From NCBI RefSeq assembly GCF_004010195.1, contig NC_057752.1, positions 7,788,835 to 7,850,834 of the forward strand: a DNA stretch of 62,000 bases. The letters run 5' to 3'. Every line of letters begins with the position of its first letter. The first letter of the stretch is position 1. A program made the position numbers and the translations under genes. The notes below the pieces were generated by a model. It saw only the letters and a program-made list of their open reading frames with translations, made no database searches and had not been told where the DNA came from. This document shows positions 1-62,000 of this stretch, in pieces. Origin of the DNA: Chiloscyllium plagiosum (Eukaryota).

Positions 1-85
1 GCGGGGGGGCGGGGTTAGGCGTGGTGGCGGAACGCGGCGGGGGGGCGGGGTTAGGCGTGGTGACGGAACGCGGCGGGGGGGCGGA
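1..85. repeat. 36-bp GC-rich tandem repeat, about 2.3 copies
   Basis: gcgggggggcggggttaggcgtggtg(g/a)cggaacgcg at 1-36 and 37-72, partial third copy. The unit is 12 codons long. Confidence 0.9.
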
Positions 86-468
86 GACACATGCGGCGAT
101 GCGGTCCAAACGTAGATTGCTGACGTCACTGGGGGCGGAAGTAGCTGCGGCGACCACGCAGACAGAGTTCTTCCCCATAGCCGCAGAGGTCGCCAATCTG
201 TTGGCGATTGTCTTCATGACGATCGCAGAGCAGGTTGTCTGTGCGGCGATCCCGGAGGCGGTTGTTTGGGCTGCGATCATGAAGTTGCGAGGTCGGTGGG
301 GGCGGAAGTGACGTCATCGGCGGCAGCGTCTGCGGCTATTGCCGCGGGCGCTGTAGCGGCCGCGTGTGTAATGGCGCCGGACTGGTTTCGGAGGCCGATG
401 GAAGTTTCTGGAACGGTTGAGGAATCCGGAGTTTGGGGGTAAGTGCATGAAAGTTTTTGGTACTTAGA
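1..468 (-). mobile_element. Fragment of a Penelope-like element ORF (low-complexity region upstream of RT), CpG-rich
   Basis: Minus strand reads KYQKLSCTYPQTPDSS...AAIAADAAADDVTSAPT and then PPPRSxTTPNPA repeats. This resembles, from recall, the pre-RT linker of shark Penelope ORFs. Composition changes abruptly to AT-rich at about 470. Confidence 0.5.
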
Positions 469-2238
469 GATCACGTGACCAACGACTGCCTCTATTATTA
501 TTGAACCGATGACCTCCCAGCTCAGAGGCAGATCAGTACCATTTGCCACAAGCCTCAATTATGACTTACTAATCAAACTGCAATTACCTATATCTGGATT
601 TCCAATTAGCCATATATGGCTTTTAGCTAAAGTACTGGACAACATGATTTTAAGTTACTTTATTATTGACCCAGACAGGTTTATGTTCACTGATGAAGTA
701 AGTTCAATGAAAATCCTTCCACATGCTACAAAAGACTACTTGTATAAGTCTAGGCTGCAGTTACACATCAATGACAACATTGGTACAAAAACGGTTTTGC
801 TTTTCACAAACACTAGCACGGTCAGTACCAGATTTAATTTTGGAGCAAAGCAGACAGCGATTCCCTGGAGGATACAGCCCCCACTGTGCAATTCCAAATA
901 AAGTCTAGCCCTGACATACAACATTTTTGTATCTATGCAAAGTGAAACTATTTGCACCAACAGTATTGTTATAGTTTCAAATGCAAATTTGATGATGCAT
1001 ACAGTCTCCCATAATGAGTGTAAGCTAGTCCCATCTCAATATATCTTAAAACCACATTTGATTTTGCTGTTTTACAGGGAGTTTCAATACCTGCAGTAAT
1101 GGTTTAATAGTGTTGAGTCACATCGGTCCTTTCAAGATGAAATCTATTCCAGTCCCCAAGCTTTGGTTTTTAATAACAACAGAGGTGAAGACACCACATA
1201 TCTCACAATAGCTTCAATTTTGATGTTCACTATTGAGATTATTTCTTCACATGGTTTCCTGTTAATCTTAGAAGCGCCCTTCCTCAATATTGCAAATTAA
1301 CAACTCAGTTGACGTGATTTGTTCCTTCACTGAAGCTGACCAATATTGCTCAGTTCGGATTAAGGTTTACTAAAAGGATGCTAGAGACATTCCTAATTGT
1401 TTACCATTAATAGCTATACAGGTCGTATCCATTTGCCAAAATATTATCACACTACAGTTGGAGATTACTTTCTGACCTGTTCTCCATACTATTAAAGATA
1501 ATTGAGGTTGCTTGTAATGTAAATAAATCCAATTATGTTAAAAATATATCAAAGTGCAGGGGTCAACATTGTGATCCATTACCTGACAAGTTATTCTGTG
1601 ACACACACATACTGATTTTAGACATTATTCAGTATATTTTGGTGTGAGTAAGTTGTGCTCCTTCTGTGAAACTGTCTATAAAAAAAGATAAACATTGTCT
1701 TTCCAGTCAAGTAGGTCCATCTGAATTTACTGCTTAGGCTAGACAGGAAGAGCAGATCCTTTTTTTTAAGCTGGGGTAGATTTGTCCTTTCCTCAGAATA
1801 TTTACAGACAGTTCTGAAAAACATATTTTGATTTACACCATTCAGGCTACCAATGGCCTGTTGAATGCACTCAATACTTTTGTGGATAACTGGAATCCCG
1901 GGTAAAATTGAAAAAGGAATCATTAGATGATACAGATGGATATCTCTCAAGAATACTTTGTATTCAAGTGTCTCTTGCATTAATGATTGACTTCTTACAG
2001 GGCAGTATGGTTCAGAGCTACAGTCCAGTTTACTGCTGTTTAGTAACCTTCTGCACACCACTTAAGTGTTCCACAGATTGCACCTATCCTGCTATACCCA
2101 TGTTATTATGTCATTGAACTGATAGTGCAGGTAAGTGCATGGACGTCAAATACCTCTGGATTATGATGCTACAGTGATGCCCAGATAGTACTATTCTAAG
2201 AAGCAAGAGAATAATAGAAAGAGGATGTCTCCAAAAAT

Positions 2239-3981
2239 GAGTGGAGCATAATGAGTTCTGATTGATGTGGCCTATGGCATGATGCATGCCAGAATCGGGC
2301 AATAAGTACAGTGAGGCCCATCTCGATGTCAAGATCATCTCACTCCATCTTTTAGGCTTTTCACAAGTGGCATGGCAAGATTCTTGCTCGGCAGCAGCAA
2401 GCTGTCAATCGACACTCATTATTGATTGTTAAACATTTTGTAAATGCCACACCTTGTCTCAGTAATATTCAGAATCCCATCTTAACAAACTCACTAAACA
2501 AGCTTGATGTTGGGAAAACTTGACATGCAAATCAGAGCAGATACCTGGTGACTTCAGTTCGCCACTTGCTCCAAACGACCTCCTCATTGGAAACCAAGCA
2601 CAAACACATTCCATGAGCACCAGCCACATTCACCCCACATTCACAGACATTGGCATCTGACATTTGCCAGCTGCTAAGAACCCTCATGGCATATCTCTGA
2701 TCCACTGAAAGGATTTTTCTGCACTTTGGGCTACACTGCTAACTCTGTATGCTCCAGGTCACACATCTACCTCATGGACTGCACCATGATGCATCTCCAG
2801 GCTCTTAATTCACTGTCATAGCATTCATTCACTCTGAGCCCACCTGGATGCTCATAGCATCCCTGCCTTTCATTGCCTTGCCTTTTGGCACTTTGCTCCT
2901 CAGCTAGAGATACCAAGCTCATATTACTGCTCTCTTGCTGTTTAGTGCTGATACAAAGTCAGGAAGGTTGTCATGTTTGTCAGCAGGCCTCTATCAAATC
3001 AAGGGAAATAGTCTTTGTTCAGTGGATCCTGGCCCAGTAGGACAGGAACTGCCTCCAAGGGCCAGTCCAAAATCTGCTTAGGGTAGTCAGAGTTGGGATA
3101 TTCTCCTTATAAGGGATGAGGAGCTAAATGACAGGCAGCACACCACCCAGCTTGACTCTTTCTGCCCTATTGTGGGCTGTTATCCTCATGGAATGAGAGG
3201 TGGACAGAGAGAGAGAGAGACAGACAAACAGACAGATATTAAGGAGCTGAATGTAAGTGGCACAGCTGTCATTTTTATTGCAGGTGGGGAGGTGTCCCAA
3301 ATGAATGAATAGGCAGGGCTTTAGGGCATACTGGGTTAGTGGTCTCAGGGTTTGGGTGGGTGACAGCAAATGAGGGCAGATGTTGCAGGCAATAGTGAAA
3401 GTGGTAGGTTTTGACCTATGGTGGGAATTGGGTTATGAGTGTGAGGTATTGAAGAGAAGATGATGGCACTTACACTGGCAGAGTGAAGAATGCAGTTCAT
3501 TCCACCAGATGGCTTAGACTGTTTTAATCTGGGTGGCAGCCCAAGAGTGGGCTGGCATGGTCTGGTGTCAGTGGCATTCATTGCCGGTCTGGGGGAAGAG
3601 GGCATCTCCTATCTGCACTAGCCCCTTCCAGCAGGAACTCCAGGTCTCTGCCCACATCATAGGGCACCGATTTCCCCCTCGTTTGCCATATCCAGGACAA
3701 ATGTTGGGAACTGTGCAGGACAACTCCATACTTGTCTGGGTACAAAGGGAGTTGGTGAATTTTGGGATTTCTGGTAAGCAATAAGTTGTTCCAGGAATAG
3801 TACATGGTAAGATGTGTCCAGAACCAGATGGGAGGGATGCCAGAGGGACATGGTCGGTAGTTCATGAGGCAAGTTTGATCAAAGATTTGGTGAGAAAACC
3901 TGCTTGGCCTGGCTGCAAAAAAATGCTCCAAAATCTTCACACAATTCAGACTTGGCCAAAAGAAAATGCAAGATTCAGCCC
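2239..3981 (-). mobile_element. Non-autonomous PIF/Harbinger-like element with decayed Myb/SANT ORF (copy 1)
   Basis: Colinear with 7847-11347. Right end AAGATTCAGCCC is the reverse complement of GGGCTGAATCTT. Minus frame RGKSVPYDVGRDLEFLLEG...RRCPLPP resembles the N-terminus of Harbinger Myb-like proteins. Confidence 0.6.
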
Positions 3982-4644
3982 GCTGACTCTGATTAGATGT
4001 CATAGAAGCCAGTCAGGAACTGGAGTATGATGCCAAAGATGAAATAACTCCACAGAGGCCAGTATGCCGTCACCAAGTCACCTTTCATTGATACATGGAG
4101 AGTCCTTGACACTGAGCCTGCTCTCAGAGGGAACAGAACCTCTGACATTCCAGATTAACAGCCCCAATCAAGAAACTCACACTCTAAGTCCACCTGGCCA
4201 ACCTCATGACAATCATTACATCTGTCCCCCGGGTCTGAGGACATAGACCAGTTCATTTTTTTGTGGCTCCTCCTGGGGTATTTTAGCACCAGGTCAGGTT
4301 CTTCCAACTCTGCCTCTGACACGAGCGGTTTGTAATGCACGTTAGCTCGCCTCTTGTGTCCGGAGCCTCTCAGAAGAAATTTATTCTCCTCTTCAGGCAG
4401 CAAAGATATCGAGATGGTAACATCTGCCACATCCATTTTAGATTGAGGGAGTAGGAGAACCCATTGGTTCTGGAACGTCAGAAAGGCAGTTGAGAAGCCG
4501 GGTGTGTTTCGCTCCCATGCTGCAAGTTTGCAGATTTCATGTGGGCCACATGCTTATTGACAGTCGCACCCACCTGAACTTTATACGTCACTGGACCTGA
4601 TCTCACATTGACCATGCCTCATACTCATGCAGTACCATTCCTGT

Positions 4645-5065
4645 ATTCATAGAGTGATAGAATCATTCGGCACGGAAAAAAAACCCTTCAGTCCAACCAG
4701 ACAATGCCAAATATAATCCCAAACTAAACTATTCACACCTGCCTGCTCCTAACCCATATTCCTCCAAACCTTTCCTATTCATGTACTTATCTAAGTGTCT
4801 TTTAAATGTAACTGTGCCTACATCCACTATTCCGTCAGGAAGTTCATTCTGCATGTGAACCATCATCTGTGTAAAAACTTTTCCCCATGTCTTTTTTAAA
4901 TCTCTCGCCACTCACCTTAAAAATATGCCACCTAGTCTTGAAATACCCCATCCTAGGGAAAAGACACCTACCATTAACACTACTATACTCTTTATAATTT
5001 ATAAACCTCTATAAGGTCTCCTCTCAACCTCCTACACTCCAGTGAAAAATGTCCCAAATTATCCA
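4645..5065 (-). mobile_element. CR1 LINE 3' end
   Basis: ORF 4729-4911(-) FTQ...NELP...TFKRHLDKYMNRKGLEEYG is a CR1 ORF2 C-terminus, followed by a ctatg-type tail. Confidence 0.9.
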
Positions 5066-5144
5066 GGTTTATTTACTTTTGCACCGAAGATAGATGGCAC
5101 TGGATGGGCCTTGCAGAATTGTGGAATTGCTTCCTGGTCAACAT

Positions 5145-5916
5145 TGTTATGACATGGAGGCGAACCTCTCTGTTAATTAAACCAAACACCAAGAAAAGCT
5201 TGCCTCACCTCAATCTGTTAAATATGAGTGATAGAGAACTCCCAAATTTCACTATTTGAAGAAAATGGCATCAATTTATTTTCTAATTCCAAAAGTGAAC
5301 ATTAAACAAAAACTATTCACAAATCTAAGCTCCTCCCCTTTCTCTTAACTATCTTCCTCCAACTCTATAACAATATGCTGTTCCAATAAAACACTTATTA
5401 AAATCACATCAACTTAATTTCAAAACTACACAATCTACGTCTTCTGTGTCTTCACTCTTCTAGCTACTGATCTTCCTGGGTTGTTTTCTTTCTTTTTACT
5501 GCAAGTATGTTTCACATGAAAAGGTACCTTTGATAGAGAGTGTTTCCTACTTTCTTGGAGAGCAAGATGTTATATTGGCACTTAGCTCTTCTGGCTCTAT
5601 AGCAGTTGTCAAAATGTCCTCATTCTTATACCCCCAATAACAGATTGTCTCATTGAATTTATTGTTTTGCCAACATTGAATCAAACTCGATTGGGTTTTA
5701 GTATCCTGTGGCATAAACTGGTTCAATTTGAATTGTTGTCAAAACAGCAACCAAAACTCAGGTATCCATTTCACAGCCAAATGTTACATATTTTCAATTT
5801 TCCAGTAAACTTTGGCTCTGCCATCCAGTCATATACACAGGTGCTTGTAATCTCTCAGGTCAGAACAGCATTCCCTCTCGCTTAAAAATACAATACACAC
5901 CTTCAACTTCATAACA
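5145..5916. mobile_element. Solo LTR, Gypsy-type
   Basis: Termini TGTTATGA...TCATAACA form a perfect 8-bp inverted pair. Flanks acat/acac are a near 4-bp TSD. Related to 56202-56864. Confidence 0.75.
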
Positions 5917-5959
5917 ACACGCAAGGTTGCCTTGGCTCCTTTGACAGTTTCTCCAGGTA

Positions 5960-6390
5960 TTTAATCAGGCAGCTATTTTCAAATCAAGAAATGTACAGCT
6001 AATACAAGTGAATCTTTTTCAACCAATTTCTCCCCATCAAGCTTGGGCCTGAGCCTTTCACTACAATCAGTGGGAACTGTACCAGCTGCTTCTCATAAGA
6101 AACATGAATTGAAGTTGTTCCCTTAATCTGTAAAGGTTCCCCGGTATAGTTTTTCAGTTGAGCTGAGGTCTTGCTCAAACTTAAGGATAGGAGTCCAGAG
6201 TGAATTTTGTTAATGACTGGTTGTGCAATCACTGAAACTGCTGTGCTAGTATCGTCCTCCATTAGAACTGGTGACCATTTAACCAGACATTTATTTTGAT
6301 TTGTTCCAATTTGAATGTTGCTCAGTAATTTAACTCAAACCAGAGTCCTCCCTAGGCCCTATACTTTGTGAAAGTCTCCTCTGGCCCTCA
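5960..6390 (-). mobile_element. Gypsy retrotransposon aspartic protease fragment
   Basis: MEDDTSTAVSVI...LKNYTGEPLQIKG...GPSLMGRNWL: a degenerate DTG motif plus the LLGRNW-type motif. Confidence 0.85.
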
Positions 6391-6454
6391 ACTACCAATC
6401 ACAGCCAGCGCCTAACAGATGTCTGTGCTCAAGACAAATACACCTGAAGCCACA

Positions 6455-7840
6455 CTACTGGCATCTACCTGACAATGTGGAACATTCCTTAGTATATCCT
6501 GTACACAAAGAGCAGGTCAAATACAACCAGGCCAATTACCACCCCATCAGTCTACACTCAATCATGGAAGGAGTCATCAACAGTGCTATCAAGTAGCATC
6601 GGCTCAGCAATAACCTGCTCAGTGACGCCCAGTTTGGGTTCCATTAGGGCCACTCAGCTCCTGACCTCATTACAGCCTTGGTTCAAACATGGACAAAAGA
6701 GCTGAATTCCAGAGTGAAGAGTGACAGCCCCTGACATCAAGGAGCCCTAACAAAACTGGACTCAATGGGTGTCACGGGCAAACTGTCTGCTGACTGGAGT
6801 AATACCTGGCACAAAGGAAGATGACTGTGCTTGTAGGAAGTCAGTCATCTCAGCTCCAGGACATCTCTGCAGGAGTTTCTTCAGATAGTGTCCTTAGTCC
6901 AACCATCTGCTTCATCAATGATCTTCTCCCCATCATGAAATCAGAAGTGGGGATGTTCGCCGATAATTGCACAATGATCAGCACCATTCGCAACTCCTCA
7001 GATAGTGAAGCAGTCCATGTTTAAATGCAACAAGATCGGGACAATATCTTGTTTGCGCTGAGATGTGTCAAGTAACATTCACACCACACAAATGCCTGGC
7101 AGTGACCATCTCCAACAAGACAAGACCTAACCATTGTCCCATGGCATTCCAAGACATTGCCATTAATGAATCCCCCATCATCCACATCTTAGGGCTTACC
7201 ATGGACCAGAAACTGAACTGGATGAGCCATATAAATATTGTGGCTATAAGAGCAGGTCAGAGGCTCGAAATACTGCAGCAGGTAGCTCATCTCCTGACTC
7301 CCCAAAGCCTGTCCACCATCTATAAGTTGGGAGTGTGATGGAATACTCCCCACTTGCCTGAATGGGTGCAGCTCCAACAGCACTCAAGAAGCTTGACACA
7401 GAACAAAGCAGCCCGCTTGATTGGCACTGCATCCAAAAGCATCCATTCCCTCCACCACTGATGCTTAGTAGCAGCAGTGTGTACCACCTACAAGATGTGC
7501 TGAAGAAATTCACCAAAGATCCTCAGACAGCACCTTCCAAACACCTGAACACTTTCATCTAGAAGGACAAAGGCAGCAGATACATGGGAACACCATTACC
7601 TACAAGTTCCCCTCCAAAACAATTACTGTCCAGATTTGAAAATATATCACCATCCCTTCAATGTCATTGGGTTAAAATCCTGGAACTCCTTTCCCGAGAA
7701 CATTGTGTGTGCGTCTACAGTGCATTGACTGCAGTAGTTTAAGATGGCAGTTCACAACAACCTTCTCAAGGGTAACCAGAACTGGCCAATAAATGTGAAC
7801 CCAGCCACCAATGTCCACATCCCCTGAATGAATAAAAAAA
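6455..7840 (+). mobile_element. CR1-clade LINE (family B), RT to 3' end
   Basis: NYHPISL, AQFGF, SVLSPTICFINDL...MFADN (RT motifs). Ends cacatcccctgaatgaataaaaaaa. Confidence 0.85.
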
Positions 7841-7991
7841 TGTATTGGGTGGAATCTCATAGGCATCTGAGCAAAGTAGGCTATGGCGAAATGTTTGGCA
7901 GAATCGGACAAGAAGTCCGACCAGGCTGATCTCAACATAGTTAAAAATCGCACAACACCAGGTTATAGTCCAACAGGTTTAATTGGAAGCA

Positions 7992-8026
7992 CACTAGTTT
8001 TCGGAGCATCGCTCCTTCATCAGGTG
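7992..8026 (-). ncRNA. Minimal hammerhead ribozyme motif (Penelope), stem III variant
   Basis: Reverse complement: CAC CTGATGA A GGAGC-GAT-GCTCC GAAA AC TA GTG. Confidence 0.65.
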
Positions 8027-9512
8027 GTAGCGGAGGGCTCAATCCTAACACACAGAATTTATAGCAAAAATTTACAGTGTGATGTAACTGAAATTATACA
8101 TTGAAAAATTGATTGTGAAGCCTTTCATCTGTTAGAATACAGCGATAGTTTCACTTCTTTCATGTGTAAATCACAAAACCTTTTTTTAAAAAGTTGCATT
8201 CTCGGGTTAGCTGTTAACAATGGTGATAGCTAGACAATATGTTGAAGGTGTTGGCCCCCTGTGTTCTCTGTCTATGNNNNNNNNNNNNNNNNNNNNNNNN
8301 NNNNNNNNNNNNTGTGTGTGTGTGTGTATGTGTGTGTGTGTAGTGAGTGCAGAGTGTCTTAAGTCTGTGAGGGGGTGCATGTGAGAGTGTGGGAGCGTGT
8401 GTGTCTGTAAGGGGGTGAGTGAGTGTCTATGTGCGCGTCTGTGTGTATGTGTGTCCGTGTGTACGTGTGTATAGGAGTGCTTGTGAGTGTGTGTGTGTGT
8501 AGGAGTATCTGTGCGAGTGTATAGTGCAATGGTGGTCACCTGTAGTGTGACATGAACCAAGGTACCGGTTGAGGCCCTCCTTATGGGTACCGAACTTAGC
8601 TATCAGCCTCTGCTCGGCCACTTTCCTCTGCTGCCTGTCCCGAAGTCCACCTTGGAGGATGGTCACCCGAAGGTCCGAGGCTAAATGTCCTGGACCACTG
8701 AAGCGTTCCCCAACTGGGAGGGAACCCTCCTGTCTGTTGATTGTTGTGCGGTGCACAACCCTGTCATGGTAGGCGCTGCAAGACGTGTCAGAGTGTGGAC
8801 ATAGATACAACCATTACGCATGGGGACACCTCCCACCTTGTACATGGCAGGTACTCATGTGACTCAGCCAATGTTGTCTATCTTATACGTTGCAGGCAAG
8901 GATCCCGGAGGCATGGTACATTGGGGAAACCGAGCAAAGGCTACGACAACGGATGAATGGGCACCGCACAACAATCAACAGACAGGAGGGTTCCCTCCCA
9001 GTTGGGGAACACTTCAGTGGTCCAGGACATTCAGCCTCGGACCAACCCCCAACCCAGACAGACAGACACACACACACACACAGACAAAGACAAAGACCCA
9101 TATACACACATATATTTTGTGGGGTGAATTAGTACTTGCAAGGTTACATTGTATTTTGCTCAAAAACTGCATGCATTCATGTAGAACTCTGAGCTCAAAA
9201 ACTGCATGAATTTATGTAAAACTCCGTTATCTCACTTTTTAGATTAGAATCAATCTAAACATCATGGCATAGACAGAGAACACAGGGGGCCAACACCTTC
9301 AACATATTGTCTAGCTATCACCATTGTTAACAGCTAACCCGAGAATGCAACTTTTTTAAAAAAAGGTTTTGTGATTTACACATGAAAGAAGTGTCACTGT
9401 ATTCTAACAGATGAAAGGCTTCACAATCAATTTTTCAATGTATAATTTCAGTTACATCACACTGTAAATTTTTGCTATAAATTCTGTGTATTCAGATTGA
9501 GCCCTCCGCTAC

Positions 9513-9547
9513 CACCTGATGAAGGAGTGTTACTCCGAAAGCTAGTG
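9513..9547 (+). ncRNA. Minimal hammerhead ribozyme motif (Penelope)
   Basis: CAC CTGATGA A GGAGT-GTT-ACTCC GAAA GC TA GTG: both core boxes, a 5-bp stem II, palindromic AGCT and a CAC/GTG stem I. Confidence 0.8.
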
Positions 9548-12149
9548 AGCTTTCAATTAAAACCTGTTGGACTATAACGTGGTGTGAGATTTTTAACTTT
9601 GTACACTCCAGTCCAACACCGGCATCTCCAAATCACAATCTCAACATAGAGAGCATATTTTCCCATCATTTATGCTTTTCACAAGCAGTGTGGTGAGTTT
9701 CTTGCTAAGCAGCAATGACTTACCAATTAAGGGAGATTATAGCTTGTTAAATGCCTTATGATGACCCAACTCACTTCATTAGTATTTAATTTTCTCTCTT
9801 ACCAAACTTGTCAAACAAGCTCAACATTGTAAATTCTAGACATAGAAATCAGAGCAGATGCCTGGTGAATTCAGCTCACTGCTTGCGCCAAACAACCCCC
9901 ATGTTGGACATGAGGTACCAACATCTCAGGACACGCTCCATGGTCACCAGCTACAGACACCGGCATCCAATATGTGCTAGTCTGTGAGAACCCTCATGGC
10001 ACATCTCCGATTCTCTTACAGGACACTCTTACAGGTGGCTCATCAATGCCCCACCTCAGACTGTACTGGTAACTCTCAGTAATGCTGCAGCAAGGACACT
10101 GTGTGCTCAGGGACACACCAGGCTATATCTCCAGCCTGTTCACTCGCTGTCATAGCGCTCACTCACTCTGAGTCAACCTGGATACTCACAGGATCCCTTT
10201 CTTTCAGTACCTTTGTGTACTTTCCCCCCTCAGCCAGAGATATGAGGCTTCTGTCTTGATGTGCTGTTTAGGGCAGATACAAAGGAAGGAAGCCTATCAT
10301 GGTTGTCAGCTGTCTTCAGTCAAGTACAGAGAGATAGCCCTAGCTCAGGGGGTCCTAGCACAGTAAGTCAAGGGCAGCCTCTGATACCAGTCCAGGGCCT
10401 TGGACATGGTCAGTCAGCAACTTGGGATACTCAGAGCCGGGATGCTCTCCACATAAAGTGCGAGAAGCCGAGTGTGGGCAGTCCAACACCTGTCTTAACT
10501 CTTTCAGTCCTACTGTGGGCTGTTTTCCTCCTGGAGTGAGAGAGGGGCAGTACAGGATGATGAAAGTGGATGGTACAGCAATTACTGTTGGTACAGGTGT
10601 CCTTAGTGAGTGAATGAGCAGTGCAGAGGACATGCAGGGTTAGCAATGTTAGGGGGTTGGGGTTGGTGACAGTGAATGAGGGAAGATATTGCAGCAGTAG
10701 TGAGAGTGGGAGAGCATGAGCCTGGGTGGGAGGTGGGTACAGGAGCAGAGAGAGACAGTGGGAGTGTGAGGTATCAGATAGAAGATGGCAGCACTTACAC
10801 TGGCTGGGTGGGGAAGGTCACTGACCTTCTTCCTACTGCCCTGGGCATTCCTCCAGATGCTAAGATTGTTTTAACCGGGACCAAGTTGGTCTGGTCTCAC
10901 CTTGGTGGCATTCACTGCTGGTTCTGGGGAAAGAGGAAGTCCTGTCTGTGCACTACCCCATTCAACAGGTCCTCCAGGTCCCTGCTCACACAGCAAGGCA
11001 CTGATTTCCTCCTGTCTGCCATGTCCAGGATAAATGTTGGGAATTGTGCAGACTGCAGCTGGCAGATTGGAATGTACTTCTCTGAGTATATACGGACTTT
11101 TAAAGATGATGTGGGCACAATGGATGCAGTAAATTCTCGGATATTCAGTAGGTAGTGATTTGTCCCGGGCATGGTCCATGGGAAGATGGATCCAGAATCG
11201 GACATGATGGACTCCATTGGGGTAAGCAGCTCGTGACGTGAGTTTAGTAAGACACTGTGAGAAAGCTTGCTCAGTCTTGTGGCAAGAATCCCTCCAAAAA
11301 ACTCGACTCAACTTGAATGTAGCCAAAGAAATCGTAGGATTCAGCACAAAAGCTTTGATAAGAATAGGGTTCTATAGATTCTGAATATAAATTCTTCTGA
11401 CTTTGCAAAAAGTACTTCTTGATATTGGATTTTGGGCGTTCATCTTCCCACTGTTAATTATTAGTATAGCTGGTGGATCGTTGTGGATTACTCCCCAGTG
11501 AACTAAGTCGGATCTGCTTCTTCTCCTGGCTTAATGGGACAAACTGCAAGATTGAAAGGTTAACTCAGATCTCTGGAACTTCAAAATAATGAAACAAATG
11601 AGGCTTGCTCTTAAAATCAGAAGAATGGATGGAAGAAAAAGTCTGCAATGAATCAACATTGCTCTTAACCCTCTCAATTCCAGATGCCATTTTTTTTTCC
11701 AGGGTCATTCCCCACTTGTGATCTTTGTTAAAGCCTTTCAATGCTTGTCCCCCCCCGCCCCCCCCACCCTTCACCACTGACTGCAGCCAGTCTTATTCAA
11801 TGCCCTGAATATACATCAGTTGAGGACCATTCTCACATTGCCCCTTTCCAAATTCCCACTCACTGAAAGGTTTATTCAAACAAGACCCATGCCTGTAATA
11901 TTGAAAGTGCCTCCAAGTCCTCAACTTTGTTGCATTTATGGCTTGCTACTTCATCCCGAGCCACCTCTGTAAAAATCAAGGGTACTGCGTCAGAGAAGGA
12001 GAGAGATAAAAGGGAGAACCCGAGATCAGAAAGTAAGGGATAGAATCAAGAATAACGGAAAGAGAAGAGAAACACATACAAAGCTGGAAATAACTCAGCC
12101 AAATTTTTGATTGAGAATCACAGTTCAATTTGAGTTTATTAAACACCCT

Positions 12150-12600
12150 GCTGTTCGTGTCTATATGCACAAAATCCTATTCAACCCACTGTGCTCACTA
12201 ACCTGTATTGGTTCCCAGTCTGTCAACCTTTAAAAATTGTCATCCTTGCTTTCAAATTCCGATAGCCTCACCCTTGACATCTTTTCATTCTTCTTCAGTC
12301 CCATAACTCTCCAAGGTCTTTTTGCTCCAATTCTGGCTTCTTGCACATTGCTAATTCTAATTGCTCCACAATTGGCAGCTATGCCTTCAGTTGTCTAGGC
12401 CCAAATTGATGGAATTATCTCCCTAAACTGCAACATTGCTCTCTTTCCTCCTTTAGGATACTCCATAAAACCTATCTCTACTACTTGTCCTAATAGCTCC
12501 AAATGTGATTCAGTGTCAATTCTTGCTTGATCTCACACATCTGAATCAGCTTAGAAGATATTACTACTTTAACAAGTACTAGTTATTGTTAAAAACTGTG
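12150..12600 (+). mobile_element. Old L2-like LINE 3' fragment
   Basis: Decayed equivalents of L.WLPV (ctgtattggttcccagtc) and AFS...P.LWN.LP (gccttcagttgtctaggccc...tggaattatctccc). Confidence 0.6.
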
Positions 12601-13107
12601 ATTGAGCNNNNNNNNNNNNNNNNNNNNNNNNNNNNNNNNNNNNNNNNNNNNNNNNNNNNNNNNNNNNNNNNNNNNNNNNNNNNNNNNNNNNNNNNNNNNN
12701 NNNNNNNNNNNNNNNNNNNNNNNNNNNNNNNNNNNNNNNNNNNNNNNNNNNNNNNNNNNNNNNNNNNNNNNNNNNNNNNNNNNNNNNNNNNNNNNNNNNN
12801 NNNNNNNNNNNNNNNNNNNNNNNNNNNNNNNNNNNNNNNNNNNNNNNNNNNNNNNNNNNNNNNNNNNNNNNNNNNNNNNNNNNNNNNNNNNNNNNNNNNN
12901 NNNNNNNNNNNNNNNNNNNNNNNNNNNNNNNNNNNNNNNNNNNNNNNNNNNNNNNNNNNNNNNNNNNNNNNNNNNNNNNNNNNNNNNNNNNNNNNNNNNN
13001 NNNNNNNNNNNNNNNNNNNNNNNNNNNNNNNNNNNNNNNNNNNNNNNNNNNNNNNNNNNNNNNNNNNNNNNNNNNNNNNNNNNNNNNNNNNNNNNNNNNN
13101 NNNNNNN

Positions 13108-13640
13108 GCAATGTCTACCGCTCTGCTATCAACAAAGCCTGTTGACTCTCCTTAATCAGTCCTTGCCATTCTAAATGTATATAAATCCGGTCCCTCAGAA
13201 TCCCTTCCAACCACCATTGATGTCAGGTTCACCCATGTAGAGTTCCCTGGCATTTCCTTACCACCTTTCTTAAATAATGGCACCACATTTGCCACTCTCC
13301 AGTCGTCTGGTATCTGTCCCGTGGTTGTTGATGATACAAATATCTCAGTAAGGGGCTCAGCAATTTCTTCCCTAGCTTCCCTCAAAGTTCTGGGATATTC
13401 CTGATAAGGTCCCAGGAATTTATTTACCTTTATGTGTTTTAAGAACTCCAGCACCCGCTCTTCTGTAATATGAACTCTTTTCAAGACATGTCTTTTTATT
13501 TCCCTAAGTTCCCTAACTTCCATATCCTACTCTACAGTACATACTGATACAAAATATGTGTTGGATGAGGCAAATATCTTCTGTAGTTCCACACATAGAT
13601 GGCCTTGATGATCTTTAAGGGGCCCTATTCTCTCCTGTTC
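13108..13640 (-). mobile_element. CR1 ORF2 fragment
   Basis: YPRTLREAREEIAEPL...PDDWRVANVVPLFKKG. Confidence 0.9.
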
Positions 13641-13980
13641 TCAACAGCAATGTTCTCAACCATTGCGATTACAAAAAAAAAATGAGTGTTAAAAAAAAAC
13701 AAGGGAGCTGTCCTCTGAAATGATCTTAGCTTGCTTCTTTCCTTTGAAATACCTAACTACCTTGCTCTGGAGAGAATATTCCGGGTTAGGCAGATATCTA
13801 GTGTGCTGCCTGAAAGAGAGATGTGCCATCCCACTGACTCTCAGGAAGAAGGTATTAAAAACAGTCTAACTCCTGAGCAACTATTAAACTGACCCCACAC
13901 TTACCTTACACAGATCAAATTCCACCTTCCCCAAACCACTTACACCCGAGAGAGAGATATGACACACACCTTGCCCCCAT

Positions 13981-14092
13981 AGAACCCACTTTCCCCTGCT
14001 CCAGACCTGAACCCCCTTTCCCCTGCTCCAGACCCGAACCCCCTTTTCCTCCCTGCTCCAGATCTGAACCCCCTTTCCCTCCCTGCTCCAGA
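13981..14092. repeat. 27-30 bp minisatellite running into a gap
   Basis: gaaccccctttccc(tcc)ctgctccagacct, 4 copies, then Ns. Degenerate C-rich copies continue after the gap. Confidence 0.85.
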
Positions 14093-15037
14093 NNNNNNNN
14101 NNNNNNNNNNNNNNNNNNNNNNNNNNNNNNNNNNNNNNNNNNNNNNNNNNNNNNNNNNNNNNNNNNNNNNNNNNNNNNNNNNNNNNNNNNNNNNNNNNNN
14201 NNNNNNNNNNNNNNNNNNNNNNNNNNNNNNNNNNNNNNNNNNNNNNNNNNNNNNNNNCCTACCCTCTCATCACCCATTCAGACCCGATCCCCCTTTCACC
14301 CATCTGGAGCTGATACTCCTTCTCCCGCTCCAGACCTAAATCTCAGCTTACCCCTGCAAACTGAACCCCTACATCCCCCACCTCCACTGCCACTCACTTC
14401 CACCCCTGTCTCTGCAACAGGACCCAGATATTCCCATCTAGCTGATCTTTCCCAACTTTGCTAGACTCAATTCCTTCCCTCTCCCACCCACCTAATTGAA
14501 ACACAGCATCACTTACCTTACCCCCTTGATATTTTGCACCCTAGCACCCTGCTTCTCTTACACTTGGTACCCCCCTTCTACCCAGCTGGCACCCTATCTC
14601 CCTGGCAACCTGTCCCTAGCGCTCTACTCCCATCCAATTGGCACTCAATGCACCTGGCACCCTTGCATCTATCCAGCCAGCATCCCAATTGCCTGGCACC
14701 CTACCTTCTGAGCTCCCAGCCTTACACTTACCTTTGAGGGGAAAGCACCAATGGAGAGCCTATGGGTGAAACTGAGGAACCTGGTAGCAGCTCAGAAGTG
14801 TTAGATCAAATAAATGCTCAAATTAGGCAACTGCGTAGCAGAGAGAGAGTAGTATTAATGGGGGGTTTTTAATCTTAACATAGACTGGGAAAAACAAACC
14901 CGCACTGGCCAGAAAAGTTGTGAATTGCTAAAGTATATCCAGGACAGTTTCCAAAGGCAATATGTCTTGGATGTGACAAAGCACAAGCAATATTGGATCC
15001 AGTAATGAGCAATGAGTTATGGACAACAGTGGGTTAT

Positions 15038-15364
15038 GGGTGGCATGGTGGCTCAGTGGTTAGCACTGCTGCTTCAAGGCACTAGGGAGCCAGGTCCAAT
15101 TCCAGCCTCAGGTGACCGTCTGTGTGGACTGTGCACATTCTCCCCATGTCTGCATGGGTTTCCTCCGGGTGCTCCGGTTTCCTCCCACAGTCCAAAGTTT
15201 TGATGGTTAGGTTTATTGGTTATGGCAAATTGCCCTGTCATGTCCAGGGATATGGAGGCTAGGTAGATTAGTTGTGGAGTTACGGGGATATGGTAGGGAT
15301 CTAGATGGGATCCTCTTTGGAGGGTTGGTGCTGAATGGCCTCCTTCTGCACAGTAGGGATTCTA
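15038..15364 (+). mobile_element. tRNA-derived V-SINE (HE1-like)
   Basis: A box tggctcagtgg, V domain ttctccccatgtctgcatgggtttcctccgggtgctccggtttcctcccacagtcc, CR1-like tail. Confidence 0.9.
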
Positions 15365-17017
15365 ACGAGCCTGATTTCATTAGTAACCTAGTTGTTTATG
15401 AGCACTTGTCAAATAGCAATCCTAACATGATTGAGTTTGGTAAGAGATAAGCAAAGACCGGATCCTAGAATTTGGATTTAAGTAAGGCAGACTTTAACAG
15501 GATGAGACAGAGACTGTCCACAGTAAACTCAAGAAGCTCGACTGAGAGAGTAAACAACCGAGGAACAGTGGAGGGCGTTCAAAGAATCTACAATGTTATT
15601 CAGAAGTAGTTTGCACCCATGAAGGAAGTGCTCCATCTCACAAAACATATTTGCCATGGACATGTGAGGTGGTAAGGGACAGCATAAAATTAAAAGAAAG
15701 GGCTTATAAAAACACAAAGAACAGTACAGATCCCACAATGGGACAGGTACCAAGACCAACAAAGGGCTACAAGGCAACTTATACAAGTGGTTAAACCGGA
15801 TTATTAAAGGAAACTTGTAAAGCTTACAAAAGGCAATAAGAAGAAATTTAGTAGTTACATAAAGTGAAAGTATCTGGTTAAGTGTATTATTGGTCCACTG
15901 AAGGCTGAGAGTGGGAATATTGTCAATGATGATGGGGAAATGGCAGATATACCGAATGATTATTTTCCTTCAGTATTCACAGCAGAAAAGGATAGCTTAC
16001 CAGAAGTCCCAAAGAAATTAACAGAGGATCAGGTACAGGGTCGAAATAAAATTGGCTCAAGTAAATCATCAATAATGGGGAAATTAATCTGAAGAGTGAC
16101 AAATCCCCCGGACCTGATGGTTTCTGTCCGGGGGCATTAAAGGAGGTAGGAAAGCACATTGCTAATGTCCTAACCATAATCTCTCTAAATTTAGGAGTTG
16201 TACCTCTGGATTGGAAATTTGCTCATGTCACTCATCTCTTTAAGAAGAGTACCAGCGGGAAACCAAGAAATTAAATACCAGTTAGCCTAACATCTGTGGT
16301 TGGGAAATTGTTGGAGTCTATAATCAAAGATAGGGTAACTGATTACTTTAAAAAATTTCAGTTACAGTCAACCTGGATTCATGAAGGGTAGGTGATGCCT
16401 GACAAAACTGCATAGAGTTTTTGAAGAGGTAACAAAGGTGGTGGACAGAGGTAAGTCAATGCATGTTGTTTATATGGACTTCCAGAAGGCTTTTGATAAT
16501 GTGCCACAAGAAACTGTTAGCTAAAATGGAAGCCCACAGCACTGAGGCCAAATTCTTGACATGGATAGGAAATTGGTTAAGTGGCAGGAAGCAGAATTGG
16601 ATTGATGGGTAGGCACTCAAATTGGCAGGATATGAATAGTGGTGCCCTGCAGGGATCTGTGTCAGAGCCTCAATTATTCACAATATTCATTAAAGACTTG
16701 GATAGTGGCATAAAAAGTCAAACATGCAAATTTGCTGCCAACATAAACGAAGGCATCATTGTAGACAGTGTTGACGACAGCATAAAATTACAACAGGATA
16801 TTGATAGATTAGGTGAATGGACAAAGCTGTGGCAGATGGATTTTGATATAATCAAGTGTGAAGTTATCCATTTCATACTGAGAAAGGATAAATCAGTGTA
16901 TTTTTTTAGAATGCACAAAGTTAAATACAGTGGATGACCAATGCGATTTGGGGGTTCAGATGCACAACTCTTTAAAATGCCCTGAGCAGGTGCAGAAAAT
17001 AGTCAAGGAGGCTAATT

Positions 17018-20000
17018 GGGGAGATTCAAGATGGCAGCAGTCTGAACAGTCTGCTGTGTTGGGCTGTGTGCCATATCCTATGCCAAGGTGGGCTCCTACG
17101 CCACTCCCCCAACCATTAGTCACCCCTGAGGAAAGTCTAGTTTAAAATAAGTCGAATACCTATAGCCCCTTTAAATCAGGGTTTAGAAGGTCTGGAGCTG
17201 ATATGAAGACATCAAAGGGAAAGGCCGAGAGGAATGCAGCAAGCAGGGCACTCCCTTACTATATCGGATACAACCATTACCTTTACTCCCGTGGCGGCGC
17301 CCTTGAGTTCAATGGAGCAGCAGCAGTTACTAATGGAGTTTACAAAATTCAGTGAAAAGATCACGGGAGCGCTGGGACCAATCACTGCCATGCTGGCAAA
17401 GCATGAGCAGGAGATCTGGACATTGGCTCAGCGCATGGAGGCTGTGGAACAGAGGACTGCGGCCATGGAGGCTGCAACTGAGAACTCTGAGGGGCAGGTC
17501 CAAACCTTGGAAGGCCAGGTTCAGGCCATGCAGGAACAAGTAGACGACCTTGAAAACCAAGGTCGGAGAAAAACATCTGCGGATCTTGGGCTTATCTGAA
17601 CGTGAAGAAGGTGAAAACCTTGCTGACTTCCTCAAGGGATGGCTTCAGGATGTTGCTGGACCCGGAGATCGAGTCAGGCCAGGTGAGTGTGGAGCGGGCC
17701 TAGATCACAATGAGCAGGTCTGGGCCGGCCCAGCACCCCACCCGGTCCCAGCGTGACTCCGGCATTATAAGGAAAAGCATTTAATAATAGAAATAGCCAG
17801 AAGACTGGGAAAAGATCCTTAGGCTTTGGCTTATAAAGGCTCAAAAGTAATGCTTTTTCATGACTGTTCTGGGGTTTAATTAAGAAAAGACCTTTGATGG
17901 TGCAAAGAAAAAACTGAGAGATTTAAACATTCAATGCTCTCTGAGGTACCCGGCAATGCTATGTTTCAGTTATGGGGGAACTGTCTACAACTTTGATTCA
18001 GCAGAAAAAGTAAAAGAATTTTTGGACTTGCTGTAATGATAGAGTTTGACCGAGAAGGAAGGAAGAAAAGAGACAATGGCATTATAACTTTTTTTTGTAT
18101 CTTCTTTCTCTTTGTTCTTTTCCCTTTTGGGGTTTCGGGATTTATAAGCATGATATTACTCAGGTGTAAAATCCAGTGTGTTTTATATTATACCTGTTTT
18201 AAGGTTATTAGTTATTCTATTGTTCTGTTTTGATGGGTGAGGGGTGGTTACTCCTTTGATGTAAAGATGTGTGGGGTTGAGATATGGAGGGAGAGGGATG
18301 GGTTAGCTAAGTGGTGGGAGTGTAAATAATAATATATGCTTTTTTCTTGCTTGGGTTTGGGGCACAGCCTCAACTGGAAGATGTGAGGATGGCAATGAGG
18401 TTGGGAGTGAATGCTCCCTATGGGCAAGGGGGGGGGGCAGGGTGGGGGCGCAAATCTCTGGAAATTTGTGCTTTTCGTTAAATTAGGGGTAGAGGTTAGT
18501 TTTTTTTTAGTTTGGTAGTTCTGGTAGTGTTTGTAGGAATAGTTTTCAGATTTGATAAAGTCTGTTTTTTCTCCACTCATCGTACACTGAATGGGCTTCT
18601 TCCTCTCGGTGGTCTCTGGGCTGTAGTGTGCAGTCATGACTAGTGATCTGTTCAGGTGGTGCACCTGGAATATAAAGGGGAGCCACTCCCCCATTAAAAA
18701 GGAAAAAGGTGCTCTCAAATCTTAAGGAGGAAAGGGCTGACATTGCGCTGTTGCAAGAGACTCATAGGGAATACCTGAAGTTACAGCAGGGGGGGAATAT
18801 GATAGGATATTCTTTTCCTCCTTTAACTCTAAAAGCAGAGGTATGGCCATGCTGGTATGAAAGAACCTCCCATTTCAGGTGACAGATCAAATCAGGATGA
18901 ATATGGATGCCTCATCATTCTCAAGGCATTGATACATGGAGAAGAGTATGGCATCCTGAATATTTACTGCCCCACCAGCGCACCTGCTCATATTTTTAGT
19001 TGATGCAGTTTCTAAGTTAATGGCTCTTGGGGTGCACCCTACAAGTCACATATAGAACGATGTGGAGGCACTCAGTTAGTACCATATACCATCTGCAGAG
19101 AGGGAATGCCTTGGGGAATACGGAAAGACTTCATGAGATTTGGAATCAGGAGTTCAGGGAAGAAATCTCGTTGGAAACATGGGAGGATATATGGGGGAAT
19201 GTAAAGAAGATATCAATATGCAATGGGGTGCAAGCAATGCAATTGAAGATCCTCCACAGGGCCCATATAGCGCCAGAGAGATTAGCAAAGTTTAAGAAAG
19301 GATCCTCTCTGAAATATCTCAAATGTAAAAACAGTATTGGCACCCTTATACATTGTTTCTGGTCCTGTTACAAGATCCGCGAACACTGGAGGGCCATAGT
19401 GAATGAGCTGGGGAGGATTCTGGGAGTAGAAAGGGGATCTGGTGTGTCCTCTTGGGACTACTGAACCTTCCCTCTCTGGATGAACACAGGAAGAGGTTGT
19501 TTAATATCCTGATGCACTGCATGAGGAAGAACATCCTAATGAACTGGATATCAGAAAAGCCTCCAGGTCTTGAAGGGTGGCATAAACTTGTGACGGAGCA
19601 CGTCCTTCAGGATTACCTGACAGGTGTGGTGCACCACGGAACAAAGCGATTCTATGAGACATGGTGGCCCTTTCTAAATTATATAGGCATGGATCTGTGG
19701 GTGGTATTGATTATATAGCCACAAGGGCCATATATGGTGATCCAGGGACCCTGGTGTGTGGAGGCCTAGTCAATACGGGTATAATTACTCCCATGAACGG
19801 GAGCCTCGATGGAGGTGCAGAGTGGAGCAATGTAATATAATATAGTACAATGTAGTGTAATTTAATTTGTTTTGGATTGCAATTTAATTTAGTGTTATCC
19901 CATTTAATTGGAGTCTGTCCTAATTTGGTTTAAGTTAAGCAAATGTGAGTCGACTGTATCTTGGAGAATAGTAGGCAGTTTATTGTTGACGTTACTGTAA

Positions 20001-20119
20001 TAACATCATTGTATGATATCGCTTCAACTTTTCTGTACTTTAATAATTTTGTTTTTTTCTGGTTTGTGTTTTTGTAAAAAAAAAGGAAAACTTTTTTCAA
20101 TAAATATATACATTAAAAA
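17018..20119 (+). mobile_element. L1 LINE with intact ends but most of ORF2 deleted
   Basis: ORF1 coiled coil (VDDLENQGRRK) at about 17203-18035. EN start (WNIKGSHSPIK) joins directly to the C-terminal Cys region (KILHRAH...C..C...TLIHCFWSC). AATAAA and A tail. TSD aaggagg(ca)ctaatt. Confidence 0.9.
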
Positions 20120-20637
20120 AAGGAGGCACTAATTGAATATCTAAAGGCTGGAGTATAGGGATGCAGAGGTTATGCTGCAATTACACAAAACCCTACTTAG
20201 ACCACACTTAGAGTATTGCGAGCAGATCTAGGCACTACACCTTACCTTGGATGTTTTGGCCCTGGTGGGAGTTCAACTCAGGATTACAAGGATAATATCT
20301 GGACTTAAATTATGAGGAGAGATTACACAAATTAGGCCTTTATTCTCTAGAATTTAGAAGGTTAAGGGGTGATCTATTAATTTATTGTCACGGGTATTTT
20401 GTTACAAAATACAGTGAAAAGTGTTATACATCTCATTTGGTCTCCAGGATATTAACAGGAAAAGACAAGGTAGATAAAGATTAACTATTTCCATTGGTTG
20501 GGGATTCTAGAACCAGGAGGCATGGTCTAAGAATCAGGGCCAGACCATTCAGGGGAGATGTTAGAGAGCACTTCTACATACAACGAGTAGTGGAGGTTTG
20601 GAACTTTCTTCCACAAATGGTGGACAATGCTAATTCA

Positions 20638-21015
20638 GTGCTTGGGAGCCTCCTGTGAAGCACTTCTGTGGTGTTTCCTCCGGCATTTATAGTGGCCTGT
20701 CCCTGCCCCTTCCGGTTGTCAGTTTCAGCTGTCTGCTGTAGTGGCCGGTATATTGGGTCCAGGTCGATGTGTTTGTTGATCTGGACCCAATATACCGGCC
20801 ACTACAGCGGACAGCTGAAACTGACAACCGGAAGCAGCAGGGACAGGCCACTATAAATGCCGGAGGAAACACCACAGAAGCACTTCACAGGAGGCTCCCA
20901 AGCACTGAGGATGTCACCTAGACAGGGGACGAAACGTTTGCAACAAAAACTTCCAGCTCGGCGAACAGAACCACAGCAACGAGCACCCGAGCTACAAATC
21001 TTCTCACAAACTTTG
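20638..21015 (+). mobile_element. Short Penelope-like insertion with inverted 5' arm
   Basis: About 130-bp inverted repeat (20635-20762 vs 20780-20907). TSD aatgctaattca at 20626-20637 and 21016-21027. Confidence 0.85.
20902..20941 (+). ncRNA. Minimal hammerhead ribozyme motif (second Penelope family)
   Basis: GCA CTGAGGA T GTCACCT-AGAC-AGGGGAC GAAA CG TT TGC. Confidence 0.75.
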
Positions 21016-21791
21016 AATGCTAATTCAATTGTAAAATTTAAATCTGAAATAGTCAATTTTTTTATTAAGCAAGGGTATCAAAGGATATGAGCCAAAGGCA
21101 AGCATATGGAGTTAGGCCACAGATCAGCCGTGATCTTCTTGAATAGCAGAGCAGGCTTGAGGGGCTGAATGGTCTACTTCTATTCCTATGTTCCTTTTGA
21201 ACTTACCATTTGACCGCAGATGTCAAAGTGGCTGTCTCTGATTCTGGATCTTTACATTTTAGAATACAGCAGCTGACTGCCATGAAAAACGTGCATTGTT
21301 TGCCCTCCTCTGACAGTTCTGCACTACAAAACAAAAAACTGGCAGAATGGAAGTATAGCTTCTGAAAGAGCCCTTATTGGAATCTTCAATCAGAAATATG
21401 GAGCTCCATTCTTTTGTTAAAAAAAAGGGTCGGACTGGCAATCTGCTAGAGATTGTCACTCCTTGGAAAGTTCACCTTGCCTCCCCCCTCCCCCACCATG
21501 TAAATGTTCTCAATCAGGCATTGAGTGCCTTTGATCAAGCGACCTATCCTCAAAAAGCCAAAAAAAAAACCTCACACTTCTTCCCTCCAGGAGGACCACT
21601 ATCCACAGGACCCCTTGCAGCTGGGTTCATCTGGGTAGTGGGGGGTTTGACGCCCTTGTAATTGCTATTTGGCCACTTATGTGCCTCAATTAACAGCAGA
21701 GACAAAAAAACTGCAGATGCTGAAATCCAAGGTACACAAGCAGGAGGCTAGAAAAAAAAACAGCAAGTTAGGCAGCATCAGGAGGTAGAGA

Positions 21792-21826
21792 AGTCAATGT
21801 TTCAGGTGTAACCCTTCTTCAGGACT
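21792..21826 (-). ncRNA. Minimal hammerhead ribozyme motif (third Penelope family), CpG-decayed
   Basis: Reverse complement: AGTC CTGAAGA A GGGT-TAC-ACCT GAAA CA TT GACT, with a 4-bp stem I. Confidence 0.65.
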
Positions 21827-22679
21827 GGAGGTGGTATAAGCGGAGCTGCAGATATAGGATGGGCTGGGGAAGGGTTTTGGTAGGGAGAGGGGCGGAGTGG
21901 TGAGGTAAGGATAGGTGAACCCATGTATGGGGTACAACCTGGTTGGTCGATGGGAGGAATGAATCTGGTTGGTAGCTGAAAGGAAGGGTCAGTCAGAGGA
22001 ATGGAAGGGAGGGAGAGGGGCTAGAAAGGGAGTCGGGGGACGGGGAGGGAGGTTATTTGAAAGTGGAGAACGCAATGTCCCAGAGTGTAGGCTGCCCAGG
22101 CAAAGTGCTGTTCTTCCAATTTGCAGTCTGATTCGCCGTGGCAATGGAGGAGGCCGAGGATGGTCATGTTGGAAAGGGAGTGGAAAGGGGAATTAAATTG
22201 GGCGGTGACTGGGAGGTCTGGTCGGCCCCTGTAGACCCAACTGAGATGCTCAGCAAAACGTGTCCTGAGTTTATGTTTGGTCTCCCCAATGTAGAAAAGA
22301 CCACATTGGGAGCACTTGATACAATAAACTGGGTTGGAGAGAGGCAGGTGAACCTCTATCTCACCTGGAAGGAATGTTTTGGGCCCTGGATGGAGGTGAG
22401 GGAGATGGTGTGCTGGTAGGTTGCAGGGGAAGGTACCTGGGGGTTTTGGGGAGGGGGGAGGTGTTGGTGGAAGAGCGCTGCGAACCAAGGATTGGTGAAT
22501 GGAACGGTCCTTGTGCAAGGCAGAGAGAGATGGGGGAGGGAAGATGTTCTNNNNNNNNNNNNNNNNNNNNNNNNNNNNNNNNNNNNNNNNNNNNNNNNNN
22601 NNNNNNNNNNNNNNNNNNNNNNNNNNNNNNNNNNNNNNNNNNNNNNNNNNNNNNNNNNNNNNNNNNNNNNNNNNNNNNN

Positions 22680-22885
22680 CTTAACCTAACACTACGGGTA
22701 ATTTAGCATGGCCAATTCACCTAACCTGCACATTTTAGGATTGTGGGAGGAAACCGGAGCACCCGGAGGAAACCCACGCAGACATGGGGAGAATGTGCAA
22801 ACTCCACACAGAGAATCGCCTGAGGCAGGAATTGAACCCAGGTATCTGGCACTGTGAGGCAGAAGTGCTAACCACTGTGCCGCCC
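22680..22885 (-). mobile_element. V-SINE (HE1-like) inserted in Penelope
   Basis: Reverse complement starts gggcggcacagtggttagcac, has B box ggttcaattcc and the V domain. The 3' end lies in a gap. Confidence 0.9.
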
Positions 22886-24735
22886 ATATTAATTACAGAG
22901 TGGAATGCTTGGGAGTGGAAGGTCTCCTCGTCCGAGCAGATGCGACGGAGGTGGAAGAATTGGGAAAACGATATGGCAGTCTTGCGGGAAACTGGGTGGG
23001 AGGGGGTAAGTCCAGGTAGCAATGGAAGTCTGTGGGTTTATAGTAAATGCCTATTTGGAGACCACCGCCAGTGATGGAAACAAAGGGATCAAGAAAGGGG
23101 AGGGAGGTGCCTGAGACAGACCATGTAAATTTAAGGGCAGAGTGGAAGTTGTGGGCAAAGTTGATGAACTGCTCTGGTTTAGCCTGGGTGCAGGTCACTG
23201 CACCGATGTAGTCATCAATGTAACAGTGTTAGAGTTGAGGCACAGTGCCTGTGTAGGTATTAAAGAGGGACTGTTTGACGTAGCCAAAGAGGCAGGCATA
23301 GCTAGAGTTCATCCAAGTGCCCTTGGCCACCCACTGGATTTGGAGGAAATGGGAGGAGTTAAAGGAGAAGTTATTAAGGGTGAGGACTAGTACGGCAAGA
23401 CAGAGGAAGGTATTGATAGAGGGGGAACTGATGGGTCTATTAGAGGGGAAGCTGAGGGCGTGTAAGCCATCCTTGTGGGGTATGGACATGTATAAGGACT
23501 GCACATCCATAGTGAAGATAAAGTGCTGGGGGCCAGGGAACTGGAAATTACTGAAAAGGTGAAGAGTGTGCTTGGTGTCACGGATGTAGCGGGGGGAAGT
23601 GCCTGAACCAAGGGGAAGGGGATAGAGTCAAAATAGGAAGAAATAAGTTTGGTGGGGCAGAAGTATGCAGACACAATGGATCGGCTGGTGTTGTTGGAAT
23701 TGTGGATCTTGGGGACCAGGTAGACTGAGATGATGAAATCACAGACAGTGTGGGTGATAGGGCCCAGATGGGCCATGGTGGGCTTGAGGATCTAAAATTG
23801 AAATTTATGGGAAAAAACGTAGATTTTTATTTCAACAAAATGGTTTCTTGATTTAAAAGAATACAAAATGGCCTGTAAACCATACTGCTGAACATACTGC
23901 TGATTTACAGAATTAACTTGCAGTTCAAAGAGGACAATAGAGTTTTCATAAGATGAATACTGACACATTAATTGACCATTTGAACTAACCTTGAACTAAT
24001 ACATGGCATGAAAATTTACATAAATTAGATATCCTTCTTAAAGAAAATATCATTGGATTAACCTGCTGTAAATCATGTCACCTTATTATATGTGATTGGT
24101 CTTTCTTGTAATTAAGGCTGTACTAGTTTTTAAAAACATATAAATAATGTGTAATTTTCAAATGTAATTGTACAACTTCGCCTCAAAACATGGAAGCTTC
24201 AATCTCTGTGTTGCTGGGTAGAATTGCGTCAAGGTACCTTAATTCAATAAACTAATGAACCTTGCTTTTTGAATAGACCGCATTTGTCGATTCCTTTGAC
24301 CGATCTCGAACCAAGAGGTGAATATGCGGCAATGCTCAGGGGTGGGGTTTTGGGAGAGTGGTCTCAAGAAGGCTGAAGGAGGGGAGGGGAAAGAGCAAAA
24401 GCATGTGATGGGTGAGAGTTGGATGTGGTGGGTGGTGGTGTGGTGGTGGTGGTGTGGGGGGGTGGGGGGAAGTAGGTGTCGGCTACGTTGAACAGTCCCT
24501 CTTCAGTACCTACACAGGTACTGTGCCCCAAATCTTCTAGTACATTGTTACATTGCTGTGCTCAATTAACAGCAGGGCAGGAAGGTTGACCATGGGCCTC
24601 CCCACCAAGAACTTAATTCTGGTGGAGGAAGGAATGTGTCAAGGATTGGGTATGCTTTCTCCCCGGCTAATTAAGCACCCTTCCTGGCTCATCTGCAACT
24701 GGAGGATTTTGCCACCTATAGCCTGGTTGTGATCC

Positions 24736-25380
24736 TGTTACAGACCAGGCCAGACCCCCTCAAAACATTTCAAGAAAGTAGCCCAGATCCTAACTTTGCT
24801 AGTTGTTTTAAGCAGGTGTAAATGTGGATGTTCCAGGAGGGATGCAGCTGGTCAAACCACTTAATTATAAACAAAACAGAATTTATTCACAAGGTTACCG
24901 AATGAAACACAAACAGAAGACAACAGAATATCAAATAACTTAATCTATCCAAAAATCCAACAGACTATACCAACTTAATGATGCTGTTCCCAATACTTGC
25001 AACAATCCCCATAAATACCCCTTGGTACAAAAGGTAACATCAAACACAGGGACTTACAGGAGAAAGGTCAGAGAGAGGGAGGGTCAGCCTGGGCCTGCTT
25101 TTCATGGGTCCAGCAGCTTCACATCTGCCTGCTGCTTTCAGTGAATAGTCAGACCAAACCAGAGTAAAGCTGAGCTGGGACAGCTGGCCACTCCCCTTTC
25201 ATTGTACAAGTGTTTTCTTTTAACTTAAAAGCCTTTTGTCTGAGGCAGTATCTATTAGATCTAATCAAATTGGCCCTAACACCCTTCAAACTTAGACTTT
25301 TTGGAGTGTCTCTTTTATGACCTCTCTGAAAAAATAAGCCAAGGACAACATAACCTTGTTAAAGAAGCAGCAGCATCACA
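24736..25380. mobile_element. Probable solo LTR
   Basis: TGTTAC...ATCACA termini. The start tgttacagaccaggccagaccccctcaaaa matches the reverse complement of 34607-34636. No clean TSD. Confidence 0.55.
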
Positions 25381-26879
25381 GCCCCTGTTCTACTTGCTAC
25401 CACTGACCTTGTCGTGGTTCTGTTCTCTTTACATCTTTTTCTGTAACAAAATTACCAAATGACCAAGAATACTTCATTTCCTCTCGAGATTCTAACTCCT
25501 GTTTTTTTTTCCAAGCTGGTTTGTTTTTATTGTCAGACCAGCCCAACTGTGTTATTTAAAATGTTGTCAACATACTAATCATACTTCATAAAATATAATT
25601 GAATATTGAAGTTGCATTAATATGCTGTTGCAGCAATATTGAAAATTATTTTCTGTGTTATGAGTAATACAGAGATTTTCAGGTGCACTGAGTAATAAAA
25701 TACTGGAGTGCCAGCCAGTACCTTTCAATATTATTCACCATCACCTTTTATGCTGCTAACATTAGGAGATGTGGAAATATTTCATGATCTGACCTTTATA
25801 TATAGATGTTTCCAGGCACTTATGAAATCCTCCTATAATCAGACTGTCAGATCATTAGAAGATTTACAAATATTGGCAAGCAAAGGCCAAATCCAACGAA
25901 TTGGCAGTAATAAAGGTTATAAAGAATAATAACAAAGGCCTTGAAATGAGTATCCCTTCTTAATTAATTCCACTATAACATCTGTTCCCATACAACCTAC
26001 CCCACATACACTTCCCCAGGATTGGTAGCATTCTCTGAAGTCTAGCACAACAAAGACTCCCATAACCACACCAGCTGTGTCAATAGACAGCAGAAACCTT
26101 AGCAGAGCTTGGAAGCCAGAATCAGAATATGAGAAAATGGAAAAATATTTTAAATGCACAATGCAACATGGCCAATGCAAACTCATACACCAAACATACT
26201 GCACCCCACACAGACTCCAAGCGTTCTAACCCTCCCTGTCTGTTGAGTGTTGAACAGGATTAATTGAGATGGTACAATCCAACACTTCATGTGGTTTTAC
26301 CTCCAAATATATATGGATAACTAGAAGGATGCTGCAATGGCTATATCCAGTGTCTGAATCCTACCCAATCCTATGTATAATAAATCAGCCAGCACAATTA
26401 TTATAATTTAAGGTAAGATCAATTCTGCTGCTATGATGAAGTCCCACCACCACATATAATTTTGAGAGAATCAATGCCAACAATATGCAGCCTTTGTCTA
26501 TTACAGAGCTTGGACCTTCTTCCTGAGTCCTGTACAACAAGACATGCTCCCTCCTTCCTAATATTAACGCTACAATACTAGACAGAGGAATAGGCTGACT
26601 GGAGATAAACATGGAACTACCATATTGACATGCATGTTACAGATAGCAAAAGTACAGCGCTGCAATCAAGTAATATACCCAGAAAAACGTGTCCCAGGTC
26701 ACCCATCTATTTCTAGAAGTCTTGCATTTGAACAACGTGTTCCACAACCAAGAGAATCCAAAACACTTCACATCCAATAAAATAGCTTTGAAGAGTAGTC
26801 ACAGTTGTAGTATAGGAAAATACAGCAAGCTTCCACAAATATCAGTGGAATAAATTACCAGATAATCTGTATAATTTAT

Positions 26880-27225
26880 AGGGTCATAGAGTTATCAAGA
26901 CGTACAGCATGGAAATAGACCGTTCAGTCCAACCCATCCACGTCGACCAGATATCCTAAATTAATCTCGTCCCATTTGCCAGCACTTGGCCTATATCCCT
27001 CTAAACTCTTCCTATTCATATACCCATCCAGATGCCTTTTAAATGTTGTAATTGTACCAGCCTCCACACTTCCACTGGCAGCTCATTCCATACACGCACC
27101 ACCCTCCGCATGAAAACGTTGCCCCCTTGGTCCGTTTTAAATCTTTCCCCTCTCACCTTAAACCTATGCCCAGTAGCTCTGGACTCCCCCATCCCAGGGA
27201 AAAGACCTTTTCTATTTACCCTATG
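26880..27225 (-). mobile_element. CR1 LINE 3' end
   Basis: GHRFKVRGERFKTDQGGNVFMRRVVRVWNELP. Confidence 0.9.
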
Positions 27226-28630
27226 CAACTGGAAACACGGGTGATTTACTGATGGTGGTAAATAGATGGGGAAAAAAATACCCCCGTGATTTTTTGATGG
27301 GGAGGAAAGTTGTGTATGATAACCCTTCTGGATATAAAATAAAACAAAGGGGAAAAAAAAGGAAAAAGAAGAAAAAAACCAAACCCAGGAATGGGCTCGC
27401 AGAATTGTCTGTCCCAGGTTGGCACTAGCCTTTGTATGCCAGGAGTATTGGCTCTATTTTGGTGTTCAATAAATGAGGTTCCTTTATAGTTGTGCTTCCT
27501 GAGTTATTATATGAATGTTGGTCCTCTAGGGGGTGAGAATGGGAAGTGATTAGTAGATAATAAAGAAATGTTTGACGTAATGAATAAATATTTTGGCTTC
27601 TGGTTTCACCCATGGTTTCATGGATACAAAAACATCCTAGTAATACCTGTAAATCAGGAGGTTGAAGTAACAGAAGAGCTTTGTGAAATTATAATTACTA
27701 GGAAAGCAGTACTCAGCAAACTGACAGTGCCGTGAGTTGATAAGTCTACAGCTGAGGGACTTAAAAGAGATGGCTAATGAAGTGTTATGACCAGAGCCAA
27801 GGTGAGGTTCCCTAACTTGTTACAGTTCCAGACAGGTGTCCCAAATTATAAAGCTTCAGTTCAGAAGGGATGAACTGGTTCCCTCTCTTTAATCACCTGA
27901 TCCCTTGGTTGGTCATAATAAGGTTAAGTTAAAAGGGGTCCCTCCCTTCCCTTGTGGATACCTCTCCCAAATCAAATGAAATCTTCCTTGAGTTAATAGA
28001 AGAGTTTATTACTCAACATGAGAAGAAATAACGCAGCATACATGCATACAGATTAGAAATAAGAGGCGAGTCCAAAAAAAAAGCTAAAAGCTAAAAGATA
28101 TATTGAGGAGTCTCTGGGTCATTCAGAAAGAGTAGTTGGTGGAATGTTAATAGTTATGAAGTTAATGTCTAAATTTTTGGCTTTGTAGGCTCGCCAAAAT
28201 TCTTTTTTCCCTCAATTCCCTTTGAACCGCTTTGCCAACCAGCTTACAGCATTCACAGCAAGAGAGACCTTTACCTGCAATATAGAGGTGACTAGTGGTT
28301 GGTCGACTGTGACTTTCACAGCACATCAGCTTGAACTCAGATTAGTACATGAATACCTCAGCCAATAGCACACATGGACCAAGATTGAAACCCCCTTTTA
28401 ACTTCTACCTATGTGTATTCTTGAAAAGGGAAAATGCAAACATGTATCTTGCTAAGGGTATGTTTATGGAATATTACTATATTGGAACAGTTACTGTTTC
28501 GTAGTAAAATAGTCTATTATTTTGTCAAGTTTTCCAATAGAGTTAAGTTATTCCAATTTCTTCTTTTTCTTTGTTGTATTTTAATTGTAATGTATGAATA
28601 AAGTGTGTTTTGCTTTAAGAATGGTAGTTT

Positions 28631-31600
28631 GGGGGATTCAAGATGGTGGCAACCTAGTAGGTCTGCGTTTGCTGCGCTCTGCCCAGAAACCAGACAAAGT
28701 GGAGCATCTACCCTCCCTTCACCTCTTAATATAGCTTTTTCCTGGCTACTAGAACTACTTTGCACCAGATTTGAGTAGTTTGGTGCATTTTAACATGACT
28801 AAAGGGAGCACGGAGCTCGCAACAGGCAGGGACCCACCCTGGCAGTAATGGATGCACCCGCGGCCACCCTGGGGGACTTACCTACAGAGAAGAGCTTGAT
28901 CTCAGAGTTCATAAAATTCCAAGAGAGGATCGATGCATCGATGGAGGAGACCCGGGCCAGGTGGAATTGATGTCAGTCATGCTGCAGAGGCATGCCCTGG
29001 AGATTCAGAGTCTCAGGCAGCGTGTTGGGGGGACGGAACAACAGGCCGTAGCTTCCAAAACCACGGCCGAATCTTCTGCAAGCCAGATCCAGGCCCTGGA
29101 ACACAGAGTACAGGCCTTGGAGGAGCAGGTCGATGACCTTGCAAATCGAGATCGCCGGAAGAATATCTGGTTGCTGGGGCTTCCCGAACAGAATGAAGAA
29201 GGCCAGCTTGTCAGCTTTCTGGAGCAATGGCTCCCACAACTGCTGAGGCTGAAGTAGACCAGGTGTGGGTTGAGCGGACCCACTGGATCACAGTGTGCAG
29301 GCCTAGATTGGACCAGCGCCCCCGCCTGGTCCTAGTGTAACTCCAGCACTACAGAGACAAACAAATGTTGCTGGAGGCCTCCAGAGCACTGGGGAAGGAT
29401 CCCCAAGCTATGGTATACAAGGAATCAAGAATTATGTTTTTTCAGGACTTTTCCCCAGTTGTGATTTGCAAGAGGAAGGTCTTTGATGAGGTAAAGAAGC
29501 ATCTGAGGGGCCTGAATATTTAGTATTCCATGAGATATCCAGCAATACTATGTTTCAGTTACGGAGAGTCAGTGTTTAACTTTGATTTGTCAGAAAAGGC
29601 AAAGGAATTCTTGGACCCTTTAAAATAGATTGATTGGCCTGAATTATATGGACAATTATTTTACTCTGACCCTTTCTCCCATTTTTTTTCTTTTTTGTTT
29701 TTGTCTGTAATTTGCTTGGTTTACCTGGTTGTTGGGGGCTTATTTTGGTTTTCCTTTCAATATATGTTGGGATTATAATTTTGTATAATTTTTTGGTGTT
29801 GTTGTTCTGCCAGGAGTGCCTAGGGTTGCAGTATGGAAGGGACGGGTTATAAGATATTGGTATCTGTTTTTCTTACTTTGTGGTGTCTGGGGCGAGGGCA
29901 TGGCTCCAGCTAGGAGAGATCATGGTGGGATTATCGGGTGGTAGGGGTGCCCTCTGTGGACAAGGGAGAAAGTCACCTTTTAGTTATGCTTTATGTTGTT
30001 TTTTTTTTAGAAGTAGTTGTTAGTAGTTTTGATTTAGTAGTTTTAAAAGTTGTATTTTTAAATCTGTGTGAACTGTTTATGGTTTTTACTTGGCGCGCTA
30101 CGAGTGGGGTTCTTCTTCCCGGGGGGGTCTCGGATGATCAGGGTTAGCCATTCGTTTAAATGGTGCATCTGGAATGTTAAAGGGAGTCACTCACCAAATA
30201 AAAGAAAAAGGATATTGTCAAGTCTTAGAAAAGGTCAATATAGCCTTATTACAGGAAACACACTTAACTGATAAGGAGCATTTGAAGTTGCAACAGGGAG
30301 GATCCGGCCAGACGTCTTTCTCATCTTTTAACTTGAAAAGTAGAGAAGTGGCCATTTACATCTGGAAGAACCTCCTGTTTCAAAAGCTAGGCCAAATAAA
30401 GGATGCATCTGGGCGGTTCATAATACTTAAAGCTTAACTACATGGAGAGAAATGTGGGACTCAGAACGTATACACCCCCCCCCCCACACATTCCTTTAAA
30501 TTCATAATAGATATGTTGTCCAGATTGATGGACCTTGGGGCGCATCATCCAATTATAGGGGGAGATTTCAACTGCATTATTGACCCTGAGGTGGACAGGA
30601 TGCCATGGGGTCCTGCGGCTATATCGCCATAATCTAGGCAACTGGTGGACCTGAACAGGGAGTTGGGATTGCTGGATGTATGGTGATGACTTCACCCCAA
30701 GGGTAGAGATTTTACCTTTTATTCTAACCCACATAAGTACCATACCAGAATTCTTTGTCCCGTCGACCTTTTTGAACTTGGTATTATCCTGCAAAATAGG
30801 GAATATAGCTGTTTCTGACCATGCGGCAGTGTATATGAAGGTTAAGGTCGGAGGTGGTGAGGTGAATTCCCAGCACTGGCATGTGGACCCTTTTCTCCTG
30901 AAAGATAGTAAGTTTATAGAATACTTTTCGCAGGAGTTTAAAGTTTTTTGGGATATCAATTCGGGTACAGCCAGCAACTCATCGGTGATGTGGGAGACTG
31001 CCAAGACCTATGCGCAGGGCTTTGTTATCTCATATTCTGCGACCCGGAAACGACAGAGGGGAGAACAGCAGCGTCTGCTCGAGGCTCGCCTGAAGGCAGC
31101 TGAATCAGCATAACTAAATTACAGCAGATTACAGCCCTCAAGGCTATTTTGAATACTGCACTTATCCAAACAGCAAAGACAGAGATCTTATTTGCAAAAC
31201 AGAGACCATTTGAGTACGATGATAAGTCGGGTAGGTATTTAGCATACTTGACCAGAAAGAAGAATGCTCCCCAATCTATTACATCTGTTAGAGAGAGCTG
31301 GTACTTTGACTTGCGACACCAAAAAGATTAATGCAGCATTTAGTAAGTTCTATTTTGAGCTGTATCAGTCGGAGGTCTGTGAGGATAGAATGAGAAAGAT
31401 GGAGTCCTTTTTTAAGAACTTAGACCTTTTGGATGTAACCTTGGAGCAGGCGTCCTTTTTGAGTGCCCCTTTGACAATTCAGGAAGTGTAGGAGGCAGTG
31501 AGGCTGCTCCAGAGTGGAAAGTGCCCGGGCCAGATGGATTTCAAAAGTGAGTTCTATAAGGAGTTTATAGACGAACAGGCCTGGCCACTCTTGGATCTGT

Positions 31601-34327
31601 ACAATTATTCATTCAGTCAGGGTAGCCACCCATCCTCTTTGAGAGAAGCAAATATCTGTCTTATCCTTAAGAAAGGGAATGCCCCACAAGATTGTACTTC
31701 GTACAGGCCTATATCATTATTGAATGTGGATTTCCAAATCTTGTTGAAAATGCTGGCATTAAGGCTGGAGACGGTATTGCCGTTTATTGTAAAGGAGGAC
31801 CAGACAGGTTTTATTAAGGGTCGTAGGTCTACCAATAATATCAGAAGAGTATTAAATATGGTCCAAGTATGTAAGCAAACAGCGATACCAGGTTTGGTAG
31901 TTTTCCTGGACGCAGAAAAAGCGTTTGATCGAGGGAAATGGCCGTACCTTTTTTATGTCATGGAACGGTTTGGTCTTTGAGAGGTTTTTACCAAATAGGT
32001 GACAGTGCTGTATAGTGACCCGAAAGCAGCGGTGCTCACTCATGGTATAAGATCAGATAATTTTAGTGTTGGCAGAGGCTGTCATCAAGGGTGCCCTCTT
32101 TTGCCACTATTATTTACATTGGTGATCGAGCTGCTGGCGGAAGCCATTCGGATGGATCCCAATATAATTACCCTGGGAGGTAGGATCAGGCAGGCATAAA
32201 ATTACTCTTTATGCAGATGATGTCCTTCTCTTTTTAACTGATCCAATGACATCCATGCCCGGCTTAATACAAGTGGTTAATTTATTTGGTGTGTTTTCAG
32301 GTTACAAAATTAATTTCATGAAATCAGAGGCCATGCCTGTGGTGGGTCTTACCAGTATGTCCAACTTTGGGGATGGAACCAGTTTCCCCTTTCAGTGGTC
32401 ACAGGGAGGTTATTTTTTGTACTTAGCCATTTTTATTACCCCAGTTTTTGATCAGTTATATAAAGCCAATTATGTGCAGTTATTAGAGAAAATTAGGCAG
32501 GACCTTCAGCGCTGGGAGAATCTTCTGATATCTTGGTTGGGCAGAATAGCTCTGGTCAAGATGAATGTTCTTCCTCGCCTATTATATCCCATGGGAATAC
32601 TCCCCTTGATGTTGCCAAGGCAAACACTGCGCAGGCTTTACAGCTGGCTCGGGTCTTTTATTTGGCATCATAGGCAACCCCTTATTAAGCTGGATAAATT
32701 GCAGCTTTCGCAAGAAAGGGGAGGTCTAGATTTTCCAGATTTTAGGAAGTACCAACTGAGTTCCTTGTTATCCTATGTGGCTGATTGGGCCTCTTATGAC
32801 GCGCGATCAATCTGGTTGGATATCGAGGCCTCTCAGGCAAAATGCCCCCTTATTAACTTGTTATTTATGGACAAGATGAGAACTGTTACGAATCACTATA
32901 ATAGTCCAATTGTCCTAAACACAGTCAAAGCTCGAAGGATGATGTGGCAGGGCAAGGGTAATTTACAAAAAACCTCCCCTTTCACTCCTATAGTGGGATT
33001 GTTGGGGTTTCAACCAGGTTTGATGGACTCTGGCTTTAAGCTTTGGGAGTCCAGAGGAATCTCCTGTTTGGGAGACTATTCGATGGGGAAGTCACAATGT
33101 CCTTTGAACAGCCAGGTCAGAAGTTCGGGGTACCTAGGAAGGATCTCTTTCGATATTTCCAAGTTAGAGACTTCATACCCAAAAAAAAAAGACTACATTG
33201 ATGGTTAACCCTTACAAATTGGACATGGAGAGGAGTGTGCTCCGGTCAGCGGGCGCCCCCACGGTTAGCACTCTATCACTTACTAGGTAGTAACGTGTTG
33301 AAGGACTTGGGATGACTATGTAAAACCTGGACTCAAGAATTAGGGATAGAAATCTCTTCAGAGATGTGGGAAGACACTTGGGAAAATGTTAGGAAGATCT
33401 CTATTTGTAATAGGACTCAGGCTATTCAATTGAAAGTACTACATAGGGCCCACCTGGCACAGTTTGTGATGTTTAAGACAGGAGCATCCCCAACGTGCCC
33501 CAAGTGTAAAACGGAGGTTGGTACTCTTACCCATTGTTTATGGACATGCCACAAGATCCGCAGGTATTGAGATAACATAGCGAGTGCTTTGGCAAAGGTA
33601 TTGGGAACTGAGATTGGGTTGGATCCGGGGTCCCTCCTTTTGGTTTTCCAAATCTTCCTTTCCTGGATGTACGTGGAAAGAAATTGTTTACTATTCTTTC
33701 TTTCTATGCTAGGAAGAACATTTTAATGAGCTGGGTATCAAAAAATCTCCCAGGACTCTCGAGCTGGCATAGGATAGCTATGGAACACATCCCCCTGGAC
33801 TTCCTTACAAAAATATGAAGCACCAGAAAACGGAATGGTTCTATAGAACATGGCAGCCCTTTGTGAATTATATTGATGTAGATGTATCGGCTATATTATC
33901 CAGGGCCTTTGTCTAGCCGTGGGGACTGTGCCTGTCGGTTTGGGGGCCCCTGGGAGGAAGAATCCCATATAAATAAGTGTTTATTCACTATTGCTCCCAG
34001 TGTTGGGGAGCTGTGATGAGAGTGCACGGAGTGTAGTAATTTAATCGAATGTAACTTAAGCTACCTTGTTATAACTTAGTACAATTTTAAATTTTGCCTA
34101 TTTTCTTCTTCTTTTCTATTGGTTATTTATTGAACTGTAGTTTTTAATAGAGTTTTTTTGTGTTTTGGTAGTTTACGGAGTAGATTAGTGATAGGGTTAG
34201 GATTAGGATTAGGGCTTGTTTTTTTTGTTGTTGTTGCTATTATATTGTACAGTGGCCATACTATTTTGTACTAGTTTTGTAATTTTGTAAAAAACCTAAA
34301 ATTTTTTTTCAAAAAATGAAAAAAACA
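28631..34327 (+). mobile_element. Full-length, decayed L1 LINE
   Basis: 5' gggggattcaagatgg. ORF1 about 28795-29628. ORF2 about 30135-33917 with EN (LLQETH, GDFN, SDH), RT (YRPISLLN, DAEKAFD, QGCP, YADD) and CPKC...HCLWTC. A tail. TSD agaatggt(a/g)g(t/c)tt. Confidence 0.95.
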
Positions 34328-34590
34328 GAATGGTGGCTTAACCAATCAAATTGCATCTGGAATGCAATGTCTGGCACTTGCCTTTAAAGTAAGGAAAAGT
34401 TAGGGTCTAGATTATATTGTACAGTGGCCTTACTATTTTGTACTAGTTTTGTAATTTTGTAAAAAACCTAAAATTTTTTTTCAAAAAAGTCTTTATGAAA
34501 AAAAAAAGAATGGTGGCTTAACCAATCAAATTGCATCTGGAATGCAATGGCTGGCACTTGCCTTTAAAGTAAGGAAAAGTTAGGGTCTAG
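34239..34590 (+). repeat. Tandem duplication of the L1 3' junction (34239-34410 and 34411-34590)
   Basis: Two near-identical copies of L1 tail, poly-A and flanking LTR sequence. Confidence 0.9.
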
Positions 34591-35782
34591 GCTTTTACTT
34601 AATATATTTTGAGGGGGTTTGGTCTGGTCCATAACACACTCTAGCCAGCAACGGAATTTAAATCTACAATTGTCTTTTGACAGTACCTCCTCTTTCAAAA
34701 CAAAAATGCTGCAATTCAGAGTTCAATAGGTGATCCATGATCATGCCAGTAGATGCATTGGTGTTAGTTTTCCAAAATTTGTTTAATTCTCGAAAGGTGA
34801 CATTAGACTAGAAAGTAACAAATATAACTATTCTATTCAAGGAGGTTTGGAGAATAGGAAATAGGAAATAATGATGTCTGTCATGGAGAAGATGTAAAAT
34901 TGATCATTAAGCAAGTTATAACTGGGCACACGGAAAAGTTAAAGATAATTGGGAAGAGTCAGCATGGTTTTGTGATAGGGAAATTATGTTTAACCAATTT
35001 AATGAAATTCTTTGAAAGAGTAATATGCTCAATAGATAAAATTATTACTGCTAAAGGCAAGCCATTAATGTACTGTACCTGCAATTCCATAAGGTATTTG
35101 ACAGGATTCTATATATAAAATTCTCTTTTTATTCACACATGGGATGTGGGCAACACTGGTTGGCTAGCATTTATTGCCCATCCCCAGTTGCCCTTGAGAA
35201 GGTGAAGATGACTATAGGATGAGGGAGGAGTTGACTAAAGTAGACTGGAAGCAAACACTTAATGGTGGTACATTTGATGAACAGTGGAGGATTTTCAAAG
35301 CAATTTTCAAAGTGCTCTGCAAAAGCATATACCAGTGAAAAAGAAGGGCTGTAGGAAAAGGGATAATCTGCCATGGATGTGTAAGGAAATAAAGGAGGCT
35401 ATCAAATTGAAAGAGAAGGATACAAAGTAGCCAAGATCAGCAGGAAACTAGAAGATTGGGAAAGCTTTAAAAGATCAACCAAAGCCACAAAAAAAACCTA
35501 TAAAGAAAAGTAAGATGGACTATGAGAATAAACCAGCTCAGAATATAAAGACAAATAGCAGCAATGTCTATAAACATATAAAACAAAAAAAAGAGTGGTT
35601 AAAGTAAACACTGGTCGTTTAGAGGATGAGAAGGGGGATTTAGTAATGAGATAGGAGGAAATGACTGAGACATTGAACAGATATTTTGTGGAATCATTGT
35701 GGAAGACATAAATAACATGCCAGTAATTCATGAAGGTAGATGAGGACCTGGAAATGATCATTATCATGAAAGAGTAGTGTTG

Positions 35783-36690
35783 ATCGACGTGATCGACGAT
35801 GCCCTCCACCGCATCTCTTCCACTTCCCGATCCTCCGCCCTTGAACCCCGCCCCTCCAACCGCCACCAGGACAGAACCCCACTGGTCCTCACCTACCACC
35901 CCACTAACCTCCATGTACAGCGCATCATCCGCCATCATTTCCGCCACCTCCAAACGGACCCCACCACCAAGGATATATTTCCCTCCCCTCCCCTATCAGC
36001 ATTCCGTAAAGACCACTCCCTCCGTGACTCCCTCGTCAGATCCACNNNNNNNNNNNNNNNNNNNNNNNNNNNNNNNNNNNNNNNNNNNNNNNNNNNNNNN
36101 NNNNNNNNNNNNNNNNNNNNNNNNNNNNNNNNNNNNGGCCACATCGGGTACAGGGGATGCAATAGATGATATGTGTGGAGGTACAGGTGAATCTGTGGCG
36201 GATATGGAAGTTTCCTTTGGGGCCTTGGAGGGAGGTGAGAGGGGAGGTGTGGGCGCAAGTCTTGCACCTCCTGTTTAAGCAGTCTTGACTATATTGATAA
36301 GACAGTGAAAATGAGATTAGATTGCTACCCTCGTGAGATATGGCAGCTGGTCTATGAAAATTCATCTCATGCACAAGCCAAAACACACCATTTTTGATCA
36401 CTATGTCCTGATAGAATCTTCTTCCCCACCTCTCCGCCCCCACCCCAATCTGTCCTATCACCCTCACCTTGACCTTTTTCCACCTATCACATTTCCGACG
36501 CCCCTCCCCCAAGTCCCTCCTCCCTATCTTTTATCTTAGCCTGCTGGACAAACTTTCCTCATTCCTGAAGAAGGGCTAATGCCCGAAACGTCGATTCTCC
36601 TGTTCCCTAGATGCTGCCTGACCTGCTGCGCTTCTCCAGCAACACATTTACGTCTCTGATCTCCAGCATCTGCAACCTCATTTTCTCTTC
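35783..36690. mobile_element. Rearranged Penelope-like insertion (+/-/filler/+)
   Basis: RTPLVLTYHP on +, HIIYCIPCTRCG on -, then a + strand terminus with a hammerhead. 14-bp TSD at 35769-35782 and 36691-36704. Confidence 0.9.
36561..36596 (+). ncRNA. Minimal hammerhead ribozyme motif (Penelope) with GUC cleavage triplet
   Basis: ATTC CTGAAGA A GGGC-TAAT-GCCC GAAA CG TC GATT. Confidence 0.8.
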
Positions 36691-36858
36691 AAAGAGTAGT
36701 GTTGGGCAAGCTAATGGAGCTAAGGGTAGACAAGTCTCCTAGCCCTGATGGAATGCATCCCAGAGTACTAAAATGATGGGAGAAATAGCAAATAGACTGT
36801 GGTAATTTTCCAAAATTCACTGTTCTCTGGGGAAGTTCCAGCAGATTATAAAACAGTG

Positions 36859-38560
36859 GTGTGAATGCCACTTTCCACTTGTCATCCCAAGACTGGATAT
36901 TGTCCAGATCTTGTTGCATTTGAACATGGGCTTGCTTCAGTATCTGAGAACTGTGAATGGTGCTGAACATTGTGCAATCATCAGTGAACATCCCCACTTC
37001 TGACCTTATGAGGGAGAGAAAATCATTGATGTAGCAGCTGAAGATGTTTGGGCCTTGGATACTGCCCTGAGGAACTCCTGCGGAGATGCCCTGGACATGA
37101 CTGACCTCAAACAACCACAACCATCTTCCTTTATGCCAGGTATGATTCCAAACAGTGGAGAGTTTGCCCCTTGATATCCATGGATTCTAGTTTTGCTCAG
37201 GCTCTTTGATGCTACACTCGGTCAAGTGCGACCTTGATGTCAAGAGCTGTCCTTCTCACCTCACCTCTGGAATTCAGCTCTTTTGTCCACGTTTGAAGCA
37301 AGGCTATAATGAGGTCAGGAGCTGAGTGGCCTTGGTGGAACCTAAATTGGGCGTCACTGAGCAGGTTATTGCTGAACAGGTGCTGTTAGAGAGCACTGTT
37401 GATTACGCTTTCCATCAAGAGTAAACTGACGGGGCAGTATTTGGCCAGGTTAGATCCGTCCTGTATTTTTTTGTACAGGACATACTTGGGCAATTTTCAA
37501 CATTGTCAGGTTGCAGCTGTACTGGAACAGCTTGTCTTGGGGAGTGGCTAATTCAGGAGTACATGTCTTCAGGACTATTGCGAGAAAGTTGTCTGGGCCC
37601 ATAACTTTTGCAGTATCCAGTCCCTCTCACTGCTTCTTGGTATCACATGGAGTGAATTGAATTGGCTGAAGTCTTGTATCCATGATGTTGGGGATGACTG
37701 GAGGATCATCCACTCAGCACTTCTGGCTAAAGATTGCTGCAAATGCTTCAGCCTTATCTTTTAAACTGATGTGTTGCACACTTCCATCATTGAGGATGGG
37801 GATATTTGTGGACCCTCCTCCTTCAGTGAGGTGTTTAATTGTCCACCATTCATGACTTGATATAGCAAGACTGCAGAGCTTAGATCTGATTTGTTGGTTG
37901 TGCGATCGCTTCACTCGGTCTATCACTTGTTGCTTACTCTGTTTGACATGTTAGTCCTAGTTGGTGGCTTCACCAGGCTGACACCTCATCTTCAGGTATC
38001 CTGGTGCTGTTCCTGGAATGCTCTCCTGCACTCTCCATTGAACTAGGGCTGATCCCCTGGCTTGATGGTAATAGTCGAGTGGGACATGAGGTTACAGATT
38101 GTGCTGAAGTACAATTCATTTACTATTGATGGCCCACAGTGCCTCATGGATGCCCAGTTTTGAGTTGCTAGATTTGTTTGGGGTCTGTCCTATTTAGTGA
38201 CAGTACCATAGAACATGATGGAGGATATTCTTAACATGAAGGTGGGAGTTCATCTTCACAAGGACTATGTAGTGGTCACTTTTACCGATACGGTCATGAA
38301 CAGATACATCTGCAGCCAGCATATTGGTAAGGATGAGGTCAAGTAAGTTTTTCCCTCTTGTGGGTTCCATCACCATTTGCTGCAGACCCAGTCTAGCAGC
38401 TTTGTTCTTTAGGACCTGACTAGTCTATCATATAGCTCTCCCAATTTTGGTACTTGCCCCAGACATTAGTAAGGAGCACTTTGCGGAGGGGGGGGGGGAA
38501 ACAGGGCTATTTTTGCCGTCTTTTCCAGTGCCTAGATTGACACCAGGTGGTCTGTCCAGT
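36859..38560 (-). mobile_element. CR1-clade LINE (family B) EN-RT fragment
   Basis: EPTRGKNLLDLILTN...SDH, KAEAFAAIFSQKC, GVPQGSIQGPNIFSCYIND...MFTDD. Confidence 0.88.
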
Positions 38561-39539
38561 TTTATCTGAGCAAATTAGGAGCTAATGATATAAGGGGGCA
38601 TCATTTTACCATGGACAAAAGATTGGCTGTCTGAGAGAAAATAGAGTATGCATAAATGAGTCTTTTTCATATTGGTAGAATGTGGCAAGTTATTGTGCTA
38701 GGCTCTCAGTTTTTAAAATAATTTGTATCAATGTCTTAGATGGAGGGGATCAAAAGCATGGAGCTGAAACTTACACTGATACTGTTAAGCATGAGTTGCA
38801 TCACGTTCTTTACAGGTAATGATTTGGAGGTGCCAGAGGGACGGTCTTTAGAGGGATTGTTATTGTGCAAGATCTTACCAAACTGACCTCATTAACTATT
38901 TACCCAGTTCTCACCATGTGAGATGTCCCTCACATTAGCTTCTATCCTATTTTACCACACGCTGTTACCAAAACAACACTGGACATCTTCCAAAAGACCA
39001 GCAGCCCTTGTGCCCACATCACCTTTGAGAGGCTGCTACGAATCTGGACAAGTATTGGCAGTTCAGCATTGCCCCTCACCAGCAGTGTCTTGGCAAAGCA
39101 GCCATCCTGCTCACAGCACATAGTAGGCATCACTAATACTCCCTCACACATACAATCCTAACCTCTCACTCTAGTTGCCATTTAATCACCAAGCTAAACA
39201 CTTCATCTGTCCTTCACTACATCCCACTCCTGTATCCTCACTGCCCAGTGGTCTCCCAAGTCTTGTAACTGTCCCAGAGAAAGACATTACACACAGGCAA
39301 GTATTTGGGTAAGTCCAAAATGAGCTTTTATTGACAGCCAGCAGAAGAGAATACAAATGAAACGAGTCAAGGCTGCACTTCACACCCACAATGCAAACCA
39401 AATGCTGGCAACTTGACCTTGACAGTCCAGGTGTTGCATCTAGCTCATATTGCCACTCAAGTCCAGTCAATCAGGTCCAGTCTGCCTTATTAGCATCCAA
39501 TATTGCTGAGCTCTGACATCCACAAAGAGAGCTTTCTAC

Positions 39540-39900
39540 AGCTCAATATCCTCCTCCTTCTCCTTGGAGGACTGTTCCCATTCCTCCAACTCTTTAGTAT
39601 CTATCTCTTCTCCTCATTGGCTCCAATTTTGTCGAACACATATTTCACAAGATAGTTCAACACAGTCTGTTGGGATTAAACAGAAAAGGACCTCTTCAGA
39701 CTGCTCCAAGCTGTGACACAGCATCTTCACCAGCCCTGTCATCTGCTCTATCATGGTTCTGGTTGCACACTTGGGCCTGCTGCACTCAAATACCTTCCCA
39801 TCCAGAATCAGCTCAAGCATTCCACTTTCCAATGTAATCATTAGAGCCCATTGCTGGACTTAGTTGACATGTGATGCCACAATGTTCCCCTTGTCCCACA
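39540..39900 (-). mobile_element. Harbinger DDE transposase C-terminal relic
   Basis: ATRTMIEQMTGLVKMLCHSL...C...QN followed by an acidic tail, resembling the HARBI1-type TR..IE..IGLLK.RFRCL...CC.LHN motif. Confidence 0.6.
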
Positions 39901-41632
39901 GCATCCTTGGAGGTTCCAACAGTGGTGGGGCATTTTACTCAGCTGTGTCTCCCTTTAAGTTATTGCTGCTAAATATTTCATCACTGAGGTGACACTTAGT
40001 TTAGCTCACATCAATGGCACAATACCTTTGACCCCAACATTTGATGGATAAGCACATTCACTCTATACGTATTGCATCTCTGTAAGCAAATGTTTGCAAA
40101 TTAAATGTGGCTGGAGTTTGCAAACTCATGCTTTATGTATTTGCCCCTTCAATGTCCTAAGGTCCAAAAAAACATGCATCCTATGCTTTCACCCATCAAA
40201 GTGGTACTGATTTTGTCCATTTTTGGACATTATCTCAGCCATTTTCCAGCTGTAGTTAGCACTCACTGAATAGTACGTGATGGCAGAGAATGCAGTTCAT
40301 GGTGGACAGTATCAGCGGTGGACGCGACCTGGATCACCAGAAAAGCCCCTGGGCCTCCATGTCTCTTTTTACCTCCGTCTAACCCGACAGCCCATTTCTA
40401 ACCATACCCCCAAATTGTGGAGCCACCACGTTGAACATTGCTTCCAGCGGTCTTTCCAACCCTCATATTATTTAAGTATTTAGATGTGCATTTGCAATGC
40501 CAAGACATACAGAGACATATAGGTTAAGTGCTGGAAAATAGGAGTAGAGTAGTTAGGTGGTTGTTTTTGATGGACCAAAAGGCCTTTTTTCTGTACAATA
40601 GATCTTTGTGACTATGACTCTATAATTCCCTACACCCTGAAATTACAACTTAATGATGCCTACCCTGATCCTCTACATCCACTGTGTGGAGGCCACTTGG
40701 TGGTCACTGCCAATAACAGCCCTCACACGCCCATAGCTTACTGTGCCCTTAATTGCTGCTCTCCATATCCCCGCCATACACCTAGAGATCCCCACTTGTC
40801 CTTGTCACTGTCCTTCTTCCCAGCTTCACTTGCACCCTCCCTTCAATCATCAACGGATGAGCTCTCAGGGCTGTATTTACCAGAGACCACCATTGACAAG
40901 CAGCCCCTTGACATGACTGACCAGACCCTTGACCACCATCTTTGCAGTTTCCCGACTGACGATACGCAATTCCCCTGGCTACTAATGCTCACCCTACAGT
41001 ATCGACCTTTATCCACTTACAGAAGAGGAGGTTCTGGAGATATTAGAGAATACGAAGGTGGATAAATCTCCAGGACCTGATCTAATGTATCTCAGAACAT
41101 TGTGGGAAGAGAGGAAATTGCGGGACTTCTTGCAGGAATATTTGCATCATCTATAACTCTGGGTGAGGTGCCTGATGTTGTATCCTTGTTTAAGAAGGGA
41201 TGTAAGGAGAAACCAGGAACTACACAACTCTGAGTCTGACTTCAGCTGTGGGGAAATTATTGGAGGTGATTTTAAGAAGTAGGATTTATGGACATTTAGA
41301 GAGACAAAAACTGATTAGGGATAGTCTGCATGGTTTCGTGCAAGGAAATCAAGTTTGTGAGACATGATTTGAGTTTTTGAAGAAGTTACCAAAAAGATTG
41401 ACGAGGGCAGAGCAGTAGACGTTTTTTTACTTGGACTTTAGCAAAGCCTTTGACAAGGTTCTGCATGGTAGACCAGCTAGTAAAGTTAGGTCACATGGGA
41501 TTCAGGGCAGGTTTGCCAATTGATACATAATTGGCTTTTCGGCAGGAAACAGAGAGTGGTGGTGGAGGGTTGGAAGCCTGTCACCAGCAGTGTTCCACAG
41601 GAACTGGTTCTGGGTCATCTTTTGTTTGTCAT

Positions 41633-42229
41633 TGTAAGGTATAGGGTTAAAATTGCACAGAATAAGGGAACAGATGTTGCTTCTGCAAAAGCTTACATTA
41701 TAAAATTAGGCTGTGCATGCCAATAAACAGTGAGAAGTGAAAACAAGTAGAATTATCTATGACTAATAGGGCAGAGCAACCGTGTAGCGGGATGTACCAG
41801 TAACAGGAGAATAGTGTGCCAGTCGCAGGAAGGATGTGGCCAACGGATGGAATTTAGTTTGGCAGGATGATCGCACAACGACAGCAAACTATGCCAGGAT
41901 AGTCACTTATAAGGAATGAGGTAAATAAGAGTAAGGGGCGACAGGCTTAGAATAATGGGAGAAGTAAACAGAGGCGGAGAGAAACTAGACAAAGGTGGAG
42001 TGAAGCTAGAGCTTGTGATTGGTTACTTTTGCTGTCGTGCATAGCCTATGGGATGAAAGGGGGGAGGACCGAGAGACGCAGCTGAACTGCATAAATCAGA
42101 ATGTAACCCTCAGATCGGGGTGCTTACTCATTAGGCACCCATTCTTACAAGTTCGTATCAATAAAATTCGATGCTTCAGAATTTGACTCGGACTGAAATT
42201 TATTAATATGTGGAGTTTTGTTTCTCACA
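41633..42229 (+). repeat. ERV 5' LTR
   Basis: TGTAAGG...TCTCACA, AATAAA at 42160-42165, direct repeat of 48273-49148. Confidence 0.95.
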
Positions 42230-42232
42230 ATT

Positions 42233-42250
42233 TGGGGGCTCGTCCAGGAT
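42233..42250 (+). promoter_or_regulatory. Primer binding site, tRNA-Pro
   Basis: TGGGGGCTCGTCCAGGAT, one mismatch to the MLV-type PBS-Pro TGGGGGCTCGTCCGGGAT. Confidence 0.93.
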
Positions 42251-42533
42251 GTCCATCATCACCAGTGGGGTAGGCACAGTCGATGGCTGGGAAGACGCGT
42301 CCCGTTCCTTTTAGAACGGTCCTGTGTTCCTCGGTTGTGGGTTTCCCTTTCTGGTTGACTGATTGAGATCCGATGAGAGTCTCTATCTGAACCAGGCAAA
42401 AGATTGTAAGTGGGCACAGGGAGCCAGGCAACTCCGTGCATGGACCAAGGTAGGAAAAGAGATTTTTAAGTACTGCCTTGGTGGCTGGGATTGAGTTCTC
42501 GTAGTTAATAAGTGTCTAACGAAGGAACTCAAT

Positions 42534-43289
42534 ATGGGCTGTGCCGAGGGTAAAGTAAAAGCCTCCGGGAAACAAAAAATGGAAATGGACAACATACCTC
42601 CATAAAGTCCGTTGGGCAGGATGTTGTGGAATTGGAAAAATAATACTTGTACAAGGGAAAAAGATAGCAAAAAGATGATTAAATATTGTTGCTTTGTATG
42701 GACTAAGGAATCCATTCTTCGTCCCGCCGTCTTCTGGCCAAGGTATGGGTTGGACGAAGACTGTGTTTGTAAATATTTGAATTTATATGTCAACAGAAAA
42801 CAGCCTTTCAGTCAGGAGGGATCAGATTATGCTTAGTGTTAGAAGGTATAGTAGCTGAAGGGCTACTGAGGATACACTTTGTAACTAAATCACGGCCAGA
42901 CATCCAGAAAAAAAAAATCAGAAAATAGATGGGTGGAGTGAGAAATCACTTGAGGAATTATTAAGAGAGGCACAGAAAGAGTTTGTAAAGAGAGAGGATG
43001 AGAAGCAAAAACAGAAGGTGAAAATGATGGTAGCCACGGTTGACAAAGTAGTCAAGAAAAGAATCGAACCGGTGACTAGCAGCCGGAGTGGAGGGTGGCA
43101 GCACATAGAACATAGTCGAAGGGGTAGAGGACAAGGAGGATCTTTCGTAGGGTCCAGTCGACAGGGACAAGGACAGAGGTAGAGACCCCAACAAGCAGGG
43201 TGTTGCAGAAAAACAAAATTTCAAAAGATAGAGGGGTGGAGCGAGAAGCCTCTAGAGTTGTTGCGGGAAGCTCAAAAAGTGTCTGAGAT

Positions 43290-43290
<1 letters not shown>
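42534..43290 (+). pseudogene. gag: ERV gag remnant: matrix fused to capsid C-terminus
   Basis: MGCAEGK...SPLGRML...KMIKYCCFVW...FWPRYG, then FVTKSRPDI..KIDGWSEKSLEELLREAQK. Stops and a large deletion. Confidence 0.88.
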
Positions 43291-43295
<5 letters not shown>

Positions 43296-43336
<41 letters not shown>

Positions 43337-43348
43337 GAGTGAGAGAGA
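43296..43348 (+). repeat. (GA)n microsatellite at the gag/insert junction
   Basis: Direct reading. Confidence 0.95.
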
Positions 43349-44104
43349 AAAAAAGAGCTGTACAGCTAATAGAAAGTTTAACCTTTTGTGATTCGGTTTG
43401 AATGCACATTAGTTTGTTGGTGATTGAATGTTTGTGCTTTGTTCCCTGGAGCTTGAGATCCGGGACTATTTTGAATCCGATTTCTATTATGGAAATTTAA
43501 CATGATTTCTTTTAAGGTTAAGGATTTTACAGTGATTATGAAATAAAATGTTAACTCATGTTCTTTTCACAGGTCATGACTGCCTTACTATCAGTTTCTA
43601 ACTAATCTCTTTTATCCTTACATAAAAGCGATTTCAAACCAGCTTAATACGGAGGAAAACAACATGATAACCTTTTTTAGTGTTTCAGACTCATTTGTTT
43701 TCACTTAATTTTAAGCTGGAACTTTATTCAGAAAGTTCCCTCCCTCAATGACGGTTGAAATTTCAGTTCAACATTAGATTGTAATAAATCAATCCTATGG
43801 TTAATATCTGTGACCTTGGATTCGGCCATTATTCATACATTGAAAGTTTTTTTTTAAAAACTTGAATAGACAAATCCTTTTAAGACAGCTCTGGTTATTC
43901 CACGACCTTTTTCATTGTAATTGAGCAATGACTGGTCAGGACAACTGAAGAAAACTAATTTTGGATTTAAATTAAGGGACTAAAACCGGGTAATAATAGT
44001 GGATTTCAAAGTTGGGAACTGTATGCATTTTACATTTTAAATATTAAATACTCAATAAATGAATTTATAATATATAAATATATATTTACAAGTAAGATTC
44101 CAAA

Positions 44105-44599
44105 ATGTATAGTTAGGAACAGGCTTTAAAGTTAGACAAGCATAAATTGATATTTGAAGCGATAGGGAGCAAGAAATATTGCAATATTTCTTAAAAAAAA
44201 AATCAAGGTTTAAACAAAACATTGGGTGATGAAGAATGGTCATTAGGTGGCCCCAAAGCTGTTCAATTGGTTAAATCGGCTCAGCAATTGATCCGGCAAT
44301 GTAACATGGGAGCGGGAACGAAAGAGTTAATTGGACTATGGCGACAGTTTTGTGATGAGAGGCACGAAGAATCAGTTTTGCGCTCATGACAAGATACTGT
44401 CACCAAATTGGGGATTGAATTAACTGCAAATGGTGCTATGGAATCTGTTGAGGTTTTTAAAAATGAATGTGCTCGAGCAAAACAATTACAGAAACAGAAT
44501 GAGAAGCCAGAAGTGACTGGTAAACAAACAGAACTGCTCAATTACAGTTTTCAAAATGTTTTAGTCATTTGTTGCGTTTCTGTCCTGAATTACAGATAA
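44105..44599 (+). pseudogene. Extra decayed ORF inside the ERV, resembling a matrix domain of a different ERV lineage
   Basis: One frame from ATG 44105 with stops at 44114, 44192 and 44387: KYCNIS*KKNQGLNKTLGDEEWSLGGPKAVQLVKSAQQLIRQCNMGAGTKELIGLWRQFCDERHEESVLRS*QD... Confidence 0.5.
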
Positions 44600-44789
44600 T
44601 GATTATTTTCTTTATATAATATATAATTAATAATTAATATTTATAATAAATCAATTGTATTAGCCTGGCTCAATATTGATTGGCAGGATTCCTTCACACT
44701 TTCTCAGTGACCTATCATATTGATTCATAGCTAATTTAAAACATGACAGCATTAATTCATTGTTAATTAGAAAATGGAAAGCTACATTA

Positions 44790-46279
44790 CTGGCCAGAGT
44801 GTGTGCAGGCAGTGGCAGCAACAGCCTTATTGGTAGAGGAGAGTCGGAAACTTACTTTTGGGGGAGCCTTAATAGTCATCACCCCACATCAGGTATGGAC
44901 CATATTAAATCAGAAAGCAGGGAGGTGGCTTACAGACTCTAGAATTCTAAAATATGAAGTAATTCTAATAGAGAGGGATGACCTTACATTTGTCTGAATC
45001 GAGCTACCTTTCTCTGGAAAGGGGAGGATGAAGCTCCCTCAGACCCAGAACATGACTGCCTCGACATTATAGAATATCAGACTAAAGTAAGAATGGACCT
45101 TAGAGATATCCCTCTATATGCATGGGTCCTCCAGAGTGATTGAAGGTAAAAGTTAGAATGGATATGCAGTAGTGGATGGAATAGAGGGGAGTGTTATTGA
45201 GGCTAGTTGACTACCCAATGATTGATCAGCACAGACTTGCGAACGTTATGCACTAGGAAGGGCCCTCAAGACCTTGGAGGGCAAAGAAGGAACTGTATAC
45301 ACAGAGTCGAAGAATGCCTTCGGGGTGGCACGCATATTTGGGAAGATATGGCAGGAGAGGGGACTGATAAACAGTAAGGGTAAAGAACCTGGGCTCCGAC
45401 CATTTCAGAGCATTCAGGTAGATTATACCGAATTACCCAGAGTGGGAAGAATGAGGTATATGCTGGTAATAGTTGATCACCTATCTGGATGGGTGGAGGC
45501 GTACCCTTTAGCCACTGCCACTGCAGGGTGGAGGCGTACCCTTTAGCCACTGCCACTGCAAGTGGCGTGTCCAAGATAATACTTGAACACTTAATCCCCA
45601 GATACGGGATAGTGGAATGTATAGATTCGGATCTGGGAACTCATTTTACTTCCAGGGTACTCCAGGGAGTGATGAAGGGGCTAGGAGTCTCCTGGGAGTT
45701 CCACACCCCTTGGCACCCACCTTCATCAGGAAAAGTTGAGAGAATGAACCAGACACTCAAGATGCAGTTATCTAAATTAATAGTAGAAACAAGACTCCCT
45801 TGAACTAAGTGTTTACCAAAGCCCTTTTGCAAGTGTGAATGGTCCCAAGGAAAGATATGGGGCTGTCCCCTTAGGGGATATTGTTTGGCCTACCCTATCT
45901 GGGAACAAAAGGGGAACTGCCAACCCTGGAGACTAAAGAACTGTTCTTAAAGAAGTATATATTGGGCTTGTCCTCCTCTTTGTCTTTTCTTAGGAGACAA
46001 GGATTACTGGCACAGACTCTGCCCCTTGAATTCGCCGTTCATCCCATCCAGCCAGGAGATTGAGTCCTAATTAAATCATGGACAGAAACTAAATTGCAGC
46101 CGGACTGGGAGGGACCATACCAGGCTCTTTTAACTACTGAAATGGCAATACGCACGGCGGAGAAAGGCTGGACTCACTACACCAGGATTAAAGGACCAGT
46201 GGAATCCCCAGTTAAGAAAGAAGTCTGGACAGCCGAATCAACGGAAGAACCACTGAAACTCAGACTCAAAAGACTTTAA
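44790..46279 (+). pseudogene. pol: ERV pol remnant: connection, partial RNase H, integrase
   Basis: VAATALLVEESRKLT, WLTDSRILKYE, QVDYTELP, IDSDLGTHFT, SSGKVERMN, WEGPY. Protease and RT core are absent. Confidence 0.92.
45491..45560 (+). repeat. Perfect 35-bp tandem duplication in integrase
   Basis: gggtggaggcgtaccctttagccactgccactgca twice, causing a frameshift. Confidence 0.95.
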
Positions 46280-46375
46280 GTAACTGATTTTTATGCGGAC
46301 GCAGGATAGCTTCCTTTTGATACCTATATATTGTATTGCATGTTAAATCTCTCGGTCCTTCAATACTATTGTAGG

Positions 46376-48208
46376 ATGCTGGGGATGCTTAGGGTTACCA
46401 TATTAGCTTTCTTAGTATTGGGATTTTGTCAAACGATGTTGTCATCCCCATATTTGTTATTAATGGTCCCAGAGTCTGAATAGCCGCAAGTAATAGAGGT
46501 TGATGCTTGCAGCCTAATAAAATGCGCAGATGTAAAGTATCAGAGGGAGTATATTTCCTCCAAAATCCTTCTTAAGACCCGACCGGACACAAGGTGTGGT
46601 TCGCAAAAACCATCACCTGGCATCACTATCCATAGAGCCCCCTTTCGCCCAGCCAGAGGCTGTCCTAACAGAAAGTGCCACCCGATATATCTCACCATTA
46701 AAAATCCCTCCTCTGAAGACTCCTTTCCCCGTAAAAACGGGTCTCGACTCCTTACTAACGATTTAAAGATAGTAATGGAAGCCACTGGAGAGTGTTTTTC
46801 TGGCTGCTGTTTCTGAATAGCCGTAGGAAATGGAAAACGAGCCAAACAACTTGATAGTAAGATTAATCAACCTTTTGCCCCTCCCAACGACCCAAAGGTG
46901 GTAAAAATTATAGAGGTGAAGGACTTGAAGCAGACCATTGAAATAGAAACTGGATACGGGGACGCAAATGCCTGGGTTGAATGGGTAAAGTACACTGTTA
47001 AAACTCTGAATAAAAGCAATTAGTATGCATGTGCCTCCGGTAGACCAGTTGCCCACATAGTCCCCTTTCCACTCGGGTGGAACCGAAACAGGAAGGGCAT
47101 GGAATGTATGATAGCCCTGTCTCAGGATAAGACTGCATGGAATGAAAGGAATTGTACATGCCTATCTCTAACGCTCCCTCCCTTGGAGAAGACAGATTTG
47201 AAAGCACGGTCGGGAATCATATTGTGTACAAGCCGACAGGGTACAAATTGATCTAGAGACTTGGGGGAGCTAAGGTTAAACTCAGAATGACACCGAAACA
47301 AAGGAGGGAACTACTCAGCACTCAGGGTTCCCCGGGCGGATCTCTGGTGGTACTGTGGAGGCAGAATATTGCGACCTACCCTACCTCCTGACTGGAGAGG
47401 GATATGTGCAATTGGCAATCCCATTCACCTCGGCATTTGAGAAGGAGAAGGTGGTAGTAACAAAGAATGAGAGGAGTAAAAGGTTGTTATTAGATACTTC
47501 CTTTGATGATAGGATTTATCTCAACGCTATAGGAGTTCTTAGAGGGGTCCCCGATGAGTTCAAGGCCCGCAATCAGATTGCAGCAGGTTTTGAATCGGCC
47601 CTATTTTGGTGGGTAGCGGTCAACCAGAATGTGGATTGGATAAACTATTTTCTTTTTACAATCAAAGATTCATCAATTACACTAGAGATGCAGTCAAGGG
47701 TATTTCCAAGCAACTTGATGCAACCAGCAGAATGGCCTGGGAAAACAGACTGGCCTTAGATATGATCCTAACTGAAAAAGGGTGTGTATGTGTGCTGTTA
47801 GGAGGGAGCTGTTGTACCTTTATTCCAAATAATACAGCATCTGATTGGTCAATCTCTCATGCCTTGCGAGGATTGACCATCTTGGCAGAAGAATTGGCTG
47901 AGAATTCAGGAGTGGACACATCACTCACGAGATGGCTGGAATCATGGTTTGGGAAATGGAAGGGAGTGGTAGTCTCCATCCTCACCTCCCTGATAGTGGT
48001 AGCAGGGGTACAGACAGCAATTGGCTGTTGTATCATACCTTGTGTACGAGGGTTAACCCAGTGGCTAATTGAGAAGGCCTTGGCAAAACAAATACCTCTA
48101 AAAGATAATCAGGCAGAGGAACACAACCTCTTGAACAATGAGGGGGTGGGTGACCTTAAGGAATTAGCCACTATAAATGAATTCTCAGGGATGATGCTAG
48201 CGAACTGA
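46376..48208 (+). pseudogene. env: ERV env remnant, gamma-type
   Basis: Furin site RSKR, ISD-like WENRLALDMIL, CX6CC (CVLLGGSCC), TM segment VVVSILTSLIVVAG. SU is frameshifted; start coordinate approximate. Confidence 0.92.
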
Positions 48209-48252
48209 AAGGCAACGTATGAGATAAATGCAGAAGACAACACTTAGTAGCC

Positions 48253-48270
48253 AAGAAGAAACGGGGGGGA
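48253..48270 (+). promoter_or_regulatory. Polypurine tract
   Basis: aagaagaaacggggggga immediately before the 3' LTR. Confidence 0.85.
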
Positions 48271-48272
48271 AT

Positions 48273-49148
48273 TGTAAGGTATAGGGTTAAAATTGTGCAG
48301 AATAAGGGAACAGGTGTTGCTTCTGCAAAAGCTGAAAAATGTGTTGCTGGAAAAGCGCAGCAGGTCAGGCAGCATCCAATGCAGGTCAAGAAGGCGGTGC
48401 TGAGTCCGAGGGTTGGGACTGAGAAAAGGTGGGGGGCGGGGAAATGAGGAAGCTGGAGAAATCTGCATTCATCCCTTGTGGTTGGAGGGTTCCTAGGCGG
48501 AAGATGAGGCGCTCTTCCTCCAGGTGTTGTGTTGCTGGCTGCCTGACCTGCTGCGCTTTTCCAGCAACACATTTTTCAGCTGATCTCCAGCATCTGCAGT
48601 CCTCACTTTCTCCTTCTGCAAAAGCTTACATTATAAAATTAGGCTGTGCATGCCAATACTAAACAGTGAGAAGTGAAAACAGGTAGAATTATCTAGGGTA
48701 GAGCAACCGTGTAGCAGGATGTACCTGTAACAGGAGAATAGTGTGCCAGTCGCAGGAAGGATGTGGCCAACGGATGGAATTTAGTTTGGCAGGATGATCA
48801 CACGAAGACAGCAAACTATGCCAGGATAGTCATATATAGGGAATGAGATAAATAAGATTAAGGGGCGACAGGCTTAGAGTAATGGGAAAAGTAAACAGAG
48901 GCGGAGAGAAACTAGACAAAGGTGGAGTGAAGCTAGAGCTTGTAATTGGTTACTTTTGCTGTAGCGCATAGCCTATGGGATGAAAGAGGAGGACCAAGAG
49001 ACGCAGCTGAACTGCATAAATCAGAATGTAACTCTCAAATCGGGGTGCTTACTCCTTAGGCACCCGTTCTTGCAATATCAATAAAATTCGCTGCTTCAGA
49101 ATTTGACTTGGACTGAAATTTATTAATATGTGAGTTTTGTTTCTCACA
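48273..49148 (+). repeat. ERV 3' LTR containing a Penelope insertion
   Basis: Matches the 5' LTR once 48334-48626 is removed. Confidence 0.95.
48334..48612. mobile_element. Short fold-back Penelope insertion in the 3' LTR
   Basis: Inverted gaaaaatgtgttgctggaaaagcgcagcaggtcaggcagc arms. 14-bp TSD cttctgcaaaagct at 48320-48333 and 48613-48626. Confidence 0.9.
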
Positions 49149-49494
49149 TCATTTATATAAATGACTTAGATAAGACACTGTTAGTATGTTTGCGGATGAC
49201 ACCAAAATTGGTGGCATAGAAAACCTTTTTCAATGTCAACTAAGAGTACAAAGGGATCTTGATCAAATGGGTCAATGGGCTGAAAAAATGGCAGAGGAAG
49301 TGCAATCTGAATAAATGTGAGGTATTGCATTTTGGTGCAACAAACGGGCAGGTTTTGTACAATTAATGGTAGGGCCTTGGGTAGTGTTGTAGAAGAGGGA
49401 GTGAGGGGTTCAGGTACATAATTCTTTGAAGTTTGCATTACATGTAGACAAGGTGGTTAAAAAGGCATTTAGTATGCTTGCCTTCACTGCTCAG

Positions 49495-50107
49495 TCATAG
49501 AGTCATAGAATCCGTCAGCATGGAGACAGGCCCTTTGGCCCAAACTAGTTCATGCCAACCAAAACGTCCGTCCATGCTAACCCCATTTTCCTGCACTTGA
49601 CCCATATCCTTCTAAGAGAAAGTGAGGACTGCAGATGCTGGAGATCAGAGCTGAAAATGTGTTGCTGGAAAAGCGCAGCAAGTCAGGCAGCATCCAAGGA
49701 GCAGGAGAATCGACGTTTCGGGCATGAGCCGAAGATCCTTGGTTGCTGCCTGACCGCTGTGCTTTTCCAGCAACACATTTTCAGCCCATATCCTTCTAAA
49801 CCTTTCCTATCCATGTATTTATTCAAATGCCTTTTAAATGTTGTTCATGTACCCACCAGAATCACTTCCACTGGCAGCTCATTCCATATGCGTACACCCT
49901 CTGTGTAAAAACGTTGCCGCTCAAGTTCCCTTTTATTCTTATCCCTCTAACCTTAAACTGATGCCCTCTCGTTCTCGATTCCTGAACCCTGGGAAAAATA
50001 CTGAGTGCATTCACCCTATCCATGCCTCTCATGATCTTATACACCTCTATAAGATTACACCCCCCCCCCCCCAAGTCTCCTACGCTCTAAAGAAAAAAGT
50101 CCTAGCT
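49495..50107 (-). mobile_element. CR1 LINE 3' end
   Basis: LIEVYKIMRGMDRV...TRGHQFKVRG, with a (actctatg)n-type tail. Confidence 0.9.
49616..49784. mobile_element. Short fold-back Penelope insertion
   Basis: 15-bp TSD cccatatccttctaa at 49601-49615 and 49785-49799, with inverted terminal arms. Confidence 0.9.
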
Positions 50108-50779
50108 NNNNNNNNNNNNNNNNNNNNNNNNNNNNNNNNNNNNNNNNNNNNNNNNNNNNNNNNNNNNNNNNNNNNNNNNNNNNNNNNNNNNNNNNNNNNN
50201 NNNNNNNNNNNNNNNNNNNNNNNNNNNNNNNNNNNNNNNNNNNNNNNNNNNNNNNNNNNNNNNNNNNNNNNNNNNNNNNNNNNNNNNNNNNNNNNNNNNN
50301 NNNNNNNNNNNNNNNNNNNNNNNNNNNNNNNNNNNNNNNNNNNNNNNNNNNNNNNNNNNNNNNNNNNNNNNNNNNNNNNNNNNNNNNNNNNNNNNNNNNN
50401 NNNNNNNNNNNNNNNNNNNNNNNNNNNNNNNNNNNNNNNNNNNNNNNNNNNNNNNNNNNNNNNNNNNNNNNNNNNNNNNNNNNNNNNNNNNNNNNNNNNN
50501 NNNNNNNNNNNNNNNNNNNNNNNNNNNNNNNNNNNNNNNNNNNNNNNNNNNNNNNNNNNNNNNNNNNNNNNNNNNNNNNNNNNNNNNNNNNNNNNNNNNN
50601 NNNNNNNCTCAAGTCATTGGTTGGTGATGCACAAAGCCTTTCCATGTTATCTGAAAAATTAACAGACTCCTCATTAGCAGATTGGATGATTCTTGACTGT
50701 TGGTGAAAAAGCATGTTTAACCATTTGCAATGTTTTTATAATTATTCCCTTCACCATCAGGACAGATTACTAAAAAGTG

Positions 50780-52170
50780 CTGGAAAAATGGTTTGGAGAG
50801 GCCAGGGCAGGTGCAAATACTTGGTGATATGCTTCTCCCAAGGTGAGGCAGAAATTGGGCTTATGGGAGCACCACTTCCTATCCATTGTGGATAAAAGTC
50901 TGGTTAGCAGGTGTAAGGTACTGTCCATATTGCTGCACGTGGTGCAGGTCTGGCCCATTCCACTTCATCTGGAAATCAAAGATGGACCGTGTCCGCAGGG
51001 ACACCATGTATAAAGCTCTAAGTAAGGAGGGGGAAGAACATACTCAACACTGCCATCATCCCCTGATGACCACCTTGGTGTACAGCTGCATCAAGCAATA
51101 CATAGACCCTTGATATAGAAACACAAAGTGTCACTACATACGGAGGTTCTACCTGTCCCTGGTATTATGAAGAATGGGTGTGGCCTTGGCGCTACGAAAT
51201 GGTCCAAGCAGCTGGAACGTTCTGTATCACTCGTCCTGCATGGAGAGATTTGTAAAGAAAAACATCTTTGACCACAAGTCCATCAGGCAATGCTCAGCAT
51301 GTAGTGACCTTGAGCCCCTCGGGAAAAGGAAAGCGTGGTTCCTGTCATGTGGCTCCCTGAGCAGACTGTCAAAGTCATTTAGCAGAATGCCTGATTGCCA
51401 GAACTTTCCAACCAGTACCAAGATATAGCTTGGTTGGTGGTGAGAAGGCACTGGCTGTCAGATCTTGCCCAGACTCTCTGTGTCACCGCATGCTACCCTC
51501 AAAGCAGCTGAACTGGTGAAGAAACTGTCATACATCTCCTTCTGGAAGGTGCTTTTTGCAAAAAAAGTCTGGAGAGAGATGCAGTGGTTTTTGTCAAGGT
51601 TCACCCTGAGCAGCTCTGTGATACAGGACTCTGTGCTCTGTTCCCTGGAAAGCACACTGAAACAAACATCGAATGCACCTGGAGGATCATCAACTTGATG
51701 AAAGATGCAGTTTCATTTGTCCAAACCTGCTGGACTTCCAGCGTAAAGAGTTGATCTTGACCAAATTTTGCAGACTGGAACCTTCCTAGGAATAGGACTA
51801 TGTGCTGAGGGATGCACTAAAGCTTGGGGCAATAGCTGCAAGACGAGTGGCATACGATCATCATCTAAAGTCTTTCAGCCAAAGTAGAATGGGGGCCCCT
51901 TCAGTTATCGGACTTTCTCAGTGCCTCAAATGTATGCAAATATAGTCTTGTATAAGTAAGAAATGTCTTTTTTTAAAAACAACTGCAGGGAATGAGTCGA
52001 CTCTCGACTCTGATCTCCAGCACCTGCAGTCCTCTCTTTCTCCCAACCGCAAGGAATGCCAACTTTCCAAAGTTATTCATGTGCAAAGACTGCACAGAAA
52101 TGCTTCAGTAACTGTGTATGCATATGAAGAGTTTTTTTATGAATAAAGTATATTTGTCCAATAAAATTAA
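50780..52170 (+). mobile_element. Tx1/L1-clade LINE 3' portion
   Basis: FHFIWKSKMDRVRRDTMYK, FAKKVWREMQWFLSRF. Ends in AATAAA-rich tail. Confidence 0.7.
51995..52043 (+). mobile_element. 49-bp Penelope terminus with 15-bp degenerate TSD
   Basis: ctctgatctccagcacctgcagtcctctctttctc, flanked by caactgcagggaatg and caaccgcaaggaatg. Confidence 0.7.
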
Positions 52171-52231
52171 CTGAAAATGTTAAAAAATGAAAATAAACCC
52201 ACTTTTTTCAATGTTTCTCTGATTTTTCTCA

Positions 52232-52308
52232 TAGGTTGACAATGTCTGGGAAAAATCAATCTTTAATTCCTGAAGACTCCAGGGCAATCCTGGAGGGTTG
52301 GCAACCTA
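52232..52308. mobile_element. Tiny DNA-transposon relic with TAGGTTG(A/C)CAA inverted ends
   Basis: taggttgacaa...ttggcaaccta, similar to hAT-type TIRs. Confidence 0.4.
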
Positions 52309-53074
52309 TAACATCAAACAGAATGATCAACACATCAATAAGTCTGAGGAAGACCAGAATCTTAAACCATTCTTTCCAAATTTTGTGATCTGACATCCTG
52401 GGTTTATTCATTCATTTTCACTTTATTGTTAATACCAAAAGTAAATTAATTTTACATACTTGTCTTGTTCATTAATAATGAATTACATACAATGAGAAAA
52501 ATGTTACAAAATTACTGAAATTTGTATTAAACTGTTCCCAGCAAACTTAGAATATCATTGAGTCTACCCTAAGTACATATTCTCGTCCATACATTAGCTC
52601 CTATGAAAACGTCTGATGGAAAATGGCACAAAGGAGTTCAGGAACATCAGAGGAATTGTATGCTTGTCCCTGAATGCATCCAGTAGTAATAATAACAAGG
52701 GCTGATCCTCATTGCTTATCAGACTTTTTACTTCTGCCAAAATTCACAGTTGCAAATGTATACTTCAAATCCAGAGACTTATCCAATTGCCAAAATTCTT
52801 GACCCATCAATTCATGTTAGACAACACAAATTTCACAATACTGTACAAATACATGGAACTGGTACATGAACGTTGGTCATCTGGATTGCCAGTAAGGTAG
52901 CAGATGTTATCTCTCCTTAACAGTCTTATGGATCGAGTACTATTACACTCTAAGTCAAACAAAAATGCTGCCAAAAGACCAAGGGCCAGTGACTATAAAC
53001 AGTTGCCCTGCAACAGACTCCTCCGTTCTGGTGTCAACTGGGATGACTTTATTACATATTCAAATTAAAGGGGC

Positions 53075-53345
53075 ATACTGGAATTAAGAATCTAACAATG
53101 ACCATGAATCTATTGTCAATTGTCAGAAAAACCCATCTGGTTCACTAATATCATTCAGGAAAGGAAGCTGCCATTCTCACCTGGTCTGGACTACATGTGA
53201 CTCCAGACTCCAGCAATGTGGTTGACTCTTAACAGCCCTCTGAAGTGGCCTAGCAAGCCATTCAGTTCAAAGGCAATTACAGAAAAACAATAAATGCTAG
53301 CCAACCAGCCAGCGATGCTCACGTCCCATGGGTGAATAAAATAAA
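53075..53345 (+). mobile_element. SINE body with CR1 family B tail
   Basis: aaacccatctggttcactaat...ctacatgtgactccagac, ending cacgtcccatgggtgaataaaa like 7815-7840. Confidence 0.7.
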
Positions 53346-53399
53346 ACAAACACAACAATCTAGACTTTAATTAAAGCATAAAGAAAACGTGCAAATCAA

Positions 53400-53803
53400 A
53401 TAATATAATCATGCCCAGTGTGCGCAATGCATGCCCACTCTCTAATGCCCACCTGTCATGGAAAGCTTCATGACACAACAAGTTTCGCTCACATTCCGCC
53501 GCTGGCAAGAGCTCGAAAGCAATCTCGCGAGAATTTGACAATCTCGAGCGGGTTGCCCCGGTGATGTTTTTGCTCCACGGTGGTTGATTGGACCATTCGG
53601 CGGAGAAACGGACCAATCGAGTACTCAATTTTTTTTAGGAACTGAACGGGAAGATTTAACTTTGGAAGAAGCGAGTCGCCGTGACCTGTGGGTTTAGCTA
53701 GCCGGTGCTGAACTCAACGCTACGATCAGAAAACGTAAAGCCGTCAGGAGAAGTTGTGCAGACAGTAGAGATCTTGATTATTTAAAAAAAACGAGCTTCG
53801 CCA
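53400..53803 (+). promoter_or_regulatory. CpG-rich promoter and 5' UTR of the TROAP-like gene
   Basis: Local CpG enrichment, TCTCGCGAGA 53523-53532, ATTGG 53587, CCAAT 53613, CHR-like TAGGAA 53636 and TTTAAA 53781. Confidence 0.75.
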
Positions 53804-53847
53804 ATGATGGCTGCCGTGAGGGGAGAGTCAGGTTCGACCGCTCCCAG
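53804..53847 (+). CDS. TROAP: Coding exon 1, tastin-like protein (MMAAVRGESGSTAP)
   Basis: ATG in the CpG region, donor CAG|GTGAGT, phase 2 matches exon 2. Gene identity is tentative. Confidence 0.65.
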
Positions 53848-54254
53848 GTGAGTATATCCAGTAGGACCGATCGGAGCAGCCTTTTGTTGTTTCTTTCTTG
53901 AGACAGTCCCTGACCAGACATGGTTAGAATAACATTCCACCCGTCAGGTCAACCGTATTCATTTGTATCACTGATTTGATTTATGACGCAAATACATCGT
54001 GGTGTATGCACGTTAATATACAGTATGTTGTTGGGCTCAGTTCTTAAACGTAAGTACCCATGCTGATTGATGTAATTGTAGCAATCTCTCTTGGGGTGCT
54101 GGCCCATTTCGAGCACCACTCTAATCTAGACTCATGTGCCTTTCAGAATCGATTTGAGAGTAGCATAGACAAGAAACTTAACTTCAGGCCCACCTTGTTG
54201 ATGTTTCCTGAGAGAGGGCGAGCGATGAAAAGAATGCAAATCTAAAATGCACAA

Positions 54255-54425
54255 TGAAAATCAAAAAGTACTGGAAATACTCAGCAGGTCAGGCAATATC
54301 TGTGAAGAAAGAAAGAGTTAATATCTTAGATTGAAGAAATGATGTCCTGTTTCTTTCCAAAGATGTTGCCTTACCTACTTCCAGCATTTCCTTTTTTTCA
54401 AACTTCCAGCATCTGCAGTACTTGT
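54255..54425. mobile_element. Old fold-back Penelope-terminus relic
   Basis: ctggaaatactcagcaggtcaggca...tgccttacctacttccagca...ttccagcatctgcag. Confidence 0.55.
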
Positions 54426-54654
54426 GCCTTTGTGAGATGAGAAAATTGTAGGTTATGTCTACACAGAAAAGACTGGAAATGTGCAGGTCAGTTAGCATTT
54501 TTGTACAGAACAGTCAATATTTTGGGGTTGTATCTTTCTTCAAAACTTAGAAATCAGAAATGCGCACGCTTAATAAGATCAAGAAAGGAGGGGAAGTATT
54601 GTGGAATGGTGGTTGGATGGTGTAATGAATCACATCAGTCAACTACCTGGTGAG

Positions 54655-55080
54655 ATGAACGTATGAGGAACGTTTTGAGGATTGTGGATATATACTCAAT
54701 GGATTCTAGAAGGACTGGGGGGATCTAATTGAAACATGCAGAATACTGAATGGCCTTCAGGGTAGATGTTGGGAAGATGTTTCTATTGTAGGAGAGACTA
54801 GGACCTGAGGGCACAGCCTTAGAGTAAAGACCTTTTAGAACGGAGACAAGGGGAAACTTCTTCAGCCAGAGAATTAATTGAAATCATTGGTACAGAATGC
54901 TGTGGAGGCCAGGTCATTGCGTATATTTAAGACTGAGATAGATAGGTTCTTGAGTATCAAGGGTTACAGGGAGAAAGTGGGAGAATGACAAAACTTGAGA
55001 AACTTATCAGCCATGATTGAATGGAGCAGATACGATGGGCTGAATGGCCTAATTTCTGCTCCTATGTCTTATGGCCTTAT
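54655..55080 (+). mobile_element. CR1 LINE 3' end (intron 1)
   Basis: GDLIET, TRGHSL-like and NFFSQR remnants, tail gctcctatgtcttatgg. Confidence 0.85.
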
Positions 55081-55502
55081 GGAATAACAAAACATTAATT
55101 CAACTGTTTTCAGAGCAGTAAACAGCAATTCACAGCAAGTTAGCATGCAAAACACTGGTTATTAAGTTCTGCTAAGTCTTATCATACAATGAACGTTACG
55201 CTTTCCCCTGTCAGTTAGTCATATAACTCTCTTTACTTCACTCCTGAGTTTCAAACCTCAAAGCCTAGCAATGACTCACTGTCAGCATTCTGCTGAGAAA
55301 TGATCACTCTGTTGCAATTTGCCAGTATCTCTGTTTAATTTCTAACCTGAGATTAGAAAAGGGTACTGCAAGCAAGAAAATAGACAAATGGATGTTGCAA
55401 GCTAAGTGGTGACACCTTGGGATTAAGCACATCATTTACTGGAAACAGACCATGGTCTGAGAGAGGATTTATGTATTTGGTACAGTGTGGCTTGGTATTT
55501 TA

Positions 55503-57365
55503 CATAGAACATAGAACAGTACAGGCCCTTCGGCACTTGATGTTGTGCCGGCCTTTTATCCTACTCTAAGATCAGACTAACATCCTTGTACTATCTTTCA
55601 ATGTGCCTGTTCAAGAGTTGTTTAAATGCCCCCAATGAATTTGACTCTGCTACCACTGCTGGCAGTGCATTCCATGCACCCATCACTCTGTGTAAAGAAC
55701 TGACCTCTGACATCTCCCCTAAACCTTCCTCCAATTACCTTAAAATTATGCCCTTTCGTGATAGCGATTTCCACCATGGGGAAAAAGTCTCTGGCTATCC
55801 ACTCTATCTATGCCTCTCAACATCTTGTACACCTCTATCAAGTCACCTCTCATCCTTTATTGCTCCAATGAGAAAAGCCCTAGCTCCCTCAACTTTTCTT
55901 CTTGAGACATGCCCTCCAGTCCAGGCAGCATCCTTGTAAATCTCCTCTGCACCCTCTCTAAAGTTTCCACATCTTTCCTATAATGAGGTGACCAGAACTG
56001 AACACAATATTCCAAGTGTGAATTAACCAGGGTTTTATAGAGCTGCAGCATAACCTCGCGGCTCTTCAACTCAAACCCCCTGCTAATGAAAGCCAACACA
56101 CCATATGGCCTTCTTAACAACCCTGAGGGATTTTTGGGCATGGACCCCAAGATCCCTCTCTTCCTCCACACTGTCAAGAATCCTATCTTTAACCCTGTAT
56201 TTGTTACGTCACAGAGTAAACTCCCCTGCTTAATTTGAAACCAGCAACACAGAAAAGATTTATCCTGTGCACTAATCTGAAAATTCGAGAAGCCAAGAAC
56301 CAGTTAAAGTAAAAATTAACAACTTAATTTCTTAAATTATAACAGAGAATTATTAACTAACAACTATTTACAATTCCTTACTTTAACCTATCTGTTACCT
56401 TCCCTTCTATAATACTAATCCGATAAAACTCCTGATTATGATTTACAAAACAAAACTTTTTATCTCAAAACCAGGCATCTTTAGTTTTTTTCTGAATTCC
56501 AGTGTTCTTTTCTTCTTAGGGATTTCTGCTTCATAGGTTACTGATCGATTAAAGGTACTTTTTAAGAGAGCTATTTTTCGGACAGTCTTTACATGCTGGG
56601 GCTTGGCAGATCTCCTCTCAACTGTTCAGCTTTCCCCAGACTTGTACTCCCAAAGCATCGAATTGTGTCATTGGCTTTTAAGATTTAAACTTTTAATTTA
56701 AACTGACCTAATTCAAATCTGTTTTGTTGTTTCCAGGCAACCAGCTAATCGAGTTGTTTGACCAAATGTTACATTATATTTCTTTTCAGAACACTTGGTT
56801 CTGTCAGGTAGTTCTGTTGCTTTTAACTCTCTTAAAGGTACAGTACTCCCACATCTTCATAACATATTCTACATTCAAATTCAACCTTCCAAAGTGACTG
56901 ACTTCACACTTTTCCAGGTTGAACTCCATCTGCCAGGTGTCAGCCTAGTTCTGCATCCTGTCACAGCCTCCACCAACCTTTGTGTCATCGGCAATCTTAC
57001 TAACCCACCTTTCCACTTCCTCATCCAAGTCATTTATAAAAATCACAAAGAGCAGAGGCACCATAACAGATCCCTGCGGAATACCACTGGTCACCGAGCT
57101 CCAGGCCAAGTAGTTTCCTTCAGGCCACCATCCTCTGTCTTCTATGAGCCAGCCAATTCTGTATCCAGGCAGCCAGATTTCCCCATATCCCGTGCCTCTT
57201 TGCTTTCTGAATGAGCCTACCATGGCGAACCTCATCAAACACCTTGCTAAAATCACATCTACTGCTCTACTTTCATCAATGTGTTTTGTCACATCCTCAA
57301 AGAATTCAATAAGGTTTGTGAGGCATGACCTGCCCCTCACAAAGCCATGCTGACTATCTCTAATG
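55503..57365 (-). mobile_element. CR1 RT to 3' end (intron 1), split by a solo LTR
   Basis: QHGFVRGRSCLTNL, GIPQGSV...FINDLD...ADDTK, HLEYCVQFWSP. Confidence 0.92.
56202..56864. mobile_element. Solo LTR, Gypsy-type
   Basis: TGTTACG...CATAACA with a perfect 4-bp TSD TATT. The CR1 is continuous across it. Confidence 0.88.
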
Positions 57366-57671
57366 GTAACTGCATATTCATTCTGTGATCTTGGCCAATC
57401 TGGTGGCAAGGGAGGAATCTATAAAGTTAATGCTTAAGAGACCTGGATCCCATGTTGACTTTGCAGGCAAAACGTGTGCAATACCACTCCAATTGTTAAG
57501 TACTTGATGAAACCTCCATGAATGTTATAGGTACCCATATGCTTGATGATCATTTTCAGTACACTGTTACCTGATAGAAAAGTAATCTGCCATCATTTTG
57601 TTTTGATATAGTGTGCAGTGTAATGCACTACAGAACTTGGTGCTGAAAATAACGGTCTGATCTTTTGGCAG

Positions 57672-57870
57672 AAATGAGTGTCTCAATCAAAAGGCTCGAC
57701 CTGTGAAGCCAACTGTGGCCAACAAAGAAAACTGTCCAAGACCAGTGAGGCCAGAGAAAGGAGCTGCTGTGCATGGCAGTAGGCTACCTATACCGGTGAA
57801 AAAGTTAAAAGTGAAATCTGTTCCAGACTTCAAAAAGTTACATCAACAGTGGGATAAAAAATTTCTGAAG
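57672..57870 (+). CDS. TROAP: Coding exon 2, tastin-like protein
   Basis: ttttggcag| acceptor and AAG|GTAAGG donor. Reads NECLNQKARPVKPTVANKEN...GSRLPIP...VPDFKKLHQQWDKKFLK. Exon call is firm; gene symbol is from recalled similarity to fish tastin N-termini. Confidence 0.75.
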
Positions 57871-58389
57871 GTAAGGGTATTATCCAACACACATAACATT
57901 GCTATGCATTCAAGAGCTGGCTGATCTTTAATGTAATATTGGGGAAGTTTTTTTTAAATAGGGATATCCCCAGAAGTGGGACATGTTTCTGTACAGGCTT
58001 GGATTCTTTTCTCAAAAAGAGATGAACGGTTGGTGACCTGATAAGTCTTCAAGGAAATTAGCATTTGGTAGGGTAGGTGTATGCAAAGGAAAAGGAACAT
58101 TTTAATAAATTAAACTTTAGGTCCCAATTATACCCATGAGGAAAGTTCGAATGTTCATCTCCTAAACCCAAGACATTTAATTTTAAAAGGATTATTGAGT
58201 TTTGGCAATCAGTCTTTCACTGAGGGGCTCTGGTGACACTGTTCTGTAGTAGGAAAGATTGAACAATTTATTTATATTACCTATTCCTTCAAGTGCTCCA
58301 ATCTGTCCATTTTGTATACAAATGAGATCATCTTTTGACTTGGTTCTCCTGGTGAGAGCCATGTTTGCTGAGAGCATCTGTCAACATAA

Positions 58390-59140
58390 CTTTTTTTTAA
58401 TTCTCTCGTGGGCTGTGAGCATCACTGCCTGGGCTGGAATTTATTACCCATCTCTAGTTGCCCTTGAGAAGGTGATGGTGGGCTGCCTTCTTGAACAGCT
58501 GCAGTCCCACAATGTCCTTAGGGAGGGAATTCCAGGAATATGACCCAGTGATAGTGAAGGAACAGCGATATATCTCCAAGTCAGGATGGTGATTCCAAGT
58601 TACACATGGTTCTGTTGCCCGTGTATCTGCTCCCCAGTCCTTCCAAATGGAAGTGATTATGGGTTTGAAAGGTGCTGTCCAAAGTTCTTTGGTGAATTTC
58701 TGCAGTGCATCTTGTAGATAGTACACACTACTACTGAGTGTTGGTAGTGTAGGGAGTGGATGCTTGTCAGTGTGGTGCCCGTCAAGTGGGCTGCTTTGTC
58801 CTGGATGGTGTCAAGCTTCTTGAATGTTATTGGAGCTACGCTCATCCAGGTGAGTGGGGAGTATTCCATCACACTCCTGACTTGTGCCTTGTAGATGGTG
58901 GAGGCTTTGGGGAGTCAGGAGGGGAGTTACTCACTGCAGTGTTCCTAGCCTCTGACTTGCTCTTGTAGCCACTGTATTTGTATGGTAAATCCAATTGAGT
59001 TTTGGTCAATGGTAACACCCAAAATGTTGATAGTGGGGGATTCAGTGATGGTAATGCCATTGAATGTCATAGGGCAGTAGTTAGATTATCTCTTATTGGA
59101 GATGGCCATTGCCGAGCATTTGTATAATGCAAATGTTACT
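58390..59140 (-). mobile_element. CR1-clade LINE (family B) 3' end (intron 2)
   Basis: MEYSPLTWMSVAPITFKKLDTIQDKAAHL, SWNSLP; homologous to 7100-7840. Confidence 0.88.
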
Positions 59141-59692
59141 TGTACTGTGTGAGAATCAAGGTATATACATCAGCCAGTCTAGTTTTGGAGTCGACCCCCA
59201 AAGTAAAAGCCAAAGTCAAGAATACTACCTCAAAGAAGCATGAAAAGCATGATTTTAACCATTCAACAAGCTTGTCTTTGACAGGCTGTTCTGCAAATGA
59301 TCATTGTAACCAAACAAGCAAAGTCTATTTCACAACTTATTTGAAAAAATGTATTCTGTATATGCTGTCTGTACATGATTTTTATTTTGTGGCACACAGT
59401 AAGGGCTATTAGTGGTGGGAATGATCATTTCAATTCCACTTTGATTTTGGTGTGCTGTGATTGACCACTCCTCAGCCAGATGGAAAATGAAATGGTTTTG
59501 TACACTGGATTTCACATGCTAGTCATCTTCCAGCTATGACTGTTTAATGAGATGCTGCCACCTGCTAAACCTTTTATGCTCTGATTCATATCAAGCAGGA
59601 GCTAGGTGCACATTGCCTGCAGCTCCCTTCCAAGTTGAGGTGGATTTTCATCTCTAAGTCAAGCTGGGTCAGAGGTGAATAGAAGTCTGTGT

Positions 59693-59800
59693 CAGCTGTG
59701 GCTCAACTGGTAGCACCTGCCTGTAAATCGCAAGGTTTTAGGTTCAAATTCCTCTCCAGGTTTTCAGCACATAAATCTTGGCTGATAATCCAGTGCAATG
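59693..59800 (+). mobile_element. Old tRNA-derived SINE head
   Basis: A box tggctcaactgg and B box ggttcaaattcc. Confidence 0.55.
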
Positions 59801-61633
59801 CGGTATTAATATTTCAAATAGATATCAAAATACAAGATTTTACAAAGCCCCCATCAATTTATTGAACATTATATAATGTTATTAGTTCAAAGTAAAACTG
59901 TTAAAATACAAATTTTCTACATGTTTGGCGACTGTTTTGCACTTTCCTAGCTGGTGGTTATTACGTGGAAGCAGTGTGAATGAATTTTGATCATGCATAA
60001 TTGCAAACTGTAATGGGCTTCAGTCATCAACAAGACTACCTATAGAATTTAATCTCCCTCCAAGAATAATTGCTTCTTCTGTTTCGGAGAGAGTTTGGTA
60101 TAAACATTTGGTGTATTGGTCACACCTGAGACTTGGATCATGCTTCCTTTTTCCCAATTCTATCCACAAGGTGTTAGAGGTTTCATGACTGCCAGTGTCC
60201 TTCTGATCACTTAATGGGGGAGTCATTTAAGTGTTAATTTAAGCATGCGTAGGACATTGTTTTTCCTTCTATGTGTTCAAACAATCCTAGCTAATCCTAT
60301 CCTTGACTTGATGTCTGCATGAATGTTTTCCAGCACAAGTATTATTATATCTCTTCCGCCCTACCTCCTTCAGACATGGACATGCAATTTAGCACACCCA
60401 TCACTGTCCTAGCGAAGTTGACAAAATATGACATTTAGGACCTCTGTTTTGTTTACTGCCGTGCCCCATACTTTGCAAGATTTTAGAATTACCTGAAATG
60501 TGTTTTACAATGACTAAGTTGACATGGAGCTGCCTTGTGTTCACTCTTCTGACTCACTAGGTTGAAATTAATACCGATGGATAATTTATAAAAATGGTAG
60601 TTTACAACTTAAATCTCGCTGAACAGAGAGAGACATATTGCCCCAGGTTTTGCCTTGCACTCATAGGGACAAACATAAAATTGCCAATTTCAAATGACCA
60701 CAACAATTTATACGATAGGGGAAAAGGTTGATGATTAGTTAGTAAGTCAACTTTGGTTGGCTGACGTTTTGTCAAGGAGAAGGCAACAAGGAACTATAAA
60801 CTCCCCAAATTCCCTGGTAATTCAACAAGGTGTAAAACGTTGTACTCAATCAGCCCAGGCTTGCAAGACCCAAAACAAAACATCTATTGATTAGATATGA
60901 TTGGGCAACACTAACTGAACAATCCTGAGAATGCTTAAAAAAAGCTACTCCAGCAATTCATTGCAAGAGGATCAATTCTGTTCATAATGTATATATTTGT
61001 GTCTGGTAGAAGTGACATATATTTGTATGCAGGAACTCATTCTCTACAAACATAAAGAATATCTTTAAGGCTTGCACATTTTAGAATTACCCAGGAGCGT
61101 GGGGAACCTATAGTTCTCTGTGGCTTTTCTCCATACAATGTCTCAGCCAGTAAGAGTCAACTTGCCACCCAATCAGCTCACTCTTCTCCTTAAGTATAGA
61201 TATTATAATTCCCTTGGACTCATCTGGACAAATAGAAGAATGCCAAATTTCAAACAAAAAGCATCAGCAACATTTTTCTTCTTTCAGAAAAATGGTGCTT
61301 AAATAAAACCTTGTAAAAAGACTTCATTACCTTGCATTTTGTGCACCACAATTTAGAACCTTTAAAACGAGATGTCTTTCTCAAGCATTCAAAATGTTTT
61401 CTTGAGTTAGCTTTGCTACAGTCCAGGTTATGTATTTGTATTCTAGACTGAGAATCTGCAGCAAATACTATAATGGAAAATTCCCTGCATTTAATTTCTT
61501 CTTTTGATTGCTTAATATGTGTCTAAATTGACAGGCTGAATTCACTGAATTGTCATGTTTTAATTTGAATGGTTTTATTCCAAAGGCAGTTGATAATTTA
61601 TTGGATATTATTATACTTGATTTATTATTTTAG

Positions 61634-61965
61634 AAACAAACAACTGCCAAAAAGGCCTGCACTCAGCCAATTCCATTTACCTTCGCAACATCCAGGGGAG
61701 CCAAATCAACTCAGCCTGTGAGCACAGATCATAATATGCGAGTGACATCATCTGCAATAACCAAGAAAGAGTTGGCTGAATCTGAGGGAAGTTATCTAGT
61801 CGGTGCCAATAATGCAGTCGGAGCTACAGATCAGAGTGTAGTTGAATCAAAACCTATCCAGACCCAAGGCTGTCGGCTGACAGTTCACCAAGAGTGCAGA
61901 GACTTGGGTTCTAGCATTGCAACGCTGAAGCTTGACCAGAATGAGATGGCAAACAAAGAAAATGA
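61634..61965 (+). CDS. TROAP: Coding exon 3, tastin-like protein (gene continues beyond the window)
   Basis: tattattttag| acceptor, phase 0 matches exon 2. Open frame KQTTAKKACTQPIPFTF...MANKEN, donor GA|GTAAGT. Confidence 0.75.
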
Positions 61966-62000
61966 GTAAGTATACAAAATAATTTCTTTTTCTCTCTCTC

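Follow-up and report, generated by a model that had tools for sequence, protein, structure and literature searches.

The window, i.e. the whole 62,000-nucleotide stretch of Chiloscyllium plagiosum DNA that was analyzed, contains a provirus of an endogenous retrovirus (ERV) family, here termed family A, which spans 41633-49148 and is flanked by a 4-bp target site duplication (TSD), TCAT. Remnants of gag, pol and env lie between two long terminal repeats (LTRs), with a foreign segment, termed the cargo, placed between gag and pol (Table 1). The primer-binding site is presumably tRNA-Pro-like. Divergence of the LTR pair was K2P 0.051 over 595 columns. The TLV_coat match in the env remnant (47594-48205; E 1.5e-4) is under the curated Pfam cut-off. 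The protease-reverse transcriptase (RT) piece of family-A parents matched MLV RT with an E of 1e-49, the closest among solved structures, and foamy virus RT with 1e-23. On this RT match to MLV, the backbone is assigned to the class I (gamma-like) ERVs.

Several secondary features were also observed. The integrase remnant is shifted in frame at 45490-45565 by a 38-bp tandem duplication. The insertion in the 3' LTR (48334-48612, 279 bp) is a short repeat with a partly inverted pair and matches a high-copy SINE-like sequence of many loci. Judged by eye, the surroundings (41000-41632 and 49149-49490) are a LINE-like RT remnant, presumably CR1-like, that hosts the provirus.

Table 1. Features of the family-A provirus and its cargo, in window coordinates
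Feature	Coordinates	Strand	Remarks
5' LTR, family A	41633..42229	+	TSD TCAT at 41629-41632; RNA starts near 42117
Primer-binding site	42233..42250	+	Directly after the 5' LTR
Family-A gag matrix remnant, stop-containing	42534..42833	+	No BLASTP similarity to the cargo's matrix homologue
Family-A gag capsid tail past an internal deletion, then a short duplicate of the tail	42889..43282	+	
Cargo segment 1: (GT/GA)n microsatellite and AT-rich internal segment of non-autonomous B elements	43283..44091	+	75-94% identity to B copies
Splice-acceptor-like motif, inherited from family B	43551..43572	+	Candidate site, from sequence only
Cargo segment 2: B internal sequence resuming past a ~510-570 bp deletion	44089..44152	+	
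Family-B gag leader piece (as in L023)	44148..44199	+	86% identity
Family-B Gag matrix fragment, ~residues 35-148	44205..44543	+	Without start codon; stop at 44387
Cargo segment 3: return to B internal sequence ~95 bp beyond segment 2	44543..44797	+	Ends in microhomology
Family-A pol remnant: RT connection, RNase H, integrase with deletion	44791..46280	+	
Family-A env remnant	46360..48208	+	Start approximate; TLV_coat match
3' LTR with repeat insertion at ~48334-48612	48273..49148	+	TSD TCAT at 49149-49152

Composition and donor of the cargo

The cargo comprises ~1.5 kb (about 43283-44797). The GC content of 43350-44790 is 0.34-0.38, versus 0.42-0.47 in the remaining provirus, and no LTR or TSD of its own, nor any match to the family-B LTR introduced below, was reported inside this interval. 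Sixteen family-A relatives without the cargo were found via the pol remnant; protease-RT sequence occupies the cargo's place in 14 of them and runs of N in the other two. Judged from five parents, ~1.6-1.9 kb of parental sequence is missing from the hybrid. On the evidence of these alignments, the cargo stands in for nucleocapsid, protease and most of the RT of family A. The preliminary description of a 1.4-kb AT-rich, non-pol cargo in place of protease and RT, without LTR or TSD, is confirmed by these comparisons.

The peptide read from the cargo matched the N-terminus of a shark Gag-like protein (P0003 of Scyliorhinus torazame, starting MGN) with an E of 7e-16 in phmmer/HMMER, one of four homologues that a full HMMER search returned outside this genome. 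A word-indexed search for longer homologues, itself weak evidence, found none among 136 candidates, and a search with homologue P0003 yielded 124 matches, the best at 53% identity and none full length. Residues 1-140 of P0003 fell nearest to Gag matrix clusters in a language-model search (score 0.93, 166 shared features), which was treated as a lead. Pfam contained no family for the peptide or its homologues, and the predicted structure was helical with low confidence (pLDDT 53) and had no Foldseek match at E 0.001.

Within the genome, all 20 matrix-only matches that were fetched (first ~114 residues) align solely to 44205-44543. These loci belong to a second ERV family, B, whose LTR differs from that of A, and the DNA of the cargo peptide is 85-93% identical to the gag matrix of the closer family-B proviruses. 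With the shark Gag match, this identity speaks against a frame that arose by chance. At locus L021 a homologue of the peptide starts a gag, behind which come capsid-like sequence, protease, RT, RNase H and integrase; the Pfam matches at this locus are all under curated cut-offs, and those to capsid are weak. Pol sequence beyond protease occurs within 10 kb at 6 of the 20 matrix-only loci, and family-B pol is 34-44% identical to that of family A. These alignments identify the peptide as Gag matrix of family B, related to the N-terminal domain of a Gag behind which CA, NC and pol are encoded. Its earlier likening to the matrix of a different ERV lineage, distinct from the provirus's own, was correct: the family-A matrix has no BLASTP similarity to the cargo's matrix homologue. 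The possibility that the peptide lacks gag or other homologues is likewise removed by the gag matches. A search for a non-proviral donor locus, also proposed earlier, found none among the best candidates scored. The matrix donors examined were all ERV-like, and sequence similarity places the matrix donor in a provirus of the same genome and not in a host gene. Identity between the cargo and its nearest B copies is 90-94%, about the same as among the cargo copies themselves, which suggests capture shortly before the spread of the hybrid.

In non-autonomous family-B elements the order of parts is matrix, capsid, (GT/GA)n run, AT-rich segment and env, with the AT-rich segments 0.8-3 kb 3' of the matrix at seven loci (L022, L027, L028, L031, L033 and, in part, L036 and L039). 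The cargo order differs, consisting of an AT-rich part, ~50 bp of gag leader, a truncated matrix and an AT-rich part again; given the downstream position of the AT-rich segments in B copies, the cargo order is scrambled. After the leader piece ~150 bp were lost, the gag start included, and the matrix fragment has neither a start codon nor an N-terminal glycine for myristoylation, ~34 codons being absent. All pieces of the mosaic are in sense orientation. At the pol junction a word of 5-7 nt is common to the window, the family-A parents and B; this is the only clear microhomology aligned in all three partners, the other junctions being approximate. The stretch 43363-43543 is also similar to the gag leader of L026, a pol-bearing B-lineage provirus (score 102 vs at most 61 in 20 shuffles), a match found in 1 of 16 tested leaders.

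An origin of the AT-rich part as host RNA, i.e. an intron or untranslated region captured by family B, which would make the cargo partly a transduced host sequence, is unlikely. Such an origin would fit its AT-richness, its acceptor-like and poly(A)-signal-like words, its absence from the fetched stretches of pol-bearing B proviruses (the L026 leader match excepted) and the lack of protein homologues of the short B frame that follows it (0 at E 0.1 among 30 candidates). However, all carriers examined hold B-type internal sequence (L061-L072 by junction-side segments; 20/20 of L093-L112), the 5' end matches a viral leader, and no single-copy host locus appeared among the best 40-150 candidates scored. 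Apart from L026, the carriers examined are all non-autonomous B or A elements. The short frame itself was also considered as a third Gag start, with no homologue among the same 30 candidates. It has 69 genomic matches, and the 20 fetched were all B-type non-autonomous elements.

Distribution of the hybrid in the genome

The cargo is shared by a whole family of proviruses. Of 1427 first-look candidates from a genome-wide DNA search, the best 40 were scored, and the 20 top matches that were fetched (subfamily A1, the window plus 19 others) all carry the cargo in the same proviral context at 88-94% identity; this set is skewed toward copies most similar to the window. In a protein search the best 150 of 952 candidates were scored, and by hand count ~87 of them have their start at residue 35-45. 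All ten sampled matches of this kind represent a variant, subfamily A2, in which the same provirus and cargo are broken at 44305-44311. The A2 inserts within the matrix fragment are 397-668 nt long, none of the six measurable ones being a multiple of three, and contain a family-A-type gag end, a zinc knuckle and the start of protease. Most sampled A2 copies also carry a deletion of 43634-43750. A third form, L073 (2501-6248), holds the AT-rich part within gag together with an RT piece and has no B matrix fragment; without matrix coverage, it was excluded from the dN/dS and stop counts below.

Six junctions of the mosaic are each crossed by 15-19 of the 19 other A1 copies and 7-11 of the 11 A2 copies, compared with 0/51 B loci and 0/16 family-A parent loci. 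The window (L001) is counted among the 20 A1 copies but left out of the junction-crossing count, as is L061, which duplicates L022. A tree of 37 natural copies groups all 31 that carry the cargo into a single clade among the B copies (UFBoot 98). Cargo copies are spread over many contigs, and flanks differ in copies whose locus reaches the LTR edge. The element is an amplified non-autonomous A/B recombinant ERV that multiplied after recombination.

A local accident at a single locus, whether secondary insertion, gene conversion or assembly misjoin, has practically no probability left. The long GA run at the 5' edge of the cargo would invite such a reading, and a misjoin at this run had been named as a concern. 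Yet the junction there is crossed by 15 of the 19 other A1 and 7 of the 11 A2 copies, and B copies carry the same microsatellite at this point. Furthermore, the same junctions recur in most of the 30 other copies on many contigs, flanks differ where the locus reaches the LTR edge, no TSD surrounds the cargo, and parental sequence was replaced, not pushed apart.

Coding potential, splice signals and RNA

The reading frame first proposed for the cargo (44105-44599) is upheld in part. Its downstream portion, 44195-44596, has a single stop, at 44387, whereas the frame from the ATG at 44105 ends after three codons (stops at 44114 and 44192). Stop 44387 is present in 9/20 A1 and 11/11 A2 copies (20/31 in total) and also in five B copies, hence it is partly a hotspot; its fixation in A2 means that this subfamily multiplied when its frame was already dead. 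Another stop, at 44243, occurs in 4/20 A1 copies, three of them in one clade. Over 109 codons the fragment is unbroken by stop or frameshift in 3/20 A1 copies and in none of the 11 A2 copies. All 31 copies have 6-12 ATGs and 7-22 in-frame stops between the acceptor-like site and the fragment, and just one has an in-frame ATG directly 5' of the fragment.

Raw Nei-Gojobori dN/dS among A1 copies was 0.46 (0.30-0.77). With CpG columns removed, rates weighted from non-coding cargo and stops counted as changes, the corrected value was 0.98 (0.56-1.88), an interval that still allows 0.6, and comparison values were 1.06 for non-coding cargo and 0.82-0.99 for dead family-A gag and pol pieces. After these controls, the raw value below 1 was rejected as a signal of selection and attributed to a CpG/transition artefact. 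Pairwise values on a near-star tree mostly reflect decay after insertion, not selection during spread. Diversity of the fragment was 0.065, versus 0.052 and 0.073 in the flanking non-coding parts. An open frame with dN/dS below 1 across other copies, which the preliminary description had put forward as a check, was not found, with 3/31 copies unbroken and the corrected ratio near unity.

The acceptor noted earlier is present, its AG lying at 43571-43572, one base from the position first given. Three acceptor-like sites of equal strength occur in the cargo versus a mean of 1.04 in 300 shuffles (P(>=1) 0.64, P(>=3) 0.09), and 1.7-2.0 per kb occur across the window; an acceptor-like site of such strength is common. 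Most family-B copies spanning the site show it almost unaltered, and the conservation of its 25-bp bin (0.79) is no better than that of its neighbours (0.73-0.92). The possible donor is also real as a motif, but its GT at 44520 is conserved family-B gag coding sequence. The splice-like signals came along from B, and nothing supports their use for expression of the fragment.

Four sequencing runs were aligned to 41620-44050, the part of the provirus 5' of the matrix fragment. None of the listed runs with the sequence is recorded as RNA, which bears on expression in neither direction. Raw reads came only from X17, a poly(A) single-cell, 3'-biased run; X18 yielded no reads, and X1 and X2 are contigs of guessed type. 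X17 contributed 811 reads, mostly less than 95% alike, suggesting that they derive from other copies or a related species. The reads are in sense orientation and start near 42117 in the LTR, 84 of them with a loose end before this position that is presumably adaptor. Reads pile up on 43342-43548, 5' of the acceptor-like site, and 231 end in A runs at 43542-43548. These ends coincide with an AATAAA-like word, and the X1 and X2 contigs show A-run variants there, so that a true poly(A) site and internal oligo-dT priming are equally likely. Among the 811 X17 reads no joint enters the acceptor, a weak test given the 3'-biased library and the origin in other copies, and 8-10 reads run across it unspliced. 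Joints at 43634>43750 and 42912>43220 were rejected as splices since they match DNA deletions in A2 copies.

Two further observations concern the same library. A junction at 42793 that matches L073 was seen in 38 X17 reads. In addition, 69 X17 reads depart from the LTR at 42150 and continue in a foreign sequence that is the same in all of them, and some copy of the family-A LTR may drive a chimeric host transcript.

It is highly improbable that the fragment is expressed as an accessory or interference protein from RNA in which the leader is spliced to 43573 or to an acceptor closer by. In favour of this, the peptide is a true Gag matrix homologue, nearly every copy has the acceptor-like motif, transcription of the LTR was seen in a related sample, and the raw dN/dS and the three open A1 copies would agree with a working frame. 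Against these points stand the missing start codon and myristoylation glycine, the ATGs and stops that follow the acceptor in every copy, stops at 44387 and 44243 inherited during spread, the A2 insertion that splits the fragment, the corrected dN/dS, and the reads, which offer no joint into the acceptor (weakly, for the reasons given above). Fv1 and enJSRV Gag are Gag-derived interference factors expressed from translatable frames. The shark fragment resembles them in being Gag-derived and in principle able to disturb another retrovirus, but differs in having no start and no capsid and in being broken in 28/31 copies. Most likely, the matrix fragment is carried along as a non-coding passenger and does not represent a new viral gene. 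The chimeric retrovirus with a captured gag piece that was hypothesized earlier is borne out as an A/B hybrid; the accessory or interference gene attached to that hypothesis is not, the fragment lacking a start, carrying shared stops and evolving neutrally among copies.

Formation of the hybrid and comparison with known mosaics

Taken together, the provirus is very probably a dead copy of an amplified A/B hybrid, likely produced by template switching, whose matrix fragment is most likely a passenger. Family-A and family-B RNAs would have been co-packaged in one particle, where RT would have jumped at short microhomologies from A pol to B internal sequence, B gag matrix, B leader, B internal sequence again and finally A gag. 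The hybrid could then have been copied in trans by RT-bearing family-A helpers, such as are present in the genome.

Retention of the AT-rich, leader-like 5' part for a role in cis (packaging, dimerisation, splicing or RNA export) that would aid copying of the hybrid RNA, perhaps in B particles too, is quite unlikely. Retroviral packaging signals usually lie in the gag leader, and 43363-43543 resembles a B-lineage gag leader. Moreover, 43333-43634 is kept in A1, in 9/10 sampled A2 loci and in the matrix-less, RT-bearing L073; the block also rides in non-autonomous B elements, for a B-specific part of which 88 first-look candidates were counted, and sense RNA of related copies covers 43342-43548. 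Simple descent fits this retention, however, and along the segment identity to B copies stays level, without any protected island. Only 1 of 16 tested B leaders matched, the hybrid keeps its own A leader, and the RNA pile ends in A runs that perhaps reflect internal oligo-dT priming. There is a similarly slim chance that a foreign leader-like B element let the hybrid ride in particles of two distant retrovirus families. Such packaging would account for survival of the 5' AT-rich block in every amplified variant seen, unlike the matrix fragment, and even for its move back into an RT-bearing family-A backbone.

The same route has been proposed for other mosaics (PMC4724089; PMC6112702). Harlequin and other mosaic human ERVs have been attributed to co-packaging and polymerase jumps, as outlined in Vargiu et al. 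(2016, PMC4724089). As described there, Harlequin likewise is a mosaic of several ERV groups inside one LTR pair, with defective gag and pol and an env remnant, that multiplied after recombination. Its donors, in that account, are fellow class I groups (PMC4724089). In the present hybrid, by contrast, the pol of the donor family shares just 34-44% identity with that of family A, the donated piece was itself rearranged, and the element resides in a cartilaginous fish. The recKoRV elements (koala retrovirus x PhER) offer a second parallel, in that the middle of a gamma-type provirus was replaced by a dissimilar, degraded retroelement, with microhomologies at some breakpoints, TSDs, high copy number and remobilisation of the donor, according to the accounts drawn on here (Lober et al. 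2018, PMC6112702; PMC10536682). By the first of these accounts recKoRV is recent and arose many times (PMC6112702), whereas the shark hybrid is old (LTR pair 5% apart), shows one capture in the sample, and keeps RNase H, integrase and env remnants along with a recognisable foreign gag fragment. Crocodilian ERVs with captured host genes similarly have foreign cargo replacing viral genes in an amplified ERV, as sketched in PMC4299795, but here the identifiable cargo is retroviral gag and not host mRNA, and has no intact frame. No publication on this element was found in a literature search that had most subscription journals and repeat databases beyond its reach.

The hybrid is a readable fossil of recombination, in a cartilaginous fish, between two retrovirus families whose pol is only about 35-45% identical, and donor, recipient and at least three hybrid variants are all still readable in the genome. 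It extends to sharks the pattern of Harlequin and recKoRV, in which a more active element is disabled and used as a vehicle by an older one; no new viral gene is demonstrated by it.

Additional features were observed in family-B elements. Between protease and RT of L021 (4289-4837, minus strand) is a stretch with two HIT motifs, 2H phosphoesterase-like, for which no Pfam match was obtained. According to PMC9503650, domains of the 2H phosphoesterase type are present in fish retroviruses, walleye dermal sarcoma virus among them, and the stretch would point to an epsilon-like family B. Tandem-repeat arrays lie directly 5' of several B copies (L025:7036-10000, L033:1-1862 and L040:8300-9527). At L034:9222-10000 a downstream B LTR is followed by a second primer site and leader, which suggests tandem proviruses sharing an LTR. 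Finally, the family-A LTR, whole or as its 3' end, is present in the leader of three B elements (L034:1817-2415, L033:2304-2419 and L040:7586-7697), apparently at one site, suggesting that a B subfamily spread with an A LTR and that traffic between the two families went both ways.
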